From an uncultured virus (IMG/VR IMGVR_UViG_3300017732_000001) (lineage: Duplodnaviria > Heunggongvirae > Uroviricota > Caudoviricetes), in IMG/VR virus record IMGVR_UViG_3300017732_000001: a stretch of DNA of 62,011 nucleotides; one strand, written 5' to 3'. The position numbers and the translations under genes were made by a program. Shown one piece after another: positions 1 to 62,011 of this stretch. Below the pieces are notes generated by a model, which worked only from the letters and a program-made list of their open reading frames with translations, was not told where the DNA came from and searched no databases. The first letter of the stretch is position 1. Each line of letters opens with the position of its first letter.

Positions 1-774
1 GAAGCGCACCAGTACAAAGCGAAGTCGCTGACAGGTATTCTTAATAAGTGCCACAATGCCAAGTACAGATATGGTCTGACTGGTACGTTGGATGGTATGC
101 AATGCCATCAACTTCAACTGGAAGGTCTGTTCGGTAAAGTTAATAATGCTATACGCACAAAAGATTTGCAGAAGAAAGGACATCTGACTGAACTCAAGAT
201 TAATGTACTGCTGTGTAAACACGATTATATTGGTTTCGATTCTTACTTTGATGAAATAGATTATATCATATCCCACGAGAAAAGGAATAATATTATTACT
301 GGTCTTGCTAGAGACTTGGTTGGTAACACTCTAATTCTATTCAACTACGTGGAGAAGCACGGAGAACCTCTTTACGAAATGATAAATAGTAAAGCAGGGG
401 ATAAACATATATTTTTTATCCACGGCAAAGTTCCCACTGAGGAACGAGAAGAGGCACGCCAGATCTGTGAGGACACGGACAATGCAATTATTCTTGCATC
501 GTATGGGACGTTCTCAACTGGTATCAATATAAAAAACTTACACAATGTGATATTTGCTTCCCCATCCAAGTCTAAGATTCGCAATCTCCAGTCTATTGGT
601 AGGGCACTACGGAAGCACGACTCAAAGAGTCAGGCAACACTATATGATTTTGCCGATGATATTAGCAATGGTTTTCGTATGAATGCAACGTTGAACCATT
701 TAGTTGAACGCATCCGTCAGTACAAGGATGAAAAGTTTGAATACTCAATTACTAAAATCAAATTAGGAAACTAG
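1..774 (+). CDS. uvsW: UvsW SF2 DNA helicase, 5'-truncated
   Basis: Frame is open from base 1 (EAHQYKAK, end of DEAH box). Contains TGT, ASYGTFSTGINI and QSIGRALR helicase motifs; T4-like synteny before gp55. Confidence 0.93.
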   Translation, partial: EAHQYKAKSLTGILNKCHNAKYRYGLTGTLDGMQCHQLQLEGLFGKVNNAIRTKDLQKKGHLTELKINVLLCKHDYIGFDSYFDEIDYIISHEKRNNIITGLARDLVGNTLILFNYVEKHGEPLYEMINSKAGDKHIFFIHGKVPTEEREEARQICEDTDNAIILASYGTFSTGINIKNLHNVIFASPSKSKIRNLQSIGRALRKHDSKSQATLYDFADDISNGFRMNATLNHLVERIRQYKDEKFEYSITKIKLGN

Positions 775-775
775 T

Positions 776-1213
776 ATGTCTCTAAATTACATCAAACCCG
801 ACGAAGAATTCTACGGATGTATTAAACTTACATCTGGAGAGGAACTTCTTGGCAGAGTTGTTGTAGTAGAAGAGCATAAAGGTTTCTATTGTGCATTCAT
901 TCAAGACCCTGGCAAAGTGCACAGCACTGAGAAGATGATTGAAGATAAGAGAGCAGTAGCAGTAGGACTCAAGAGGTGGATGGTCTTCTCTGATGAAGAC
1001 TTCTTTATTATTCCTGAAGAGAGGATTATTACGATCGCGCCGATGTCGTCGGACGCGGTTCTGATGTACAAATTCTTTTGTAAACAAGAGTTCAAAAAAC
1101 ATCCCGATGATGTCCCTGATTCGAGTATTGAACTGACTCAGGAAATGGGTCTCATCGGTGAAGTAGAAAAGATGAGAAAGAAATTAGAACAACTGTTTAA
1201 CGGTAATAGCTAA
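776..1213 (+). CDS. Conserved cyanophage hypothetical protein (possible Sm-like fold)
   Basis: IKLTSGEELLGRV N-terminus; usual position between uvsW and gp55. Confidence 0.7.
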   Translation: MSLNYIKPDEEFYGCIKLTSGEELLGRVVVVEEHKGFYCAFIQDPGKVHSTEKMIEDKRAVAVGLKRWMVFSDEDFFIIPEERIITIAPMSSDAVLMYKFFCKQEFKKHPDDVPDSSIELTQEMGLIGEVEKMRKKLEQLFNGNS

Positions 1214-1244
1214 GAGCTTATCCTTTGCAACCCCGACAGTGTTG

Positions 1245-1273
1245 ATCATAATTGTTTTAGAGAAGGATGTCAA
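1245..1273 (-). promoter_or_regulatory. Sigma70-type promoter on the minus strand, pointing antisense into the uvsW operon
   Basis: Minus strand reads TTGACA-N17-TATGAT. Confidence 0.5.
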
Positions 1274-1288
1274 GGGCATCAATAACCA

Positions 1289-1317
1289 TTGACCAGATCC
1301 CAGTTCTCTGCTACAAT
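1289..1317 (+). promoter_or_regulatory. Sigma70-type promoter for gp55
   Basis: TTGACC-N17-TACAAT with TG extension. Confidence 0.6.
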
Positions 1318-1340
1318 TACATTATGAAGTAACCAACACA

Positions 1341-1823
1341 ATGGCGTTAATGGCAGCACGGCGAACCAAAAACCAGCACTATGTAGATAACCAGAAATTT
1401 CTTGCTGCTATCGTTAAATACAGAGACCTGGTGGAAATTTCTAAAATCAAATCTAAACCCAAACCTAGAATTGATGAGTACATTGGAGAGTGCTTCCTAA
1501 AGATTGCTACTCACCTTTCATATAGACCAAACTTTATTAACTATATGTACAAGGAGGATATGATCTCAGATGGTATCGAGAATTGTGTTCAGTATATTGA
1601 CAACTTTGATCCTGCTAAAAGCAGGAATCCTTTTGCATATTTTACTCAAATCGTTTACTATGCATTCTTAAGAAGGATTGCTAAAGAGAAAAGACAGATG
1701 GATATTAAAGATAAAATTATTGAGAAGAGTGGATTCGATCAAGTATTCCATTCTGATGGAGACGGAGATACTGCACAACTTAATAGTATCAAGTCTCGTA
1801 TTGAAATGAACAATCGTTACTAA
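1341..1823 (+). CDS. gp55: Late-transcription sigma factor gp55
   Basis: HYVDN, YIGECFLKIATHLSYRPNF and NPFAYFTQIVYYAFLRRIAKEK signature. Confidence 0.95.
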   Translation: MALMAARRTKNQHYVDNQKFLAAIVKYRDLVEISKIKSKPKPRIDEYIGECFLKIATHLSYRPNFINYMYKEDMISDGIENCVQYIDNFDPAKSRNPFAYFTQIVYYAFLRRIAKEKRQMDIKDKIIEKSGFDQVFHSDGDGDTAQLNSIKSRIEMNNRY

Positions 1824-2494
1824 TGTTAATCGAACAACTTGCAACTGTCATTCGCTTAGCGATTGAAGGGTTGGATGCTGAACGAGTTGAATGTGATCAA
1901 GAAGAAATAGTTAATGGTAATCTTATCATAAAAAATGAGATATACAAATGCGAAGGTCTTCGTAAGTTACACCTCGAAGTAGCAAAGACAGATAAACTAG
2001 ATGTACTCCACTGTGTATTCTTTCCAGACTTTGAGTACCCGATACCTATCTTTGGTGCAGATATTATTGCAACACCTCAGACAGTAACTGCTGCGATTGT
2101 AGATGTATCACCTGTAAACGAATGTGGTAACATCTACGCTAGTATAGAACCGTTGTGTAACTCATATAATTTCACACATAAAAGACCATTACCACTATGG
2201 GGTGAGATCTTCTCTCCTTGGTGTAAGTTTCAAAGACTACATCTAGCAAGTGAGCAGAAGGATTTCATCAACTTGGTCAACAACATCCTTATGATATATT
2301 GTGATCACGTTAGGAATTCAAAGAAGGATGACAACTGGGTCAATAATATGTTAAGATTAGATGACCAGACTTGGTACTGTAAATCCCAGAAACAAAATAA
2401 GAAGACTCTCGCAGTTCTAAGTCAATGGTTTGACAGAGAGTTTGCAGAGAAATACATAAACGAAATGCTCTTCGACATTCCAAAACTTAAATGA
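1823..2494 (+). CDS. pcyA: Phycocyanobilin:ferredoxin oxidoreductase (ferredoxin-dependent bilin reductase)
   Basis: LRKLHLE, LHCVFFP, PIFGADII, AAIVDVSP, RPLPLWGEIFS and YCKSQKQNKKT match PcyA, including the catalytic Glu/His/Asp positions. Confidence 0.88.
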   Translation: MLIEQLATVIRLAIEGLDAERVECDQEEIVNGNLIIKNEIYKCEGLRKLHLEVAKTDKLDVLHCVFFPDFEYPIPIFGADIIATPQTVTAAIVDVSPVNECGNIYASIEPLCNSYNFTHKRPLPLWGEIFSPWCKFQRLHLASEQKDFINLVNNILMIYCDHVRNSKKDDNWVNNMLRLDDQTWYCKSQKQNKKTLAVLSQWFDREFAEKYINEMLFDIPKLK

Positions 2495-2745
2495 AACTGA
2501 CACAAGAAATGATCGACAAGATCCAAGACTTATTGAACCACACCAAAAAGGATGGTACAATGAACTGGGTTGACGGTGATGACATCACGATCAGTTTAGC
2601 AGGAACGTTCGCTGCTGATAGATTTATCGTTATCGGAAACGAATCTAAAAAACCTTGGGTACCTTCAGAACCACACCCTTACTACGACTACGAAAAAAAG
2701 GAATTTATTAAACCAACCAAAGATGAAAGTTCTTCTGATAACTGA
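2491..2745 (+). CDS. Hypothetical protein
   Basis: ATGA-coupled to pcyA; plausible composition. Confidence 0.65.
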   Translation: MKLTQEMIDKIQDLLNHTKKDGTMNWVDGDDITISLAGTFAADRFIVIGNESKKPWVPSEPHPYYDYEKKEFIKPTKDESSSDN

Positions 2746-3769
2746 TCAACACTTCGGTGTTCGTAATGACCACCCTGTCTTCATTGAGAAGTACAGAGAG
2801 TTCTATACGAATACTGTGATCCCTTATATTAAGAAGCATAAAATCAAAACAGTATTTTGTTTAGGTGATACCTTTGATAAGCGTAAGTCAATCAACTTTG
2901 CATCTCTAGATGCTGCAAAGGAAATGTGGTTTGATCCGCTTCAAGAGATGGGTGTCAAGATGATTATGCTTATCGGTAATCACGACATCTATTATAAGAA
3001 TACTCTACGTGTGAATGCGCCTGATCATCTACTAGGCGAGTACGATAATATTACTATCATTGAGTCACCAACAGAATTAAAATTTGGTGAGAAGAAAATT
3101 CTATTTTTGCCTTGGATTTGTCCTGACAATAAAGATACTGTTGATGACGTTATTGATAAGTCCACTGCTGACATTCTCCTTGGACACCTAGAACTATCTG
3201 GGTTTGAAGCAGTTCCAGGTCACATAATGGAGCACGGAGAAAATCCTGAGAGGTATGGTAAGTTCCCACTAGTGTGTACTGGTCATTACCATATGAAATC
3301 TAGACAAAACAATATTCAATATCTCGGAAACCCGTACCATCTTTACTGGAATGATTACGGTCAGGATCGTGGATTCCACGTACTAAATACTGATACATTA
3401 AACTTAACATTCGTTAAAAATCCATACGATATATTCTGCAAATTATACTACGATGATTCTAGAAACGATTACGATGATATTCCTGACCTCTCCGAACTCA
3501 AAGGAGCATTCGTCAAACTAATCGTTCAGAACAGATCTAATCAGAAATGGTTTGATCGTATGATTAAAGCAATTCAACAGGCAGATGTGGCAGATCTAAA
3601 AATCATTGAGGATCTTACACTAGATGCACCCGAGATTAAAGAAGACGTGAAGATGGAAGATACAATGAGTATCCTTGAGACTTACGTTATGGACTTGGAG
3701 GAATCTGTTGACAAGAAAAATGTCGTTAACATTCTGAAGTCCTTATACGTGGAGAGTCTAAACCTATAA
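2723..3769 (+). CDS. gp47: Recombination endonuclease subunit gp47 (Mre11/SbcD-like)
   Basis: Metallophosphoesterase motifs DQHFG, GDTFD, GNHD and GHYH. Confidence 0.95.
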   Translation: MKVLLITDQHFGVRNDHPVFIEKYREFYTNTVIPYIKKHKIKTVFCLGDTFDKRKSINFASLDAAKEMWFDPLQEMGVKMIMLIGNHDIYYKNTLRVNAPDHLLGEYDNITIIESPTELKFGEKKILFLPWICPDNKDTVDDVIDKSTADILLGHLELSGFEAVPGHIMEHGENPERYGKFPLVCTGHYHMKSRQNNIQYLGNPYHLYWNDYGQDRGFHVLNTDTLNLTFVKNPYDIFCKLYYDDSRNDYDDIPDLSELKGAFVKLIVQNRSNQKWFDRMIKAIQQADVADLKIIEDLTLDAPEIKEDVKMEDTMSILETYVMDLEESVDKKNVVNILKSLYVESLNL

Positions 3770-4053
3770 TGTATATCCTTGTTGATAATTCTAACGGAGG
3801 GGTGTATGCTGTAAACAAAGCAGATCCCGATAATCCAGATGCTAAGGAACCACTTACCAAAGCAGTACAGATTTTCATTGACAAGGATGATGCTGTGCGC
3901 TATAATTTAATGCTAGAGGCAAACGATTACAAACGTAAACTAGATGTCCTTGAGGTCGATTTCGATCTCGTAGTACATAATTGCCTAGCGCATCGCTACG
4001 ACTATGTTGTAGTAAAACCTGATCAAGTGGTGGTACCTCCAGATTTTCAATGA
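3769..4053 (+). CDS. Hypothetical protein conserved between gp47 and gp46
   Basis: Translationally coupled on both sides; ends in VVVPP. Confidence 0.7.
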   Translation: MYILVDNSNGGVYAVNKADPDNPDAKEPLTKAVQIFIDKDDAVRYNLMLEANDYKRKLDVLEVDFDLVVHNCLAHRYDYVVVKPDQVVVPPDFQ

Positions 4054-5768
4054 TTATTTTTGAGAAACTTAGATGGCGAAATTTTTTATCAACTGGCAAC
4101 AACTTTACCGAACTGGATCTAATTGATACTGGATCAACTCTTGTTGTAGGTAACAATGGTGCAGGCAAGTCCACAATGTTGGATGCTTTGTGCTTTGGAT
4201 TATTCAATAGACCTTTCCGAAAGGTGTCCAAGTCTCAGTTGGTAAATACTATTAATGAAAGAGATACCCTCGTTGAAATTGATTTTAGTATTGGTTCTGT
4301 TTCATACAAAGTAGTACGAGGGATGAAACCCAATGTATTTGAAATTTGGAGGAATGGCGAACTCGTTGATCAAGACGCTGCGAATCGAGACTATCAAAAA
4401 TACTTGGAACAATCGATACTTAAACTTAACTTCAAGTCTTTCACTCAAGTGGTTATACTTGGAAGTTCTACTTTTGTTCCTTTTATGCAGTTATCTGCTC
4501 CGCATCGAAGAGAGGTTATCGAAGATCTACTGGACATTCAGATCTTTTCGCAAATGAATATGCTCCTCAAGGAGCGTATGAAAGATAACAGAGAACAACT
4601 CAAAGAGTGTGAGCATCAGTTACAACTTGCAGAACAAGCAATTAATTCTCAGAAGAGAACTGTTGATAAGTTATCAGCAGTAAATGATGAGCGTATCAAT
4701 AGACAGCAAGATAAATTTAAAGACAATGAAGATAGAATGTTGGTGATCAAAGAAGAGATCTCCATTGTGAACTCTCGTGTCATCGGACTCAAGTCTATGC
4801 AAGAAGAGTTGATGAAGCACGAGAGTATTTTGATGAAGCAAAATAAGATCAAATCTAAATTACAAGACAAAGGTAAGAAGTCTATCAAGGATAAAGAATT
4901 CTTTGAGAAGAACTCAACCTGTCCTACCTGCTCTCAGGATATTGAAGAATCGTTTAGAAATATGAAGGTTTCTATCTATTCGAAGAAGTACGAAGAGATG
5001 CGTGTTGCAGTATCTGAACTTGACACACAGATTGCAGATACTATAGAACTTTGTAAGAGCATTAAGAAAGATACAAATCAACTTACGGAAGATCAATTTG
5101 AGATTCGCCGTCTGTACAATGAAGAAAAGAATTTAATGAAAGAGAATAGTGAGATCTTATCTCACGTTCAGCGTCTAAATACATTACCTGACATCAAGAA
5201 AGAGAGAGAACAACTAGTTGTCTTCCAACAAACTTACGACGAGAAGGAAGAGTCTTGTTCTAAAGTTTCTAGAGAAACATTAGATTACAAACTAGTTGGT
5301 AACCTCCTTAAGGATGGTGGTATCAAGTCTAAAATTATTGCTAAGTATATCCCTATCATCAACCAGAGAATCAATAAGTATCTGGGTGAGATGGATACCT
5401 TCGTTAATTTTACCCTTGACGAAGAGTTTAGCGAGGTGATAAAATCTCGCCATCGCGACAAGTTCTCCTATGCCTCATTTTCTGAAGGCGAAAAGCAGAA
5501 GATTGATCTGTCATTATTATTTACTTGGAGACACGTTGCGAAACTCAAAAACTCTGTAGCGACAAACCTTCTCATCCTTGACGAAGTGTTTGATTCATCG
5601 CTAGATAACCAAGCAACAGATGAACTCTTAAAAATTCTTAAGAGTCTAGGTAGCGACACGAACTTCTTTGTGATCTCACATAAAGGTGAGGTGCTTGCAG
5701 ATAAGTTTGAGAAGCAAATTCGTTTTGAAAAAGTAAACGGGTTTAGTAAATCATTCATTTATGAGTAA
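4050..5768 (+). CDS. gp46: Recombination ATPase gp46 (Rad50/SbcC-like)
   Basis: Walker A GNNGAGKST, CPTC zinc hook, FSEGEK signature and LILDEVFD. Confidence 0.96.
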   Translation: MIIFEKLRWRNFLSTGNNFTELDLIDTGSTLVVGNNGAGKSTMLDALCFGLFNRPFRKVSKSQLVNTINERDTLVEIDFSIGSVSYKVVRGMKPNVFEIWRNGELVDQDAANRDYQKYLEQSILKLNFKSFTQVVILGSSTFVPFMQLSAPHRREVIEDLLDIQIFSQMNMLLKERMKDNREQLKECEHQLQLAEQAINSQKRTVDKLSAVNDERINRQQDKFKDNEDRMLVIKEEISIVNSRVIGLKSMQEELMKHESILMKQNKIKSKLQDKGKKSIKDKEFFEKNSTCPTCSQDIEESFRNMKVSIYSKKYEEMRVAVSELDTQIADTIELCKSIKKDTNQLTEDQFEIRRLYNEEKNLMKENSEILSHVQRLNTLPDIKKEREQLVVFQQTYDEKEESCSKVSRETLDYKLVGNLLKDGGIKSKIIAKYIPIINQRINKYLGEMDTFVNFTLDEEFSEVIKSRHRDKFSYASFSEGEKQKIDLSLLFTWRHVAKLKNSVATNLLILDEVFDSSLDNQATDELLKILKSLGSDTNFFVISHKGEVLADKFEKQIRFEKVNGFSKSFIYE

Positions 5769-6346
5769 TGTTTAGTCATCCTTTTTTTACTAGTAACAAT
5801 GGGTACAGTAAGCACGATGAATTTAAGTTTGATCTTCTGGATCACCGTGATGACATCTGTGTAGATACCAATATTTTTTATGGCACTGGGTACTCAACTA
5901 TTCATTCTAACTTTGAATATCATTTGGTGTATCCAAAGTTTGCAGATTGGGTTCTCTCGAACATCGAACCTTTTGATGAAGAACTCCAGATTGACAAGAT
6001 GTGGGTCAACGTCAATCCGAAAGGTGGGTTCCAAATGCGTCACAACCACGCAGATTGCGATATGGCAGGGACTTACTATGTCAAGGTCCCACCAGGTGAC
6101 ACTGGGGACATATATTTCTATCATCCCTCACACTCTGTCGAAACGTTAAATAGAATACAACCTTATTGGGCATACACACATTGTCAAATCCCAAGAGAGC
6201 GTGACTTATACTTCTGGCCAGGTTATAATGATCACGAAGTCCGACAAAATTATGAAAACCAAGAACGATGGAGCATCAGTTTTACTCTAAAGATACCTCA
6301 GAAAGTCCGAGAAGTAAGATTTCCCAATTTACCCAGGACTTCTTAG
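5768..6346 (+). CDS. 2OG-Fe(II) oxygenase (HxH type)
   Basis: WVNVN..HNH..GTYYV..FWPGYNDHEV..RWSISF. Confidence 0.8.
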   Translation: MFSHPFFTSNNGYSKHDEFKFDLLDHRDDICVDTNIFYGTGYSTIHSNFEYHLVYPKFADWVLSNIEPFDEELQIDKMWVNVNPKGGFQMRHNHADCDMAGTYYVKVPPGDTGDIYFYHPSHSVETLNRIQPYWAYTHCQIPRERDLYFWPGYNDHEVRQNYENQERWSISFTLKIPQKVREVRFPNLPRTS

Positions 6347-6351
6347 ACCCA

Positions 6352-6903
6352 TTGAAAACTTCTAGGGTTGAATTATTTCCTACCACAATCTATGTGTTTA
6401 ATCATAATAACTCTATGATTACAGATGAAATAAACTCACTACCAGACGACCCCGAGATCCTATCTCACTTATCCCCAGGTGCAAAACGTTCTATCGTTGA
6501 AGGATCGCACAATGGTATGTACGGTCTACAGTTATTCAAACGATATGATATGCCAGAGTTTGAAAGATTTATTATGCATTCCTTAGAACAAGTTTATACT
6601 GAGGCACAAATTTTTCAAAGTTGGATAAATAAATTACCTAAGGGTAGCAGTCAGGCAGTTCATACTCACGCTAACTCTGTTGTATCTGGAGTATATTATC
6701 ACGAGACCACAGCAAATATGGGTGGAATCGTTTTTATGAATCCAAATCCATACTCTAAGATGGCAATGTGGGGTACAGAAGAAGGTAGATTTTTCCCCTG
6801 TACACCTAACACACTAGTATTATTCCCATCTTGGTTGGAGCACAAAACATCAGAGAACCGATCAGATCATCCACGAGTATCGATAGCATTCAACGCAAAG
6901 TAG
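6352..6903 (+). CDS. 2OG-Fe(II) oxygenase (HxH type); TTG start inferred, ORF is open from 6268
   Basis: SWIN..HTH..SGVYY..LFPSWLEH..RVSIAFN. Confidence 0.8.
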   Translation: MKTSRVELFPTTIYVFNHNNSMITDEINSLPDDPEILSHLSPGAKRSIVEGSHNGMYGLQLFKRYDMPEFERFIMHSLEQVYTEAQIFQSWINKLPKGSSQAVHTHANSVVSGVYYHETTANMGGIVFMNPNPYSKMAMWGTEEGRFFPCTPNTLVLFPSWLEHKTSENRSDHPRVSIAFNAK

Positions 6904-6958
6904 ACAGTTGACAAACTGGCACACTAACCCTTCCATTCGCTTGGAGGGGTTTTATAAT
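6903..6958 (+). promoter_or_regulatory. Early-type promoter with an upstream imperfect inverted-repeat motif and a stem-loop
   Basis: GACAGTT-N4-AACTGGCAC, hairpin CCCTTCCA/TGGAGGGG, and TATAAT at 6953-6958. Confidence 0.6.
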
Positions 6959-6980
6959 ATGTACATAGACACGGAAACAA

Positions 6981-9146
6981 ATGACAGTAAACACAGGAGT
7001 CAAAGGTACACTTGCTAAGTTGCTCGCAACTGAAGACCTTATAATCGAGCACAAGAAATGTGAGACAGCATCATTTGATGTCAAGCGTAGAGTTCTAACT
7101 CTTCCTCAGTGGGAGAAAGCAACTGAGCAGGTTTATGATCTACTTGTAGCACACGAAGTAGGACACGCACTTTACACTCCTGCTGACTGGAATGCAGATC
7201 AGTTCAAATGTCCTCAGTCATACGTCAACGTGACAGAAGATGCACGTATCGAGAAGATGATGAAGAGACGCTATCAAGGTCTACCAAAAACTTTCTACAG
7301 AGGATACAGAGATCTAGATGCTCAAGACTTCTTCCAAGCATCTGAAGCATACAAACTAAACCTTATCGATCGTATCAACCTTCACTTCAAGATCGGTAAC
7401 TTCAGAAACATTCCTTTCTCTGCTGAAGAGCAAGTATTTGTAGATGAGACTGGTAACGCAGAGACTTTCCAAGAAGCGTGTGACGTTGCTCTTAAGGTAT
7501 TCAAGTATATGAAGGAGACTCTTGAAGAGCAGCAGACACAGGAAGTTCCAGTTCCTAAGGGTGCACCTCAAGGTGGTGGACAAGGTGAGATGATTCCATC
7601 TGATGAAAAGACTGATGGTCCTGCTGATCAGGAAAAGTTCCAAGAGGACGTAAACCCTGATGCAGACATTGACAATCCATCCTTTGAGCAAGGTCAACCA
7701 GAACCAACTGATGATCAGCAATCCAACGGACAAGAAGGTACAGATACTAAAGATCCTCTAGAGTCAATCACCGATCAACAGTTCCAAGATGCAGTCAAGG
7801 ATCTTGTTGAGAATACATATGACTCCGAGTACATTGAGATCCCTACTGTCGATACTAAAAAATTAGTTATCGGTTGGGAGAAACTTGTAAACCACTCTGA
7901 GTCCTTCTGGGCAGGTGCCAATAGTGAGCACGAGAAAGAAGAACTTGACAAGTCTGTAGTTGAGTACAATGAGTTCATCAAAAAGTCTCAGAAAGAAATC
8001 AACTATCTTATCAAAGAGTTTGAGTGCAGAAAAGCAGCAGACTCCTATGCACGTTCACTTACATCTAAGACTGGTGTTCTAAACACAACTGTATTACACC
8101 AGTACAAGTACAACGATGACATCTTCAAGAGAGTAACAGTTATACCTGATGGTAAGAACCACGGTATGATCTTCCTTCTTGACTGGTCAGGTTCTATGTC
8201 AAACTGCCTGTTTGATACTGCCAAGCAAGTCCTACAACTTGCACACTTCTGCAGAAAGATCAACATCCCATTCCGTTGCTATGCATTCACCTACGCTTGG
8301 AATGCATTCTACAATCAGGAACAACCCGAAGATGAACGTTTTGAACCAAAGTACGGTAACATCTCATTCTCTAACGGATTCTGTCTTGTAGAAATGCTTT
8401 CTTCTGAAGCAAAGAAAAAGAAAGACTTCGATCGTTCTTGCTTGACATTCTGGAGAAACGTTGCATCTAACTGCAGCGACAGAGGACACTGGTATGGTCG
8501 TCACTACGGTTTCAACCACGCTCCAGGTCTAGGTCTCAGTGGTACACCTCTTCTTGAGTCTATCTCTGCTATGCACTCCATCATCCCTCAGTTCAAGAAA
8601 GAGACTGGTGCTCAGAAAGTATCTCTTTCAATCTTGACTGACGGTGAGTCTGGTCCTGCATCCTACTTCTGTGAGCGTAGCGGTCTCTTCTCAGGTAGGT
8701 TGTTTGAGAATGCATACGGACGTAGGTGTCAACTTCGCGATCGTAAACTTGGTAAGATCTATCAGAAAGAAGATAATCCTTCATATCAAGTAAACATCTT
8801 CCTTCAGAATCTTAAGGAGAAGTTCCCTGAGGTAACAACTATCGGATTCCGTCTGGTTAACTCACGTGATGCAGCAGGTTACCTCCGTCAACTTGGGTAT
8901 ATGAATGCCCTCAAGAGAGTTGACCTTGCTCACGCTAAGTTCCGTAAGGACAAGTTTGTAGAGATCACAGAGTCTGAGTATGATGTACTCTACGTTATGC
9001 CTACAAACACACTAGAAGATAGTGAGTCAATCGAAGTCGAGGACGGTGCTGAAATCAAAGAGATCCGTGCTGCCTTCAAGAAACTTTACAAAGGTAAGGG
9101 GAGCAATAAGAAGATGCTCTCATCCCTAAGTAAGACAATCGCATAA
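6981..9146 (+). CDS. Metallopeptidase-domain plus VWA-domain protein (CobT-like partner of the MoxR ATPase)
   Basis: HEVGH and EDARIE; acidic linker; MIDAS motifs DWSGS, GTPL and TDGE. Confidence 0.85.
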   Translation: MTVNTGVKGTLAKLLATEDLIIEHKKCETASFDVKRRVLTLPQWEKATEQVYDLLVAHEVGHALYTPADWNADQFKCPQSYVNVTEDARIEKMMKRRYQGLPKTFYRGYRDLDAQDFFQASEAYKLNLIDRINLHFKIGNFRNIPFSAEEQVFVDETGNAETFQEACDVALKVFKYMKETLEEQQTQEVPVPKGAPQGGGQGEMIPSDEKTDGPADQEKFQEDVNPDADIDNPSFEQGQPEPTDDQQSNGQEGTDTKDPLESITDQQFQDAVKDLVENTYDSEYIEIPTVDTKKLVIGWEKLVNHSESFWAGANSEHEKEELDKSVVEYNEFIKKSQKEINYLIKEFECRKAADSYARSLTSKTGVLNTTVLHQYKYNDDIFKRVTVIPDGKNHGMIFLLDWSGSMSNCLFDTAKQVLQLAHFCRKINIPFRCYAFTYAWNAFYNQEQPEDERFEPKYGNISFSNGFCLVEMLSSEAKKKKDFDRSCLTFWRNVASNCSDRGHWYGRHYGFNHAPGLGLSGTPLLESISAMHSIIPQFKKETGAQKVSLSILTDGESGPASYFCERSGLFSGRLFENAYGRRCQLRDRKLGKIYQKEDNPSYQVNIFLQNLKEKFPEVTTIGFRLVNSRDAAGYLRQLGYMNALKRVDLAHAKFRKDKFVEITESEYDVLYVMPTNTLEDSESIEVEDGAEIKEIRAAFKKLYKGKGSNKKMLSSLSKTIA

Positions 9147-9189
9147 GTGGCACACTGCCATACCATCTGTGCCACAGATGCACTATACT
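9134..9189 (+). promoter_or_regulatory. Early-type promoter with the same upstream motif
   Basis: GACAATC-N4-AAGTGGCAC, then TATACT 30 nt downstream. Confidence 0.5.
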
Positions 9190-9226
9190 TAATTCATAGC
9201 AAACAAATCAAACACACATTAAACAA

Positions 9227-10318
9227 ATGCCTTTCGATCCTATCCCACACACAACCGAAGACTTCTTCAACTATCTTGTAGAGAACTTCGGACCAGAAGT
9301 TTCTGTTCCTAATCTTCTCTCTGCATCTGACCACTTCGGATGTTCTCTTGCCACTGTCAAGAAACGTATGAAGCAGTACAAAGCAGGTTACAACAAGTGG
9401 CAACTCACAGTTACTGAAGCACGTAAGCAACTCGAAGCAGCAGTTGCCCCATCAGTATCTCTTGTTCCTACAACAGATCCCAACTTCATTCCTTTCGGTA
9501 ACTACTCTACAGTCAAGAAAGTTATCAAGAGTAAAGCATTCTATCCTACTTACATTCAAGGTTTGTCAGGAAACGGTAAGACTCTAGGTGTAGAGCAAGC
9601 GTGTGCATCTCTAAATAGAGAGTTGATTCGCGTAAATATCACTATTGAAACAGACGAAGATGATCTTATTGGTGGGTTTCGTCTTGTTGATGGTAATACT
9701 GTTTGGCACAACGGACCAGTCGTCGATGCTCTGGAGAAAGGAACTGTCCTTCTTCTAGATGAAGTTGATCTTGCATCGAACAAGATCCTATGTCTTCAAT
9801 CTGTACTGGAAGGTAAAGGTGTATTCCTTAAGAAGATTGGACGTTATGTACAACCATCCCCAGGATTCAATGTTATTGCAACTGCAAATACTAAAGGTAA
9901 AGGCAGCGATGACGGTCGCTTTGTTGGAACAAATGTTCTCAATGAAGCATTCCTAGAGCGTTTTGCTATTACCCTCGAACAAGATTACCCAACAGTGGTA
10001 ACTGAAACCAAAATCCTCAAAGCAATCTGCTCTGATGATGACTTCTGTAAGCGTCTTGCTGACTGGGCATCTATCATCCGTAGAACATTTGCTGAAGGTG
10101 GAATCGATGAGTTAATCTCTACTCGTCGGTTGGTTCACATTGCCAAGGCATTCAATATCTTCGGTTCCAAAGAAGATGCAATCAAGTACAGCATCAACAG
10201 GTTTGATGATGAGACTAAGCAAGCATTCTTTGAACTGTACGACAAGATTGACGCGGACTTCGCACCCGAAGGTGACAAAGTTGTTCCTTTAAATGGAAAC
10301 GATGTTGACTTAGGGTGA
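9227..10318 (+). CDS. cobS: CobS-like MoxR-family AAA+ ATPase
   Basis: GLSGNGKT, LLLDEVD, ATANTKGKG and NEAFLERF. Confidence 0.9.
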   Translation: MPFDPIPHTTEDFFNYLVENFGPEVSVPNLLSASDHFGCSLATVKKRMKQYKAGYNKWQLTVTEARKQLEAAVAPSVSLVPTTDPNFIPFGNYSTVKKVIKSKAFYPTYIQGLSGNGKTLGVEQACASLNRELIRVNITIETDEDDLIGGFRLVDGNTVWHNGPVVDALEKGTVLLLDEVDLASNKILCLQSVLEGKGVFLKKIGRYVQPSPGFNVIATANTKGKGSDDGRFVGTNVLNEAFLERFAITLEQDYPTVVTETKILKAICSDDDFCKRLADWASIIRRTFAEGGIDELISTRRLVHIAKAFNIFGSKEDAIKYSINRFDDETKQAFFELYDKIDADFAPEGDKVVPLNGNDVDLG

Positions 10319-10344
10319 TAACTCTGATAAACTAAAAGCATCCT

Positions 10345-10509
10345 ATGGATCTCCCTATTAACGACGAGGAACTCCTCACTATTGTCGCTGCCCTTAAACT
10401 GGGTGGCGACACTGCCCTTCACAACAAACTCAAACTTGTTACTGAACTAAAGGCACTAGGGAAACCTTACAAAAAAATCCTTCGAGAACAATACGGTTAT
10501 GTCGTGTAA
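10345..10509 (+). CDS. Small hypothetical protein (54 aa, MDLPINDEEL...)
   Basis: Read manually; fills the gap between cobS and the next gene. Confidence 0.65.
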   Translation: MDLPINDEELLTIVAALKLGGDTALHNKLKLVTELKALGKPYKKILREQYGYVV

Positions 10510-10786
10510 GTATGAAGAAGAGGAAACTCTTCAAAAATTGAAAGAGTACATCACTGGAACATATCGAGGTCACTATTCAGCAGGCAATGATCAGATTCAA
10601 ACTCTAGATCTAATTGAAGCGTGTGGTGACGCTGAGGCATTCTGTAGAAGTAACATTCTAAAGTATGCCTCTCGCTATGATAAGAAGGGATGTGCTAAAG
10701 TGGACCTCTTTAAGGTGATGCATTACGCAGTCCTTCTATTCCATTTCTCTAACAAGAACCAAATTACTGAATCCTATCCTCAATGA
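10499..10786 (+). CDS. DUF3310 / T7 gp1.7-like nucleotide kinase domain protein
   Basis: HYS..IQTLDLI..FCRSNILKYASRYDKKG..DLFKVMHY. Confidence 0.7.
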   Translation: MSCKYEEEETLQKLKEYITGTYRGHYSAGNDQIQTLDLIEACGDAEAFCRSNILKYASRYDKKGCAKVDLFKVMHYAVLLFHFSNKNQITESYPQ

Positions 10787-11466
10787 GCACAGTCAAGATT
10801 TCTAAAAAAACACAATCAATCCTAAAAAACTTTGCTACCATCAATAAGTCGATCGTTATTGATCCTGGCAGTAGGATCCGTACGATCTCTGTCAATCGCA
10901 ACATTTATGCTTCTATCGAAGTTGCTGAAAAGTTCCCTCAGCAAGTCCCGATTTATGACTTGGGTCTTTTCCTCTCTGGTCTCTCGTTGTTTGAGAATCC
11001 AATTTTTGACTTCAGTGATCCTCAGAAACTTGAGATCAAAGATGAAGTCCACCAAGCAAAGACACAATACTACTACAGTGACCCAGACATCATCACGAAA
11101 CCACCGTCCAAAGAGTTGGACATCCCTGGGGTAGATGTAGAATTTAATCTTCGCACTGATACTCTTGCTGACCTTCAACGTGCTGCATCCGTTTACCAAG
11201 TACCTGACCTATGTCTGTACAATGGTGGTGGTAACATCAACTTGATGGTTTGTGATAAGAAGAATGAAACTAGTAACACATTCAGTGTTCCAGTTGGTGT
11301 TCTTGATTCTCCTGAGGATGAGTTCTGCTATTGTTTTAAAGTAGAGAACCTTCGTCTTCTCCCTGGTGATTACAAAGTTCGTATTGCTAAGAACAAGATC
11401 GGTCACTTCCAATCAACCAGTACAGATCTTGAATACTACATCGCTCTAGAACCTAAAGGCAAATGA
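10783..11466 (+). CDS. gp45: Sliding clamp gp45
   Basis: ILKNFATIN, IYDLGLFL, ENLRLLPGDY and YYIALE. Confidence 0.93.
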   Translation: MSTVKISKKTQSILKNFATINKSIVIDPGSRIRTISVNRNIYASIEVAEKFPQQVPIYDLGLFLSGLSLFENPIFDFSDPQKLEIKDEVHQAKTQYYYSDPDIITKPPSKELDIPGVDVEFNLRTDTLADLQRAASVYQVPDLCLYNGGGNINLMVCDKKNETSNTFSVPVGVLDSPEDEFCYCFKVENLRLLPGDYKVRIAKNKIGHFQSTSTDLEYYIALEPKGK

Positions 11467-12035
11467 TTAAATCTGACCTCTTCTCAGTTCCAGTTTATAT
11501 CCACTCAGTAAAAGACTGGGAAACAATCAAGATGAATTTCTTGAACGAGATTAACTGGAACGATCCAGAGTGTCAGGATTTGATGCAAGATGATTATCTC
11601 AATGGGGGGTATAGCGATTTCCATAAGTATTACGCTGCAGGACGCAACCCAGAATACTATGATGAGTTAATGACAATCTTGCACGAACCGCTCCAAGTGT
11701 TTGCTAGTATGAACCCTGGAGCATTTGTGTCAAATGCGTGGTGCCAAAAGTATCCCGCTAACACTTGTCACGCTGCACACAATCACGGTGCAATTGGATA
11801 CTCTTCGGTATTCTATGCACAACTAGGCAGAGCACATAAACCCACATCATTCTTCTCACCGTTGATTGATCCGTGGACTGGACAAATCGAATCGATTGAA
11901 CCAGAATGTAGGGAAGGTGATATAATTTTCTTCCCATCCTATCTTATCCATCAGTCACAACCACATCGTGCTGCTGAAGATAAGATTATATTTTCTTTCA
12001 ACTTACATCTCTCAGGAGAGACTATTTCATTATGA
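11463..12035 (+). CDS. 2OG-Fe(II) oxygenase (HxH type)
   Basis: AWCQ..HNHG..EGDIIFFPSYLIH..IIFSFN. Confidence 0.78.
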   Translation: MIKSDLFSVPVYIHSVKDWETIKMNFLNEINWNDPECQDLMQDDYLNGGYSDFHKYYAAGRNPEYYDELMTILHEPLQVFASMNPGAFVSNAWCQKYPANTCHAAHNHGAIGYSSVFYAQLGRAHKPTSFFSPLIDPWTGQIESIEPECREGDIIFFPSYLIHQSQPHRAAEDKIIFSFNLHLSGETISL

Positions 12036-12973
12036 GTGATTTTCTTTGGTGTGAACAATATCGTCCTCGTAAGATCGACGATTGTATTCTGCCCGAGAAT
12101 ATCAAGAGTGTACTAAACAAGTTTGTAGAGCAAGGTGAGATCCCTAACCTGCTACTGTCTGGACCTCCTGGTATTGGCAAGACTACAGTAGCAAAAGCAT
12201 TATGTGAACAACTAGAGGCAGACTACTATGTCATCAACGGATCAGACGAAGGACGGTTTCTCGATACAGTCAGAAACAATGCGAAGAATTTCGCTTCGAC
12301 CGTATCGCTTACTTCAACTTCTAAACACAAAGTCATCATCATTGACGAAGCAGATAACACAACCAATGATGTTCAACTCCTCCTACGGGCAAGTATTGAG
12401 GAGTTTAGTGGCAACTGCAGATTCATCTTCACCTGCAACTACAAAAACAAAATCATTGCCCCCCTCCATTCTCGCTGCTCAGTTGTTGACTTCGGAATCA
12501 CAGGCAAACAAAAGCAACAACTCGCAGCAGAGTTTTTCAAGCGTGTCCAGTCCATCCTTGAAGAGCAAAAGGTCTCTTCGGAACCTCGTGTTCTGGCGGC
12601 GCTAGTACAGAAATATTTCCCTGACTTCAGACGTACACTAAATGAACTCCAACGTTATTCTTCTATCGGTAAGATTGACACTGGTGTTCTTGCTGCTGTA
12701 TCTGATACTAAACTTGACGACCTAGTAAAGTTTCTCAAGGACAAAGAGTTTACTAAGATGAAGAAGTGGGTTGTTCAGAATCTGGACAATGAACCTACAC
12801 AGATCATCAGGAATGTGTACGACAGTCTCTATACATATATGTCACCACGATCTATTCCTGAGGCAGTTCTTCTTATTGGTGAGTACCAATACAAGGCAGC
12901 GTTTGTTGCTGACCAAGAGATTAACTTGGTTGCTTTCCTTACTGAACTTATGATGAGGTGCGAGTTCAAATGA
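12032..12973 (+). CDS. gp44: Clamp loader large subunit gp44
   Basis: WCEQYRP, GPPGIGKTT, IIDEAD and SRC. Confidence 0.96.
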   Translation: MSDFLWCEQYRPRKIDDCILPENIKSVLNKFVEQGEIPNLLLSGPPGIGKTTVAKALCEQLEADYYVINGSDEGRFLDTVRNNAKNFASTVSLTSTSKHKVIIIDEADNTTNDVQLLLRASIEEFSGNCRFIFTCNYKNKIIAPLHSRCSVVDFGITGKQKQQLAAEFFKRVQSILEEQKVSSEPRVLAALVQKYFPDFRRTLNELQRYSSIGKIDTGVLAAVSDTKLDDLVKFLKDKEFTKMKKWVVQNLDNEPTQIIRNVYDSLYTYMSPRSIPEAVLLIGEYQYKAAFVADQEINLVAFLTELMMRCEFK

Positions 12974-13557
12974 AATTGAAATACCCAAAAGCGTATAACT
13001 TTGTAGACGCTCTAACAGATATTAGATCAGCAGTCTTGCTGATTGGACTCCACGGTGAAAACCTTATTGGTTTAGAACTTGGAGTCTTTCGTGCAGAAAG
13101 TTTTCTAACTATTTTACAGAACTGTCCTAACGTAAAGAAGTTGTACGGTGTTGATAACTGGGAACCATACACAGACTGGATGAACCCAGAAGGTGATGGT
13201 CCTTTAAACTCTACTTCTCCTGCACAGATGGAGACACACGAATGGATCGCCAAGCATCATATCAAATGGTCTGGTGAGCAACATCGTTCTGAACTTTGGA
13301 AAGGTAATACAGATACCCTTCACGAAGACTGTGACGATGAGACATTCGATTTTATTTTCTTTGATGCTTGGTTAAATTACGAACAAGTAAAGCGTGAACT
13401 AAATGATTGGTATCCTAAAATTAAAAAGGGTGGTCTAATCATTGGGCACGATTACAATGCTGAACCAGTTAATGTTGGTGTGGCAGAGTTTAGAGATATA
13501 AATGACATCAATAGTCATATGGCAACATATGATTCTATGTTTACTTGGAAAAAATGA
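12970..13557 (+). CDS. Class I SAM-dependent methyltransferase (Methyltransf_24-like)
   Basis: GLELGVFRAES, YGVDNW, FDFIFFDA and KKGGLIIGHDY. Confidence 0.8.
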   Translation: MKLKYPKAYNFVDALTDIRSAVLLIGLHGENLIGLELGVFRAESFLTILQNCPNVKKLYGVDNWEPYTDWMNPEGDGPLNSTSPAQMETHEWIAKHHIKWSGEQHRSELWKGNTDTLHEDCDDETFDFIFFDAWLNYEQVKRELNDWYPKIKKGGLIIGHDYNAEPVNVGVAEFRDINDINSHMATYDSMFTWKK

Positions 13558-13637
13558 ATCACATTGGATTAGAAATTGTCTTCTGGACAACTCTTACATT
13601 TTATATTTTAGTTAGACTAGGAGTATTCAAGAAATGA
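13554..13637 (+). CDS. 27-aa membrane micropeptide
   Basis: MNHIGLEIVFWTTLTFYILVRLGVFKK; ATGA-coupled at both ends. Confidence 0.55.
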   Translation: MNHIGLEIVFWTTLTFYILVRLGVFKK

Positions 13638-14308
13638 AATTGAATTACCCGAAAGCAATGAAAAAGCACGAGATCTTTCCTATCGAGATCTTTACCTTTG
13701 AAAGACCCGATCTTGTAGATCCTATCTTGGATGCTCTTGATCCTATTGAACGTGGTATGTTTAACTTCCCACATCCTGTACAGTCTACTAAAGGTAATCT
13801 TCAAAACCTTCCTGCATTTCAACCACTTACAACTTGGATCGAAGAATGTCTGGAAGAGATTAAGGTTGATCAAGAGTTTGAGATGTGGGGTAAGTTTGAA
13901 GTCTCTATGATGTGGGGAAACGTATCGATGCCACATTCTGAAGGGATGCATCAACCACACAGACACCCTCTTTCATACTGGTCAGGTATCTTCAATCTAA
14001 CTGAAGGTCACCCAACGCAGTTCCAAGACCCCTGTTGGGTCCGTTCTTACAATCAGATGGAAGTAGTCTCCTCAGCATATAAGAACGCTTGTAGCGCCCC
14101 TGAGTGGCGTCCTGGGACACTGGTAGTCTGGCCAAGTTGGTTAATTCATTTTTCAACACCTCACGTGGGTGATATGTTCCGTGCAAATATTGCGTGGAAT
14201 GCACTTCCAACTGGTCCTATTAACTTCGGACCCTTCGGACAAAATATGACCAACATCAAGTTGGTTCAAGATGACCCTGTTATGCAACCAAACCCTAATG
14301 AAAATTGA
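13634..14308 (+). CDS. 2OG-Fe(II) oxygenase (HxH type)
   Basis: MWGN..HQPHRH..SGIFNL..VWPSWLIH..RANIAWN. Confidence 0.8.
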   Translation: MKLNYPKAMKKHEIFPIEIFTFERPDLVDPILDALDPIERGMFNFPHPVQSTKGNLQNLPAFQPLTTWIEECLEEIKVDQEFEMWGKFEVSMMWGNVSMPHSEGMHQPHRHPLSYWSGIFNLTEGHPTQFQDPCWVRSYNQMEVVSSAYKNACSAPEWRPGTLVVWPSWLIHFSTPHVGDMFRANIAWNALPTGPINFGPFGQNMTNIKLVQDDPVMQPNPNEN

Positions 14309-14471
14309 CAAGCACTACGATCCTTACAAGGACCTAGAGAACGAAATTCTTGATGACATCAAGTATGCTTCAGAAAGAATTGGTGGTATAATGAATACAC
14401 ATATCAAAGTGAGTCACACTGGTGAGCAGTGTAAGGTAATTACTATTGAGTATGACTTTAAAGTACAGTGA
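14298..14471 (+). CDS. Hypothetical protein
   Basis: Short ORF filling the gap; C-terminal KVITIEYD. Confidence 0.55.
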   Translation: MKIDKHYDPYKDLENEILDDIKYASERIGGIMNTHIKVSHTGEQCKVITIEYDFKVQ

Positions 14472-14472
14472 G

Positions 14473-15312
14473 ATGAAATCGTACAAAACTCCGCTCCGCT
14501 ATCCAGGTGGGAAGTCACGTGCTGCTGCAAAACTGTATCCACAGTTTCCTGATTACGTGAAAGAGTTTCGTGAACCATTCCTAGGTGGTGGTTCTATGGC
14601 AATTTATTTCTCAAAGGAGAATCCTGACACCCCTGTCTGGGTGAATGATACTTACTTTTACTTGTATAACTTCTGGGTACAACTTCAAGATCGTGGATAC
14701 GAATTGAGTGATACTCTGATGTCAGTCAAGAATCATCACGACAATGAGCAGAAAGCAAGAGAACTCTTTCAGAAATGTAAAGCAGACATTGGAAATGTGG
14801 ATGAGTTTCAACAGGCAGTTTATTTCTACGTGCTTAATAAGTGTTCATTCTCTGGACTGACAGAGAACAGTTCATTTTCTAAGCAGGCATCTGTATCAAA
14901 CTTCAGCAAGAAAGGAATCAGGAAACTTGCACACTATAGTCATATCATTGAGCACTGGGAGATCACTAACAATGACTATGAAGATCTGATGACGGATGAT
15001 CAGGATATATTTTGTTTCCTAGATCCTCCATATGACATCAAAGATTTCTTGTACGGAACCAAGGGTTCTATGCACAAAGGATTTGATCATCAAAGGTTTG
15101 CACGTGTATGTAATGAGTCTACCTGCAAATGGATGATCACCTATAATTCAAATGAAAATACTCGTGGTCTGTTTCCAGATCACACACAGGCAGAATGGGA
15201 TCTCACATATACAATGAGATCTACAGGCGGTTACAACGCTGCACAATCAAAACGTAAAGAACTTCTCATCACCAACTATGTCAAAGCACCACAAGGATTA
15301 CCCTTTAACTGA
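14473..15312 (+). CDS. dam: Dam/D12-class DNA N6-adenine methyltransferase
   Basis: PLRYPGGKS, EPFLGGGS, DPPY and ELLITNY. Confidence 0.9.
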   Translation: MKSYKTPLRYPGGKSRAAAKLYPQFPDYVKEFREPFLGGGSMAIYFSKENPDTPVWVNDTYFYLYNFWVQLQDRGYELSDTLMSVKNHHDNEQKARELFQKCKADIGNVDEFQQAVYFYVLNKCSFSGLTENSSFSKQASVSNFSKKGIRKLAHYSHIIEHWEITNNDYEDLMTDDQDIFCFLDPPYDIKDFLYGTKGSMHKGFDHQRFARVCNESTCKWMITYNSNENTRGLFPDHTQAEWDLTYTMRSTGGYNAAQSKRKELLITNYVKAPQGLPFN

Positions 15313-15688
15313 TTACTTAAACAGTATTAATTTCACTAAAGAAGATCTTCGTGAACGTGGTGAAGACTGGATGAGGAAGTATCCTCCATACATTGTCAAC
15401 AAATGTTTTAGTGGATTCAAAGAGACTGTGCTATATGCCAATGCTCTCAATGAGTTTCACCAACTTGATAATGATCTTCAATATTCATTTTATCTAAATA
15501 GTCTGAGAAAGAAACGTCGTTTCTCTCCTTGGCAGCGTAAGGACAAGATTGATAATCTTGACCTCATCAAAAAATACTTCAAGTATTCAGATGAAAAAGC
15601 ACGGGATGCGCTTCGTATTCTGACCAACGATCAGATTGAATTGATTAAATTAAAAATGAATACTGGAGGTAAAACCAATGGCAGGTGA
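15278..15688 (+). CDS. gp62: Clamp loader small subunit gp62
   Basis: YLNSIN, YPPYIVNKC and RKKRRFSPW; synteny. Confidence 0.9.
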   Translation: MSKHHKDYPLTDYLNSINFTKEDLRERGEDWMRKYPPYIVNKCFSGFKETVLYANALNEFHQLDNDLQYSFYLNSLRKKRRFSPWQRKDKIDNLDLIKKYFKYSDEKARDALRILTNDQIELIKLKMNTGGKTNGR

Positions 15689-16100
15689 GATCGAGATCTC
15701 TTGGTCACCCGATATTATGGTCGAAGTTAGTCTCAAGCAACCAGATGATTTTCTGAAAGTTAGAGAGACGCTTACCAGAATCGGTGTAGCATCGAGAAAG
15801 GAAAAGAAATTATTTCAGAGTTGTCATATTCTTCATAAGAAGGGCAAGTATTATATCGTACACTTTAAAGAGTTGTTTGCGTTGGATGGAAAGCACGCGA
15901 ACCTAACTTCTAACGATGTAGAACGTCGCAATAGAATTACTAAACTACTATCCGACTGGGGACTTGTAGATGTTGTTGATGAAGAACTTGGTGAACTTGC
16001 ACCGTTAAATCAGATTAAGGTTATCTCTTACAAGGACAAGGGTGAATGGATTTTAGAGTCGAAATATAATATCGGTAAGAAACGTCAGGTCGCAGAGTAG
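15678..16100 (+). CDS. regA: Translational repressor RegA
   Basis: DDFLKVRETLTRIGVAS and QSCHILHKKGKYYIVHFKELF. Confidence 0.96.
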   Translation: MAGEIEISWSPDIMVEVSLKQPDDFLKVRETLTRIGVASRKEKKLFQSCHILHKKGKYYIVHFKELFALDGKHANLTSNDVERRNRITKLLSDWGLVDVVDEELGELAPLNQIKVISYKDKGEWILESKYNIGKKRQVAE

Positions 16101-16128
16101 ATATATATAGTAGTCCTTCACAGTGACT

Positions 16129-16569
16129 ATGGCAGACGAAAAGAAACAACCTCCTAAATCCGAAGAGAAACCAAAAGGTTTCTTCGGTCGCTTAAAGGAA
16201 GCATCAGAAGATAAGGAAGAACAACTCGCGATACTATCAACGTTCGTGAGACTTGGGATTCTGGTTTGGTCTGGTGGAATTCTGACGTTAGCGTACGTTG
16301 ACTTGCCAAAGGCACTCAACTTCCCCGAGCAAGATCTCGATCCAACTTTCATAGCTTCGGTCTTCACTGGAGTTTTAGCTACTTTTGGCGTTCAGACTGC
16401 CAAGAAGAATAACGGTGCTGCTACTGGTGGTGGCAGTGGGATAACAAAGGCAGATATGGAAAGACTAATTGAGGCAGCGTCACAGACTGCTCCTGCACAA
16501 GTCATCCGTGTCGAACAAGCACCTTTGAAAATAACTACCGAAACTGATCCTAAAAAGTATGAGATGTAA
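16129..16569 (+). CDS. Membrane protein with two hydrophobic segments
   Basis: VRLGILVWSGGILTLAYV and DPTFIASVFTGVLATFGV. Confidence 0.75.
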   Translation: MADEKKQPPKSEEKPKGFFGRLKEASEDKEEQLAILSTFVRLGILVWSGGILTLAYVDLPKALNFPEQDLDPTFIASVFTGVLATFGVQTAKKNNGAATGGGSGITKADMERLIEAASQTAPAQVIRVEQAPLKITTETDPKKYEM

Positions 16570-16571
16570 TT

Positions 16572-16811
16572 ATGCAAAAAGTAATTAACGGACTTGTTGT
16601 AGTTAACTTTGTTTTCGCTGGTGTTCTTACTGGCGTTTTCGTTTATGGTTACGTCAACAGAGATAAAGTTGCAGAACAGGCAAGAGAAAGACTAACCAAT
16701 TTGGTTGTCGAAGCAGTAGGTGGTATCGTTCCTGGAATGATGGACGATATGATTCCTGATGTTAGTGGTCCTGCGATGCCCCCAATTAAACCAACTATCC
16801 CAGGAATGTAA
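16572..16811 (+). CDS. Small membrane-anchored protein with a Pro-rich tail
   Basis: N-terminal transmembrane helix. Confidence 0.7.
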   Translation: MQKVINGLVVVNFVFAGVLTGVFVYGYVNRDKVAEQARERLTNLVVEAVGGIVPGMMDDMIPDVSGPAMPPIKPTIPGM

Positions 16812-17365
16812 TGAAATGGTTCGCTGTTAGTGCAGGTGTATTATTCGGTGTAGCACACATCGGAATGATCGGTCTGATTGCAAACAAACAAACACTTCCA
16901 ACATTGAATCCTCCAGTAGGACCCTATAGTTCTTATGATGCATCTGTATCAGAAGATGGTTATCGGATTATCTACAAAGGTAATGATCCAAAAGTGATGA
17001 GTAAAGATACATACATTGACAAAGAGAATGGATTCTTTGGTATTGGTGGTAACACTAATATTAGAAAGTCAAATCAATATACTATGGATGGTAACCTCCA
17101 TTTAGGAGGTGGTTCCGCTGACGGAATGGGAAAGTTATCTGCCAAGAAACTAGAGTGTATCAAGGCGGAAGGTGGTGGAGAACAGACAGGTGCCGTGGTA
17201 GGCGCTAGTGTCGGTGCCGCTGCTGCTCCTGCCCTATCAGGTGTACCGTTTATTGGTCCAATCCTAGCAGGTGGTGTTGCTCTATTTGGTGGTAATAAAG
17301 GTGCAGACATTGGTGGAGAGATTGCTCTCAGTATGAATGACTGCGAAGAGGAAATGACTGAATGA
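16811..17365 (+). CDS. Membrane protein with a glycine zipper
   Basis: N-terminal hydrophobic helix; GAVVGASVGAAAA..GGVALFGG..GADIGG flanked by two Cys. Confidence 0.75.
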   Translation: MKWFAVSAGVLFGVAHIGMIGLIANKQTLPTLNPPVGPYSSYDASVSEDGYRIIYKGNDPKVMSKDTYIDKENGFFGIGGNTNIRKSNQYTMDGNLHLGGGSADGMGKLSAKKLECIKAEGGGEQTGAVVGASVGAAAAPALSGVPFIGPILAGGVALFGGNKGADIGGEIALSMNDCEEEMTE

Positions 17366-17622
17366 TCGGTCCTTTCCTCAAAAAGTTAATTAAGTATTAC
17401 CTTGAGAAACTTTTGATGTGGTTGAGACTGCTAAAATTTAATCTCGAACTCGACTCAGAGATCGATGAGTATCACAAAGCACTAGATAAAAGAGATGAAG
17501 AACGTAACTTACCTAGAGTAATCGAAGAAGGAGTCTTCGGTGAAGACGGTTGGTCTATTTCTATAAGTTCAGATTATGACAGAGATTCCACAGATCGGAG
17601 TACGGAAACTAGAGATACCTGA
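17362..17622 (+). CDS. Hypothetical protein
   Basis: ATGA-coupled. Confidence 0.55.
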   Translation: MIGPFLKKLIKYYLEKLLMWLRLLKFNLELDSEIDEYHKALDKRDEERNLPRVIEEGVFGEDGWSISISSDYDRDSTDRSTETRDT

Positions 17623-18346
17623 GGTTCAGACTTACGACTGGATCAATAGTATGCCTCAAGCAATCCCTATCTACCCACCCGTTACTACACAGGTGGGAGT
17701 ACCGATTGTTGATATGCCTGGGTGTGTAGAGGCACATCCATCTGATGATGGTAAGAATAGTAACTTAGTTGCTGACGATGATAGCGGAGCAAGAATATAT
17801 TGTGATGCAGGTATGCCATCCTTTAATGCGATGGACTACAACAAGGATGATCTAAAGTTTGAGGCACCTCCTATAGTGCCACCTAAGTTTGAGAATGAAC
17901 AACCAGATCTGACTGTACCAGATACAAAGGTACCAGACATCCCTAGTACAGAATGTCCTACTAGGACACAAGAATTAAAAAACCCCATAGGAAAGATCCT
18001 ACAGGGTAATAAGAAGATAGTTTCGTACGAACTTGTTGGTAAAGAATGTATTGAGGTTACTGAACCTTTGACTGTGACTCAGCAGATAACAGAGAACATT
18101 CCCAATGCAGGACTAATAGTTACTACTGGTTCAATTGCCGCTGTTGCTGCCACGTCTGCACTGCTCGCAAAACCGATTGTCGATCTTCTTTTGAAAGTGG
18201 TGAAACCTGTTGTGAAGAAGACGATAACGAAGATTTCGGTTGCTCTCGGAAAGACTCCACGTCTCCAATCTCAAAGGGACCGCCAAGATCATCAGCGGAT
18301 GAGGACACGGGCACTTCGCGAACTTCGGAAGATGAAGAAGAGGTAG
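17576..18346 (+). CDS. Pro-rich protein with a C-terminal hydrophobic helix and basic tail
   Basis: PIVDMPGCVEAH, paired Cys and SIAAVAATSALLAKP. Confidence 0.75.
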   Translation: MTEIPQIGVRKLEIPEVQTYDWINSMPQAIPIYPPVTTQVGVPIVDMPGCVEAHPSDDGKNSNLVADDDSGARIYCDAGMPSFNAMDYNKDDLKFEAPPIVPPKFENEQPDLTVPDTKVPDIPSTECPTRTQELKNPIGKILQGNKKIVSYELVGKECIEVTEPLTVTQQITENIPNAGLIVTTGSIAAVAATSALLAKPIVDLLLKVVKPVVKKTITKISVALGKTPRLQSQRDRQDHQRMRTRALRELRKMKKR

Positions 18347-19181
18347 ATTTTTGTTCTACTTGATGTACGTGTGGTTTGATATATGACACGTTGTTCACCA
18401 TAACGTCGGCACATATGGCATAATAAGGTGACTTAGGGTGGAAGGTGATTCCCTTCTGAATCAATTCACCACAATTTTTTAATCTCGCGATCTCAAAGTC
18501 TAATCTTTTATTGGCAGTGAGTTGTTGCTGCAATGATATTTGTGTTGCTGCTGCTTCCTTACATTGCTTTTGTGCTTTCTTATCTAATGGTATAGACCAA
18601 GTGGCACTTACACCTAGTGATAGGTTATATGTATCCTTCTGTCCAGTTCTTACTGGAACTTTATATAAAATATTTCCTGGATTATCGGGCACTCCGTCTC
18701 CTGTAACTGCACCATTTACATCAGTAGCACCTTCTTGATCACGCATATCATATACATTATCCCACCATTGATCTTCCCAAGGTTTCTGTCCAGATGCACT
18801 ACCTGTAGCAAACGGTGTTATGTTAAGTGTACTACCTTGACATTGAATACCACCCCCATAAGTATTAGTAATATATGGTCCTTGTAAAACCTGAATTGCC
18901 TGATTGGTCACTGAGCCTGAACTATTCGCGATTGGAGATGCAGTAGCAGACACACCACCAATATCAGATGCGTGTGCTATCTGTGGTGCAAGTAGTGCAA
19001 AGGCAAGACCTATTGTTGGAAGATACTTGTTGTGTCTGTGACGCTTGTAACCTCCGTCACCCTTTGAATAATTGTCTGATTTTGGAGTCCTGGTCCAGAG
19101 TAAGTTTCTGTGAACTGGAATGCATTGCCCACTTGATTTTGGGTCCAGTTTGGTTTTTGATTTACGTTTAATCCTGTCCAT
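18123..19181 (-). CDS. Secreted/envelope beta-rich protein (start codon uncertain)
   Basis: Signal-like KRHRHNKYLPTIGLAFALLAPQIAHA, then GGVSATASPIANSSGSVTNQAIQV; LSLGVSATWSIPLD; four Cys. Confidence 0.72.
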   Translation of the reverse strand: MDRIKRKSKTKLDPKSSGQCIPVHRNLLWTRTPKSDNYSKGDGGYKRHRHNKYLPTIGLAFALLAPQIAHASDIGGVSATASPIANSSGSVTNQAIQVLQGPYITNTYGGGIQCQGSTLNITPFATGSASGQKPWEDQWWDNVYDMRDQEGATDVNGAVTGDGVPDNPGNILYKVPVRTGQKDTYNLSLGVSATWSIPLDKKAQKQCKEAAATQISLQQQLTANKRLDFEIARLKNCGELIQKGITFHPKSPYYAICADVMVNNVSYIKPHVHQVEQKSTSSSSSEVREVPVSSSADDLGGPFEIGDVESFREQPKSSLSSSSQQVSPLSKEDRQSVLRAVQTWQQQRQLNQ

Positions 19182-19444
19182 TTTGAAGTCACACCATCAA
19201 TAGTTTGAGATTGTTCACTTACGCCTGGTGTCATAGATCCACCATCGTGTTTTACGTTTGTGCCATTTACCGAATAAACCCAACCAGTAGCGTAGTCCAT
19301 AGAATTTATGGTCTCAGTTACCTTAGAAGTCGTTTCCGTGTGGGAGGTCATCGATCCTTGAGTGAAATTAGGCACCACAGGTACTGCTATCACTGGAGTT
19401 CCAGCGAATGATAGTAGTACCATTGTAGCAACTAGTCTTTTCAT
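19010..19444 (-). CDS. Secreted beta-rich protein
   Basis: Signal peptide MKRLVATMVLLSFAGTPVIA; Thr/Ser-rich. Confidence 0.8.
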   Translation of the reverse strand: MKRLVATMVLLSFAGTPVIAVPVVPNFTQGSMTSHTETTSKVTETINSMDYATGWVYSVNGTNVKHDGGSMTPGVSEQSQTIDGVTSKWTGLNVNQKPNWTQNQVGNAFQFTETYSGPGLQNQTIIQRVTEVTSVTDTTSIFQQ

Positions 19445-19945
19445 TTATCGGATGGTGACTTCGCTGACAAATTGTCCCACAGCATTCGTACCTGCCCCGC
19501 CCGCTGTCAATCCGACAGTTGAACTGGAATCAATAGTACCAGCAAGGGATCCTGCAGTACCAGCAGCAGTTGATGTCTGGTTACTGAAGTTATGTACTGC
19601 ACCAGTAGAAGGTGCACCAGAACCTAAAGCGTCACCTTGATAGAATGACTGAGTGAAGCTGAAGGATTCTCCTGCAGTTGCCTGGGTTGCTGACAACGTA
19701 GGAATCGCTCCAACTCCTGATGCGACTGTAAGACTACCAATAGATGCTGTAGCACTACCACCAGAAGGTGTGTATTGTGTGGTCACATTGTTTCCACTAA
19801 CACTATAAGTGGAACCAACACGTTGAACATTGGTTGCCGCTGCATCAACTGTGAGTTGCACTGAAGAAGATAGTTTATGTGTAACATCGGCATATGCAGG
19901 TGCCGTCATCAAAGTCATTACGAAAAGCATCGCTGCTCTTTTCAT
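19445..19945 (-). CDS. Secreted beta-rich protein, likely paralogue of 19010-19444
   Basis: Signal peptide MKRAAMLFVMTLMTAPAYA; Ser/Thr/Gly/Ala-rich. Confidence 0.8.
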   Translation of the reverse strand: MKRAAMLFVMTLMTAPAYADVTHKLSSSVQLTVDAAATNVQRVGSTYSVSGNNVTTQYTPSGGSATASIGSLTVASGVGAIPTLSATQATAGESFSFTQSFYQGDALGSGAPSTGAVHNFSNQTSTAAGTAGSLAGTIDSSSTVGLTAGGAGTNAVGQFVSEVTIR

Positions 19946-20043
19946 CTTTTTAAATGGGTAATTAATACATCTAGCCTATTTAGCGTCGAGAAAACTGTAC
20001 AGATGATACCGTTTTAACCGTACCTGTGATCCACTGCTATGAC

Positions 20044-20051
20044 TATAAATA
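20044..20051 (+). promoter_or_regulatory. T4-type late promoter for hsp20
   Basis: TATAAATA followed by a UUCG hairpin and an AAGGAG Shine-Dalgarno. Confidence 0.7.
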
Positions 20052-20105
20052 ATTGTGTCGCCTTCGGGGACAACACCAAAACTCTCGCTTTAAGGAGCAG
20101 TACAA

Positions 20106-20546
20106 ATGAATCAATTCACATCTAGTGATCTAGATAAAATCTTACAGGCATCTAGGTCATACTCAGTCGGACTCGACAATATCTTTCACAGACTAGAGTC
20201 AAGAGCACTAGCAGATCACGAGACAAAATCTTACCCTCCATACAACCTGATCAAAGAGTCAGAAACTAAATGGAAGATCGAAGTAGCACTAGCAGGATTC
20301 AGAAAGGATGAGTTCGAGGTCGCAACAGAAACTAACGTCCTATCAATCAGGACAGTCAAAGAGAAGAACGATGACCACAGAGGATACCTACACAAAGGTG
20401 TAGCGAAACGTACCTTTGCAAGGACATTCACACTCTCTGATGATGTGAAACTTGGCAGCATCGATTACCAAGATGGTCTTTTGACCATAGAACTTAATAA
20501 AATCGTACCTGACAGTCACAAAAGAAAGGTATATAATATTGAGTAG
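20106..20546 (+). CDS. hsp20: Small heat shock protein Hsp20
   Basis: YPPYNLIK, EVALAGF, YLHKGVAKRTF and DGLLTIEL. Confidence 0.95.
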   Translation: MNQFTSSDLDKILQASRSYSVGLDNIFHRLESRALADHETKSYPPYNLIKESETKWKIEVALAGFRKDEFEVATETNVLSIRTVKEKNDDHRGYLHKGVAKRTFARTFTLSDDVKLGSIDYQDGLLTIELNKIVPDSHKRKVYNIE

Positions 20547-20558
20547 TCACTATGACGA

Positions 20559-20732
20559 ATGAAAAAATTGCTATCGAACCCAGTAGTCCATATGATTCTG
20601 ATCATCGGTGGATCCTTAGGATTCATTGAGTTTGTTCATACAAGAGCACACCATACTTATGAAGTTGATATTCACGGTTACGTGAAACAATACTGCAGGA
20701 GAAATGATTGCTCACAATTTGGCAACGACTGA
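20559..20732 (+). CDS. Small membrane protein (57 aa, MKKLLSNPVVH...)
   Basis: Read manually; one transmembrane helix plus a His-rich segment; ends before the terminator. Confidence 0.6.
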   Translation: MKKLLSNPVVHMILIIGGSLGFIEFVHTRAHHTYEVDIHGYVKQYCRRNDCSQFGND

Positions 20733-20757
20733 AAGTAGCATACATAATGTACAACAG

Positions 20758-20780
20758 AAGAGACCTTCGGGTCTCTTTTT
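20758..20780 (+). terminator. Rho-independent terminator
   Basis: AAGAGACC-TTCG-GGTCTCTT-TTT. Confidence 0.85.
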
Positions 20781-20795
20781 CTATGGAGTTTTTTT

Positions 20796-21035
20796 ATGAA
20801 TCACTATGTGAACTGCGCTCCGAGGGGGAGCGACGATTATGAATCGATCACACTCGATGTTCCAACCAGATATGTTGACGAGGTTCTAGGATATGCTAGA
20901 ATGATTAACGATGAACATAATGTGGATGTACATAAGTCATTCGCACATATTGTTCGTGGTGTTTACAATACCCTAACTGAAAATTATGACCGTAAAAATC
21001 GTAAGAATGATCAATGGCGAGGACGTAATCGCTGA
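20796..21035 (+). CDS. Hypothetical protein
   Basis: GGAG Shine-Dalgarno; fills the gap. Confidence 0.6.
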   Translation: MNHYVNCAPRGSDDYESITLDVPTRYVDEVLGYARMINDEHNVDVHKSFAHIVRGVYNTLTENYDRKNRKNDQWRGRNR

Positions 21036-21336
21036 TGTTCAAGAAGCGTACCCTGAGGAGAAATCCTATTCCCCAATTGGATACCTTATGAAGGATCCTT
21101 ATCAAGTGAATCTACACGCTTCAGCAGAAATGTTGTTTGAGGGTACTCAAGAAACACCACAAAAAATTAACGACCTGAACTTGGAACTATTCCCTTGGAT
21201 CCCACTTTCTAAAAATAATGCTACACTAGTAGTATTGAGCAACGTCGCTACAATCTACAATCCACACCCTGAGGTGGAATCTAAATGGAAAACCTGTATC
21301 AAAGGAAATGCAACCACTGAAACTAATCCTTCTTAA
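20986..21336 (+). CDS. Conserved hypothetical protein (possible Sm-like fold)
   Basis: KIVRMINGEDVIADV and LFPWIPLS; usual position upstream of gp43. Confidence 0.7.
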   Translation: MTVKIVRMINGEDVIADVQEAYPEEKSYSPIGYLMKDPYQVNLHASAEMLFEGTQETPQKINDLNLELFPWIPLSKNNATLVVLSNVATIYNPHPEVESKWKTCIKGNATTETNPS

Positions 21337-21544
21337 GGACCACACGCACCTAATGGGTGCAGTCACAGAACTAGATGAGGAACCATCATACCTTATCTCT
21401 GATTGTATGAAGATCACTGATGGGAAATTTGAAAAGTATCCCTACTACTCAGATCAACGTGATATGTTCTTGACAACTGACGTTGTTTTGACTATAGTTG
21501 AACCGTCTGAAGAGACCGTAACCAACTACAAGAAGGCGCTTTGA
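21308..21544 (+). CDS. Conserved hypothetical protein
   Basis: Coupled to the gp43 start; VLTIVEP. Confidence 0.7.
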   Translation: MQPLKLILLKDHTHLMGAVTELDEEPSYLISDCMKITDGKFEKYPYYSDQRDMFLTTDVVLTIVEPSEETVTNYKKAL

Positions 21545-24018
21545 GTTCAGTCTATACAAACGTAACACTACTAGGTGACGCTATTCTCTGCCGAGGGTAT
21601 GAGGATGGTGTCCCTATTTCGTATAAGGAAATCATCAAACCAACACTGTATGTTCCATCACCGAAAGGTAAATGGAAGACTCTTGATGGCGAGAAGATGG
21701 CACCAGTCAAACAAGACGGTGCTAAACGTGCTCGTGAGTTCATCGAGAAGTATAAAGGTGTTGAAGGTTTTGAGGTGCACGGTTACGAAAGATTTGTATA
21801 TCAATGGATCTCAGAAAAATACCCTCAGGATATGAGGGCAAACCTTGAGCAGATGAAGATCTATACGATTGACATCGAGGTTGCTTGCGAGAATGGTTTC
21901 CCTGATACCGAAGCGTGTCAAGAGGAGATGCTTCTTATTACTATTAAAGATCTTTCTAGTGGTAAGTTCATCACTTGGGGAACCCGTGAAGCAAAGATTG
22001 ATACTGAGTATCGTTGCTTCTGGACTGAACAGGAGATGTTATCTGATTTCCATTCTTGGTGGGTAGAGAACACTCCTGATGTGGTTACTGGTTGGAATTG
22101 TAATCTGTACGACATCCCTTATATCTGTCGTCGCATTGAACGTGTGCTAGGTGAGAAGTGGCAAAAATCATTATCACCTTGGAACAAAGTTAATATGCGT
22201 GAGGTTTACATCAAGGGTCGTAGGAATTTGTCCTACAACATTCTTGGAGTAAGCATTCTGGATTACCTTGATCTATACCGAAAGTTTACATATACCAATC
22301 AGGAATCATATCGTCTGGATCATATTGCGTTTGTCGAACTAGATCAACGTAAGTTAGATCACAGTGAGTTTGAGAACTTCAAAGCATTCTATACTGATGA
22401 CTGGCAGAAGTTCGTTGAATACAACATCATTGACGTTGAACTAGTAGATCGTCTTGAACACAAGATGAAACTACTGGAACTTGCTGTCGTGATGGCATAC
22501 GATGCCAAGGTAAACTTCGAGGATGTTTATTCTCAGGTTCGTATGTGGGATACACTCATCTACAACTATCTGAAGGAGCGTAAAATCTGTGTCCCCCCAA
22601 GACAAGAGAGCACCAAGAACGATAAGTACGCAGGAGCATACGTCAAAGAACCCAAACCAGGACTCTACGATTGGGTTGTTTCGTTTGACCTTAACTCTCT
22701 GTATCCTCATCTCATTATGCAGTATAATATTTCGCCTGAGACCCTCATCGATACAAGACACCCCACCGCCAGTGTTGATGGACTGCTCAACAGAGAAGTA
22801 CAAATCAGTGGAGATTACTGTGTGTGTGCCAACCGAGCACAGTACAGGAAAGACATCCAAGGATTTCTACCCAAGATGATGCAGAAGATCTACGATGAAC
22901 GTGTGATCTTTAAGAAGAAGATGATTCAAGCGAAGAAAGAATTTGAGAAGACAGGTAACAAAAAGTTACAGGATGATATTTCTGCCTTCAATAACATACA
23001 GATGGCGAGAAAGATTCAATTGAACTCTGCATATGGTGCTATTGGTAACCAATACTTTAGGTATTTTAACCTAGCGAATGCTGAAGCAATCACTCTTTCT
23101 GGTCAGGTTTCAATCCGTTGGATTGAGAATCGTATGAATGATTACCTAAATAACTTACTCAACACAGAAAAGAAGGATTATGTCATTGCATCTGACACTG
23201 ACTCAATCTATCTTAACCTTGGACCTCTTGTTGATAAATTTTTTGGTAGTAAGTGTGGTGATAAAGACGCAGTTGTGGGGATACTTGACAAGATCTGTCA
23301 AGAAAAGATTGAACCCTACATTGATCAAAGTTACTCGGAACTCGCGACGTACGTTTCGGCGTATGACCAAAAAATGAAGATGAAGAGGGAGACCATTGCC
23401 AACAAAGGTATATGGACTGCCAAGAAAAGATATATTCTCAACGCTTATGACATCGAAGGAGTCAGGTTTACTGAACCTAAGATCAAGATGATGGGCATTG
23501 AGGCAGTCAAATCATCCACACCTGCTGCCTGTAGGACAGCAATTAAGGATGCTATGAAAGTTATTATGAATGGTACCGAACAGGATACCCAAGATTTCAT
23601 AGCAAAATTCAGGGAGAAGTTTGAGAAACTAAACGCAGAGGATGTTGCATTCCCACGTGGGTGTAATGGTCTGTCAAAGTTCTCAAACCCTGCTACAATA
23701 TATTCAAAGGGTACTCCTATCCACGTGAGAGGAGCACTACTATACAATTTCTATAACAAGAAGAACAAATTGACTCACAAGTATCCTCTAATTCAAGAGG
23801 GGGAGAAGGTAAAGTTCCTCTATTTAAAGACCCCAAACAAAATCCAAGAGAACGTTGTAAGTTTCTTTCAGACTCTGCCGAAAGAATTTGGTCTTGACAA
23901 GTACATAGATTATGACCTACAATTCCAGAAGAGTTTCCTTGATCCATTACAGGTTATTATGGATACTATTAATTGGAAGGCAGAGAAGATTGCTAACCTA
24001 GACGAATTTTTCCTATGA
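21541..24018 (+). CDS. gp43: Family B DNA polymerase gp43
   Basis: DIEV exonuclease motif, [24 protein letters not shown] and KKRY; no intein. Confidence 0.97.
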
Positions 24019-25034
24019 CATCATTTTTAAAAGACATTATCAGCGACATTGGCAATGACTATGCTTCAGTCGTTAGTGACGGGGTTGCTGCAGGCGACGT
24101 TACTTCTTTCGTTGACACTGGGTCTCATATATTCAATGCCCTTGTTAGTGGTTCGATTTATGGAGGTTTGCCTTCAAACAAGATCACCGCTATTGCAGGA
24201 GAATCAAGCACTGGAAAAACTTTTTTTACTCTTAGTGTCGTTCGTAGTTTCCTGGATTCTAATCCTGACGCTATTGTATTATATTTCGAATCTGAGTCTG
24301 CTGTCTCCCAGAATATGCTGACCAGTCGTGGTATTGATCCTAATCGTGTCGCTGTTGTTCCTGTTACTACTGTACAAGAGTTCAGAACACAGGCACTTAA
24401 GACACTGAAGAACTACTCCAAGATGAAGGAGGAGGACAGGAAACCTATGATGTTCTGTCTTGACTCACTTGGTATGCTTTCCACTTCTAAGGAAGTATCT
24501 GATAGTGAGGAAGGTAAAGAGACTAGGGATATGACTAGAGCACAGGTTGTGAAAGCAATCTTCCGTGTTCTAACTCTTGAACTAGGTCGTTGCAATGTAC
24601 CACTCATCGTTACTAACCATACATATGACGTGGTAGGTGCATACGTTCCAACTAAAGAAATGGGTGGAGGATCTGGTCTTAAGTATGCTGCCAGTACAAT
24701 TATTTTCCTGAGTAAATCTAAAGAACGCGACTCTAACAAAGAGATCGTTGGTAACATTATCAAATGTTTGACTGCTAAGTCACGCTTCACTAAAGAAAAT
24801 GTAAAAGTAGAAACGAGGTTATTCTATGACTCAAGGGGACTTGACAAGTATTACGGACTATTGGAATTGGGTGAGAAGTATGGGGTATTTGAACGTAAGG
24901 GTAATCGTGTTGTTGTCGGGGAGTCTAGCGTCTTCCCTTCTGTTATTCTCAAGGATCCTGAGAAATACTTCACCAGTGAAATAATGGATAAGTTGGAAGA
25001 AGCAGCGAAGAAGGAATTTGCATATGGATCTTGA
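24015..25034 (+). CDS. uvsX: RecA-like recombinase UvsX
   Basis: [15 protein letters not shown] and [12 protein letters not shown]. Confidence 0.95.
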
Positions 25035-25581
25035 ATCTTTCATCAAGGTTTATGATGATACCATCTCTAAAGAAGTATGTGAGAATGCAATTCGTCTCTT
25101 TGAAAAAGAAGAGCACGAAGTTTGGGATAGAGATGGTCGTCCTACCTTCGCACAATTTAATATCACCGAGCACGTTGAAAAGGGAGCACATAAAGATTGG
25201 GACATAATCCAATCAACATTGATTCAGTCTGCTCACGATTTCATCCAACGATATATGGATGAGTGTGACTGTAGGAAATACTTTCCTATGAAGACATCAC
25301 TTGAACAATTTAGGATCAAGAGATACAATCCAGATTCAGAAGATCAATTCAAATGGCACGTCGATGTGGGTGACCACGAGTCTGCTAAAAGAATGCTTGT
25401 GATATTCTGGTACCTCAATGATGTTCAAGAGGGTGGAGAGACTGAATTCAAACATATGAAAGTTACTCCTAAACGTGGTAGAATGTTAGTGTTCCCACCC
25501 ACGTGGACATATCCTCACGCAGGACTACCTGCAATCTCTAACGCAAAATACATCGCGGGAACGTACATCCACTATGTCTAA
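25024..25581 (+). CDS. 2OG-Fe(II) oxygenase (prolyl-hydroxylase-like, HxD type)
   Basis: [26 protein letters not shown]. Confidence 0.85.
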
Positions 25582-26950
25582 TTCTGTAGAAGGACTCGTA
25601 GTAACAAACTTGATTCATAATCAAGATTTTACACGTAAGACACTTCCACACATCAAGCAAGAATACTTCGAAGATTACAACAACAAAATTATCTTCGATG
25701 AACTTGCAAAATATTTTATGGAATACGATGCTCTCCCTTCAAAGGAAGCATTGAGTATTGAAATTGAATCAAGAGAAGATCTAAACGAGACTACGTTCTC
25801 TGAACTAAAGACATCTCTTGTAAATATGGTTGAAGAACCACACGAGATTGATTGGTTAGTAAACACTTCAGAGAAGTGGTGTCGTGATCGTGCTATCTAC
25901 AACGCACTCCTTGAGTCTATTCAGATTGCTGATGGCAACTCTGAAACAATGGGACGTGATGCTATCCCAAGCATCTTATCTAATGCACTATCAGTTTCTT
26001 TTGATAATTCTGTTGGGCACGACTACATCGATGATGCTGATCAACGTTATCAGTTCTATCATAGAGTAGAAGAAAAGGTTCCTTTTGATATTGAGTTACT
26101 CAATAAGATTACTAAAGGTGGTCTATCTAAGAAGACATTGAACATTGCACTTGCAGGTACAGGTGTTGGTAAGTCTTTGTTTATGTGTCACTGCGCTGCT
26201 GCTAATCTTTCTGCAGGACTAAACGTGTTATACATCACGTTGGAAATGGCAGAGGAGAAGATTGCTGAACGTATTGATGCTAACTTGATGAACATTCCAA
26301 TTCAATCATTGGAGACATTGCCTAAACCAATGTTCGATTCTAAAATTGAAAAGGTCAACAACAAAACAAATGGTCGTCTTATTATCAAAGAATACCCTAC
26401 TGCATCTGCACACGTAGGACACTTCAAGGCACTGTTACAAGAACTTGCTATCAAGAAATCGTTTGTACCAGACATCATTTATGTTGATTACCTTAACATT
26501 TGCAACTCATCAAGATACAAAGGTGCTATAGTTAACTCGTACACATTTGTTAAATCTATTGCTGAAGAACTACGTGGACTTGCAGGTGAACATAATGTCC
26601 CTATCGTATCCGCTACTCAAACTACTCGTAGTGGGTATGGCAATTCTGATGTTGACCTGACAGATACTTCGGAGTCATTTGGACTCCCTGCTACTGCAGA
26701 CTTTATGATTGCTCTGATCTCTACTGAAGAGATGGAAGAGTTGAATCAGATTATGGTGAAACAACTTAAGAATAGATATAATGATCCTACAGTGAACAAG
26801 AGATTCGTTGTAGGAGTTGACAGGGCGAAGATGCGTCTGTATGATTGTGAAGAACAAAAGAAGATCGTTGACTCTGGACAAGAGGAAACGGTTGATGCAT
26901 CTGACATCCTATCCTTCTCTAAACAAAACTTTAATGATTTCAAAGTATGA
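25574..26950 (+). CDS. gp41: Replicative helicase gp41
   Basis: AGTGVGKS, VDYLNI, SATQTTR, SESFGLPATAD and KNRY. Confidence 0.96.
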   Translation: MSNSVEGLVVTNLIHNQDFTRKTLPHIKQEYFEDYNNKIIFDELAKYFMEYDALPSKEALSIEIESREDLNETTFSELKTSLVNMVEEPHEIDWLVNTSEKWCRDRAIYNALLESIQIADGNSETMGRDAIPSILSNALSVSFDNSVGHDYIDDADQRYQFYHRVEEKVPFDIELLNKITKGGLSKKTLNIALAGTGVGKSLFMCHCAAANLSAGLNVLYITLEMAEEKIAERIDANLMNIPIQSLETLPKPMFDSKIEKVNNKTNGRLIIKEYPTASAHVGHFKALLQELAIKKSFVPDIIYVDYLNICNSSRYKGAIVNSYTFVKSIAEELRGLAGEHNVPIVSATQTTRSGYGNSDVDLTDTSESFGLPATADFMIALISTEEMEELNQIMVKQLKNRYNDPTVNKRFVVGVDRAKMRLYDCEEQKKIVDSGQEETVDASDILSFSKQNFNDFKV

Positions 26951-27513
26951 CTGAAAACACAGCAGAATTTCGTGAAGAACCACAGGTAACGGAGAAGGAT
27001 TTCTCCAATCCTGCTGAGCGTATCCCTAAAGGATTCCAAGAACCTCAAGGAGTGGCAGGTAAAAAGGTTGCTGCTAAACGTAAGAATCAAAATGAAACAA
27101 ACGAACCCTTTGAAGTTGATTACGAAGAGTATTTTAAGTTTGTAAACTTGACCACCAGTAAAGAGTCAAAAGATTTTGATGCACTGATGGAACGTTATGA
27201 AACTCTCAAAGGTGAGGGTTGTGACATTGAGCGTCTTGATACTGCTGCCTCTGGTCTTGTTGCTGAGGGTGGTGAATTTATGGAGATCGTTAAGAAACTT
27301 AAGTTCCAAGGTAAACCCTGGAATGATGACAACAAAGAACATCTTATCCTCGAACTCGGTGATATTATGTGGTATGTCGCGAATGCTTGTATGGCACTCG
27401 GTGTAACTCTTGATGAGGTTACCTTCCGTAACTCAGTTAAACTTGCAACACGTTATCCTGAGGGTGAGTTTACTGTTGTTCGTTCTGAAAACCGTAAGAA
27501 GGGGGACAGGTAA
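26947..27513 (+). CDS. mazG: MazG-family NTP pyrophosphohydrolase
   Basis: GLVAEGGEFMEIVKK..ELGDIMWY. Confidence 0.9.
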   Translation: MTENTAEFREEPQVTEKDFSNPAERIPKGFQEPQGVAGKKVAAKRKNQNETNEPFEVDYEEYFKFVNLTTSKESKDFDALMERYETLKGEGCDIERLDTAASGLVAEGGEFMEIVKKLKFQGKPWNDDNKEHLILELGDIMWYVANACMALGVTLDEVTFRNSVKLATRYPEGEFTVVRSENRKKGDR

Positions 27514-27734
27514 TGGGAGCAGAAATGCTTGCAGCACCAGACACAGTTGCAATGCTTGGTCAAGCAGCAAATGCCTGGAACGCAATCTCTTGGGAAGAAT
27601 CTATTCCATTCCTAATTGTTCTTATCGGTCTCTACTGGGTCAAAGTAAAGATTGATTCATCAGTTGGACTCAGTAAGAAAAAAGGAAGACAACTTAAGAA
27701 TATTATTAAGGAGGCAATAGAAGAAACTAAATGA
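27513..27734 (+). CDS. Small membrane protein
   Basis: One transmembrane helix; coupled. Confidence 0.65.
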   Translation: MGAEMLAAPDTVAMLGQAANAWNAISWEESIPFLIVLIGLYWVKVKIDSSVGLSKKKGRQLKNIIKEAIEETK

Positions 27735-28012
27735 TTTTCTGGATTGGTTTCACCCTTATGTTTTTTAATGAGGGTTTTGTTATGATGCGCCACGTATCAC
27801 CGTGGTTCGGCAGACGAAGAGATGCTATCATCAACAAACTAGGATCGAATGTTTGGTATCGACTTCACGGTACTTTAGATTACACTTGGATTGCACTCGT
27901 GACTATTGGTCTTATTGTTAATCCAAATAGACTCATCCATTTGTCAGCATTAGCAGTCTTTTGGGTGAGTTCTTTCTCAATATTCTACCTACCAAGGTGG
28001 AAGAAGAGATAA
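27731..28012 (+). CDS. Small multi-pass membrane protein
   Basis: FFNEGFVMMRH plus hydrophobic segments. Confidence 0.7.
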   Translation: MIFWIGFTLMFFNEGFVMMRHVSPWFGRRRDAIINKLGSNVWYRLHGTLDYTWIALVTIGLIVNPNRLIHLSALAVFWVSSFSIFYLPRWKKR

Positions 28013-28038
28013 ATAAAATTGGTTCGAGATGGATCGTG

Positions 28039-28074
28039 GAGAGTGCTTGACACTCTCTTTTTTTATGCTATGAT
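28039..28074 (+). terminator. Terminator overlapping a sigma70-type promoter
   Basis: GAGAGTG-loop-CACTCTC-T run; TTGACA (28047-52) N16 TATGAT (28069-74). Confidence 0.65.
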
Positions 28075-28084
28075 ATATTTGTAA

Positions 28085-28272
28085 GAGAGGGACGCTTCTT
28101 TTACTGGGAGTGACTGAACAAACTTACTGGCATACTGCTGGTTAAGGTGATGAGACACAGGTGGTGCTGCTGCGAAAGCAGAATCGACTTACCAGTCGGG
28201 TCTCAGGCAAAGATGTATTTACTCTGTAGTAATGCCCATCTTTTGTTGGTACACAGTAATCCAACCTCCCTC
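28085..28272 (+). ncRNA. Large structured RNA, resembling the manA motif known from cyanophages
   Basis: Helices GGGAG/CTCCC, TGAGAC/GTCTCA, CTGC-GAAA-GCAG, CGACT/AGTCG, AAAGATG/CATCTTT and GTTGG/CCAAC; own promoter. The family name is from recall, not a search. Confidence 0.65.
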
Positions 28273-28296
28273 CACACACCACACATAATCAGGTCT

Positions 28297-28827
28297 ATGA
28301 ATATCTTCGTAACAGACCCTGATCCAATAGCATCTGCCAGAGTGCTTCCTGACAAACATATTGTCAAGATGCCACTAGAAACCTGTCAGATGCTTTCTAT
28401 TGTCGGATCAGAAAAGTGGGGTCACGGTTTCGGTGACCTACCAAAACTTGACGGTACACCTTACAAAACAGAGAAGGGTGCCTTTCGTAATCATCCCTGT
28501 ACAGTATGGGCAAACAGTTTTGTACTCAACTGGCGATGGTTAATCACACACGGTCTCGCACTGTGCAATGAATACACATTACGCTATGGCAAAATCCACT
28601 CTTGTCAATCCACCATTGAACACGCTAGTAAAATCTTTCCTACAGGTGATCCTACGGGTCGTAGTGGGAAACATCCTACTCCATTCGTCAGAGCAATGTT
28701 CGACGAGTTCAAACAAGATCAATCAATAGATACCTTCACTGCATATAGAAGGTATATCGCTGCAAAACCTTGGGTCAAAGATAACTATCTACGTTTGCCA
28801 GAACGTAAACCTAATTGGGTTTCATAA
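28297..28827 (+). CDS. Pyrimidine-dimer DNA glycosylase-like protein
   Basis: MNIFV..DKHIVKMPLETCQMLS..NHPCTVW..EYTLRYGKIH..AYRRY. Confidence 0.75.
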   Translation: MNIFVTDPDPIASARVLPDKHIVKMPLETCQMLSIVGSEKWGHGFGDLPKLDGTPYKTEKGAFRNHPCTVWANSFVLNWRWLITHGLALCNEYTLRYGKIHSCQSTIEHASKIFPTGDPTGRSGKHPTPFVRAMFDEFKQDQSIDTFTAYRRYIAAKPWVKDNYLRLPERKPNWVS

Positions 28828-28849
28828 ATACTTAAAAAGTATTCCCACG

Positions 28850-29680
28850 ATGGCAAACAAAGGGTTACAATTTGAACACGCAGTGATGTACTCGGCAACG
28901 AGTAAGATCATCAATAAGAATGCGGATAATCAAAAGGACTATGAAGATGCAGCAGGTCGTATAAACAGCATCCCCAATGACATTCGGTCTACTGCTGATC
29001 GAATTGTCGAATCAATGGCACCTAGTAATAACGTTGAAGCACGGCAAAAATATTATCAATCGTTTCAAAAAATGTCTGGTGGTGGAGAAGAACCAAAGAC
29101 TGACATTATGTTTAAGTCAGCGGGTACGATATACCGATGCTCTATGAAGTGGGGTAAATCTTATCAGTTGACCTCAGCAGGTATCGATAAGTCAGTTCAA
29201 GTATTTCAAAAAGTATTAGCAAAGACTGCTAAACAATGTGGTGGTGGACAGCAAGATGCACAGACACTTGGTTACTTACAGTTGATCTTGGAAAGGATTA
29301 ATAACAAATGTGAGAACGCAAAGGGTACAGTTGATCAACCTACTGCTAAAAAGGTGTTATCCGATATTAAAAAGTCAGGTGGATTGAACGAACAGTTACA
29401 AGAAGTGCTAGGTTCAAAGTCAAAACCTGATGGTGCTAAGGCATATGATTGCTTCAAATATAATCTGACACACGAGTGTATGACAGGTGCTATGTTATTC
29501 AACAATGACGACAGAGCAGCAACCCATTTACTCACTGAAGCAGGTGTCAAACCTATTGACGAGAAGGCAGTCCGAGATGTGATGAAAGTGGCAGGTGTCA
29601 GAATGTCACTGAAGGGCAGGGGTAAGGACAAAGTTACAGGTGTCCGTCAGAATGCCATTGTGATCCGATACGAGGTATAA
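28850..29680 (+). CDS. Putative PD-(D/E)xK-fold nuclease
   Basis: GLQFE..EPKTDIMF..CSMK pattern; CATAAATA late-like promoter at 28823-28830. Confidence 0.55.
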   Translation: MANKGLQFEHAVMYSATSKIINKNADNQKDYEDAAGRINSIPNDIRSTADRIVESMAPSNNVEARQKYYQSFQKMSGGGEEPKTDIMFKSAGTIYRCSMKWGKSYQLTSAGIDKSVQVFQKVLAKTAKQCGGGQQDAQTLGYLQLILERINNKCENAKGTVDQPTAKKVLSDIKKSGGLNEQLQEVLGSKSKPDGAKAYDCFKYNLTHECMTGAMLFNNDDRAATHLLTEAGVKPIDEKAVRDVMKVAGVRMSLKGRGKDKVTGVRQNAIVIRYEV

Positions 29681-29687
29681 TATAGGT

Positions 29688-30881
29688 ATGGCAAAGCAGA
29701 ATACTCACCTCGAACACATCGAGGATGACATCTTGAACCAAGGATCCAAAGGTGGACACAATGCCATTGCATTTCTCAGGGAACTGGGCAAGATGCTGAC
29801 TGAACCTGCATCAGGTGTCGGTGTTACTACTAAGTGGGACGGTGCTCCTGCTGTTATTTGTGGTAAACATCCCTCAACTGGTAGGTTTTTTGTTGGTACT
29901 AAGGGTGTCTTCGCTAAGATGCCAAAACTTTGTATGAATGATGAGGATGTTGATAGTTATTACAGTGGAGAACTGGCAAAGAAATTAAAGATGTGCTTGC
30001 GTCTCCTCCCTCAGGTACCTATGAATGGTGTATTACAGGGTGATTTATTGTTCACAAAAGGTGATGTGTCAACAAAGACGATGAATGGTCAGAAGTGTCA
30101 TACTTTTATGCCAAATACCATCACATATGCTGTACCTGTTAACACACCTATGGGTAAGAAGGTAGCAACAAGTCAACTTGGTATTGTATTTCATACCACA
30201 TACACTGGTGGTCCTACACTCAGGGATATGAAACCTGGATTTGGTGTAGATGCAAGAAGAATGCAGGGCACACCTAACGTTGCAGTATTCTCTTCAAACT
30301 TTACTGACGCTACAGGTGCTTCTACATTCAAACCTACAGAGAGAAGTAAGTATGATCTGTTAGTTAACCGTGCAGAGGGTTCTCTCAAGCAAGCATCTAG
30401 ATTCTTAGACATCCTACAGACTAGTGGTGAGGGTAAGTTTATGCTTGCTGCTATGTTCAAGGTATATTTCAACTCATTTATTAGGACTGGTAAACCTATC
30501 ACAAATGCACAGCAAGTTGCACTAGGATTCTCTGCATTCTATGCAGCAGCACTTGATAAAGAGATCAGTCTGAAGAAGCAAGAGACAACCAAGAAAAAGT
30601 ATGCCACTATTAAAGAGAATGGTATGAAATTCTTGAATCAAAATGGACGTGCTGTGTATATGACTGTTGCATCTTATATGAATATCACTGCTGCCAAGGC
30701 GGTTATCATCAAACAACTCAACAAAGTCAAAGATATTGGTACATATATTAAGACTGATAATGGATACAGAGTCACTGCACCAGAGGGTTTTGTAGCAATC
30801 AAATCAGGTTCTGCACTTAAAATTGTAGACCGTTTGGAGTTCTCTAGAGCGAACTTCACAGTAGAAAAAAATTGGGGGTGA
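29688..30881 (+). CDS. Conserved protein with ATP-dependent ligase/nucleotidyltransferase-like motifs
   Basis: HLEHIED, TKWDGAPA (KxDG), LQGDLLF, PEGFV and LKIVDR. Confidence 0.65.
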   Translation: MAKQNTHLEHIEDDILNQGSKGGHNAIAFLRELGKMLTEPASGVGVTTKWDGAPAVICGKHPSTGRFFVGTKGVFAKMPKLCMNDEDVDSYYSGELAKKLKMCLRLLPQVPMNGVLQGDLLFTKGDVSTKTMNGQKCHTFMPNTITYAVPVNTPMGKKVATSQLGIVFHTTYTGGPTLRDMKPGFGVDARRMQGTPNVAVFSSNFTDATGASTFKPTERSKYDLLVNRAEGSLKQASRFLDILQTSGEGKFMLAAMFKVYFNSFIRTGKPITNAQQVALGFSAFYAAALDKEISLKKQETTKKKYATIKENGMKFLNQNGRAVYMTVASYMNITAAKAVIIKQLNKVKDIGTYIKTDNGYRVTAPEGFVAIKSGSALKIVDRLEFSRANFTVEKNWG

Positions 30882-30911
30882 TAAATAGAAATGGAAAACA
30901 CTAACATATCA

Positions 30912-32063
30912 ATGAAGTTCAGTCAGTTTATAACTGAGGCACGCACCGCTGCAGGTGAAGTTGCTGCTAAGAGAGGACTCCAACACGCAGGGCACGGTTA
31001 CTATGCTGATAGGCAAGGTAACATTGTTGCTAAGTCTGAAGGAGGGAATCGTCTTGTACCTGTATCAGGTAAAGAAGCAGAACAAGCACAGAGTGGAGCA
31101 AGTCAAGGTGCAGCAGAAGATGAGCATATTGAAAGCGGAGAAGGTCTTGGACATATTGCTCTAACCTTTGGACGTTTCAATCCTCCTACTGTTGGTCACG
31201 AGAAATTATTGAACACTGTTGCTGAACAAGGTGCTGATAGTTATAGAATCTATCCATCACGTACTGTGGATCCTAAAAAGAATCCATTGGAACCTGATGT
31301 TAAGATCGATTTTATGTCAAAGATGTTCCCGAATCATTCGGATGCTATCGTTAATGATGGCGATATGTCTAACATCTTCAATGTACTTTCTAACCTCAAT
31401 CAAGAGGGTTACTCAGAAGTAACGATGGTTGTTGGTTCTGATAGAGTATCAGAATTCAAAGCATTGCTTGAGAAGTACAACGGTCAGGCATATGAATTCG
31501 AGACACTGAATGTAATGTCTGCAGGAGAAAGAGATCCTGACGCAGAGGGTGTAGAAGGTATGAGTGCTTCTAAGATGCGAGCGTTTGCAGCATCAGGAGA
31601 CCTCGAAGGTTTTGCTCAGGGTGTACCTAGCAATGCAAAGAAACTTGCTGAACAACTAATGATGGAAGTTCGTGCAGGTATGGGTATTCAAGAACAAGAA
31701 CAGGAAGAAGAGGTTTCTGAACTCTGGGACATCGCTCCTAAGTTGGATCAGGAAAATCTTCGTGAAGCGTTCTTCGAAGAAAAAATCTTTACAGTTGGTT
31801 CTATAGTGGAGCACCTAGACACAGGTGTAAGAGGAACAATCGTAAAGAAAGGAACTAATTATGTAATCTTTGAGACTCCACAAAACTATCGATTCAACGT
31901 TTGGTTGTCTTCTATTATGGAAGTCAAAGAACTACACAAGTCAGCAGACGATGGTAGTGGAAACGACTGGAAGATAGGCACTGACACATACAGACAAGCA
32001 GTTCAGGCAATGACACCTGGGCAGGGAGTCAAGAAGTTCAGTGATTTTAGAAAGACTAAATAG
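30912..32063 (+). CDS. HIGH-superfamily cytidylyl/adenylyltransferase with an N-terminal capsid-targeting-like sequence
   Basis: TFGRFNPPTVGH, VVGSDR and MSASKMR; N-terminus MKFSQFITE. Confidence 0.8.
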   Translation: MKFSQFITEARTAAGEVAAKRGLQHAGHGYYADRQGNIVAKSEGGNRLVPVSGKEAEQAQSGASQGAAEDEHIESGEGLGHIALTFGRFNPPTVGHEKLLNTVAEQGADSYRIYPSRTVDPKKNPLEPDVKIDFMSKMFPNHSDAIVNDGDMSNIFNVLSNLNQEGYSEVTMVVGSDRVSEFKALLEKYNGQAYEFETLNVMSAGERDPDAEGVEGMSASKMRAFAASGDLEGFAQGVPSNAKKLAEQLMMEVRAGMGIQEQEQEEEVSELWDIAPKLDQENLREAFFEEKIFTVGSIVEHLDTGVRGTIVKKGTNYVIFETPQNYRFNVWLSSIMEVKELHKSADDGSGNDWKIGTDTYRQAVQAMTPGQGVKKFSDFRKTK

Positions 32064-32084
32064 TATTACGCAAATTTTCGACAG

Positions 32085-34046
32085 ATGGATTTAAAATTAA
32101 CTTCGAAACTGCTGAAGTATTCACCAGCAGACGTACAATCAGTAACTTACGTTGTTGAATACGCAGAGCATAACTACACTGGAGAGGCACGTGATGCCTA
32201 TCTAGAGAAGCGTCTTGTCACACCAACTGAGAAGGCAATCGCTGAAGTTATTATCGAAGGAAAGGCAGGTCTTTGGTCAAATATTCACGCTAAACGCAAG
32301 CGTGGTGAAGCACCTGCTAAGAAGGGTGACAAGGATTATCCTAAGACCCTAAACGTTGAGCATCACGAGAAGGATGCTGACGGTAAAGTGATTGAGCACG
32401 AAATCGAAGCAGATGGAACTCCATCTTCAGTAGAAGAAGGTAGTGCATATGGTATTACCAAAGGATCTGGTAAGGCAGGTGGTGCTATGAAAGATTTCCT
32501 TGATAAAAAAGCAAAGAAATTAGAAGCAGCACAAAAGAAACAGAAACCAGAGTACAGAAACAACCCTGCGTTTGGTGATCCATCACATCATTCTAATGCT
32601 AAGAGTAAAAACGAAGCGTTAGAGATGTCTAAAAAAGATTATGATAAAATTCACAAAGATTTTAAGTCTGACGATCCTAAGAATCCAAGAACTACTAAGT
32701 ATGTTCCAGGCAAAGGTACAGTATCAATGCCTGTGAAGTTCAAGGAGTCTGCTAATGCAGCAACACTTAACAACAAACCAAGTGCTGCATCAAGTAAGAT
32801 CGACACCCCCAAAGAAAAGCAGTCCACCGTTGATCCTCAGTGTGAGAATCAAAGATCTATCAAAGCAAAAGGTGCGACTCCTAAAACTGTGGTTGGGGAA
32901 GGACTTAAGCAAGCACGTAAAAACGTCGGCGCTAGTACGTGTTGGGACGGTTACGTTGCTAAAGGTACCAAGAAGAAGAACGGTAAAGACGTTCCTAACT
33001 GTGTACCCGCTAACGAGGAATGGGTATGGGATGTTGTAGATGAACTCGGTGACGAGTTTGACATCCTTACAGAGCAGGACCTACAAGATGTTGTTGTAGA
33101 GGCACTGTTAGATTTCGATACAGAACAGAATCTAACAGAAGCACTCGACATCTTGGACGGATTCGAATTGCTCACCGAAGATTATTACGACTCTGCTGTA
33201 AAAGCATCTAAAGATAGTGCAAAGCGTATCTCTAGAGGCAAGCGTGTAGAGCGTATGAAAAATGCTGCTTCCAAGGCAGGTTCTATCGTAAAGAAAGGAC
33301 TTGCTAAGGCAGGATCTGCTGCTAAAGCAGGTGCTAAGGGAGCAGCAAAAGGAGCAGTAAGAGGAGCAGGTTATGCTACTGGTGTAGCACAACGTGCAGC
33401 GTCCTCTGCTAAATCTGAATTTCAGAAAGGCAGAGAGCGTGGTCTCAAAGGAAGTTCTGCTTCTAGTTCATCATCTGGAAGTTCATCTGGATCCTCAGGT
33501 GGATCATCTTCTGGATCATCTTCTCCATCCTCTTCAGGATCTGCACCTACCTCAACAGGTGGTTCAGCAGAGACTGGTACCAAAAAGAGATCTCTTCTCA
33601 GTCGTGCTGCAGGTGCAGTCGGCAGAGGTCTTAAGAAAGCAGTCGGCGCTGGCGTAGGCGCTGCTAAAGCAACTGGTAAAGCGGCAGGTAATCTTGGTAA
33701 AAAAGTTATTGGTAAAACCTCAAGAGCAATCTCTAAAGGGTCTGATAAACTCGCAAGAAAACTAGGAGAAGAGTCTACTATGGACGAATCAAGAACAGAT
33801 AAGGTACGTCGCCTTATGCAAATGCAACAAGAAACTGTCGATCACGACAACGCACAGGCACGTATTCCTGATGCTGCGTCTTGGAGAGACAGACTTGCTT
33901 ACAACAAACAGATTATGGAAGAACCAACACCCGAACAACTCAAGAAGAGAGCAGTCCTTAAACAAACTAAGGATCTTACCAACAAAGGTAAGCACAAGGA
34001 AGCATCTGAATTATTCAAGAAGAACTTCCCTAACTTCGGAAAGTAG
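32085..34046 (+). CDS. Modular basic/low-complexity protein, probable internal head protein
   Basis: CTAAATA late-like promoter; Lys/Gly/Ala/Ser-rich modules separated by hydrophobic-X-E sites. Confidence 0.7.
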
Positions 34047-34048
34047 CA

Positions 34049-34495
34049 ATGGGTAAAAAATCAAAAATTATTATCAACCCCCAGAAGGAATTACTGATGA
34101 AAGAGTCAATCCGCGCCCTTCTTCAGGCAGAACTCGCTGACCTGAAAGAAGCATCTAAAAAGAAACTCGATCCTGTCGGAAAAGAAGACAAGGATATTGA
34201 TAACGATGGTGACCACGATAAATCAGATAAGTATCTGTTGAATCGTAGGAAGACTGTTAGCAAAGCAATGGGAAAGAAAACCCATATCTGTGCTAAGTAT
34301 GTTGAGCACGCTGAATATGGTCTATGCTATACAATTCCTGAGGCACATACCTTGGCAGAGATGGCAGAACCTGACGAGTATGGACATACTCACGCTGTTA
34401 CCCACTACGACATCGTAGATGAGGCAGAGCAAATGTATAGTAACGTTCCTGTCACTGACCTAGATTTGGTTATTGTTGAATCGCATAAACACTAA
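34049..34495 (+). CDS. Probable internal head protein with a DxDNDGD motif
   Basis: [24 protein letters not shown]. Confidence 0.65.
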
Positions 34496-34884
34496 TGCAA
34501 CGCTTTAAAGATTTCATCAGTGAATTGAATCGTTACGAGAAAGAAACTGGCAAGTCCACTGGACGTGTCCCTGGTCGTACTGGTCTCAATACTCCTGCTG
34601 CAGGAACCCCCACTCAAAAAGGTGGGTCGGGTAAGTCTGCTGTATCTAACGTCAAGCAGATGATCCGTAAGATGCACGGTAAACCTACAGGTCAGCAGAA
34701 GCAAGCAAAAGGTGTTAAGTCTGATGCTGGTACTGGTAAGTACAAAGCAATGGCAGACAAAAAGAAAGAGACTGCCTCTGATGCTAAGAAACGTGGGTTC
34801 AAAACCACTAAAGATTATACTAATACTGTGGCACGTTATGGTGGAAAAGATAACTATGACAAGGGTCGCGGACTAGGGTCCTGA
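34495..34884 (+). CDS. Basic protein with a T4 internal-protein-like N-terminus
   Basis: [10 protein letters not shown] followed by a Lys/Gly-rich body. Confidence 0.7.
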   Translation: MQRFKDFISELNRYEKETGKSTGRVPGRTGLNTPAAGTPTQKGGSGKSAVSNVKQMIRKMHGKPTGQQKQAKGVKSDAGTGKYKAMADKKKETASDAKKRGFKTTKDYTNTVARYGGKDNYDKGRGLGS

Positions 34885-34920
34885 TGGCACATATATAGAG
34901 TAGGTTTCTCTCTATTAATT

Positions 34921-35115
34921 ATGACAAAATTCCTTCTACCTTTCGCAATTAAAATTATCGACGCAGCAGTTGATAAAATTCCAGATAATATTGATGACTT
35001 GATTAAGAAATTGATCATCTCATTAGCAAAGAAAGCAGTATCAAGAACCGACAATAAAGTTGATGATCAACTAGTTGAGGCACTTGAGAAAGCGCTATTC
35101 CCTACAGAGGGTTAG
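34921..35115 (+). CDS. Small helical hypothetical protein
   Basis: TDNKVDDQLV motif. Confidence 0.7.
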   Translation: MTKFLLPFAIKIIDAAVDKIPDNIDDLIKKLIISLAKKAVSRTDNKVDDQLVEALEKALFPTEG

Positions 35116-35128
35116 TCTCTCAGACACT

Positions 35129-35164
35129 AGGGACCTACGGGTCCCTTTCGTGTTTGTATAAATA
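35129..35164 (+). terminator. Terminator-like hairpin followed by a late promoter
   Basis: AGGGACC-TACG-GGTCCCT; TATAAATA at 35157-35164. Confidence 0.7.
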
Positions 35165-35194
35165 AAATATAGGAAACATTCGGAGTAAATTAAG

Positions 35195-36016
35195 ATGTCC
35201 GTTTTCGGAAAAATCGACGCAGCAACGTTTTCCAATAATGTCGCGGTCACAAACGGTGACGCAACAGTTACTAAGAATGCCGCCGACACCGTTGTTGTCG
35301 GCGATGTTCTGGAATTGGCAAGTGTTGCTTACATCGTTAAACAGGTTACAAGCACAACTGCAGTTGAATTGCATAAAGTATATGCAGGTAGCACAAACTC
35401 AGGTTTGGCAGGTGCTGTAAGGAGAACACCTCCTAAAGCAGTCGCCGAGTATGTCATCAAAGGTGGAGACACCGTGGCATATGACCTAGTGTTTGTTGAC
35501 ACTACAGAGATGGTACTAGCAGAGAACAAGTCTCGTGGTATCTCAGGTCCTGGTTGGTGGTTGTATAACACATACACAACTGCAGCAGGTGACACACGTC
35601 ACAAGGCAGAGTGTCTTGCATTCGTTCACGCGACTGCTGCCGCTGCTGGTGACGACGCTGATGATACAGTGGTAGCAGACGTTGCTTCTGCTGTGACTAT
35701 CACAGGTCAACCCGCTAACTCTTCCTCATCTTCAGGTGCAGGAACATTCGCAGTTACTACAAGCACAACTGGTACCCCAGGAGCATTGGTCTACACCTGG
35801 CAGAGACAGAAAACTGGATCTACTAGATGGACTAAGATCACTGCATCTCTTGACACAGGTATTACATACGCTGACTTCACTACAGCAACTCTTGCTTACA
35901 GTGGACTTGCTGGTGATACACTTGACGGTTACAACTATCGCGTTAAAATCACCTCAGCAGGTGGTACAGAGGAAGTTATTTCTAATGGCGCAGGTACATT
36001 GACCTTCAGTTCATAA
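35195..36016 (+). CDS. Virion structural protein with a C-terminal Ig-like domain
   Basis: Late promoter; GPGWW..RHKAE; ITGQP..YTWQ..YNYRVKI. Confidence 0.75.
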   Translation: MSVFGKIDAATFSNNVAVTNGDATVTKNAADTVVVGDVLELASVAYIVKQVTSTTAVELHKVYAGSTNSGLAGAVRRTPPKAVAEYVIKGGDTVAYDLVFVDTTEMVLAENKSRGISGPGWWLYNTYTTAAGDTRHKAECLAFVHATAAAAGDDADDTVVADVASAVTITGQPANSSSSSGAGTFAVTTSTTGTPGALVYTWQRQKTGSTRWTKITASLDTGITYADFTTATLAYSGLAGDTLDGYNYRVKITSAGGTEEVISNGAGTLTFSS

Positions 36017-36034
36017 TAATAAACCCTCTTTGTA

Positions 36035-36406
36035 ATGAATTTGAATACTCTCACAGCGGACAACTTTATGATGTTCGCTATGAAACACTACGATAATCCC
36101 CAGTCAGTAACATACGATGATTTCCTAGAAGATATGATGCGCTTCAAATACTTGAAGCGTCTCTTCGGGAGATATATTAAGACTGGGGTTCTTCGTAACC
36201 ATTTAATACTGAATCATTTGATCGTATTATTCAATGTGTTTGGTGATGCCGCAATACCTTTGTTAGTCTATAAGGTTGACAAACAATATTGGGACATCCT
36301 TAAAACATATTTGGTGTACTTAAATAGATACCCCGAAACTGGATGTGGGACGCTAGATTATGTGGAAGTTGATCCATCCGTAAGTAAACAATTGAGTGAC
36401 CTCTGA
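36035..36406 (+). CDS. Conserved T4-like hypothetical protein
   Basis: FAMKHYDNP, RFKYLKRL and LILNHLIVLFNVF. Confidence 0.8.
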   Translation: MNLNTLTADNFMMFAMKHYDNPQSVTYDDFLEDMMRFKYLKRLFGRYIKTGVLRNHLILNHLIVLFNVFGDAAIPLLVYKVDKQYWDILKTYLVYLNRYPETGCGTLDYVEVDPSVSKQLSDL

Positions 36407-37671
36407 TGCCTGCCAAGTCTGTAGCACAACGCAAATTTATGGGGATGGTACGTGCCACCCAAAAGGGAGAGATGGATAATCCATCGCCTGAGTTAGAGCG
36501 TGCTGCAAAAGATATGGGAGCGAAGGCAGTTAATAAGTTTGCTAAAACAAAAGAAAAGAATTTACCTCAGAAGGTTGGGGAAGGTTATGGTGTTGGTGGT
36601 ACTCTGATGTTCTCTGGAACCCCAGGTGGATCATCTCATAGTAATACTAGAGTGGGTAGTATCAATAAGAAAGATACCAAGAAGAAGAAAACTAAGGAAG
36701 TTGAAGAAGGATACAAAGGAACTGCTGATCTTAGTCATATGCAAACACCAGAGCAAAAGAAAGCAGCAGATGAGAGATTGAAAAAAGCGAATAAGAAATC
36801 TTATCGTTCAGTTAAAGAAGAAATTCGATCTGTTGTTGAAGCAAAGTATGAGACAGGTGCTTCAACTTATGGCAAAGCATCTATTAGAAACAAGAGAGCA
36901 TTTGGATATGGTGGCAATGCTAAACCTCCTGCAGAAAGAAGCGCTGCTATTACAAGAAGGACTGATGAGCACAAAGCAAGAAGGAATGTAAAGAAGGGAA
37001 ACAAGTATGGTTCTCCTGATAGATATAAACCAACTGTTGATGGTGCACCTAGTGATGAATATAAAAAGAATAGGTACGTCACAAAGGAAGAGATGGATGC
37101 AATCCTGCACGAGATTGCATACACAGGACCTAACAAGGACGAGAGAAAGGTTATCAAGAAAATGGATAACAAAAAGTATGCTGCGAAACTAGCAGACTAC
37201 GAAAAGAATATGGATCCTAAGAAGCGTCAAGCACTTAAGGACAAAGCAACCAAGGGTATGAAGTTCGTGCACGAAGATGCACCTACAAATGGTACAGGAT
37301 CAGGAGCAGATGGAGCAGGATTCTCCTCTGATGCTGATGAGAATGGACCTACCGCAGGTATGGATCAACCGTTGGGTGGTACTATGAAGAAGATGAAAGG
37401 ACACGGTGGTCTGACAAAGAAGAAAGCAAAGTGTAAGAAATCTCCAGATGGTATAAATAAGATTTGTGAGTCCACTGAGGCAAGATACTTATCTTTCCTA
37501 GTACAGATGGAGGACGTTGAGTTTATATTCCAGGGCAAGTCACCTGCTGATGTTAAGATTAGACTTCGTAAAATCTATAGACCTGAGAAGTTGAAGGGTG
37601 TAAAAATTACACGTATGCTTCCTGCTCAAGTCCTGCATTATTATTGGGAAAAACGACAAGCATCAATGTAA
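36406..37671 (+). CDS. Modular basic protein, probable internal head protein
   Basis: MPAKSVAQRKFMG; VGE, VEE, VKEE and VHE module boundaries. Confidence 0.7.
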   Translation: MPAKSVAQRKFMGMVRATQKGEMDNPSPELERAAKDMGAKAVNKFAKTKEKNLPQKVGEGYGVGGTLMFSGTPGGSSHSNTRVGSINKKDTKKKKTKEVEEGYKGTADLSHMQTPEQKKAADERLKKANKKSYRSVKEEIRSVVEAKYETGASTYGKASIRNKRAFGYGGNAKPPAERSAAITRRTDEHKARRNVKKGNKYGSPDRYKPTVDGAPSDEYKKNRYVTKEEMDAILHEIAYTGPNKDERKVIKKMDNKKYAAKLADYEKNMDPKKRQALKDKATKGMKFVHEDAPTNGTGSGADGAGFSSDADENGPTAGMDQPLGGTMKKMKGHGGLTKKKAKCKKSPDGINKICESTEARYLSFLVQMEDVEFIFQGKSPADVKIRLRKIYRPEKLKGVKITRMLPAQVLHYYWEKRQASM

Positions 37672-38055
37672 ATGTCAGACATCAATAGCGCTATAATTGA
37701 ACGCCTAGAACGGGTGGTCGATTCGTTACAGGAAAATTCTGTACGAATGGGTCAACTTCTTGCTGTGCATAATGAAAAACTCAGCAAGCAAGATAAAGTA
37801 GACGAAGTATTATTTGAGAAGTTAGATAGACTATCTACTGATTTCAATAGAGAGACAGATGCTATAAAGAAAGGATGCGAAAGAGATATAAGAAAGGTAG
37901 ATGATAGACTTAGACTTATGGAGAAGAAGATGTGGTCTATATTTGGTGCTCTTAGTATCATAAGTTTCCTTGTCAGTCCTATAGGGCAGGCATTTATAAA
38001 ACCTGTGTTGACACAAACCGATCAATCAAGTATCATTAGAAGCGTCGATCAATAA
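37672..38055 (+). CDS. Coiled-coil protein with a C-terminal transmembrane helix
   Basis: LLAVHNEKL..RLRLMEKKMW followed by a transmembrane helix. Confidence 0.75.
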   Translation: MSDINSAIIERLERVVDSLQENSVRMGQLLAVHNEKLSKQDKVDEVLFEKLDRLSTDFNRETDAIKKGCERDIRKVDDRLRLMEKKMWSIFGALSIISFLVSPIGQAFIKPVLTQTDQSSIIRSVDQ

Positions 38056-38067
38056 TTTTAAGTTGGA

Positions 38068-39066
38068 ATGAGTTTCATTGACATCAAGTACGCTCGCATT
38101 GTCGGGTCAAGACTTGATAAGTTCAAAGAGAAAAAATCAACCCTCTATAATTTCAGATGCCCCTACTGTGGAGACTCCCAGAAGCAGGCATCTAAAGCGA
38201 GAGGGTATTTCTTTACCAAACAGAATGACATTATCTTTAAGTGTCATAACTGTGGGGTAGGAAGAACTCTTGGCAACTTCTTAAAAGAACAAGCGAGAGA
38301 CATATACGAATCCTATGTTTTAGAACGATACAAGGATGGATTGACAGGTAGAAGAACACGGGTTGCCAATCCAAATCCAGATGTCTTCAAAGCAAAACCA
38401 GTATTTAAAACAGGGACTAACCTTCCAAATATTTCTAGTCTAAATAATGAACATCCCGCAAGAAAGTACCTTGAACAAAGAGGCATTACAGGGTCGAAAC
38501 TCGACCTCATCTACTATGCAGATAAGTTCAAAGAGTACATCAACTCGCAGAAGCATACATTTGACAATCTCCAGAATGATAGACCCCGTATCATCATTCC
38601 GTTAATCGATAAAGACGGACAATGGTTTGGTGTACAGGGTAGATCCCTAATGCCCAATTCCAGACTCCGTTATATAACCATTCTTTATAATGAAAACAAA
38701 CCAAAGGTCTTTGGACAAGACAGACTTGATCCAAACAAACCAGTCTACCTCGTGGAAGGACCGTTTGATTCCCTCTTCTTGGAAAACGGTGCTGCTATGT
38801 GTGGGTCCGATCTTGATCCTAGGTCGCTTGGTTGGAGCGATTGTGTTTATGTTTTTGATAACGAACCACGTAACAAACAAATCACCGACAGGATCTCAGG
38901 GACCATCGACAGAGGTTACAAAGTAGTAATCTTCCCGTCAGGTATCCAACAAAAGGACCTTAATGATATGGTTCTTGCTGGACACAACGTACAAACCCTG
39001 GTAGAATCAAATACCTATCAAGGATTACAAGCAAAATTAAAATTATCTCAATGGAAGAAAGTATGA
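38068..39066 (+). CDS. gp61: DNA primase gp61
   Basis: CPYCGD..CHNCG zinc finger; EGPFDSLF, FDNEPRN and KDLND. Confidence 0.95.
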   Translation: MSFIDIKYARIVGSRLDKFKEKKSTLYNFRCPYCGDSQKQASKARGYFFTKQNDIIFKCHNCGVGRTLGNFLKEQARDIYESYVLERYKDGLTGRRTRVANPNPDVFKAKPVFKTGTNLPNISSLNNEHPARKYLEQRGITGSKLDLIYYADKFKEYINSQKHTFDNLQNDRPRIIIPLIDKDGQWFGVQGRSLMPNSRLRYITILYNENKPKVFGQDRLDPNKPVYLVEGPFDSLFLENGAAMCGSDLDPRSLGWSDCVYVFDNEPRNKQITDRISGTIDRGYKVVIFPSGIQQKDLNDMVLAGHNVQTLVESNTYQGLQAKLKLSQWKKV

Positions 39067-41366
39067 ACGTAATTAAAAGAGACGGTATCGCCGTCCCTCT
39101 CAACCTTGACAAGGTACACAAGATGGTTGAGTTAGCGTGTGATGGTCTCACTGGTGTAAGTGAATCACAAGTTGAGATGAATGCCAATCTACAGTTCTTT
39201 GATGGCATCAAGACATCCGAAATCCAAGATATTCTTATTCGCTCAGCGAGTGATCTAATCGATTTAGACGCTCCAAATTATCAGTATGTAGCAGCACGTC
39301 TCCTTCTGTTTAACGTACGCAAGCAGGTCTTTCCAGAGTGGGCAGACGAGGTTGGTTATCCACATCTCCAAGACCACGTACAGCGTTGTGTAGACGCAGG
39401 AGTATATGATGGCAGCATCCTAAATAAATATAGTCCTATAGAGTGGGATTGTCTGAATAGTTATATTGACCACGAACGTTGTATGGGTTTTACCTTTGCA
39501 GGGTTGAGACAAATTGTAGATAAGTATCTAGTACAGGATAGAAGCACTGGGATTCTTTATGAGACACCTCAGTATATGTACATTATGGTTGCGGCAACAC
39601 TCTTTCAAGACTATCCAAAAAATTCTAGACTTGAATATGTACAACGATACTACACAGCAACCTCCAAAGGGAAAATCAACCTCCCAACGCCAGTGCTCGC
39701 AGGAGTTCGGACAACACTTCGTCAATTTGCATCTTGTGTTCTCGTTGATGTTGATGACACCCTCGATGGTATCTTTAGCAGTGATATGGCTATTGGTAAA
39801 TACGTCGCACAACGTGCTGGTATCGGTATCAACGCAGGCAGAATCCGTGGCATCAACGCTAAAATCAGAGGTGGAGAGGTACAGCACACAGGTGTTATCC
39901 CCTTCCTCAAAAAGTTTGAATCAACTGTACGTTGCTGCACGCAAAACGGTATCAGAGGTGGTTCTGCTACAGTTCATTTTCCTATCTGGCACCAAGAAAT
40001 AGAAGATATTCTTGTTCTCAAGAACAACAAAGGAACTGAAGATAACAGAGTCAGGAAACTTGACTACTCTATTCAGATCAGTAAACTGTTCTATGAAAGA
40101 TTCATTCAGAATGCGACGATCTCTTTATTCAGTCCTCACGATGTCCCTGGTCTATATGATGCTTTTGGGACTGATGATTTCGATGCTCTCTATGAGAAGT
40201 ACGAGCAGGACGAAACGATTACTAGACGCACCATTGATGCATCGCAAATTGTTCTCTCACTATTGAAAGAGAGAGCAGAGACTGGTCGTATTTACATTAT
40301 GAATATTGACCACTGCAATAGTCACTCTTCATTCAAAGATAAGGTTAGTATGTCTAACCTCTGTCAGGAGATCACTCTTCCTACAGATCCTATCTCTCAC
40401 ATTGATGATGACGGTGGTGAGATTGCATTGTGCATCCTCTCTGCTATCAACGTGGGTAAACTTCGTAACCTCAATGAGATGGAGGAACTATGTGACCTTG
40501 CAGTACGTGGTCTTGAAGAACTAATTGAATATCAAAATTATCCTGTTAAGGCAGCAGAACGTTCTACTCTTGCACGTAGATCACTTGGTGTTGGTTACAT
40601 TGGACTAGCACATTACCTTGCTAAGAATGGTTTTAATTATGCTGATCAAGGTGCTTGGGATCTAGTTCATAGACTAACTGAGTCCTTCCAATTCAATCTA
40701 CTTAAGGCATCCAATGCTATCGCTATGGAGAAGGGTGCGTGTGAAGGTTTCCAACATACAAAGTATGCCGATGGAATTCTTCCCATCGATACATATAAGA
40801 GCGAGGTAGATGAAATTTCTAACGTAGAACTTGCATATGATTGGGATAGTCTTAGGGAATCTATCAAACAGTTCGGACTCAGGCACAGCACTCTGTCCGC
40901 ACAAATGCCTTCGGAGAGTAGTTCCGTTGTGTCAAACGCAACCAATGGAATCGAACCACCTAGAGACTACCTGTCCATTAAAAAATCAAAGAAAGGACCT
41001 CTTAAGCAGATTGTTCCAGGTTTCCCGTACTTAAAAAATAAGTACACTCTACTATGGGAAATGCCTTCCAATGAAGGTTATATTAAAATCGTCGCTGTGA
41101 TGCAAAAGTTTTTTGACCAAGCAATCAGTGGCAACTGGAGTTATAATCCAGGAAATTATCCCGATAACGAAGTACCCTCTTCCGTTATGGCAATGGACCT
41201 ATTGAACACATACAAATACGGTTGGAAAACATCCTACTACCAGAACACTTATGACAATAAGAAAGATGGTGAGGAAGAACCAACAGTGCAAATCACAAAC
41301 AACGTAGATCAACTAGTAAACGAACTATTGGAGGCAGAGGAAGACTGTGACAGTTGCAAAGTTTAA
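39063..41366 (+). CDS. nrdA: Ribonucleotide reductase class Ia alpha subunit
   Basis: ATP cone (VIKRDG), ASCVL, SNLCQEI, MPSESSS and C-terminal CDSC; uninterrupted. Confidence 0.97.
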   Translation: MNVIKRDGIAVPLNLDKVHKMVELACDGLTGVSESQVEMNANLQFFDGIKTSEIQDILIRSASDLIDLDAPNYQYVAARLLLFNVRKQVFPEWADEVGYPHLQDHVQRCVDAGVYDGSILNKYSPIEWDCLNSYIDHERCMGFTFAGLRQIVDKYLVQDRSTGILYETPQYMYIMVAATLFQDYPKNSRLEYVQRYYTATSKGKINLPTPVLAGVRTTLRQFASCVLVDVDDTLDGIFSSDMAIGKYVAQRAGIGINAGRIRGINAKIRGGEVQHTGVIPFLKKFESTVRCCTQNGIRGGSATVHFPIWHQEIEDILVLKNNKGTEDNRVRKLDYSIQISKLFYERFIQNATISLFSPHDVPGLYDAFGTDDFDALYEKYEQDETITRRTIDASQIVLSLLKERAETGRIYIMNIDHCNSHSSFKDKVSMSNLCQEITLPTDPISHIDDDGGEIALCILSAINVGKLRNLNEMEELCDLAVRGLEELIEYQNYPVKAAERSTLARRSLGVGYIGLAHYLAKNGFNYADQGAWDLVHRLTESFQFNLLKASNAIAMEKGACEGFQHTKYADGILPIDTYKSEVDEISNVELAYDWDSLRESIKQFGLRHSTLSAQMPSESSSVVSNATNGIEPPRDYLSIKKSKKGPLKQIVPGFPYLKNKYTLLWEMPSNEGYIKIVAVMQKFFDQAISGNWSYNPGNYPDNEVPSSVMAMDLLNTYKYGWKTSYYQNTYDNKKDGEEEPTVQITNNVDQLVNELLEAEEDCDSCKV

Positions 41367-42540
41367 AATCTCCGAAGGAGATCAACGACCCAAGAAAGGC
41401 ATCGACAAAATTACAGTATTTAATAAAACGAAACACGATACAAAAAAGCAACCAATGTTCTTCGGACAACCTCTTGGTGTCCAGAGATATGATGCGTTTA
41501 AGTATCCTGTGTTTGATAGACTAACCAATTCACAATTAGGATTCTTTTGGAGACCCGAAGAGGTATCTCTCCAGAAGGATCGCTCTGACTTTCAAGACTT
41601 ATCTGATGCACAGAAGCACATCTTTACTAGCAATCTAAGGTACCAGATCCTCTTGGACTCTGTACAAGGTCGTGGTCCTGGAATGGCATTCATTCCATAT
41701 TGCTCACTACCTGAACTTGAGTCTGCGATGATTGCGTGGGAGTTTATGGAGATGATCCATAGTCGCTCTTACACATACATCATCAAAAATGTTTATGCAA
41801 ACCCTGAAGAGATCTTTGATACTATTCTTGATGACGAGAAGATCGTCGCACGTGCTAAGTCTGTGACTGAAGCATATGATGAGTTCATCAACTACGCACA
41901 GGAATGGGGACAAGGCAACTGGTGGAAGTCAGATTGGAAAGATTCTCCTTCTGCATTCTGGGAGAAGAAAGAACTCAAGCGTAGACTCTATAGAGCAGTT
42001 ATGAATGTGAATATCCTTGAGGGTATTCGCTTCTATGTTTCATTCGCTTGCTCTTTTGGATTTGGTGAACTTAAAAAGATGGAAGGATCTGCTAAGATCA
42101 TTTCACTTATCGCACGCGATGAGTCACAGCACCTTGTACTTACTCAGAATATTTTGAACAAGTGGAAGGAAGGTGACGATCCTGATATGATCGACATCAT
42201 CAAAGAAGAAAAGCAGAACGTCTTGGAAATGTTCCAACGTTGTGTAGAAGAGGAGAAAGATTGGGCAGAGTATCTGTTCAAAGATGGTTCTATGATCGGA
42301 CTCAATGCTAAACTTCTCGGACAATATGTTGAGTGGACTGCTAATCGTAGGATGAAGGCAATCGGTATCGATCCTATCTACGATATTCCTGCTAGAAACA
42401 ATCCACTTCCTTGGACAAATCATTGGTTGAACTCTAAAGGTCAACAGAATGCACCACAGGAAACTGAGATTGAATCCTATGTTGTAGGAGCAATTAAACA
42501 AGACATCAAAAAAGATACATTCTCTGGATTCAAACTTTAA
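41347..42540 (+). CDS. nrdB: Ribonucleotide reductase class Ia beta subunit
   Basis: FFWRPEE, DSVQGR, EMIHSRSY, EGIRFY and RDESQH. Confidence 0.97.
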   Translation: MTVAKFKISEGDQRPKKGIDKITVFNKTKHDTKKQPMFFGQPLGVQRYDAFKYPVFDRLTNSQLGFFWRPEEVSLQKDRSDFQDLSDAQKHIFTSNLRYQILLDSVQGRGPGMAFIPYCSLPELESAMIAWEFMEMIHSRSYTYIIKNVYANPEEIFDTILDDEKIVARAKSVTEAYDEFINYAQEWGQGNWWKSDWKDSPSAFWEKKELKRRLYRAVMNVNILEGIRFYVSFACSFGFGELKKMEGSAKIISLIARDESQHLVLTQNILNKWKEGDDPDMIDIIKEEKQNVLEMFQRCVEEEKDWAEYLFKDGSMIGLNAKLLGQYVEWTANRRMKAIGIDPIYDIPARNNPLPWTNHWLNSKGQQNAPQETEIESYVVGAIKQDIKKDTFSGFKL

Positions 42541-42542
42541 TT

Positions 42543-43172
42543 ATGTTTATTGGTGAAGTCCCGACCTCTGTGTCGGAACCCATCAAGGCAAGACTATTGA
42601 ATAGTCCTTATTGGCCTTGGTATATGATTACTGAAACAACTGGGTATGATCCTAAGTTCAATGATTCTATCCCCGATGAAATGTCGGGGGAGGATCCTCA
42701 GTTTCAACACACAGTAGTAAACAATCAAGGAGAGATCTCTTCCCAACACGCTTGGGATATTGTTGTCGAACCTTTGTGGAAACATATATCTGAAAACTTT
42801 TCCGATGAACTTGGAGACTTTGAAAAGTTCAGACGTATCAAAATCAATCTATTAACTAGGAAAGAGTCAAAGCATTTATACCATACACCACACGTGGATT
42901 ATGATTTTCCACATATGACGTTGTTGTATTATGTGAATGACTCGGATGGTCCTACGTTCTTCTTCAATGAAACGTATGATGGATCACGTAAAAAACTGAC
43001 GATGAAAACTAAGATCGAACCACGTCAAGGGAGGTTTGTTATCTTTGACGGTCATAATTTTCACGCGAGCAGTAATCCGCAATACAATGACTATCGATGC
43101 ATAATCAATTTAAATTACATCTCAAGTTCCTCGGGCAACTTAAGCGGGATCTTAAACGAGATAAGGGCATAG
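42543..43172 (+). CDS. 2OG-Fe(II) oxygenase (HxD type)
   Basis: HTPHVD..YYVNDSDGPT..FDGHNFHAS..R.IINLN. Confidence 0.8.
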   Translation: MFIGEVPTSVSEPIKARLLNSPYWPWYMITETTGYDPKFNDSIPDEMSGEDPQFQHTVVNNQGEISSQHAWDIVVEPLWKHISENFSDELGDFEKFRRIKINLLTRKESKHLYHTPHVDYDFPHMTLLYYVNDSDGPTFFFNETYDGSRKKLTMKTKIEPRQGRFVIFDGHNFHASSNPQYNDYRCIINLNYISSSSGNLSGILNEIRA

Positions 43173-43234
43173 GCACGCAGACGCAGTACCGTACCAACAG
43201 GAAGCGTAACAAAAAGAAAAAGATTGCTAAATAA
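43097..43234 (+). CDS. Possible 45-aa highly basic peptide
   Basis: MHNQFKLHLKFLGQLKRDLKR...RKRNKKKKIAK; overlaps the oxygenase 3' end. Confidence 0.4.
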   Translation: MHNQFKLHLKFLGQLKRDLKRDKGIGTQTQYRTNRKRNKKKKIAK

Positions 43235-43259
43235 TACAGGATATGTTATCATATCCATA

Positions 43260-43533
43260 CGTTCATCTCGCAAGAGACGCAAGTAAGTCGCGGAACGGAG
43301 CGTTCATCCCTATGTTTGGACCATTATTATGTTAATGCATCTAATGATTTTAGCGTATTCAGATCTCCATTGTGTCGATGCTGCTGTACTGATAGGTAGA
43401 GTTGCTAAGCACGAACAGTTATCTAGACAGGTAAAGGTTGAGATCGTTCAAACCATTCAGGAATCAACTCCTGAGTGTCCGTGGGACGCAAACGACTAAA
43501 GGAACGGACCTAAAAATCCAACTACTTTAGGAG
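43260..43533 (+). ncRNA. Glutamine-riboswitch-like (glnA / Downstream-peptide class) double aptamer with an enclosed ORF
   Basis: Two CGTTCATC starts (43260, 43301), two GACGCAA junctions and two GGAACG ends (43292, 43501); RBS-sequestering CCTAAA/TTTAGG; lies upstream of YRG peptide genes. Confidence 0.72.
43329..43499 (+). CDS. 56-aa ORF nested in the RNA (MLMHLMILAY...ECPWDAND)
   Basis: Read manually; two Cys; its last codons are aptamer nucleotides. Confidence 0.6.
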   Translation: MLMHLMILAYSDLHCVDAAVLIGRVAKHEQLSRQVKVEIVQTIQESTPECPWDAND

Positions 43534-43540
43534 TAACCAA

Positions 43541-43684
43541 ATGGAACTTATCACGTATAGAGGCGTTAAGTATAACGCCAAAGAGTACAAAGCAAAGGTA
43601 CTTGCCGAAGCATCATCAAACCGCAACCACGATTTGATGTACAGAGGCGTCAAAGTTGAACGCAAGTTCGCATCAAAGAGTTAA
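43541..43684 (+). CDS. DUF4278-like YRG peptide (47 aa)
   Basis: MELITYRGVKY...LMYRGVKV; AGGAG Shine-Dalgarno. Confidence 0.8.
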   Translation: MELITYRGVKYNAKEYKAKVLAEASSNRNHDLMYRGVKVERKFASKS

Positions 43685-43685
43685 G

Positions 43686-43793
43686 ATGGATCTATCATCA
43701 CCGCTAATGGTGGTGGGACTCATAACATTGGGATCTGCCACGTTCCTAACCTTAATCTATGCAGAAGTAAAATTCTTGCACCAGTGGGGTTAG
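43686..43793 (+). CDS. 35-aa single-pass membrane micropeptide
   Basis: MDLSSPLMVVGLITLGSATFLTLIYAEVKFLHQWG. Confidence 0.6.
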   Translation: MDLSSPLMVVGLITLGSATFLTLIYAEVKFLHQWG

Positions 43794-43797
43794 GACC

Positions 43798-43956
43798 GTG
43801 CGACTCAAGATCTCAATAGATTATGGGTTGCCAGAGTATGACGAGAATAAACACAATCCCGAAAAGGTCTTCGCCTTTCTTTGCTATCGGGGAGTGTACT
43901 ATGCCAAATGGTGTAAAATAAACTTGTCATTCAATCAAAACACTTCGGTCAAATAA
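43798..43956 (+). CDS. 52-aa peptide with a YRGV motif (GTG start)
   Basis: ..FAFLCYRGVYYAKW..; ends just before the terminator. Confidence 0.6.
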   Translation: MRLKISIDYGLPEYDENKHNPEKVFAFLCYRGVYYAKWCKINLSFNQNTSVK

Positions 43957-43969
43957 CTTCGTGAAACGC

Positions 43970-43994
43970 ACACCCTTTTCAAGGGTGTTTTTTT
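43970..43994 (+). terminator. Rho-independent terminator
   Basis: ACACCCTT-ttc-AAGGGTGT-T run. Confidence 0.75.
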
Positions 43995-44036
43995 ATGCTA
44001 GGATATATAATATTAATATAATAAGGTACTACCCGA

Positions 44037-44705
44037 ATGAAAATCTTCCTAGATTGTTCGGACCCCGAACTTATCCATCACGCAATGGAAACTTGTCTCA
44101 TTGATGGTGTAACTACTAACCCTTCTCTTATGTTGAAGGCAGGTAGGAAACCTAGAGACGTGATCCAAGAAATCAGTGATCTTTTTTCTTGGGATGCTTC
44201 AATCTCTGCAGAAGTTATGGGCGATACAGCAGAAGAAATGATTGAAGCAGCAAATGAATACTATAGTATTGCCCCCAACGTCACAGTTAAACTTCCCTGT
44301 ACAAGGGAGGGACTGATTGCCTGTAGTGATCTCTCATCCGATGGTATCAGTACAAACGTAACCTTAATTTTCTCAGTCTCACAAGCAATCCTCGCTGCAA
44401 AAGCAGGAGCATCTATGATGTCTCCTTTTGTTGGTAGACTGAATGACAATTCTTTCTCAGGTATATCACTAGTTCAAGCAATCTCTAGAGTCTATCGTAT
44501 GCACGATGTAGATACAGAGATCCTTGCTGCATCTGTACGCGAAGTGCACCAAGTCGCACGTTGTTTTGATGCAGGAGCAGACATTGTGACTATGCCATAT
44601 CAAGTGTTCAATAAAATGTACAACCATATCTTGACAGACAATGGTCTAGAGAGATTTGAGAAAGACTGGGCAGAACTACAGAACCAATTACATATTGACG
44701 AATGA
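44037..44705 (+). CDS. talC: Transaldolase TalC
   Basis: IFLD, GVTTNPSL, VKLP, NVTLIFS, SPFVGRL and AASVR. Confidence 0.95.
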   Translation: MKIFLDCSDPELIHHAMETCLIDGVTTNPSLMLKAGRKPRDVIQEISDLFSWDASISAEVMGDTAEEMIEAANEYYSIAPNVTVKLPCTREGLIACSDLSSDGISTNVTLIFSVSQAILAAKAGASMMSPFVGRLNDNSFSGISLVQAISRVYRMHDVDTEILAASVREVHQVARCFDAGADIVTMPYQVFNKMYNHILTDNGLERFEKDWAELQNQLHIDE

Positions 44706-44872
44706 AACTCTGGAAACAAAAAGTAAACATCCCTGATGTTGGCGAGGTCTTCGTGGAAGCGGAGACCAAATTTCCTTGGGAAGTGAAGGGACATATTGAG
44801 CGTATCCTCAAAATGGACCACGGAATTTCAAAGTTTGATATGATAGGTGCCCCCGAAGAAGTGAACAAATGA
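44702..44872 (+). CDS. Small hypothetical protein (56 aa)
   Basis: Read manually; ATGA-coupled to talC. Confidence 0.55.
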   Translation: MKLWKQKVNIPDVGEVFVEAETKFPWEVKGHIERILKMDHGISKFDMIGAPEEVNK

Positions 44873-44952
44873 TTTACCTCAAGGCACTTATGTTATTCTC
44901 ATCCATCTCCTTGTTTTGTTACTGGGGGATTACCAATGCAGGACCTACCTAA
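44869..44952 (+). CDS. 27-aa membrane micropeptide
   Basis: MIYLKALMLFSSISLFCYWGITNAGPT; coupled at both ends. Confidence 0.5.
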   Translation: MIYLKALMLFSSISLFCYWGITNAGPT

Positions 44953-45119
44953 TGCAAAAGAAAAATCTAAAGACACTCATCCACGACATTGAGATAGCAC
45001 TAGCAGAACTCAAGTCCGAAGTCTATTCCGATACATATGCATACCGTATAAGTAGTTCGGATAATGACAGACAAACAACCTATCGTGACATCAACGACGA
45101 AGACGGGATCTGCGATTGA
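44952..45119 (+). CDS. Small hypothetical protein
   Basis: LAELKSEVYSD motif; TAATG coupling. Confidence 0.65.
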   Translation: MQKKNLKTLIHDIEIALAELKSEVYSDTYAYRISSSDNDRQTTYRDINDEDGICD

Positions 45120-45555
45120 CTATGAGAACCCCTGGATATTTGAAGGAACCCCTTTTCTATCTGAGAACATTGACCCTTATTTCGGTTTTGTCTATCGGAT
45201 TACAAACCTTCAAAGTGGCAAGCAATATATCGGACGGAAGTATTTCTGGTCAAAAAGAAAACCTAGAGGTAAGACTAGGAGAGTTACAACTGAAAGCGAC
45301 TGGAAAAAATACTACGGCAGTTGTCCTGAACTTACTCAAGATATTAAACTCCTCGGACGTGGAGCATTCAAACGAGAGATACTCTCCCTACACCTTACGG
45401 GAGGTAAAACAAATTATGAAGAGACAAAACAACTCTTCATCAACGGTGTCCTCACAGAGTGTGACGGATCAAAAAAACCTGCCTTCTACAACTCCAACAT
45501 TCTAGGTAGGTACTACAGAAAAGATTACTTCCCACACCCCTTGACTTCAGAGTAA
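45064..45555 (+). CDS. GIY-YIG endonuclease
   Basis: FGFVYRITN..KQYIGRK..YYGS..FKREIL..YNSNI. Confidence 0.85.
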   Translation: MTDKQPIVTSTTKTGSAIDYENPWIFEGTPFLSENIDPYFGFVYRITNLQSGKQYIGRKYFWSKRKPRGKTRRVTTESDWKKYYGSCPELTQDIKLLGRGAFKREILSLHLTGGKTNYEETKQLFINGVLTECDGSKKPAFYNSNILGRYYRKDYFPHPLTSE

Positions 45556-45596
45556 ACCTGATATATAGTATGCTCTGTAGTTCGAAGGCAAGAACA

Positions 45597-45755
45597 ATGT
45601 CCTCCTTTAAAACGGATGATTACGATTCTAAAAATCAATTTCTCACATCTACAATAGAGGTTTTGATTGACAAGATGCACGAACATCTAGCAGAGAAAGA
45701 ATTTAATAGGGCGAAGGTTATCGCAGAGCGTATTGCTCAACTACAAAAACAGTAG
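45597..45755 (+). CDS. Small hypothetical protein
   Basis: Downstream of a TTGACT...TATAGT promoter-like sequence. Confidence 0.55.
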   Translation: MSSFKTDDYDSKNQFLTSTIEVLIDKMHEHLAEKEFNRAKVIAERIAQLQKQ

Positions 45756-45763
45756 ATGCTTGA

Positions 45764-45837
45764 GGTCCAGTAGCTCAGTGGAATAGAGCAACTGCCTTCT
45801 AAGCAGTCGGTCGATGGTTCGAATCCATCCTGGATCG
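45764..45837 (+). tRNA. tRNA-Arg(UCU)
   Basis: GGTCCAG/CTGGATC acceptor stem, ACTGC-CTTCTAA-GCAGT anticodon arm and GGTTCGAATCC; CCA not encoded. Confidence 0.95.
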
Positions 45838-45879
45838 TTCCCTTCGGGGATTTATAGTCTAGTAGTACGAGGTAGCATT

Positions 45880-46080
45880 ATGCCTATCAGTAAGAGAGAC
45901 CTCAATTATTTGAGGGATGTTGTTAACGGAGACATCGCGCTTGATTACGAGAACCCATCTCTATTCAAACGTTTGTTCAAATATTACGAGTCTGTTGGTG
46001 TCCAATTCTTTGGAGATCCAGACGAGGATTACGAACTCTTTGTAGACAATCTTGCTCTAGACATTGGACCCACTTTTTAA
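45880..46080 (+). CDS. Hypothetical protein
   Basis: GAGG Shine-Dalgarno; MPISKRDLNYL. Confidence 0.65.
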   Translation: MPISKRDLNYLRDVVNGDIALDYENPSLFKRLFKYYESVGVQFFGDPDEDYELFVDNLALDIGPTF

Positions 46081-46126
46081 AGTGGCACACCGACCCTCGA
46101 CAAGAGGGTCTTTTTATGTGTATAGT
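46069..46126 (+). promoter_or_regulatory. Early-type promoter motif with terminator-like hairpin
   Basis: CCCACTT-N4-AAGTGGCAC, GACCCTC/GAGGGTC-TTTTT and TATAGT. Confidence 0.55.
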
Positions 46127-46147
46127 GATAACAGTTAAACAAATTCT

Positions 46148-46387
46148 ATGGACCTTATCCACGAACGCTATCCTTACAAGTATGTTACCTGTGGAAAACT
46201 AGAGATCAATGGCAAACCAGATTGCAGGATCCTTAAGTTCAATGAGTACACAGAACGTTACCAGACGATGTACTACTGTGACAATATGGATCAGATGATG
46301 ACTGCTATCGAAGACTTCGATTACACCAAGTGGTTGGACCCTGCAGGTGTCCCTTGCTACGAACGTGATACAGTTTCGACACAGTAA
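46148..46387 (+). CDS. Conserved cyanophage hypothetical protein
   Basis: HERYPYKYV..YTKWLDPAGVPCY. Confidence 0.75.
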   Translation: MDLIHERYPYKYVTCGKLEINGKPDCRILKFNEYTERYQTMYYCDNMDQMMTAIEDFDYTKWLDPAGVPCYERDTVSTQ

Positions 46388-46409
46388 TCAAGGTATTCTG
46401 ACTTAGGGG

Positions 46410-46454
46410 TTGACAAAAGTTTACAATCCCTATATAATTGTAACAGTTCTTAAT
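46410..46454 (+). promoter_or_regulatory. Sigma70 promoter of the hli cluster with HLR1-like boxes
   Basis: TTGACA-N17-TATAAT; TTGACAAA-AG-TTTACAAT overlaps the -35 element. Confidence 0.7.
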
Positions 46455-46463
46455 ACTTGATCA

Positions 46464-46661
46464 ATGACAACTATCACCGAACAAGGCGGAAGACAAAACA
46501 TTTTCGCTAAAGAACCTGAAATGCAGGTTATGGATGTTTCAGTTACTCATAACGAGATTGCTGAAAAACTGAATGGTAGACTAGCAATGCTTGGTTTTAC
46601 CACAGGTTTGATTTCCTATATCGCAACAGGAAACTTCTTTTTCTTTGGAATCCTTGGTTAG
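46464..46661 (+). CDS. hli: High-light-inducible protein
   Basis: AEKLNGRLAMLGF. Confidence 0.92.
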   Translation: MTTITEQGGRQNIFAKEPEMQVMDVSVTHNEIAEKLNGRLAMLGFTTGLISYIATGNFFFFGILG

Positions 46662-46665
46662 TCTA

Positions 46666-46752
46666 ATGATCAAATCAATTTTTCCTAACATCGCATTCCT
46701 CTGTGTACTAGGTTACACAGCAACTAACGGACTACCGTTCGTATTTTCTTAA
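46666..46752 (+). CDS. 28-aa hydrophobic micropeptide within the hli cluster
   Basis: MIKSIFPNIAFLCVLGYTATNGLPFVFS. Confidence 0.45.
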   Translation: MIKSIFPNIAFLCVLGYTATNGLPFVFS

Positions 46753-46773
46753 ACACCCTATCGGAGACTCACA

Positions 46774-46881
46774 ATGACACCTGAAGCAGAAAGATTTAAT
46801 GGATGGGCAGCAATGCTCGGTTTCGTAGCAGCAGTAGGCGCTTACGTTACAACTGGACAAATCATCCCTGGAATTTTCTAG
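46774..46881 (+). CDS. hli: High-light-inducible protein (35 aa)
   Basis: MTPEAERFNGWAAMLGFVAAVGAYVTTGQIIPGIF; GGAG Shine-Dalgarno. Confidence 0.93.
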   Translation: MTPEAERFNGWAAMLGFVAAVGAYVTTGQIIPGIF

Positions 46882-46882
46882 G

Positions 46883-47065
46883 ATGAGAACCAACACACAA
46901 TTCTCAGTCCCTGAGCAGAGCACACAGACCTCTGCCAAGGCAATCGCCATCGAACCACAAAAGGTTTGGGCAGAAACTTGGAACGGTAGAATAGCAATGA
47001 TCGGTTTGGTCGCTGCTGCTTGTTCTGATTTGTTAACTGGGCATATGTTCTTCGGATTATTCTGA
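46883..47065 (+). CDS. hli: High-light-inducible protein
   Basis: AETWNGRIAMIG. Confidence 0.9.
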   Translation: MRTNTQFSVPEQSTQTSAKAIAIEPQKVWAETWNGRIAMIGLVAAACSDLLTGHMFFGLF

Positions 47066-47097
47066 TAGAATAAATACGTTCAACGAAACGTATAACT

Positions 47098-47250
47098 ATG
47101 ACACCGAACCCAGACCAGTTATGGGAGGATATGGAAAAACTCAATGCACTCTATCAAGAATTGTGTTGGGAACCCGACGACCATCTGGAGTTCGGTCTGG
47201 ATGTAGTCAACTCTGAAAATGTAATCGTTATTAAAAAACGAAATGATTGA
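47098..47250 (+). CDS. Small acidic hypothetical protein (50 aa)
   Basis: MTPNPDQLWEDMEKLNALYQELCW; follows an AATAAATA late-like promoter. Confidence 0.6.
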   Translation: MTPNPDQLWEDMEKLNALYQELCWEPDDHLEFGLDVVNSENVIVIKKRND

Positions 47251-47455
47251 ACTTCTCACGTATTATGTTATCGGTGGTGCTCTCATTATTGGACCACCTG
47301 CAGTCTTTCTCATCATTGCTATGATGGGTGCTATCCAAAATACGAAAGGTCGTATGGTTGGATACAAAGACCACAAAACTTATGGCGACATCTCATTTTA
47401 CGAGAACGCACCAGTTGATCAAACGAAGTTTTATCTAGTTCTATCAAATGATTGA
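47243..47455 (+). CDS. Small membrane protein
   Basis: N-terminal hydrophobic segment. Confidence 0.65.
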   Translation: MIELLTYYVIGGALIIGPPAVFLIIAMMGAIQNTKGRMVGYKDHKTYGDISFYENAPVDQTKFYLVLSND

Positions 47456-48002
47456 ATGGATCTGTGCAACGTGCTCTTTCAATGAATCGAGAGCACTGCA
47501 GTACCTACAGCAGCGTCAAGGGATCAGAGATCCTCTGGCGCTTTCTGTTGTTATGGCAAACATCAAACAGGAATCAAAGTTTGTTCCTAATGTTTGTGAA
47601 GGTGGTGACCTTGTTGACTGGCAAGACTGTCACAAGGGAGGGTATGGTCTAATCCAATGGACATCTGAGTCACGCTATGCAGGACTTGGAATGTTCTGTG
47701 CTAAGTATGGATTGAATCCATCGTCTTTCGAGGGACAGTTGCGTTATATGTCGAACGAATATCAATTTCAACAGGCACTACTGACGTGGCAAATCCCTGG
47801 TCGTACCTACGCTGAATACCATCGTGCAGCATACAGATGGTTAGGTTGGGGAGTAGAAGGACCACGAAGCACTTATACATATAATTACCTGGATCGACTA
47901 TCAAAAGTCTCCGCTGATGAAAAAGTTCAATCTTCAAGTTCAAATCAAAGACGAGTGGGTCACTTTGAGAAACTACTCGGGTTTATCGGAATTAAAGGGT
48001 AA
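47448..48002 (+). CDS. Phage tail-tip-lysozyme-like muralytic enzyme
   Basis: MANIKQES..GYGLIQWT..R..GQLRY. Confidence 0.8.
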   Translation: MIEWICATCSFNESRALQYLQQRQGIRDPLALSVVMANIKQESKFVPNVCEGGDLVDWQDCHKGGYGLIQWTSESRYAGLGMFCAKYGLNPSSFEGQLRYMSNEYQFQQALLTWQIPGRTYAEYHRAAYRWLGWGVEGPRSTYTYNYLDRLSKVSADEKVQSSSSNQRRVGHFEKLLGFIGIKG

Positions 48003-48084
48003 TTTCTATACAAAGGTTTGCGAAATGTCGAAACCTTATGTACCATATTATTGTAACGTTAGGATGGTTCCCGATGGTAACTAA
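47917..48084 (+). CDS. Possible small protein overlapping the lysozyme 3' end
   Basis: MKKFNLQVQIKDEWVTL...; 55 aa; fills the gap. Confidence 0.4.
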   Translation: MKKFNLQVQIKDEWVTLRNYSGLSELKGNFYTKVCEMSKPYVPYYCNVRMVPDGN

Positions 48085-48346
48085 TGACTGGAGATACTCC
48101 GATGAAATGATGGAGTACAGAGCAACTCTATTGCAAAGATGTGTTAATTGGAAAGGAGAACTTACCAATAAACATTATGATTTTTGTGATTGGGTTATGA
48201 GCAGTGGGCAATATAAAAGACTGATGGAAGTTGAGCAAATTGATTCGGAACTGTTTACACACGAATTATCATCACTCTATCTGGAATACTATTATGACAC
48301 CGAAATTACTAGCAAACAAAAAGATCGCCAAACGTCTGATTACTAA
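48074..48346 (+). CDS. Hypothetical protein
   Basis: DWRYSDE..YDFCDW. Confidence 0.6.
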   Translation: MVTNDWRYSDEMMEYRATLLQRCVNWKGELTNKHYDFCDWVMSSGQYKRLMEVEQIDSELFTHELSSLYLEYYYDTEITSKQKDRQTSDY

Positions 48347-48467
48347 TGCGATGAAGCACCCTGAGAACTATACTCAGGAAGAGATCAATTATGCTTTCGC
48401 AACTCTCCGTCATATCAAAGCGGAGAAGGCACAAAAAGAACTGGCACAAGGGGTTGACAAATCTTGA
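48294..48467 (+). CDS. Small basic hypothetical protein
   Basis: KKIAKRLI..HPENYTQEEINYA. Confidence 0.65.
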   Translation: MTPKLLANKKIAKRLITNAMKHPENYTQEEINYAFATLRHIKAEKAQKELAQGVDKS

Positions 48468-48512
48468 ACATTCAATGTATTATACATAGTGTTGAATGTT
48501 ACGGAATGTAAA
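48439..48512 (+). promoter_or_regulatory. psbA promoter with an upstream motif and a downstream HLR1-like box
   Basis: AACTGGCAC; TTGACA-N18-TATTAT; minus-strand TTTACATT-CC-GTAACATT at 48495-48512. Confidence 0.65.
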
Positions 48513-48530
48513 CAATTCCTCAACTATTAC

Positions 48531-48641
48531 TGCTCCCCTTAAACCGAGACCTCTAGGGAGAATAAATTACGTCTCTCATACCTGCTGCTGAGGGTGCATC
48601 AGGAATATCTATCAGTGTTTCCCTGCACTATTACCTAACCC
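48531..48641 (+). ncRNA. PhotoRC-II-like structured leader of psbA
   Basis: CTCCC/GGGAG, GAGAC/GTCTC, CCTG/CAGG and AGGG/CCCT pairings directly 5' of psbA. The family name is from recall. Confidence 0.65.
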
Positions 48642-48649
48642 TTTTTTCA

Positions 48650-49744
48650 ATGTCTATTTCAAGTCCAACTATTACACGCCAGCGTGGTGGTCTCCTCTCA
48701 GGATGGGACGAACTATGTAACTGGGTCACAAGCGTTGACAACCGCATCTATGTCGGTTGGTTCGGTGTCTTGATGATTCCTTGCTTACTTGCCGCTGCTA
48801 CTTGTTTTGTAATCGCGTTCATCGCTGCTCCACCTGTGGACATCGATGGCATCAGAGAACCTGTTGCAGGATCTCTTATGTATGGTAACAACATCATTTC
48901 TGGTGCTGTTGTCCCTTCTTCAAACGCAATCGGTCTACACTTCTACCCAATCTGGGAAGCAGCATCACTCGATGAGTGGTTGTATAACGGTGGTCCTTTC
49001 CAACTCGTTGTATTCCACTTCCTAATCGGAATCACAGCATACTGTGGTCGTCAGTGGGAACTTTCATACCGTTTAGGTATGCGTCCTTGGATCTGTGTCG
49101 CTTATTCAGCACCAGTATCTGCAGCATTCGCTGTGTTCTTGGTGTATCCTTTCGGACAAGGTTCATTCTCAGATGCGATGCCTCTTGGTATCTCAGGTAC
49201 TTTTAACTATATGTTCGTGTTCCAAGCAGAGCACAACATTCTTATGCACCCCTTCCATATGATGGGAGTAGCAGGTGTGTTTGGTGGTTCTTTATTCAGT
49301 GCAATGCACGGTTCACTAGTCACTTCATCTCTAATCAGAGAGACTACTGAGCAAGAATCTCAGAACTACGGTTACAAGTTCGGTCAAGAAGAAGAGACTT
49401 ACAACATCGTTGCCGCTCACGGTTACTTTGGTCGTTTGATCTTCCAATATGCTTCATTCAACAACTCACGTTCACTTCACTTCTTCCTTGCTGCATTCCC
49501 TGTGGTCTGCATCTGGGCAACTGCAATGGGTGTGAGCACAATGGCATTCAACTTGAACGGATTCAACTTCAACCAGTCGGTTGTTGATGCATCTGGTAAA
49601 GTGATCCCAACTTGGGCAGATGTTCTTAACAGAGCAGGTCTTGGTATGGAAGTTATGCACGAGCGTAACGCTCACAACTTCCCACTAGATCTTGCTGCTG
49701 CTGATTCAACTCCTGTTGCTTTGATTGCACCTTCTATTGGTTGA
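48650..49744 (+). CDS. psbA: Photosystem II D1 protein
   Basis: Full-length D1 ([14 protein letters not shown] ... [13 protein letters not shown]); no intron. Confidence 0.99.
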
Positions 49745-49768
49745 TACTATCAATTTAATATGATATTC

Positions 49769-49793
49769 AAGACCCCGAAAGGGGTCTTTTTTT
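49769..49793 (+). terminator. Rho-independent terminator
   Basis: AAGACCCC-GAAA-GGGGTCTT-TTTTT. Confidence 0.9.
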
Positions 49794-49811
49794 ATGGCAT
49801 ATAGATACTGT

Positions 49812-50057
49812 ATGATCAAAAAAATTTGGGATGTCTGGAAGTATTCACTTGGGAGTTTCTCCGACGACAAAACAGAACGATATGATAACCACATTGTTCT
49901 TGTACGGACCATTCTATTTCTCAGTTATCTTATCACTAACTGTTTTATTATCAGCGGAGTCATTCGACATTGGAATCCACCCGAAGAAACTGCTACTAAA
50001 TACCTAAAACGAGTACCTAACACAGACGTTGACTATACAAAACGACCATTGGTTTAG
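49812..50057 (+). CDS. Small membrane protein
   Basis: WKYSLGSFSD..ITNCFIISGVIRHW. Confidence 0.7.
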   Translation: MIKKIWDVWKYSLGSFSDDKTERYDNHIVLVRTILFLSYLITNCFIISGVIRHWNPPEETATKYLKRVPNTDVDYTKRPLV

Positions 50058-53000
50058 TAGAAATTGTGATCCTGAGGACTCTGGCGAACAGCAAGAAGCA
50101 GTCCAGTCTGGAGGGGGTGGTACTGGTGCGCCTGGGGGTGGTGCTTCTCCTAATACATTAGTGGGTGTTGTAGAACAACTTCTAGGTCAATGTTATGGTG
50201 ACAGTGGTACTCTTCTACAAAAGAATTTTCCTACAGATCCTGAGTTACCGTTACCACCTCCTGTTCACATTCCGTGGGACCCTCTGTTATCACAGATTGT
50301 TGGTCTTGGACTGGGAGCACCTTTGACTCCTGATATATTATTTGTTCCTCCTACTGCAGATGATGAAGATAGTGGTAAGGTTTGTACCTCTCCACCAGGG
50401 ACAACTAATGCATCTCCAATTACTGTAGAATGCGACAACGATAAGAACTTAGAACTTCAAGATTGTATTCAGAATCATCTTGATTGTTTCTTCAGACCCT
50501 TTGTTGGTGGTGCGTGGAAACCACCTCAGGCAGACTGTGATTCATTCGTTCCTAAAGCAACGTATGGTACAACCAATATGGTTTGTATCAGAAATTGTGT
50601 TACCGAAAGAGCACCTGTATTTGAAATGAGAAAAGGTATGGGTACTCCAGGGACTGCTATCTTCAATGGTGCCAACACTGTAACTGTTACTGGTAATACT
50701 TCTCAAACAATATCTTTTCATTTTGAGTGGGATGATAACCCTAGAACAGCAGGCACTGCTGTAGATAGTATTACTGTTAGTGGTACTACCTTTACTAGAG
50801 TTGGGGAGAAAGGAAAGCAGACAATAGCAATCACACTCGCACCTGGGGACCATAGTATTTCTTACTCAGGTCTATCTGGTTCTGGATATTCTGTTGACAA
50901 TGATAAGAACTATGGTGACAACAAGTCGATTGCATTCAAAGACAATGATGGTAATGATGCCAACGCAAGGTTTTCTATCTTAGGTAATAATAATATTGGC
51001 AGAGATCATAGGTACAGTCTTTCAGACACACCTGATGCAGGTTATCAGCAGGTAGGTGTATCATTTTATGGCAACATAGTTCCATCAAGTACAGGACGTA
51101 GTATTTCAGTACATAGAACCTTCTCAGCATCTAGACAAGACACTCAGTTAGTATCTGATGTTGCAGGTGAGAGTAGTGACCTAGATGAAGGTGGTTACCA
51201 ACCACGTGATGAGATTCTTTTCTATGGATATAGAGAGGCAGAAGATATGATCTCAGAACTGATGGAGGGTGAGAAACCTGCACCTCTACATCGGTACTAT
51301 AGTTTTGAGGGTAATGATCATAAGTATTCAATTGAATCACTTGGTAATGTAGCGAGCGCACCAAATCTCAAGAATAATATATTCAGGTTTGAAACCCCCG
51401 CTGAGTCTGCACTTAAGATTCAACTTAACATACGACGTGGTGGTGCTTCCTATGAGAATACATTTGGATGGTATGTAACTAACGCAGACAATGAACCTAT
51501 CTTTGGTCGTGTTCTAGTAGACAATGCTACTGATGCATCTGGTACTTTCCATAGAAAGATTCCTAGAGACGAGATCAATTCTTATATGCCTTGTAATCTT
51601 GGGTTCTTTATAATTTCTGATGGTAATAATGGTGGTGCATTTGATGGTCAAGACATTACATTCTCACCACATAATAATTCGCACGGTCCTGGATGGACTA
51701 CTAATGAGAACAGTCATCCTAAACAAAACGGATATGTATTTTTCTCAGACAGGAGATTGAATCCAGATAAAAGGGATCAGACTAAGTGGCCAGATAATGT
51801 TTGGCAATATTGGGAAGACTTGTTCGATGGTGATGAGGACTATAATGATGTTCGTATATCATATAGAGTAGGGTATGGTGAAAGTGAATACTACTACGAA
51901 GGTATTGAATGTTATGTGTTCTCTGAACCTGCTCAACCAGTTATGGCAAACATCAACGTACAAGATGACTGTGAGAAGAAAGCATTTAGGAAGGGGTCAT
52001 TTGGTGATGTGATGTTGGTCCGTACAGAATGTGGTTCCTATCACGAACATCCTAAGACAGGTGCTGACACGTGGGAGTGTGGTAAATGTAAAGGTGACTA
52101 TGCAAATAGTATTAACAGAGTACAGAAAGTTAAGATTGCAAAATCTACAACACTAACGATCAGATCACACGGTGGTATGACTGCAGGTTATGGTGACTGT
52201 ACTAAGTTTACTTGGTTACTTAAATTGAATGGTGATGTAATCTATCAAGAGAAATCACTAGTATCTGAATGGAAAACGATCGGTGCTGTCTTACATACTT
52301 TTGATGTACAGAAGGGAGACAACTTAGTATTTAAAATTAAATCAATCGACACAGGACACTACAACGGAAAAGCATCTCCTGCATTCGCAATCAGAGATGA
52401 ATCGGAAGGTACATACGTCAATACTTGGACTGTCAATTTACTTACACAGTCACACAGTTATGGAACTGACAGTAAAGATCAAGCAGAGGGACAACCACAA
52501 TCAGGTCCTGAGATTACAGAACCGTGTGGTCTACCTACTAGTGGTCAGTTATTTGTTTGGAATAATCACTTGGATGATGACCCAGATAAGGAAGATTATA
52601 CAACTGTAATAACAAATAAGGTAGTGGATCAAGCAGCAAACGTTTATTTGGATCATCCTGATAGAGCATCACAGAGATGTAGGATCATTAATGGTAAAGA
52701 TATTGCACTTAGATACGAAGATGGTGATGTAGGTTACGTTGATGTCGTCGCAAAGAACGGATTCTCAGTGAGACTCAAGTATCTTATTGAAGATAAAGAC
52801 AGTTATTATGTCAGATGGTACCTTGATAGTGTTGAAGACTGGGGTAGTGGTGGTTTTAAAGTTAATGATGAGTTTGATTTACTCATTGATGATCAGGATG
52901 AGTATTTCAATACAGATGAAAATGGATTTGATGGTATTACTTGGTCTGGTCCTGAGTATTATAAGATAGGATTCAAAGTGACTGGTGTTAACTCTGATCA

Positions 53001-53679
53001 GTGTCCTGACCCTAATGAAAACCAAGGTAGGATTCAAGACATTGCTCTTGGTGCATATGGTGACATAACAACTCCTAGACAACCAGATGCGATTGTGGTA
53101 AACAATCAGAGCACTACAGGTAATGAGTATGCAGTTAATATGAATGAGGTCTTCCAGAGTTTCTTCTTGTATGAGAGTGGAACTGCAACATCATTCCATC
53201 AGTATTGGTTGGAACAAACCGCTGCAGGTAATGACGTAGTGTTTGCAACAGATTACTCTGATCAGAAAGGACTACGTTTCAGACTAAGGATAAGAGTTAC
53301 ACGTCAGGACAACTATGAGTCTGGTGATGCGTATAAGTTTGATAGATATGGATGGTTTGGTATGGTAAGAATCTCACAAGTATTCTCTTACGGTAAGAGA
53401 TATGATGCAGATGATGTGCTTAATATTCAGTGGCCGCCTAAGCAATTGCAGGTTACTGATGGTGATGAACCAATGTCTCCTTACTTCCCTAGTCAAAAGA
53501 ACCTACCTAAGAAAGTTCTTGTACGGGATGCTACCACCGCTAGATACAAACGTAATGCTAGAATGGCAATCTACCAATCAATGCACGACAAAACGAGCAC
53601 GGTATGGTATAGTAATAGGACTGCTTATCAACCTACACAGGTGAGGCAGTTCAACATAATCATTAAAGATACCGACTAA
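50029..53679 (+). CDS. Large multi-domain, probably virion/fibre protein (1216 aa; TTG start uncertain)
   Basis: CTAAATA late-like promoter near 49996; Cys-rich spacers, beta-rich domains, a WEDLFDGDEDYNDV motif and HRYYS..DHKY repeat. Confidence 0.8.
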   Translation: MTIQNDHWFSRNCDPEDSGEQQEAVQSGGGGTGAPGGGASPNTLVGVVEQLLGQCYGDSGTLLQKNFPTDPELPLPPPVHIPWDPLLSQIVGLGLGAPLTPDILFVPPTADDEDSGKVCTSPPGTTNASPITVECDNDKNLELQDCIQNHLDCFFRPFVGGAWKPPQADCDSFVPKATYGTTNMVCIRNCVTERAPVFEMRKGMGTPGTAIFNGANTVTVTGNTSQTISFHFEWDDNPRTAGTAVDSITVSGTTFTRVGEKGKQTIAITLAPGDHSISYSGLSGSGYSVDNDKNYGDNKSIAFKDNDGNDANARFSILGNNNIGRDHRYSLSDTPDAGYQQVGVSFYGNIVPSSTGRSISVHRTFSASRQDTQLVSDVAGESSDLDEGGYQPRDEILFYGYREAEDMISELMEGEKPAPLHRYYSFEGNDHKYSIESLGNVASAPNLKNNIFRFETPAESALKIQLNIRRGGASYENTFGWYVTNADNEPIFGRVLVDNATDASGTFHRKIPRDEINSYMPCNLGFFIISDGNNGGAFDGQDITFSPHNNSHGPGWTTNENSHPKQNGYVFFSDRRLNPDKRDQTKWPDNVWQYWEDLFDGDEDYNDVRISYRVGYGESEYYYEGIECYVFSEPAQPVMANINVQDDCEKKAFRKGSFGDVMLVRTECGSYHEHPKTGADTWECGKCKGDYANSINRVQKVKIAKSTTLTIRSHGGMTAGYGDCTKFTWLLKLNGDVIYQEKSLVSEWKTIGAVLHTFDVQKGDNLVFKIKSIDTGHYNGKASPAFAIRDESEGTYVNTWTVNLLTQSHSYGTDSKDQAEGQPQSGPEITEPCGLPTSGQLFVWNNHLDDDPDKEDYTTVITNKVVDQAANVYLDHPDRASQRCRIINGKDIALRYEDGDVGYVDVVAKNGFSVRLKYLIEDKDSYYVRWYLDSVEDWGSGGFKVNDEFDLLIDDQDEYFNTDENGFDGITWSGPEYYKIGFKVTGVNSDQCPDPNENQGRIQDIALGAYGDITTPRQPDAIVVNNQSTTGNEYAVNMNEVFQSFFLYESGTATSFHQYWLEQTAAGNDVVFATDYSDQKGLRFRLRIRVTRQDNYESGDAYKFDRYGWFGMVRISQVFSYGKRYDADDVLNIQWPPKQLQVTDGDEPMSPYFPSQKNLPKKVLVRDATTARYKRNARMAIYQSMHDKTSTVWYSNRTAYQPTQVRQFNIIIKDTD

Positions 53680-53948
53680 TGGAGTACTGGGATAGACGCT
53701 TTATGAAATCTAAGATGGAGTTGGATGCTATTAAAGGAGCACTCAAGTCTGGAGATCAAGCGAAAGCGAAACAGAAACTTAAAAAGATTAGAAAGTTTTT
53801 TAGATCACCCTTGGGAGAGGTTGCAAGATTGGACCAAACCCTATATAATGTTACGAAACCGACACAGGAGGACACGATTGATGCCATCAACGAAGGATCA
53901 AAAGATTCGGGGGATGACACTGCTGATAGAGAGTCTGCACAAACCTGA
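53679..53948 (+). CDS. Hypothetical protein
   Basis: TAATG-coupled. Confidence 0.6.
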   Translation: MEYWDRRFMKSKMELDAIKGALKSGDQAKAKQKLKKIRKFFRSPLGEVARLDQTLYNVTKPTQEDTIDAINEGSKDSGDDTADRESAQT

Positions 53949-54066
53949 CTCTAAACTCAGAGCGTGTGCACACAACCAAGAATGTTACGATGAACTCTTA
54001 AATTATCGTGACGAATTAGTAGAGTATTGCCATACAAAATTGGGAGAAATCAATGCTCAATCTTGA
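53881..54066 (+). CDS. Hypothetical protein
   Basis: AGGAGG Shine-Dalgarno; LRACAHNQECY. Confidence 0.65.
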   Translation: MPSTKDQKIRGMTLLIESLHKPDSKLRACAHNQECYDELLNYRDELVEYCHTKLGEINAQS

Positions 54067-54262
54067 TCAATATTACCATTCTTATTTGGAGAATAAACAG
54101 AAAAAGTTCTGTATTGATGGGGTTTATGAGTCCGTAGTCTCCTATGGTTACCATTGTGATGGTAGCGACATAACTGGACACTATGTCTTGACAGATAACT
54201 ACCGTTTAGTGTATGATCGTTCTGGGTTATTTCAATACAAGGAAAAGTGGTCGAGTGGTTGA
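54053..54262 (+). CDS. Hypothetical protein whose 3' end overlaps tRNA-Ser
   Basis: GGAG Shine-Dalgarno; stop codon lies inside the tRNA D-arm. Confidence 0.6.
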   Translation: MLNLDQYYHSYLENKQKKFCIDGVYESVVSYGYHCDGSDITGHYVLTDNYRLVYDRSGLFQYKEKWSSG

Positions 54263-54325
54263 TGGCATTGGTCTTGAAAACCAACGATGTGAAGGCATCC
54301 GTGGGTTCGAATCCCACCTTTTCCG
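54241..54325 (+). tRNA. tRNA-Ser(UGA)
   Basis: GGAAAAG/CTTTTCC acceptor stem, TTGGT-CTTGAAA-ACCAA, long variable arm and GGTTCGAATCCC; no CCA. Confidence 0.93.
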
Positions 54326-54348
54326 TTACACAATTAAACAATGTTGTG

Positions 54349-54356
54349 TATAAATA
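54349..54356 (+). promoter_or_regulatory. T4-type late promoter
   Basis: TATAAATA. Confidence 0.7.
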
Positions 54357-54422
54357 ATCATTCGTGCCCGAATCGTATCGCATCACGAATCGTTCACACT
54401 ATTAATTAAGGAGTTTTTTTAA

Positions 54423-54791
54423 ATGATCAAATCTGCATTCGCTGCTCTTGCCGCTGCAACTGCTATTGCTGCCCCATCTGCGGTCCTTGCAGGACCCTAC
54501 GTCAACGTGGAAACAAACGCTGGATGGACTGGTTCTAATTACACATCTGCAACCACAGATCTTCACGTGGGGTACGAGGGTGCCACAGGAAGCGCTTCAT
54601 ATTACGTTCAAGCGGGTCCATCTGTAATCGCTGTTGACGGTGCTGAGAGTAGCACTGAGTTCTCAGGTAAGGCAGGTCTTGGACTGTCTGTTTCAGAAGC
54701 AGTTGGAGTATATGGTGAAATCTCATTCCTAACAGATGAGGTTGCTGACACTGGTTATGGTGGTAAATTAGGAGTTAAGTACGCTTTCTAA
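54423..54791 (+). CDS. Small secreted outer-membrane beta-barrel-like protein
   Basis: Signal peptide, alternating beta strands and C-terminal GVKYAF (BAM-type terminal Phe). Confidence 0.75.
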   Translation: MIKSAFAALAAATAIAAPSAVLAGPYVNVETNAGWTGSNYTSATTDLHVGYEGATGSASYYVQAGPSVIAVDGAESSTEFSGKAGLGLSVSEAVGVYGEISFLTDEVADTGYGGKLGVKYAF

Positions 54792-54815
54792 GTTTTTCAT
54801 ACCATAATAGATACT

Positions 54816-54839
54816 AGGGAGCATAGTGCTCCCTTTTTT
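54816..54839 (+). terminator. Rho-independent terminator
   Basis: AGGGAGCA-tag-TGCTCCCT-TTTTT. Confidence 0.85.
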
Positions 54840-54847
54840 ATTCTCTA

Positions 54848-55096
54848 ATGACAATGCCTAACACTACTATTATCTACACTCGTGACGGTTGCCCTTTCTG
54901 TGTTAAGATTAAGAAACTATACGAGATGAAAGGATGGAAATTCCAAGAACAAAAACTTGATGTCAACTTCACACGTCCACAATTCTGGGAAGAGTTTGGT
55001 CGTACCGCTACGTTCCCACAATTAATCGTTGATGGTAAAAGGACTGGTGGGTGTAACGAAACACTCACACAGTTTAGATCCCAGGGTCTTCTATAA
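54848..55096 (+). CDS. nrdC: Glutaredoxin
   Basis: CPFC, TFPQ and GG. Confidence 0.9.
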   Translation: MTMPNTTIIYTRDGCPFCVKIKKLYEMKGWKFQEQKLDVNFTRPQFWEEFGRTATFPQLIVDGKRTGGCNETLTQFRSQGLL

Positions 55097-55160
55097 ATAA
55101 CCTTAGCGTTATAGGAGGTCTCTAACTTGCACCCTTTGTTCACCTTACTTGGAGAGACCG

Positions 55161-55391
55161 ATGGAAACAGCATTATATGTCTTCGCAATCATAGGATCAT
55201 TCCTAATTGGAGGACTGGTAACTTGGACAGCGAAAGACTACATTGATGCATACATTGATAACGCTGCTTACGCAAAGTCAATTACGCATCCTGAGATGCT
55301 GGATGAGGAAGGCAATGTAGATCAGACTGAACTGCTCTACTTGCGATTCACAGAGAACGATGATATACTTGATGTTGAAGACGACGACTAA
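55161..55391 (+). CDS. Small membrane protein
   Basis: Transmembrane helix plus HPEMLDEEGN; TATAAATA at 55092-55099. Confidence 0.75.
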   Translation: METALYVFAIIGSFLIGGLVTWTAKDYIDAYIDNAAYAKSITHPEMLDEEGNVDQTELLYLRFTENDDILDVEDDD

Positions 55392-55394
55392 GTT

Positions 55395-56264
55395 ATGATC
55401 CTGGTCGATATGAATCAGGTAATGATCGCTAACCTTATGGTTAGTTTGTCACTATCTGATGAACTACAAGAAGGACTGGTTCGCCATATGATCCTTAACT
55501 CGTTGCGTAATTACAGGCACGAGTTTCGGAAAGAGTATGGTGAGTTAGTCCTTTGCTATGACAGTAAACACTACTGGAGACGCGAATACTATCCGTACTA
55601 TAAAGGTACGAGAAAGAAAGACCGAGAGAAGTCCAAGCACAATTGGAACAACATCTTCGATCTACTGAACAAACTTAAGGATGAGTTTCGAGAGTCACTC
55701 CCCTATAAAGTTGTTGAGGTTGATGGAGCAGAAGCAGATGACATCATCGCAATCCTTGTTAAAGACCAAGGTCTTAAGAACATACGATTGCAAAACAATA
55801 TGCAACCTGCTCAGAAAGTTTTGATCCTATCTGGTGATAAAGATTTTATTCAACTACAACGCTTTAGGTTTGTTACTCAGTACAATCCTTGCCTCAAGAA
55901 ATATGTGAACGGTGTAGACCCTCTCATCTATATCTCTGAGCACATCCTCAAAGGCGATAGGAGCGACGGAATCCCCAACATCCTATCAGACGACTCCTGC
56001 CTTACAGAAGGACGCAGACAGCGCCCTCTGGCACGTAAGAAGATCGATGTCTGGGTACAGAACTTAGACTACATCCCTGAGGAAAACAAAAAGAACTACG
56101 AAAGAAACAAAACTCTGATAGACTTTTCTTGTATCCCAAAAGAGGTTGAAGAAAAGATTATAGATACCTATGAGAGTTTTAATCCTCCTGCACGTAAGTA
56201 CGTGTGGAAGTATCTTGTAGACAACGAACTAAATGATTTGCTCCAACAAATAGGAGACTTTTAA
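55395..56264 (+). CDS. rnh: T4-type RNase H (5'-3' exonuclease)
   Basis: ILVDMNQ, YWRR..YKGTR, EADDII, SGDKDFIQL and GDRSDGIPN. Confidence 0.94.
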   Translation: MILVDMNQVMIANLMVSLSLSDELQEGLVRHMILNSLRNYRHEFRKEYGELVLCYDSKHYWRREYYPYYKGTRKKDREKSKHNWNNIFDLLNKLKDEFRESLPYKVVEVDGAEADDIIAILVKDQGLKNIRLQNNMQPAQKVLILSGDKDFIQLQRFRFVTQYNPCLKKYVNGVDPLIYISEHILKGDRSDGIPNILSDDSCLTEGRRQRPLARKKIDVWVQNLDYIPEENKKNYERNKTLIDFSCIPKEVEEKIIDTYESFNPPARKYVWKYLVDNELNDLLQQIGDF

Positions 56265-56266
56265 CT

Positions 56267-56716
56267 ATGGCATTTAAACTTATGATTTCTGAAATTCTGC
56301 AGAAAGCACACAACGCTAAAACAAAAGCAGAGAAGGTGAAAATCCTTCAAGAAAATAATTCACAGTCACTCAGGTCACTGTTCATCTGGAACTTTGACGA
56401 GACTGTAGAGTCCATCGTACCAGAAGGTGAAGTACCTTACCGAGAAAACGATGCACCCCAAGGAACAGAGCATACACTTCTAGAGAAAGAAGGACGTAAG
56501 TTTTATTACTTCATCAAGGGTGGTGCAGAAAACATCAACAAGATGACACGTGAGAATATGTTTATTCAAATGTGTGAAGGGTTGCATAAAGATGAAGCAG
56601 AAGTTCTTTGTCTTGTAAAAGATAAGAAGTTGCACAAGAAGTTTCGTATCACAAAGAATGTTGTGAGTGAAGCGTTTCCAACTATCAATTGGGGTGGTCG
56701 GAGTCAGAACGCTTAA
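56267..56716 (+). CDS. Conserved T4-like hypothetical protein
   Basis: PEGEVPY..RENMFIQMCEGLH. Confidence 0.8.
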   Translation: MAFKLMISEILQKAHNAKTKAEKVKILQENNSQSLRSLFIWNFDETVESIVPEGEVPYRENDAPQGTEHTLLEKEGRKFYYFIKGGAENINKMTRENMFIQMCEGLHKDEAEVLCLVKDKKLHKKFRITKNVVSEAFPTINWGGRSQNA

Positions 56717-56970
56717 TGAAAATACTTAAAGAGAGTGTGCCACTAGAAGCAGGTAACGATCGGACGCTTCCAAACAACTCGTATCTTGTTACTTATCTTG
56801 ACGAGAACGACAATCCCCTCTATGATATAGCGATGGGTGATACAGGTAGAATCTTTGATCACTACTACGATAAGTATAAGAAGAAGTTTCAAAGGTTTGA
56901 ACAAACCCAAGGACGCATCTCCCCTAAATTATGGAATCCAAACCCTCAACCTCCTGGCAAGAAAAAATGA
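56716..56970 (+). CDS. Conserved hypothetical protein
   Basis: LPNNSYLVTY..IFDHYYD..GRISPKLW. Confidence 0.75.
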   Translation: MKILKESVPLEAGNDRTLPNNSYLVTYLDENDNPLYDIAMGDTGRIFDHYYDKYKKKFQRFEQTQGRISPKLWNPNPQPPGKKK

Positions 56971-57197
56971 CATACATCAGGGGTCTTAACAAAGAAGACT
57001 CTGATGATGCCAAGAAAGAATATGAAGTCACTCCCGAACAAGTCGGGAAGTTCATTGGAGTTTTCCTCCTTGGACCGCTACTTCTGATGGTGTGTTGGAA
57101 TGGTTTAATGCCGTACCTCTTTGGATTAAAGGCACTAAATTATCTACACGCATTTTATATGATTGTACTAACTAGGTTTATTACTAATGCCGACTGA
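56967..57197 (+). CDS. Small membrane protein
   Basis: WNGLMPYLFGL. Confidence 0.7.
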   Translation: MTYIRGLNKEDSDDAKKEYEVTPEQVGKFIGVFLLGPLLLMVCWNGLMPYLFGLKALNYLHAFYMIVLTRFITNAD

Positions 57198-57906
57198 CCC
57201 TACGAAGGTATGCTTAGTCTCCGTCACACCTGATGCTGAAAAGACTATTGGATACATCGCTCGTGTGAGCAACCCTAAAAATCAAGACAACCCTAAAATT
57301 TCTGGGTTGTTGAGTTACTGCATCAAGCACGGACACTGGTCTGTATTTGAGCAAGCAAGTATGACTCTTGAGATTACGACGACCAGAGCAATCGCTGCCC
57401 AAATTCTGAGGCACAGGTCGTTTACATTTCAAGAGTTTTCTCAACGCTATGCAGACGCATCACAGATTGAAAATGAAATCCCTTTGTTTGCATTACGCAG
57501 ACAGGATACAAAGAACAGACAAAATTCCATCGATGATATTGATGATTTCACTAGGCAAAAGTATGAGATTCTAGTCCGTAAACATTTTGATGAGTCGATG
57601 GATCTGTATAAGCAAATGGTTACAGATGGTATTGCAAAAGAGTCAGCAAGATTTGTGCTACCTCTTGCCACACCAACTCGTTTGTATATGACAGGCAATC
57701 TTCGCAACTGGATTCATTACATTGAACTACGTGAGAAGAATGGTACGCAACTAGAACATAAAAAGATTGCTGACACCGTGAAGAATCACTTCATCTGTCA
57801 GTTCCCTATTATTTCTGCTGCTCTTGACTGGTGTCCTGATGAGGATTGCAACTGTGTTGACGAGAGTTACTGGAATGATCTACAACCTTGTCTCCGTATT
57901 GATTAA
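57187..57906 (+). CDS. thyX: Flavin-dependent thymidylate synthase
   Basis: GHWSVFE, QILRHRSFTFQEFSQRY, ARFVLP and NLRNWIHYIELR. Confidence 0.96.
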   Translation: MPTDPTKVCLVSVTPDAEKTIGYIARVSNPKNQDNPKISGLLSYCIKHGHWSVFEQASMTLEITTTRAIAAQILRHRSFTFQEFSQRYADASQIENEIPLFALRRQDTKNRQNSIDDIDDFTRQKYEILVRKHFDESMDLYKQMVTDGIAKESARFVLPLATPTRLYMTGNLRNWIHYIELREKNGTQLEHKKIADTVKNHFICQFPIISAALDWCPDEDCNCVDESYWNDLQPCLRID

Positions 57907-58148
57907 TGAACACACAAGCAATGTCAGCACAAATTGGTGCTATTGATTTATCGGACATAGAAGAACAGAGAAATCGGATTCCCGATTTAGAAAAAAAGGA
58001 AATGAATCTTTTATCTGATGCATTGAAGGTTGAACTTAAACAACTTATCAATGAGGTCTTGGATGAAAGAGAATACAAACACAAATTAGATGGTCCGTAT
58101 GATATGATAGAAGAGTTCCCAGACGATGCTTCATACGACTGGGTATGA
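57906..58148 (+). CDS. Hypothetical protein
   Basis: TAATG-coupled. Confidence 0.6.
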   Translation: MNTQAMSAQIGAIDLSDIEEQRNRIPDLEKKEMNLLSDALKVELKQLINEVLDEREYKHKLDGPYDMIEEFPDDASYDWV

Positions 58149-58191
58149 CCTATATAAAGTTACCCTCAACACCCACATTATTCTAAGATAA

Positions 58192-58422
58192 ATGCCAACC
58201 TACGAATGGATTAACAAAGAATCAGGTGAGATCACAACCAATTTTATGTCGATCAAAGACCTCGATAAATACAAAGAAGAACATCCTGAGTTGGAAAGAT
58301 ACTTGGGTAATCAACACAACGGTACTGTCTATGGTAAACCTAGGCAGTCTGAAGGATTCAAAAACGTGATGCAAAAAATCCAAAAGGATCACCCTGCAGC
58401 GAACCTTAGTCGCTTTACCTAA
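58192..58422 (+). CDS. FmdB-like small protein lacking the Cys ligands
   Basis: MPTYEW..GE; usual position upstream of phoH. Confidence 0.7.
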   Translation: MPTYEWINKESGEITTNFMSIKDLDKYKEEHPELERYLGNQHNGTVYGKPRQSEGFKNVMQKIQKDHPAANLSRFT

Positions 58423-58425
58423 ATT

Positions 58426-59178
58426 ATGCCACAACGCAAGAGAAAGACACCTGTCTCATCCTTTTCACGCTCAGCGAAACAGATGCGAAGAAAGAAACCA
58501 ATCAATCAAGAACATCTTAAGACGATTGAACCCATCACCACTAATCAGGAGCGGGTATTCAAGTCTTATGCTGAAGGTAAAAACCTATGCCTACACGGTG
58601 CAGCAGGTACTGGTAAAACATTTATCAGTCTTTATATGGCACTCAAGGAGGTTCTAGAACCTTCCACTGCCTATGAAAAGGTTTATATGGTTCGTTCTCT
58701 TGTACCTACAAGAGAGATTGGTTTCCTTCCAGGTGACCACGAAGACAAGTCAAACCTATACCAGATTCCTTATAAGAATATGGTAAAGTATATGTTCGAA
58801 ATGCCAGATGATGCTGCATTCGAAATGCTTTACGATAATCTTAGAGCACAGGAAACTATTTCATTCTGGTCAACATCATTCATCCGTGGTGTCACGATGG
58901 ATAATTGTATTGTTATCGTCGATGAGTTCAGTAACTTGAACTTTCACGAACTTGATAGTATAATTACTAGGGTGGGAGAGAACTGTAAGATCATCTTTGC
59001 AGGTGACTACACACAGTCTGACCTCATCAAAACAAATGAAAAAAATGGTGTCCTAGATTTTATGAAGATCATTCAAACAATGAGTTCGTTTGACTGCGTA
59101 GAATTTGGTATCGAAGACATCGTGCGTTCTGGTCTGGTACGTGAGTATCTGATCAGTAAAATCAATCTAGGATTTTAA
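58426..59178 (+). CDS. phoH: PhoH-family ATPase
   Basis: GAAGTGKT, IGFLPGD, FIRGVT, DEF, GDYTQSD and DIVRSGLV. Confidence 0.95.
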   Translation: MPQRKRKTPVSSFSRSAKQMRRKKPINQEHLKTIEPITTNQERVFKSYAEGKNLCLHGAAGTGKTFISLYMALKEVLEPSTAYEKVYMVRSLVPTREIGFLPGDHEDKSNLYQIPYKNMVKYMFEMPDDAAFEMLYDNLRAQETISFWSTSFIRGVTMDNCIVIVDEFSNLNFHELDSIITRVGENCKIIFAGDYTQSDLIKTNEKNGVLDFMKIIQTMSSFDCVEFGIEDIVRSGLVREYLISKINLGF

Positions 59179-59180
59179 TT

Positions 59181-59852
59181 ATGTTTAACTTAGTGGGACC
59201 TCCAGTTCCACTGACTGAGATGAATGCTGTTACCAAGAGTAATGGTCTTCGTCTCTATGAAGTTGGTGAAAACAAATGGTACCCATCCGTCACTACAGTC
59301 ACTGGTCATAGGACTAAGGACAAAATTATGAAGTGGAGGAAGAGGGTTGGCGAGAAGGAAGCAAACAAGATCTCAGGTCGTGCTTCCTCACGTGGCAATA
59401 AGTTTCATAGTATGGTAGAATGTTACCTGAAGAATGAAACTGTCAAGTTTGATGAGAAGAATCCACTAGCATCTTTTATGTTTAAGACTGCTAAGGATAC
59501 TCTCAATAACATTAACAACATTCATCTTCTTGAAAGTCCTCTTTACAGTGATCACCTTCGCATAGCAGGTCGAGTAGACTGCATTGCTGAGTATGAAGGT
59601 AAGTTATCAGTCATTGATTTCAAAACTTCTACTAAACCCAAGAAGGAATCCTGGATCGAGAACTACTTTGTTCAAGAAACTGCATACGCTGTGATGTATT
59701 ACGAGCGGTGTGGTGTCAAGGTTGATAGTATTGTAACTATTATTTCTACTGAAGAAGGATCTATGCAGATCATTCAGAAGACAGACCTTGATTATTATTA
59801 CCAACTACTTGTCGAATACATCAACGAATTTATGCAGGATAAACTACAATGA
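59181..59852 (+). CDS. PD-(D/E)xK exonuclease (cyanophage exonuclease A)
   Basis: YPSVTTV, RGNKFH, GRVDC, IDFKTS and QETAYA. Confidence 0.88.
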   Translation: MFNLVGPPVPLTEMNAVTKSNGLRLYEVGENKWYPSVTTVTGHRTKDKIMKWRKRVGEKEANKISGRASSRGNKFHSMVECYLKNETVKFDEKNPLASFMFKTAKDTLNNINNIHLLESPLYSDHLRIAGRVDCIAEYEGKLSVIDFKTSTKPKKESWIENYFVQETAYAVMYYERCGVKVDSIVTIISTEEGSMQIIQKTDLDYYYQLLVEYINEFMQDKLQ

Positions 59853-60094
59853 AGGAATACAAAGACAAATTTATGACACAAGCAAAATTTTCTGCTGCGG
59901 TTGAAGATGTTGTCAAAAACAGCAACGGTCTTGTCAACTATATTGATGCAGTCATTGTTGTCTGCGATGATCTTGACATTGAGGTGGATACTGTCAACAA
60001 ACTCATCAGCAAACCGCTGAAGGATAAGATTAAGTTTAATGCCCAAGAGTTAAATTATGTTAAACGAACATCAAGGGGAGTCCTACCAATATGA
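59849..60094 (+). CDS. gp33: Late transcription co-activator gp33
   Basis: YIDAV..LISKPLKDKI..AQELN. Confidence 0.88.
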   Translation: MKEYKDKFMTQAKFSAAVEDVVKNSNGLVNYIDAVIVVCDDLDIEVDTVNKLISKPLKDKIKFNAQELNYVKRTSRGVLPI

Positions 60095-60432
60095 CCAATC
60101 CATTTTACGAATCAGAAGTCGTACGTGGTGAAGTAAAAGAGATGGAGAAACTCTATCTCGAACTAGCAAAACTATCAGTAAAGTTTACTGAACTAGATGA
60201 TGAAGGCAGGCGAGAGCACCTAGAGGGAACTCTAGAACTGATCGCCAAACAAAAGGTTTTCTATGCTAGACTTGCTCTGATGGCACATCAGGACAAGGAG
60301 GCAGCAGACATCAAGTTCAAAATTGATACGCTTTCAGAGATGTATTCTGGAGGCAAGCACATCAATGAAGTTCTTGATGATATGGAGACAAAACTCAAGG
60401 ATATGCGTAGAGAGCACCTTGACAACAACTAA
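60091..60432 (+). CDS. DUF1825-like protein
   Basis: FYESEVVR..KQKVFYARLAL..D.EA. Confidence 0.7.
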   Translation: MTNPFYESEVVRGEVKEMEKLYLELAKLSVKFTELDDEGRREHLEGTLELIAKQKVFYARLALMAHQDKEAADIKFKIDTLSEMYSGGKHINEVLDDMETKLKDMRREHLDNN

Positions 60433-60490
60433 ATAGTACGTTACCCTATATGGGTAGTACAATCACACAAAAACACTAACACTAATACAA

Positions 60491-61408
60491 ATGGCATTCG
60501 CAGATCTTAAAAAGAAGTCAGGTAAGTTCGCTAACTTGACTAAGGAAATTGAGAAGATGAGCAGTGGAGGAAAGAAGGTTGATGAACGCTTCTGGAAACC
60601 ACAGGTAGATAAAGCAGGTAATGGATTCGCAGTGATCCGTTTCCTTCCAGAATCTGAGGGAGCAGAACTTCCTTGGGCACAGGTTTGGAGTCACGCATTC
60701 CAAGGACCTGGCGGTTGGTTCATCGAGAATTCTCTTACCACTCTCGGACAGAAGGATCCAGTCTCTGCACTGAACTCTTCACTCTGGAATTCTGGTATCG
60801 AGTCTGATAAAGAAATCGCACGTAAACAAAAGCGTAAACTGTCATACTACAGTAACATCTACGTTGTAAAGGATCCATTGAATCCTGAGAACGAAGGGAA
60901 AGTATTTCTCTATAAGTATGGCAAGCGTATCTTTGACAAGATTATGGCAAAGATGCAACCCAATGAGAATGATTATGATCCAGAACCCGCATTCAATCCT
61001 TTCGATCTTTGGAAGGGTGCTGACTTCAAGTTGAAGATCAAGCAGGTTGCAGGTTACTGGAACTATGATGACTCAACGTTCACTTCACCACAAACTCTAG
61101 GTAGTTTTGATGATGATAAACTTGAAGAGGTTTATGGTCAGGCACACGATCTTGCATCGTTTACTTCACCAGATCAATTCAAGTCTTATGAAGAACTTGA
61201 GGCACGTTTGAAGTCTGTGCTTGGTCCTAAGACTGCTGCTCTGCAGGTTGATGAGTCTCTTGAAGACGAGTCTGAAGGACGTGGACCTGCTCCCACTATC
61301 AGTGCTACAGCAGGACCATCTTGGACTGAACAAGTATCCACTTCAACAAGTGGCACAGGTGAGGACGATACTCTGTCTTACTTTGCTAAACTAGCAGAAG
61401 AAGAGTAA
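60491..61408 (+). CDS. gp32: Single-stranded DNA-binding protein gp32
   Basis: DERFWK, GNGFAVIRFLP, YKYGKRIFDKI, NYD and acidic tail SYFAKLAEEE. Confidence 0.96.
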   Translation: MAFADLKKKSGKFANLTKEIEKMSSGGKKVDERFWKPQVDKAGNGFAVIRFLPESEGAELPWAQVWSHAFQGPGGWFIENSLTTLGQKDPVSALNSSLWNSGIESDKEIARKQKRKLSYYSNIYVVKDPLNPENEGKVFLYKYGKRIFDKIMAKMQPNENDYDPEPAFNPFDLWKGADFKLKIKQVAGYWNYDDSTFTSPQTLGSFDDDKLEEVYGQAHDLASFTSPDQFKSYEELEARLKSVLGPKTAALQVDESLEDESEGRGPAPTISATAGPSWTEQVSTSTSGTGEDDTLSYFAKLAEEE

Positions 61409-61416
61409 AGGAACCT

Positions 61417-61701
61417 ATGAAGAAGTTTGCCATCGCACTACTGCTACTGTCTGTCGCTACACCTGCGATGGCACACCACCGTGCACCGAGGTTGAGAAGT
61501 GGTAATTTTGAGGTTGAACCCTCACATTGCACTTACGATAAATTGTTTGAGACTTGGAACTGTTGGTACACACCAGTCCCCAAGCGAAGACATCATCACT
61601 ACCACGGTGATCACAATCACGGTGAATACTTCACACCTAATAAGCATAACGAACACGGAACACCGTGTTATATCTACAAGAAAAACGGTTGGTGTTTCTA
61701 A
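61417..61701 (+). CDS. Small secreted His/Cys-rich protein
   Basis: Signal peptide ending in AMA; mature N-terminus HH; HHHYHGDHNH; four Cys. Confidence 0.7.
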   Translation: MKKFAIALLLLSVATPAMAHHRAPRLRSGNFEVEPSHCTYDKLFETWNCWYTPVPKRRHHHYHGDHNHGEYFTPNKHNEHGTPCYIYKKNGWCF

Positions 61702-61940
61702 CCTAGAGCATAATCTAAAGCAAGTTTGGCGGTCGTCTTAAGTTTAGGACGCCGCCATTCTGCGTATGGAATAGTCACAAGAAATCCTAGGAGATCTCCG
61801 TCTGGAACATCAGGAACTCCTACTGGTTGCACAAAAAATATACCTGCGTGTGCTACAGTTTTCCAACCTATATCTACAAACCCTAATTCACGAAGAGCAC
61901 ACTCTAATTTAAGAGATTGTGCTCCTTCAATACAAAGCAT
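61698..61940 (-). CDS. Hypothetical protein
   Basis: TAATG-coupled to the upstream minus-strand gene. Confidence 0.65.
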   Translation of the reverse strand: MLCIEGAQSLKLECALRELGFVDIGWKTVAHAGIFFVQPVGVPDVPDGDLLGFLVTIPYAEWRRPKLKTTAKLALDYALG

Positions 61941-62011
61941 TAATATCCTCCTGAGGATCCAGATGATCCAGAGGATGAAGAAGAACTAGATGAGGAAGAA
62001 CTAGAACTGGA
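61940..62011 (-). CDS. C-terminal Ser/Gly-rich tail of a truncated gene (possibly baseplate gp53 by synteny)
   Basis: Reads [27 protein letters not shown] at the window edge. Confidence 0.55.
   Translation of the reverse strand, partial: SSSSSSSSSSSSSSGSSGSSGGY

What the first reader, a model, noticed from the sequence alone, without database searches (positions are those of the whole stretch)
43239..43994. Interlocked double glutamine-aptamer RNA that encloses a whole ORF and gates YRGV micropeptides
Seen: two sets of aptamer-like parts. These are CGTTCATC (43260, 43301), GACGCAA (43276, 43485) and GGAACG (43292, 43501). In fold A, aptamer 1 is compact (P1 CGTTC/GAACG, P2 TCTC-GCAA-GAGA). 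Aptamer 2 has its P2 (TCCC 43307-10 / GGGA 43483-86) closed around a loop of about 170 nt that holds most of a 56-codon ORF, whose last codons (W-D-A-N-D-stop) are aptamer nucleotides. In fold B, AGTCG (43286-90) pairs with CGACT (43493-97), giving two back-to-back three-way junctions that share one helix, the inner one circularly permuted. Downstream, CCTAAA (43509-14) or CTAAAG (43496-501) can pair over the AGGAG RBS of a DUF4278-like peptide. Established: glnA and Downstream-peptide motifs are glutamine riboswitches of cyanobacteria, often upstream of short YRG-motif proteins, and one controls the glutamine synthetase inactivating factor gifB. Inference: a phage nitrogen-sensing switch in which ribosomes translating the nested ORF unwind the aptamer, so peptide expression integrates glutamine level with translational activity.
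Basis: partly seen in the sequence, partly recalled or inferred. Interest (0 to 1): 0.85.

Follow-up and report, generated by a model that had tools for sequence, protein, structure and literature searches.

The report
Nested double glutamine riboswitch holding a gene
A cyanophage mRNA leader folds as one glutamine-sensing aptamer nested inside another, with a whole small protein gene in one of its stems, an arrangement conserved in about 200 distinct related phage sequences and not found described in the papers I could search.

Summary
Window 43260-43506 carries two full sets of glutamine-aptamer core motifs. About 200 distinct related cyanophage loci keep the layout.

Three helices covary:
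- The long-range helix UCCC(U)AUG/CGUGGGA closes around a conserved 49-69-codon ORF (phrog_504, two invariant Cys).
- The inter-aptamer helix AGUCG/CGACU covaries too (AGUCA/UGACU, AUUCG/CGAAU; in a second sequence class U-A, A-U and G-C at one pair).
- The anti-Shine-Dalgarno helix CUAAAG/CUUUAG covaries with the ORF's stop codon.

The outer aptamer is a canonical glutamine-I aptamer (P1, P2, E-loop AGUA/RAA, P3). Its P3 encloses a circularly permuted inner aptamer, and the inner P2 encloses the ORF. In natural ORF-less relatives, Rfam's own glutamine model picks this parse at 39.6-43.6 bits (threshold 35). In 36 loci the outer P2 also holds an ORF.

The gene downstream is a double-YRG DUF4278 peptide. 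The likely function is a glutamine ON switch for it. Not tested: glutamine binding, cooperativity between the aptamers, and coupling of the switch to translation of the nested ORF. The CCUAAA hairpin alternative is not conserved. Ames & Breaker 2011 could not be read, so novelty is provisional.

The parts
43227..43233 (+). CTAAATA promoter-like motif. I recall it as resembling the T4-type late promoter TATAAATA.
   Evidence: TAWATA is present in 109 of 121 distinct upstream regions, and 82 of them lie 31-33 nt before the first CGTTC. The control rate is 42 of 605 random 60-nt pieces. The window's copy lies 32 nt before CGTTC. A sigma-70-like match, TTGCTA-17-TATCAT at 43224-43252, overlaps it.
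43239..43256 (+). Stem-loop GGATATG-TTAT-CATATCC just 5' of the aptamer, probably the 5'-terminal hairpin of the transcript.
   Evidence: A perfect stem of 6 bp or more within the 32 nt before CGTTC occurs in 96 of 116 distinct loci, against 24 of 116 after shuffling. The stem sequences differ between loci.
43260..43264 (+). Outer P1, 5' strand (CGUUC). It pairs with 43502-43506 in fold B, or with 43293-43297 in fold A.
   Evidence: The strand is invariant, so covariation cannot choose the partner.
43266..43277 (+). Outer P2 hairpin UCUC-GCAA-GAGA.
   Evidence: Rfam alignment. The stem sequence varies but stays complementary among loci. In 36 other loci this hairpin is replaced by a long-range helix around a 61-75-codon ORF.
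43278..43285 (+). Outer J2/3, CGCAAGUA, including the AGUA half of the E-loop.
   Evidence: Invariant or nearly so in A1. It matches the Rfam consensus CGGAAGUA. The E-loop is described in PMC5393176 and PMC6698751 (passages read).
43286..43290 (+). Shared P3, 5' strand (AGUCG).
   Evidence: It pairs with 43493-43497 and covaries.
43293..43305 (+). Inner P1 hairpin GAACG-GAG-CGUUC (fold B). The loop GAG together with the preceding G reads GGAG, 10 nt before the AUG that lies in the P2' helix.
   Evidence: All 115 distinct loci of the second scan have CGTTCA 3-6 nt after GGAACG. The linkers were GAT 36, GGTT 25, GAAT 23 and others.
43307..43314 (+). Inner P2' 5' strand, UCCC-(U)-AUG.
   Evidence: Anchored counts, n=103: position 3 C-G 78, U-A 16, U-G 9; position 4 C-G 64, U-A 19, A-U 14, U-G 5; position 5 paired in 89 of 103. 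Replicated in 55 new split loci.
43313..43335 (+). 7-codon uORF (MFGPLLC-stop) that starts at the helix AUG. Its UAA overlaps AUG 43335 (UAAUG), which is in frame with the nested ORF.
   Evidence: The window is the outlier: its ORF start lies 22 nt into the strand, against 3-6 nt in 100 of 103 loci.
43329..43499 (+). Nested ORF, 56 codons as listed. It is a phrog_504 small protein with a hydrophobic N-terminus, two invariant Cys and a helical hairpin. The true start is probably 43335 or 43344.
   Evidence: phrog_504 E 6e-20, aligned from residue 5. An intact ORF is present in 103 of 103 split loci. Diversity by codon position is 0.45/0.21/0.61. C15 and C50 are invariant in 93 sequences. AF2 pLDDT is 82.
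43480..43486 (+). Inner P2' 3' strand (CGUGGGA), which is also codons for P-W-D.
43487..43492 (+). Inner J2/3, CGCAAA. It has no AGUA, so the inner aptamer has no E-loop.
43493..43497 (+). Shared P3, 3' strand (CGACU).
   Evidence: Rfam's model pairs AGU with ACU across 38-46 nt in ORF-less relatives.
43498..43506 (+). Outer J3/1, AAAG (the RAA half of the E-loop; the stop codon UAA is 43497-43499), followed by the outer P1 3' strand GAACG (43502-43506).
   Evidence: The stop codon lies 4 nt before GGAACG in 95 of 103 loci. The bases stay invariant beyond the stop codon.
43496..43530 (+). Alternative OFF helix: CUAAAG (43496-43501) pairs with CUUUAG (43525-43530), reaching into the SD AGGAG (43529-43533).
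   Evidence: 90.6% of cells pair. There are 30 cells with A-U changed to G-C, against 0.1 in shuffles. Stop-codon A is always opposite U (42 of 42); C occurs only opposite G (36). The helix is present in the MFE and centroid folds.
43541..43684 (+). Regulated gene: a 47-aa DUF4278 peptide with two YRGV motifs.
   Evidence: PF14105 25.8 bits (cut-off 25.3); phrog_5049 8e-22. The downstream ORF carries YRG in 109 of 122 distinct loci; most of the remaining 13 run off the end of the fetched DNA.
43686..43793 (+). 35-codon hydrophobic ORF in the same unit, with no family match.
43798..43956 (+). 52-codon ORF (phrog_6192) containing CYRGVYY.
   Evidence: 7e-22.
43970..43995 (+). Intrinsic-terminator-like hairpin plus a T run, marking the end of the unit.

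Best explanation
Window 43260-43506 is a conjoined, nested pair of glutamine-I type aptamers at the 5' end of a short cyanophage operon.

The outer aptamer is canonical: P1 is CGUUC 43260-64 with GAACG 43502-06, P2 is the hairpin 43266-77, the E-loop is AGUA with AAA, and P3 is AGUCG 43286-90 with CGACU 43493-97. Where a normal aptamer has a P3 loop, this one holds a second, circularly permuted aptamer. In that inner aptamer P1 is the hairpin GAACG-GAG-CGUUC, and P2' is UCCC(U)AUG with CGUGGGA, closed around about 165 nt.

That loop is a real gene. It encodes a phrog_504 small two-cysteine protein. In relatives its start codon lies in the P2' 5' strand. Its last codons and stop codon are the P2' 3' strand, the inner J2/3, the P3 3' strand and the outer J3/1.

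Inferred mechanism: without glutamine, CUAAAG (the end of P3 plus J3/1) pairs with CUUUAG at the Shine-Dalgarno sequence of the DUF4278 double-YRG peptide gene, which turns that gene OFF. Glutamine closes the outer P1 and E-loop, withdraws CUAAAG and frees the RBS, which turns it ON. This is the mechanism shown for gifB in Synechocystis.

Further inference: folding buries the nested ORF's initiation site. Ribosomes that do translate the ORF must melt the inner aptamer and P3 and stop 4 nt before the outer P1 strand. The two ORFs would therefore be regulated reciprocally or coupled, and the two ligand sites would be structurally linked through the shared P3.
For: Shown by comparison:
- P2' covaries across 103 distinct split loci: 82.9% paired over 7 positions, against 30-58% when the register is shifted. 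The two core pairs show 16 and 19 double changes. The result repeats in 55 new split loci.
- P3 covaries. AGUCA is always with UGACU (5 of 5), AUUCG is with CGAAU, and G-U variants occur.
- In the second sequence class P3 is an 8-bp duplex. Its terminal pair is U-A 87, A-U 23, G-C 1, with 3 of 114 unpaired. Those changes break the alternative explanation that each strand forms its own mini-hairpin.
- Fold B as a whole on alignment A1: 89% of cells pair, against 27-49% when slid. There are 43 double-change cells against 10.7 in shuffles, 0 of 500 shuffles as high.
- On 9 natural ORF-less relatives, Rfam's Glutamine model gives above-threshold matches in 3 that span the whole tandem (87-97 nt; 43.6, 40.3 and 39.6 bits; threshold 35). 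P3 is aligned as AGU/ACU around a 38-46-nt insertion, which is the fold B outer aptamer.
- AGUA occurs only in the first half and RAA only in the second, so an E-loop can form only in fold B (E-loop definition from PMC5393176).
- The inter-aptamer linker is always 3-6 nt, in 115 of 115 loci.
- Anti-SD helix.
- The ORF is real.
- The same module sits in the outer P2 in 36 loci.
- The downstream gene is a YRG/DUF4278 peptide.
- The ON-switch logic comes from PMC6212724 (passages read).
- Model energies: fold B -72.0, fold A -69.6, MFE -78.4 kcal/mol.
Against: - No match in the window itself reaches Rfam's gathering score (24.9 of 35 and 24.7 of 33).
- The P1 strands are invariant, so covariation cannot decide between the outer/inner (fold B) and side-by-side (fold A) P1 pairings.
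- In 2 of the 9 ORF-less loci, both of the second sequence class, Rfam prefers a stand-alone second aptamer with a 2-3-bp mini-P3 (40.3 and 36.8 bits).
- The inner aptamer lacks the E-loop, and its J3/1 is only CG.
- The second-class P3 duplex keeps two C-A mismatches.
- Positions 6-7 of P2', the U and G of the AUG, pair in only about half of loci, so burial of the start codon is partial.
- In the window the helix AUG opens only a uORF.
- In the window a second weak hairpin, CCUAAA/UUUAGG, could still mask the SD in the ON fold.
- Fold B lies 6.4 kcal/mol above the MFE in a model without tertiary or ligand terms.
- Related sequences are not independent, so the shuffle controls overstate significance.
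- Glutamine binding was not measured.
Confidence: 0.65

Rival explanations
1. Two independent side-by-side glutamine aptamers (fold A), acting as the pseudo-cooperative tandem described in the literature. AGUCG/CGACU would be only a facultative or ligand-free contact.
For: The MFE fold forms the compact first aptamer, CGUUC 43260-64 with GAACG 43293-97. Rfam aligns 43258-43301 as a single aptamer at 24.9 bits. For two ORF-less loci of the second sequence class it calls the second aptamer alone, at 40.3 and 36.8 bits. Sherlock et al. 2022 list 157 glutamine doublets as pseudo-cooperative (PMC9481103, passages read).
Against: The inter-aptamer helix covaries, and those changes break the mini-hairpins that stand-alone aptamers would need. 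In fold A the AGUA and RAA halves of the E-loop fall in different aptamers. The linker is only 3-6 nt, which leaves no room for an expression platform. The spanning parse scores 39.6-43.6 bits, against 25-34 for the single aptamers in the same loci. Fold A is 2.4 kcal/mol worse than fold B.
Confidence: 0.15
2. The nested fold is real, but the ORF is only a passenger. The P2 loops tolerate insertions, and a small phage gene has settled there without any regulatory link to the aptamer.
For: ORF-less and ORF-bearing variants coexist: 18 compact against 103 split loci, 39 against 75, and RNA-library contigs join across the ORF (table 5). The U and G of the AUG pair in only about half of loci. The window has moved its start codon out of the helix.
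Against: The start codon lies 3-6 nt into the P2' strand in 100 of 103 loci, and the stop codon lies exactly 4 nt before GGAACG in 95 of 103. The same protein family sits at the same position in the other aptamer's P2 in 36 loci. A neutral insertion would not keep its ends fixed like this.
Confidence: 0.25
3. The 3' half (GGGACGCAAACGACUAA) is conserved because it encodes the protein's C-terminus W-D-A-N-D, not because it is RNA structure. On this view the second aptamer is a broken relic.
For: The motif lies inside the ORF, and D53 and A54 are nearly invariant in the protein alignment.
Against: Third codon positions are frozen there: diversity is 0.12 in codons 47-53, against 0.61 in the body of the ORF. 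Invariance continues past the stop codon through GGAACG. The segment covaries with partners 170-200 nt upstream. In 8 of 103 loci the stop codon lies elsewhere (7 earlier, 1 later), yet the RNA motifs stay. The same bases occur in ORF-less loci.
Confidence: 0.02

Closest known systems
Glutamine-I riboswitch (glnA RNA motif, Rfam RF01739; structures 5DDO/5DDP are recalled, Ren et al. 2015 was not read)
   Same: The core motifs CGUUCA, GACG(G/C)AAGUA and GAAGGAACG. The P1-P2-P3 three-way junction with an E-loop. The association with DUF4278/IF17-like genes. Anti-RBS pairing released by ligand, making an ON switch (PMC6212724).
   Different: P3 is not a hairpin. It is a long-range helix that encloses a second, permuted aptamer. 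P2 of the inner aptamer, and in 36 loci of the outer one too, encloses a whole translated ORF. J2/3 reads CGCAA. The window's own score is below Rfam's threshold.
Tandem glutamine riboswitches, described as pseudo-cooperative (Weinberg 2010, PMC2864571; Sherlock 2022, PMC9481103)
   Same: Two glutamine aptamer sets in series upstream of one gene. The compact phage variants seen here are presumably among the counted doublets.
   Different: The literature treats them as independent riboswitches. Here a covarying helix joins them, there is one expression platform, and the linker is 3-6 nt. The methods of Sherlock et al. excluded pairs with an intervening ORF and discarded overlapping coordinates, so this form would have been filtered out.
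Tandem glycine riboswitch (two aptamers, one expression platform, inter-aptamer contacts)
   Same: Two homologous aptamers for one amino acid, physically coupled, ahead of one platform.
   Different: The glycine aptamers lie side by side and touch through tertiary contacts. Here one aptamer is topologically inside a helix of the other, and one is circularly permuted.
ORFs carried in peripheral loops of structured RNAs (homing-endonuclease genes in group I intron loops), and leader-peptide attenuators in which translation remodels a regulatory fold. Both are recalled general knowledge.
   Same: A coding sequence lies inside a loop of a functional RNA fold, and translation must compete with the fold.
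   Different: The host RNA here is a metabolite-sensing aptamer. The ORF is a conserved 49-69-aa protein rather than a short leader. Its start and stop codons are built into aptamer helices.
Glutamine-II riboswitch (Downstream-peptide motif, RF01704)
   Same: The same ligand-site nucleotides, the same YRG/DUF4278 downstream peptides, and no E-loop, like the inner aptamer.
   Different: In type II the GGAACG strand lies in a hairpin loop and forms a pseudoknot. The element here is fully nested, and its match is sub-threshold (24.7 of 33).

Membership tests
Glutamine-I riboswitch (RF01739) | Covariance-model score at or above the gathering threshold (35 bits) | tested here: not met
   The window scores 24.9 bits at 43258-43301 and 15.9 bits at 43443-43510. 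The 9 named phage loci score 25.0-31.2 bits. The 165-nt ORF inside P2' and the roughly 200-nt P3 insertion cannot be spanned by the model.
Glutamine-I riboswitch (RF01739) | The same test on homologous natural variants that lack the ORF | tested here: met
   5 of 9 compact loci reach threshold. L021 (43.6), L060 (40.3) and L041 (39.6) match as an 87-97-nt parse spanning both aptamers. L024 (40.3) and L087 (36.8) match as the second aptamer alone.
Glutamine-I riboswitch (RF01739) | P1 CGUUC/GAACG and the conserved junction nucleotides CGUUCA, GACG(G/C)AA and GGAACG | tested here: met
   Two complete sets are present. They are invariant across A1, so there is no covariation to test.
Glutamine-I riboswitch (RF01739) | P2 helix directly after CGUUCA, supported by covariation | tested here: met
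   The outer P2 hairpin varies but stays complementary. The inner P2' covaries at positions 3-5.
Glutamine-I riboswitch (RF01739) | E-loop (AGUA opposite GAA) beneath P3, and a P3 helix | tested here: met
   This holds for the outer aptamer in fold B only: AAGUA-AGUCG with CGACU-AAAG, and P3 covaries. The inner aptamer has no E-loop, so the feature is not met there.
Glutamine-I riboswitch (RF01739) | Selective binding of L-glutamine | not testable with these tools
   Needs in-line probing, ITC or a reporter.
Glutamine-I riboswitch (RF01739) | Lies in the 5' UTR of a DUF4278/IF17-like gene, with RBS-masking pairing to the aptamer's 3' side | tested here: met
   PF14105 25.8 bits against a cut-off of 25.3. 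YRG in 109 of 122 downstream ORFs. The anti-SD helix covaries.
Glutamine-II riboswitch (RF01704) | Score of 33 bits or more, and a pseudoknot topology with GGAACG in a hairpin loop | tested here: not met
   24.7 bits. The supported fold is nested and has no pseudoknot.
Pseudo-cooperative tandem riboswitches | Two complete, independently folding riboswitches, each with its own expression platform | tested here: not met
   The linker is 3-6 nt in 115 of 115 loci. A covarying inter-aptamer helix is shared. There is a single anti-SD platform.
DUF4278 (PF14105) | Pfam gathering score | tested here: met
   Window 43541-43681: 25.8 bits against a cut-off of 25.3, E 1.4e-5. The pass is marginal.

The most novel reading that the evidence does not exclude
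One RNA fold of about 250 nt (up to about 500 nt in relatives) acts as a two-ligand, translation-aware logic device. Two glutamine sites are mechanically coupled through a shared helix and bind cooperatively. The folded, glutamine-bound state turns the DUF4278 glutamine-synthetase-inhibitor-like peptide ON and shuts off initiation of the gene buried in its own P2 stem. Each ribosome that does traverse the nested gene erases and resets the sensor and couples into the downstream gene. The phage would then read nitrogen status and translational capacity together. It would be the first riboswitch aptamer with a protein gene as part of its architecture, and the first aptamer-within-aptamer topology.
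Probability: 0.3. Interest if true: 0.92.

Novelty: new variant of a known kind. Interest (0 to 1): 0.8.

Why it matters
Riboswitch aptamers are usually treated as compact, contiguous, non-coding domains, and tandem glutamine riboswitches as independent units. This element departs from both views in three ways:
- One aptamer sits inside a helix of another of the same class.
- One aptamer is circularly permuted.
- A stem closes over a complete, conserved protein gene whose start and stop codons are aptamer nucleotides.

If this holds, several consequences follow:
- Standard covariance-model annotation misses most of these elements. All 9 named phage loci and the window score below threshold.
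- The published tandem census excluded them by design, because it dropped pairs with an intervening ORF.
- Ligand sensing and translation of the embedded gene must interfere physically. That gives a simple natural system for studying competition between ribosomes and a riboswitch, and possible cooperativity between the two sites.
- Marine T4-like cyanophages carry a widespread glutamine-responsive module (429 phage records match the region). It controls IF17-like peptides and an unknown two-cysteine protein family (443 homologs, none named), which bears on how phages read or manipulate host nitrogen status.

Tried and rejected
- CCUAAA (43509-14) / UUUAGG hairpin as the conserved RBS mask: rejected. 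65.9% of cells pair and covariation is not above shuffles. It exists in the window's subfamily only.
- The third CGTTC at 43445, as a compact second aptamer (Rfam 15.9 bits, E 2.4): rejected. It is absent from all 9 related phage loci.
- Sigma-70-type promoter TTGCTA-17-TATCAT: set aside in favour of the position-conserved TAWATA motif. Neither was tested.
- One search used a P2 constraint that was one base out of register. Its energies are superseded.
- Cellular distribution: left unresolved.
  - A pattern scan of 401 genomes of the phylum of one 'cyanobacterium' MAG gave 2 matches, against 6 for the reversed control. Both were unrelated GC-rich DNA.
  - Whether hosts carry the nested form is therefore unknown.
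I could not test whether every phrog_504 gene sits in an aptamer.
- The fold of the nested protein had no PDB match at E<=0.001. It is a generic helical hairpin, and its function remains unknown.
- RNA evidence: contigs of RNA libraries from 2 studies hold the stretch, and one 931-nt contig covers 43281-44211 without differences. Contigs cannot show transcript ends, strand or expression level, and DNA carry-over is possible.
- Ames & Breaker 2011 (RNA Biol 8:82) is not held. Ren et al. 2015 was not read.
- The weak RT-8 (23.8 of 87 bits) and freshwater-2 (19.8 of 49.9 bits) matches were treated as chance.
Full report
CONTEXT. The window is from a T4-like cyanomyovirus. It carries a manA RNA (28082-28275, 180 bits), a PhotoRC-II RNA and two tRNAs. 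NrdB, a 2OG-Fe(II) oxygenase and transaldolase flank the region. The record is a 181,945-bp virus genome. The stretch 43100-44100 has similar DNA in 429 phage records, all Synechococcus or Prochlorococcus phages or records labelled marine. In nine named phages the locus is syntenic. The order is nrdB or oxygenase, a small ORF annotated 'T4-like GC 430', a DUF4278 gene ('GC 660'), and then talC.

OBSERVATION. The composite GACGCAA-N5-12-GGAACG occurs twice in the 62 kb window, against none in 100 shuffles. Rfam gives no match at gathering score. With permissive filters, 43258-43301 matches Glutamine (RF01739) at 24.9 bits (threshold 35) and Glutamine-II at 24.7 bits (threshold 33). Seven of the nine phage loci give the same sub-threshold call at the homologous place.

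COMPARATIVE DATA. Two scans supplied the comparison set.
  - With the phage loci and the window this gave 103 distinct 'split' loci, in which the second GGAACG lies more than 90 nt after the first.
  - It also gave 18 distinct 'compact' loci, in which the second aptamer has an ordinary small P2 hairpin.
- A second scan, anchored on a different segment (the first half of the second sequence class), gave 115 distinct loci.
  - 88 of them were not in the first set.
  - 75 were split, 39 compact, and one had no partner.

THE HELIX AROUND THE ORF (P2').
- Anchored on CGUUCA and on the C of CGCAA, pairs 1-5 are complementary in 103, 102, 103, 102 and 89 of 103 loci. Pair types change as follows:

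| Position | C-G | U-A | A-U | U-G |
|---|---|---|---|---|
| 3 | 78 | 16 | - | 9 |
| 4 | 64 | 19 | 14 | 5 |
| 5 | 2 | 16 | 68 | 3 |

- Over seven positions 82.9% pair, against 30-58% when the register is shifted.
- The 55 new split loci repeat this.
- The window's version is UCCC/GGGA, then a bulged U43311, then AUG/CGU.

THE INTER-APTAMER HELIX (P3).
- In the window's sequence class, AGUCG pairs with CGACU.
  - All five loci with AGUCA have UGACU. P-RSM4 has AUUCG with CGAAU.
  - Four loci have G-U at the first pair and one has U-G.
- In the second class both halves read AGCCGACU. That could mean either two private mini-hairpins or one 8-bp duplex with two C-A mismatches. The variants decide for the duplex.
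  - AGCCGACA in the first half goes with UGCCGACU in the second. AGCCGACG goes with CGCCGACU.
  - The terminal pair is U-A 87, A-U 23, G-C 1, with 3 of 114 unpaired. These changes destroy both mini-hairpins and keep the duplex.
- On the MAFFT alignment A1, the fold B structure pairs 89% of cells, against 27-49% when slid. It has 43 double-change cells against 10.7 in shuffles, with 0 of 500 shuffles as high.
- The sequences are related, so these controls are generous. The number of distinct compensatory types argues against inheritance alone.

WHICH FOLD. The P1 strands never vary, so covariation cannot say whether CGUUC(1) pairs with GAACG(1) (fold A) or with GAACG(2) (fold B). Four observations favour fold B.
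1. The glutamine-I E-loop needs AGUA opposite GAA beneath P3 (PMC5393176 and PMC6698751, passages read). Here AGUA occurs only after the first GACGCA and RAA only before the second GGAACG. Only fold B brings them together, as GUA-AG...CU-GAAG. This is the same flank as in the crystallised construct quoted in PMC5393176.
2. In fold A the P3 strand of aptamer 1 would run with the wrong polarity relative to its junction, with only one nucleotide before P1.
3. The spacer between GGAACG(1) and CGUUCA(2) is 3-6 nt in 115 of 115 loci, as expected for a hairpin loop.
4. On nine natural ORF-less loci, Rfam's own model returns matches of 87-97 nt in three (43.6, 40.3 and 39.6 bits, above the threshold of 35). 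Each spans both aptamers and aligns P3 as AGU/ACU around a 38-46-nt insertion. The single-aptamer parses in those loci score 25-34 bits.

Against fold B, two loci of the second class are best called as a stand-alone second aptamer (40.3 and 36.8 bits). Nearest-neighbour energies for the window are fold B -72.0, fold A -69.6 and MFE -78.4 kcal/mol (which corrects).

THE NESTED ORF IS A GENE.
- All 103 split loci have an intact ORF of 49-69 codons. It starts 3-6 nt into the P2' 5' strand in 100 of them. Its stop codon lies exactly 4 nt before the second GGAACG in 95.
- Diversity by codon position is 0.45/0.21/0.61 in the body of the ORF. It collapses to 0.10/0.09/0.12 in the last seven codons, which are RNA-constrained.
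- The protein matches phrog_504 (6e-20). It has two invariant cysteines at 28% mean column identity. It has 443 unnamed marine or cyanophage homologs.
- It is predicted to be a hydrophobic N-terminus followed by a helical hairpin (pLDDT 82), with no informative PDB match.
- The window is atypical. One extra base and about 30 extra nt leave the helix AUG (43313) opening a 7-codon uORF. Its UAA overlaps AUG 43335, which is in frame with the main ORF. The phrog profile aligns from residue 5.

A RECURRENT MODULE. In 38 of 130 loci the first CGUUC is missing from its usual place.
- In 37 of them a CGUUCAUC lies further upstream; the 38th is truncated. It lies about 200-250 nt upstream in 36 of them, and 67 nt upstream in one (L036).
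- The bases after it pair with those before the first GACGCAA, for example UCUUAUG/CAUAAGA and UCUCAUG/CAUGAGA.
- In the 36 distant cases a 61-75-codon ORF of the same kind lies between (hydrophobic N-terminus, two Cys; 'GC 429'). The exception, L036, has only a 53-nt hairpin there and no ORF.
- So either P2 can hold a gene. Some phages nest two genes in one fold whose outer P1 spans about 450 nt.

EXPRESSION PLATFORM AND REGULATED GENE.
- CUAAAG (the last two P3 bases, the stop codon and J3/1) is complementary to CUUUAG, which abuts the SD AGGAG.
  - Across loci the stop codon's middle base and its partner change together: A-U 42, G-C 36, G-U 34, and never A-C.
  - On A1, 90.6% of cells pair, with 30 double-change cells against 0.1 in shuffles.
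- The helix is in the MFE and centroid folds. The ligand-free default therefore masks the RBS, as proposed for gifB, where glutamine turns translation ON (PMC6212724, passages read).
- The gene downstream is a 47-aa protein with two YRGV motifs. It passes DUF4278 marginally (25.8 against 25.3 bits). YRG is present in 109 of 122 distinct downstream ORFs, and most of the rest are truncated by the locus end.
- The unit continues through a 35-codon hydrophobic ORF and a phrog_6192 ORF to a terminator at 43970-43995.

WHAT IS INFERRED.
- Not measured: glutamine binding by either site, coupling between the sites, repression of the nested ORF by folding, and ribosome-driven resetting or coupling.
- My preferred model:
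  - Glutamine closes the outer aptamer and turns DUF4278 ON.
  - The folded state hinders initiation at the embedded start.
  - Ribosomes that traverse the ORF melt the inner aptamer and P3 and end beside the outer P1 strand.
- I give it about 0.65 for the ON switch on a nested double aptamer, and about 0.3 for the full reciprocal, translation-integrating version.

NOVELTY.
- The papers I could search mention tandem glnA RNAs (PMC2864571, passages read). They class 157 doublets and 4 triplets as pseudo-cooperative, meaning independent (PMC9481103, passages read).
- The methods of that census required that there be no intervening ORF and discarded overlapping hits.
- Searches for 'glutamine riboswitch' with cyanophage, tandem, permut, and E-loop/linchpin, and for 'glnA RNA' with tandem and Downstream-peptide, found no description of a shared P3, a permuted inner aptamer or an embedded ORF.
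- A phage paper reports a 99-nt glnA hit at 44 bits (PMC9964418, Table 4). That looks like the spanning parse, but the paper does not interpret it.
- The original biochemical paper (Ames & Breaker 2011) and Ren et al. 2015 were not available to me, nor were bioRxiv supplements. The claim of novelty is therefore provisional.

Noticed in passing
window 43227-43256: A position-conserved TAWATA motif (CTAAATA here, 32 nt before CGTTC) is followed by a 6-8-bp hairpin that abuts the aptamer. The hairpin's stem sequence differs between phages. This looks like a T4-late-type promoter plus a 5'-terminal protective stem-loop. It would place the riboswitch operon in a particular temporal class of phage genes.
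   Followed up: partly
window 43313-43337: In this phage only, the helix-embedded AUG opens a 7-codon uORF (MFGPLLC). Its stop overlaps the next AUG (UAAUG), which is in frame with the nested gene. This is a termination-reinitiation signature that may preserve the coupling after an insertion of about 30 nt.
   Followed up: partly
L006 405-611 and 35 other loci: The outer aptamer's P2 can also hold a 61-75-codon two-cysteine ORF ('T4-like GC 429'). One fold then nests two genes. L015's upstream ORF resembles L071's downstream one, so the ORF-in-P2 module seems to have been duplicated or swapped.
   Followed up: partly
second-class loci, e.g. L017, L024, L254-L373: The 8-bp shared P3 of the AGCCGACU class keeps two symmetric C-A/A-C mismatches: 112 of 114 at position 3 and 84 of 114 at position 6. 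Some variants resolve them to U-A or C-G. They could be a protonated wobble or a specific tertiary site.
   Followed up: no
L001, L014, L047, L052, L055, L056, L064, L075, L094, L120, L129, just 3' of the second GGAACG: About 10% of loci carry an extra conserved insert (ACGGAUC-ACCC-loop-GGGU-UAAAGG) between the aptamer and the RBS. It may be a different or additional expression platform.
   Followed up: no
proteins P0116 (114 aa, PF14105) and P0120 (106 aa): These metagenome proteins match the nested-ORF profile and are twice its length. One carries DUF4278. They could be read-through fusions of the nested ORF with the YRG peptide, or gene-calling artefacts.
   Followed up: no
window 43798-43956: A third small ORF in the unit (phrog_6192) contains CYRGVYY. 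This resembles the C-terminal FCYRG of the 54-56-aa 'MNTL...' YRG proteins that replace DUF4278 directly after the riboswitch in many relatives.
   Followed up: no
tables 5 and 7 (window 43276-43310 and 43482-43515): Contigs of marine RNA libraries break or switch partner exactly at the two invariant aptamer halves. Some join them across 1-9 nt instead of the ORF. ORF-bearing and ORF-less variants therefore co-occur in the same communities, and the invariant halves act as assembly breakpoints.
   Followed up: no
window 28082-28275, 48521-48616, 45764-45837, 54241-54325: manA RNA (180 bits), PhotoRC-II RNA (72 bits) and two tRNA genes. These are ordinary cyanomyovirus features.
   Followed up: no
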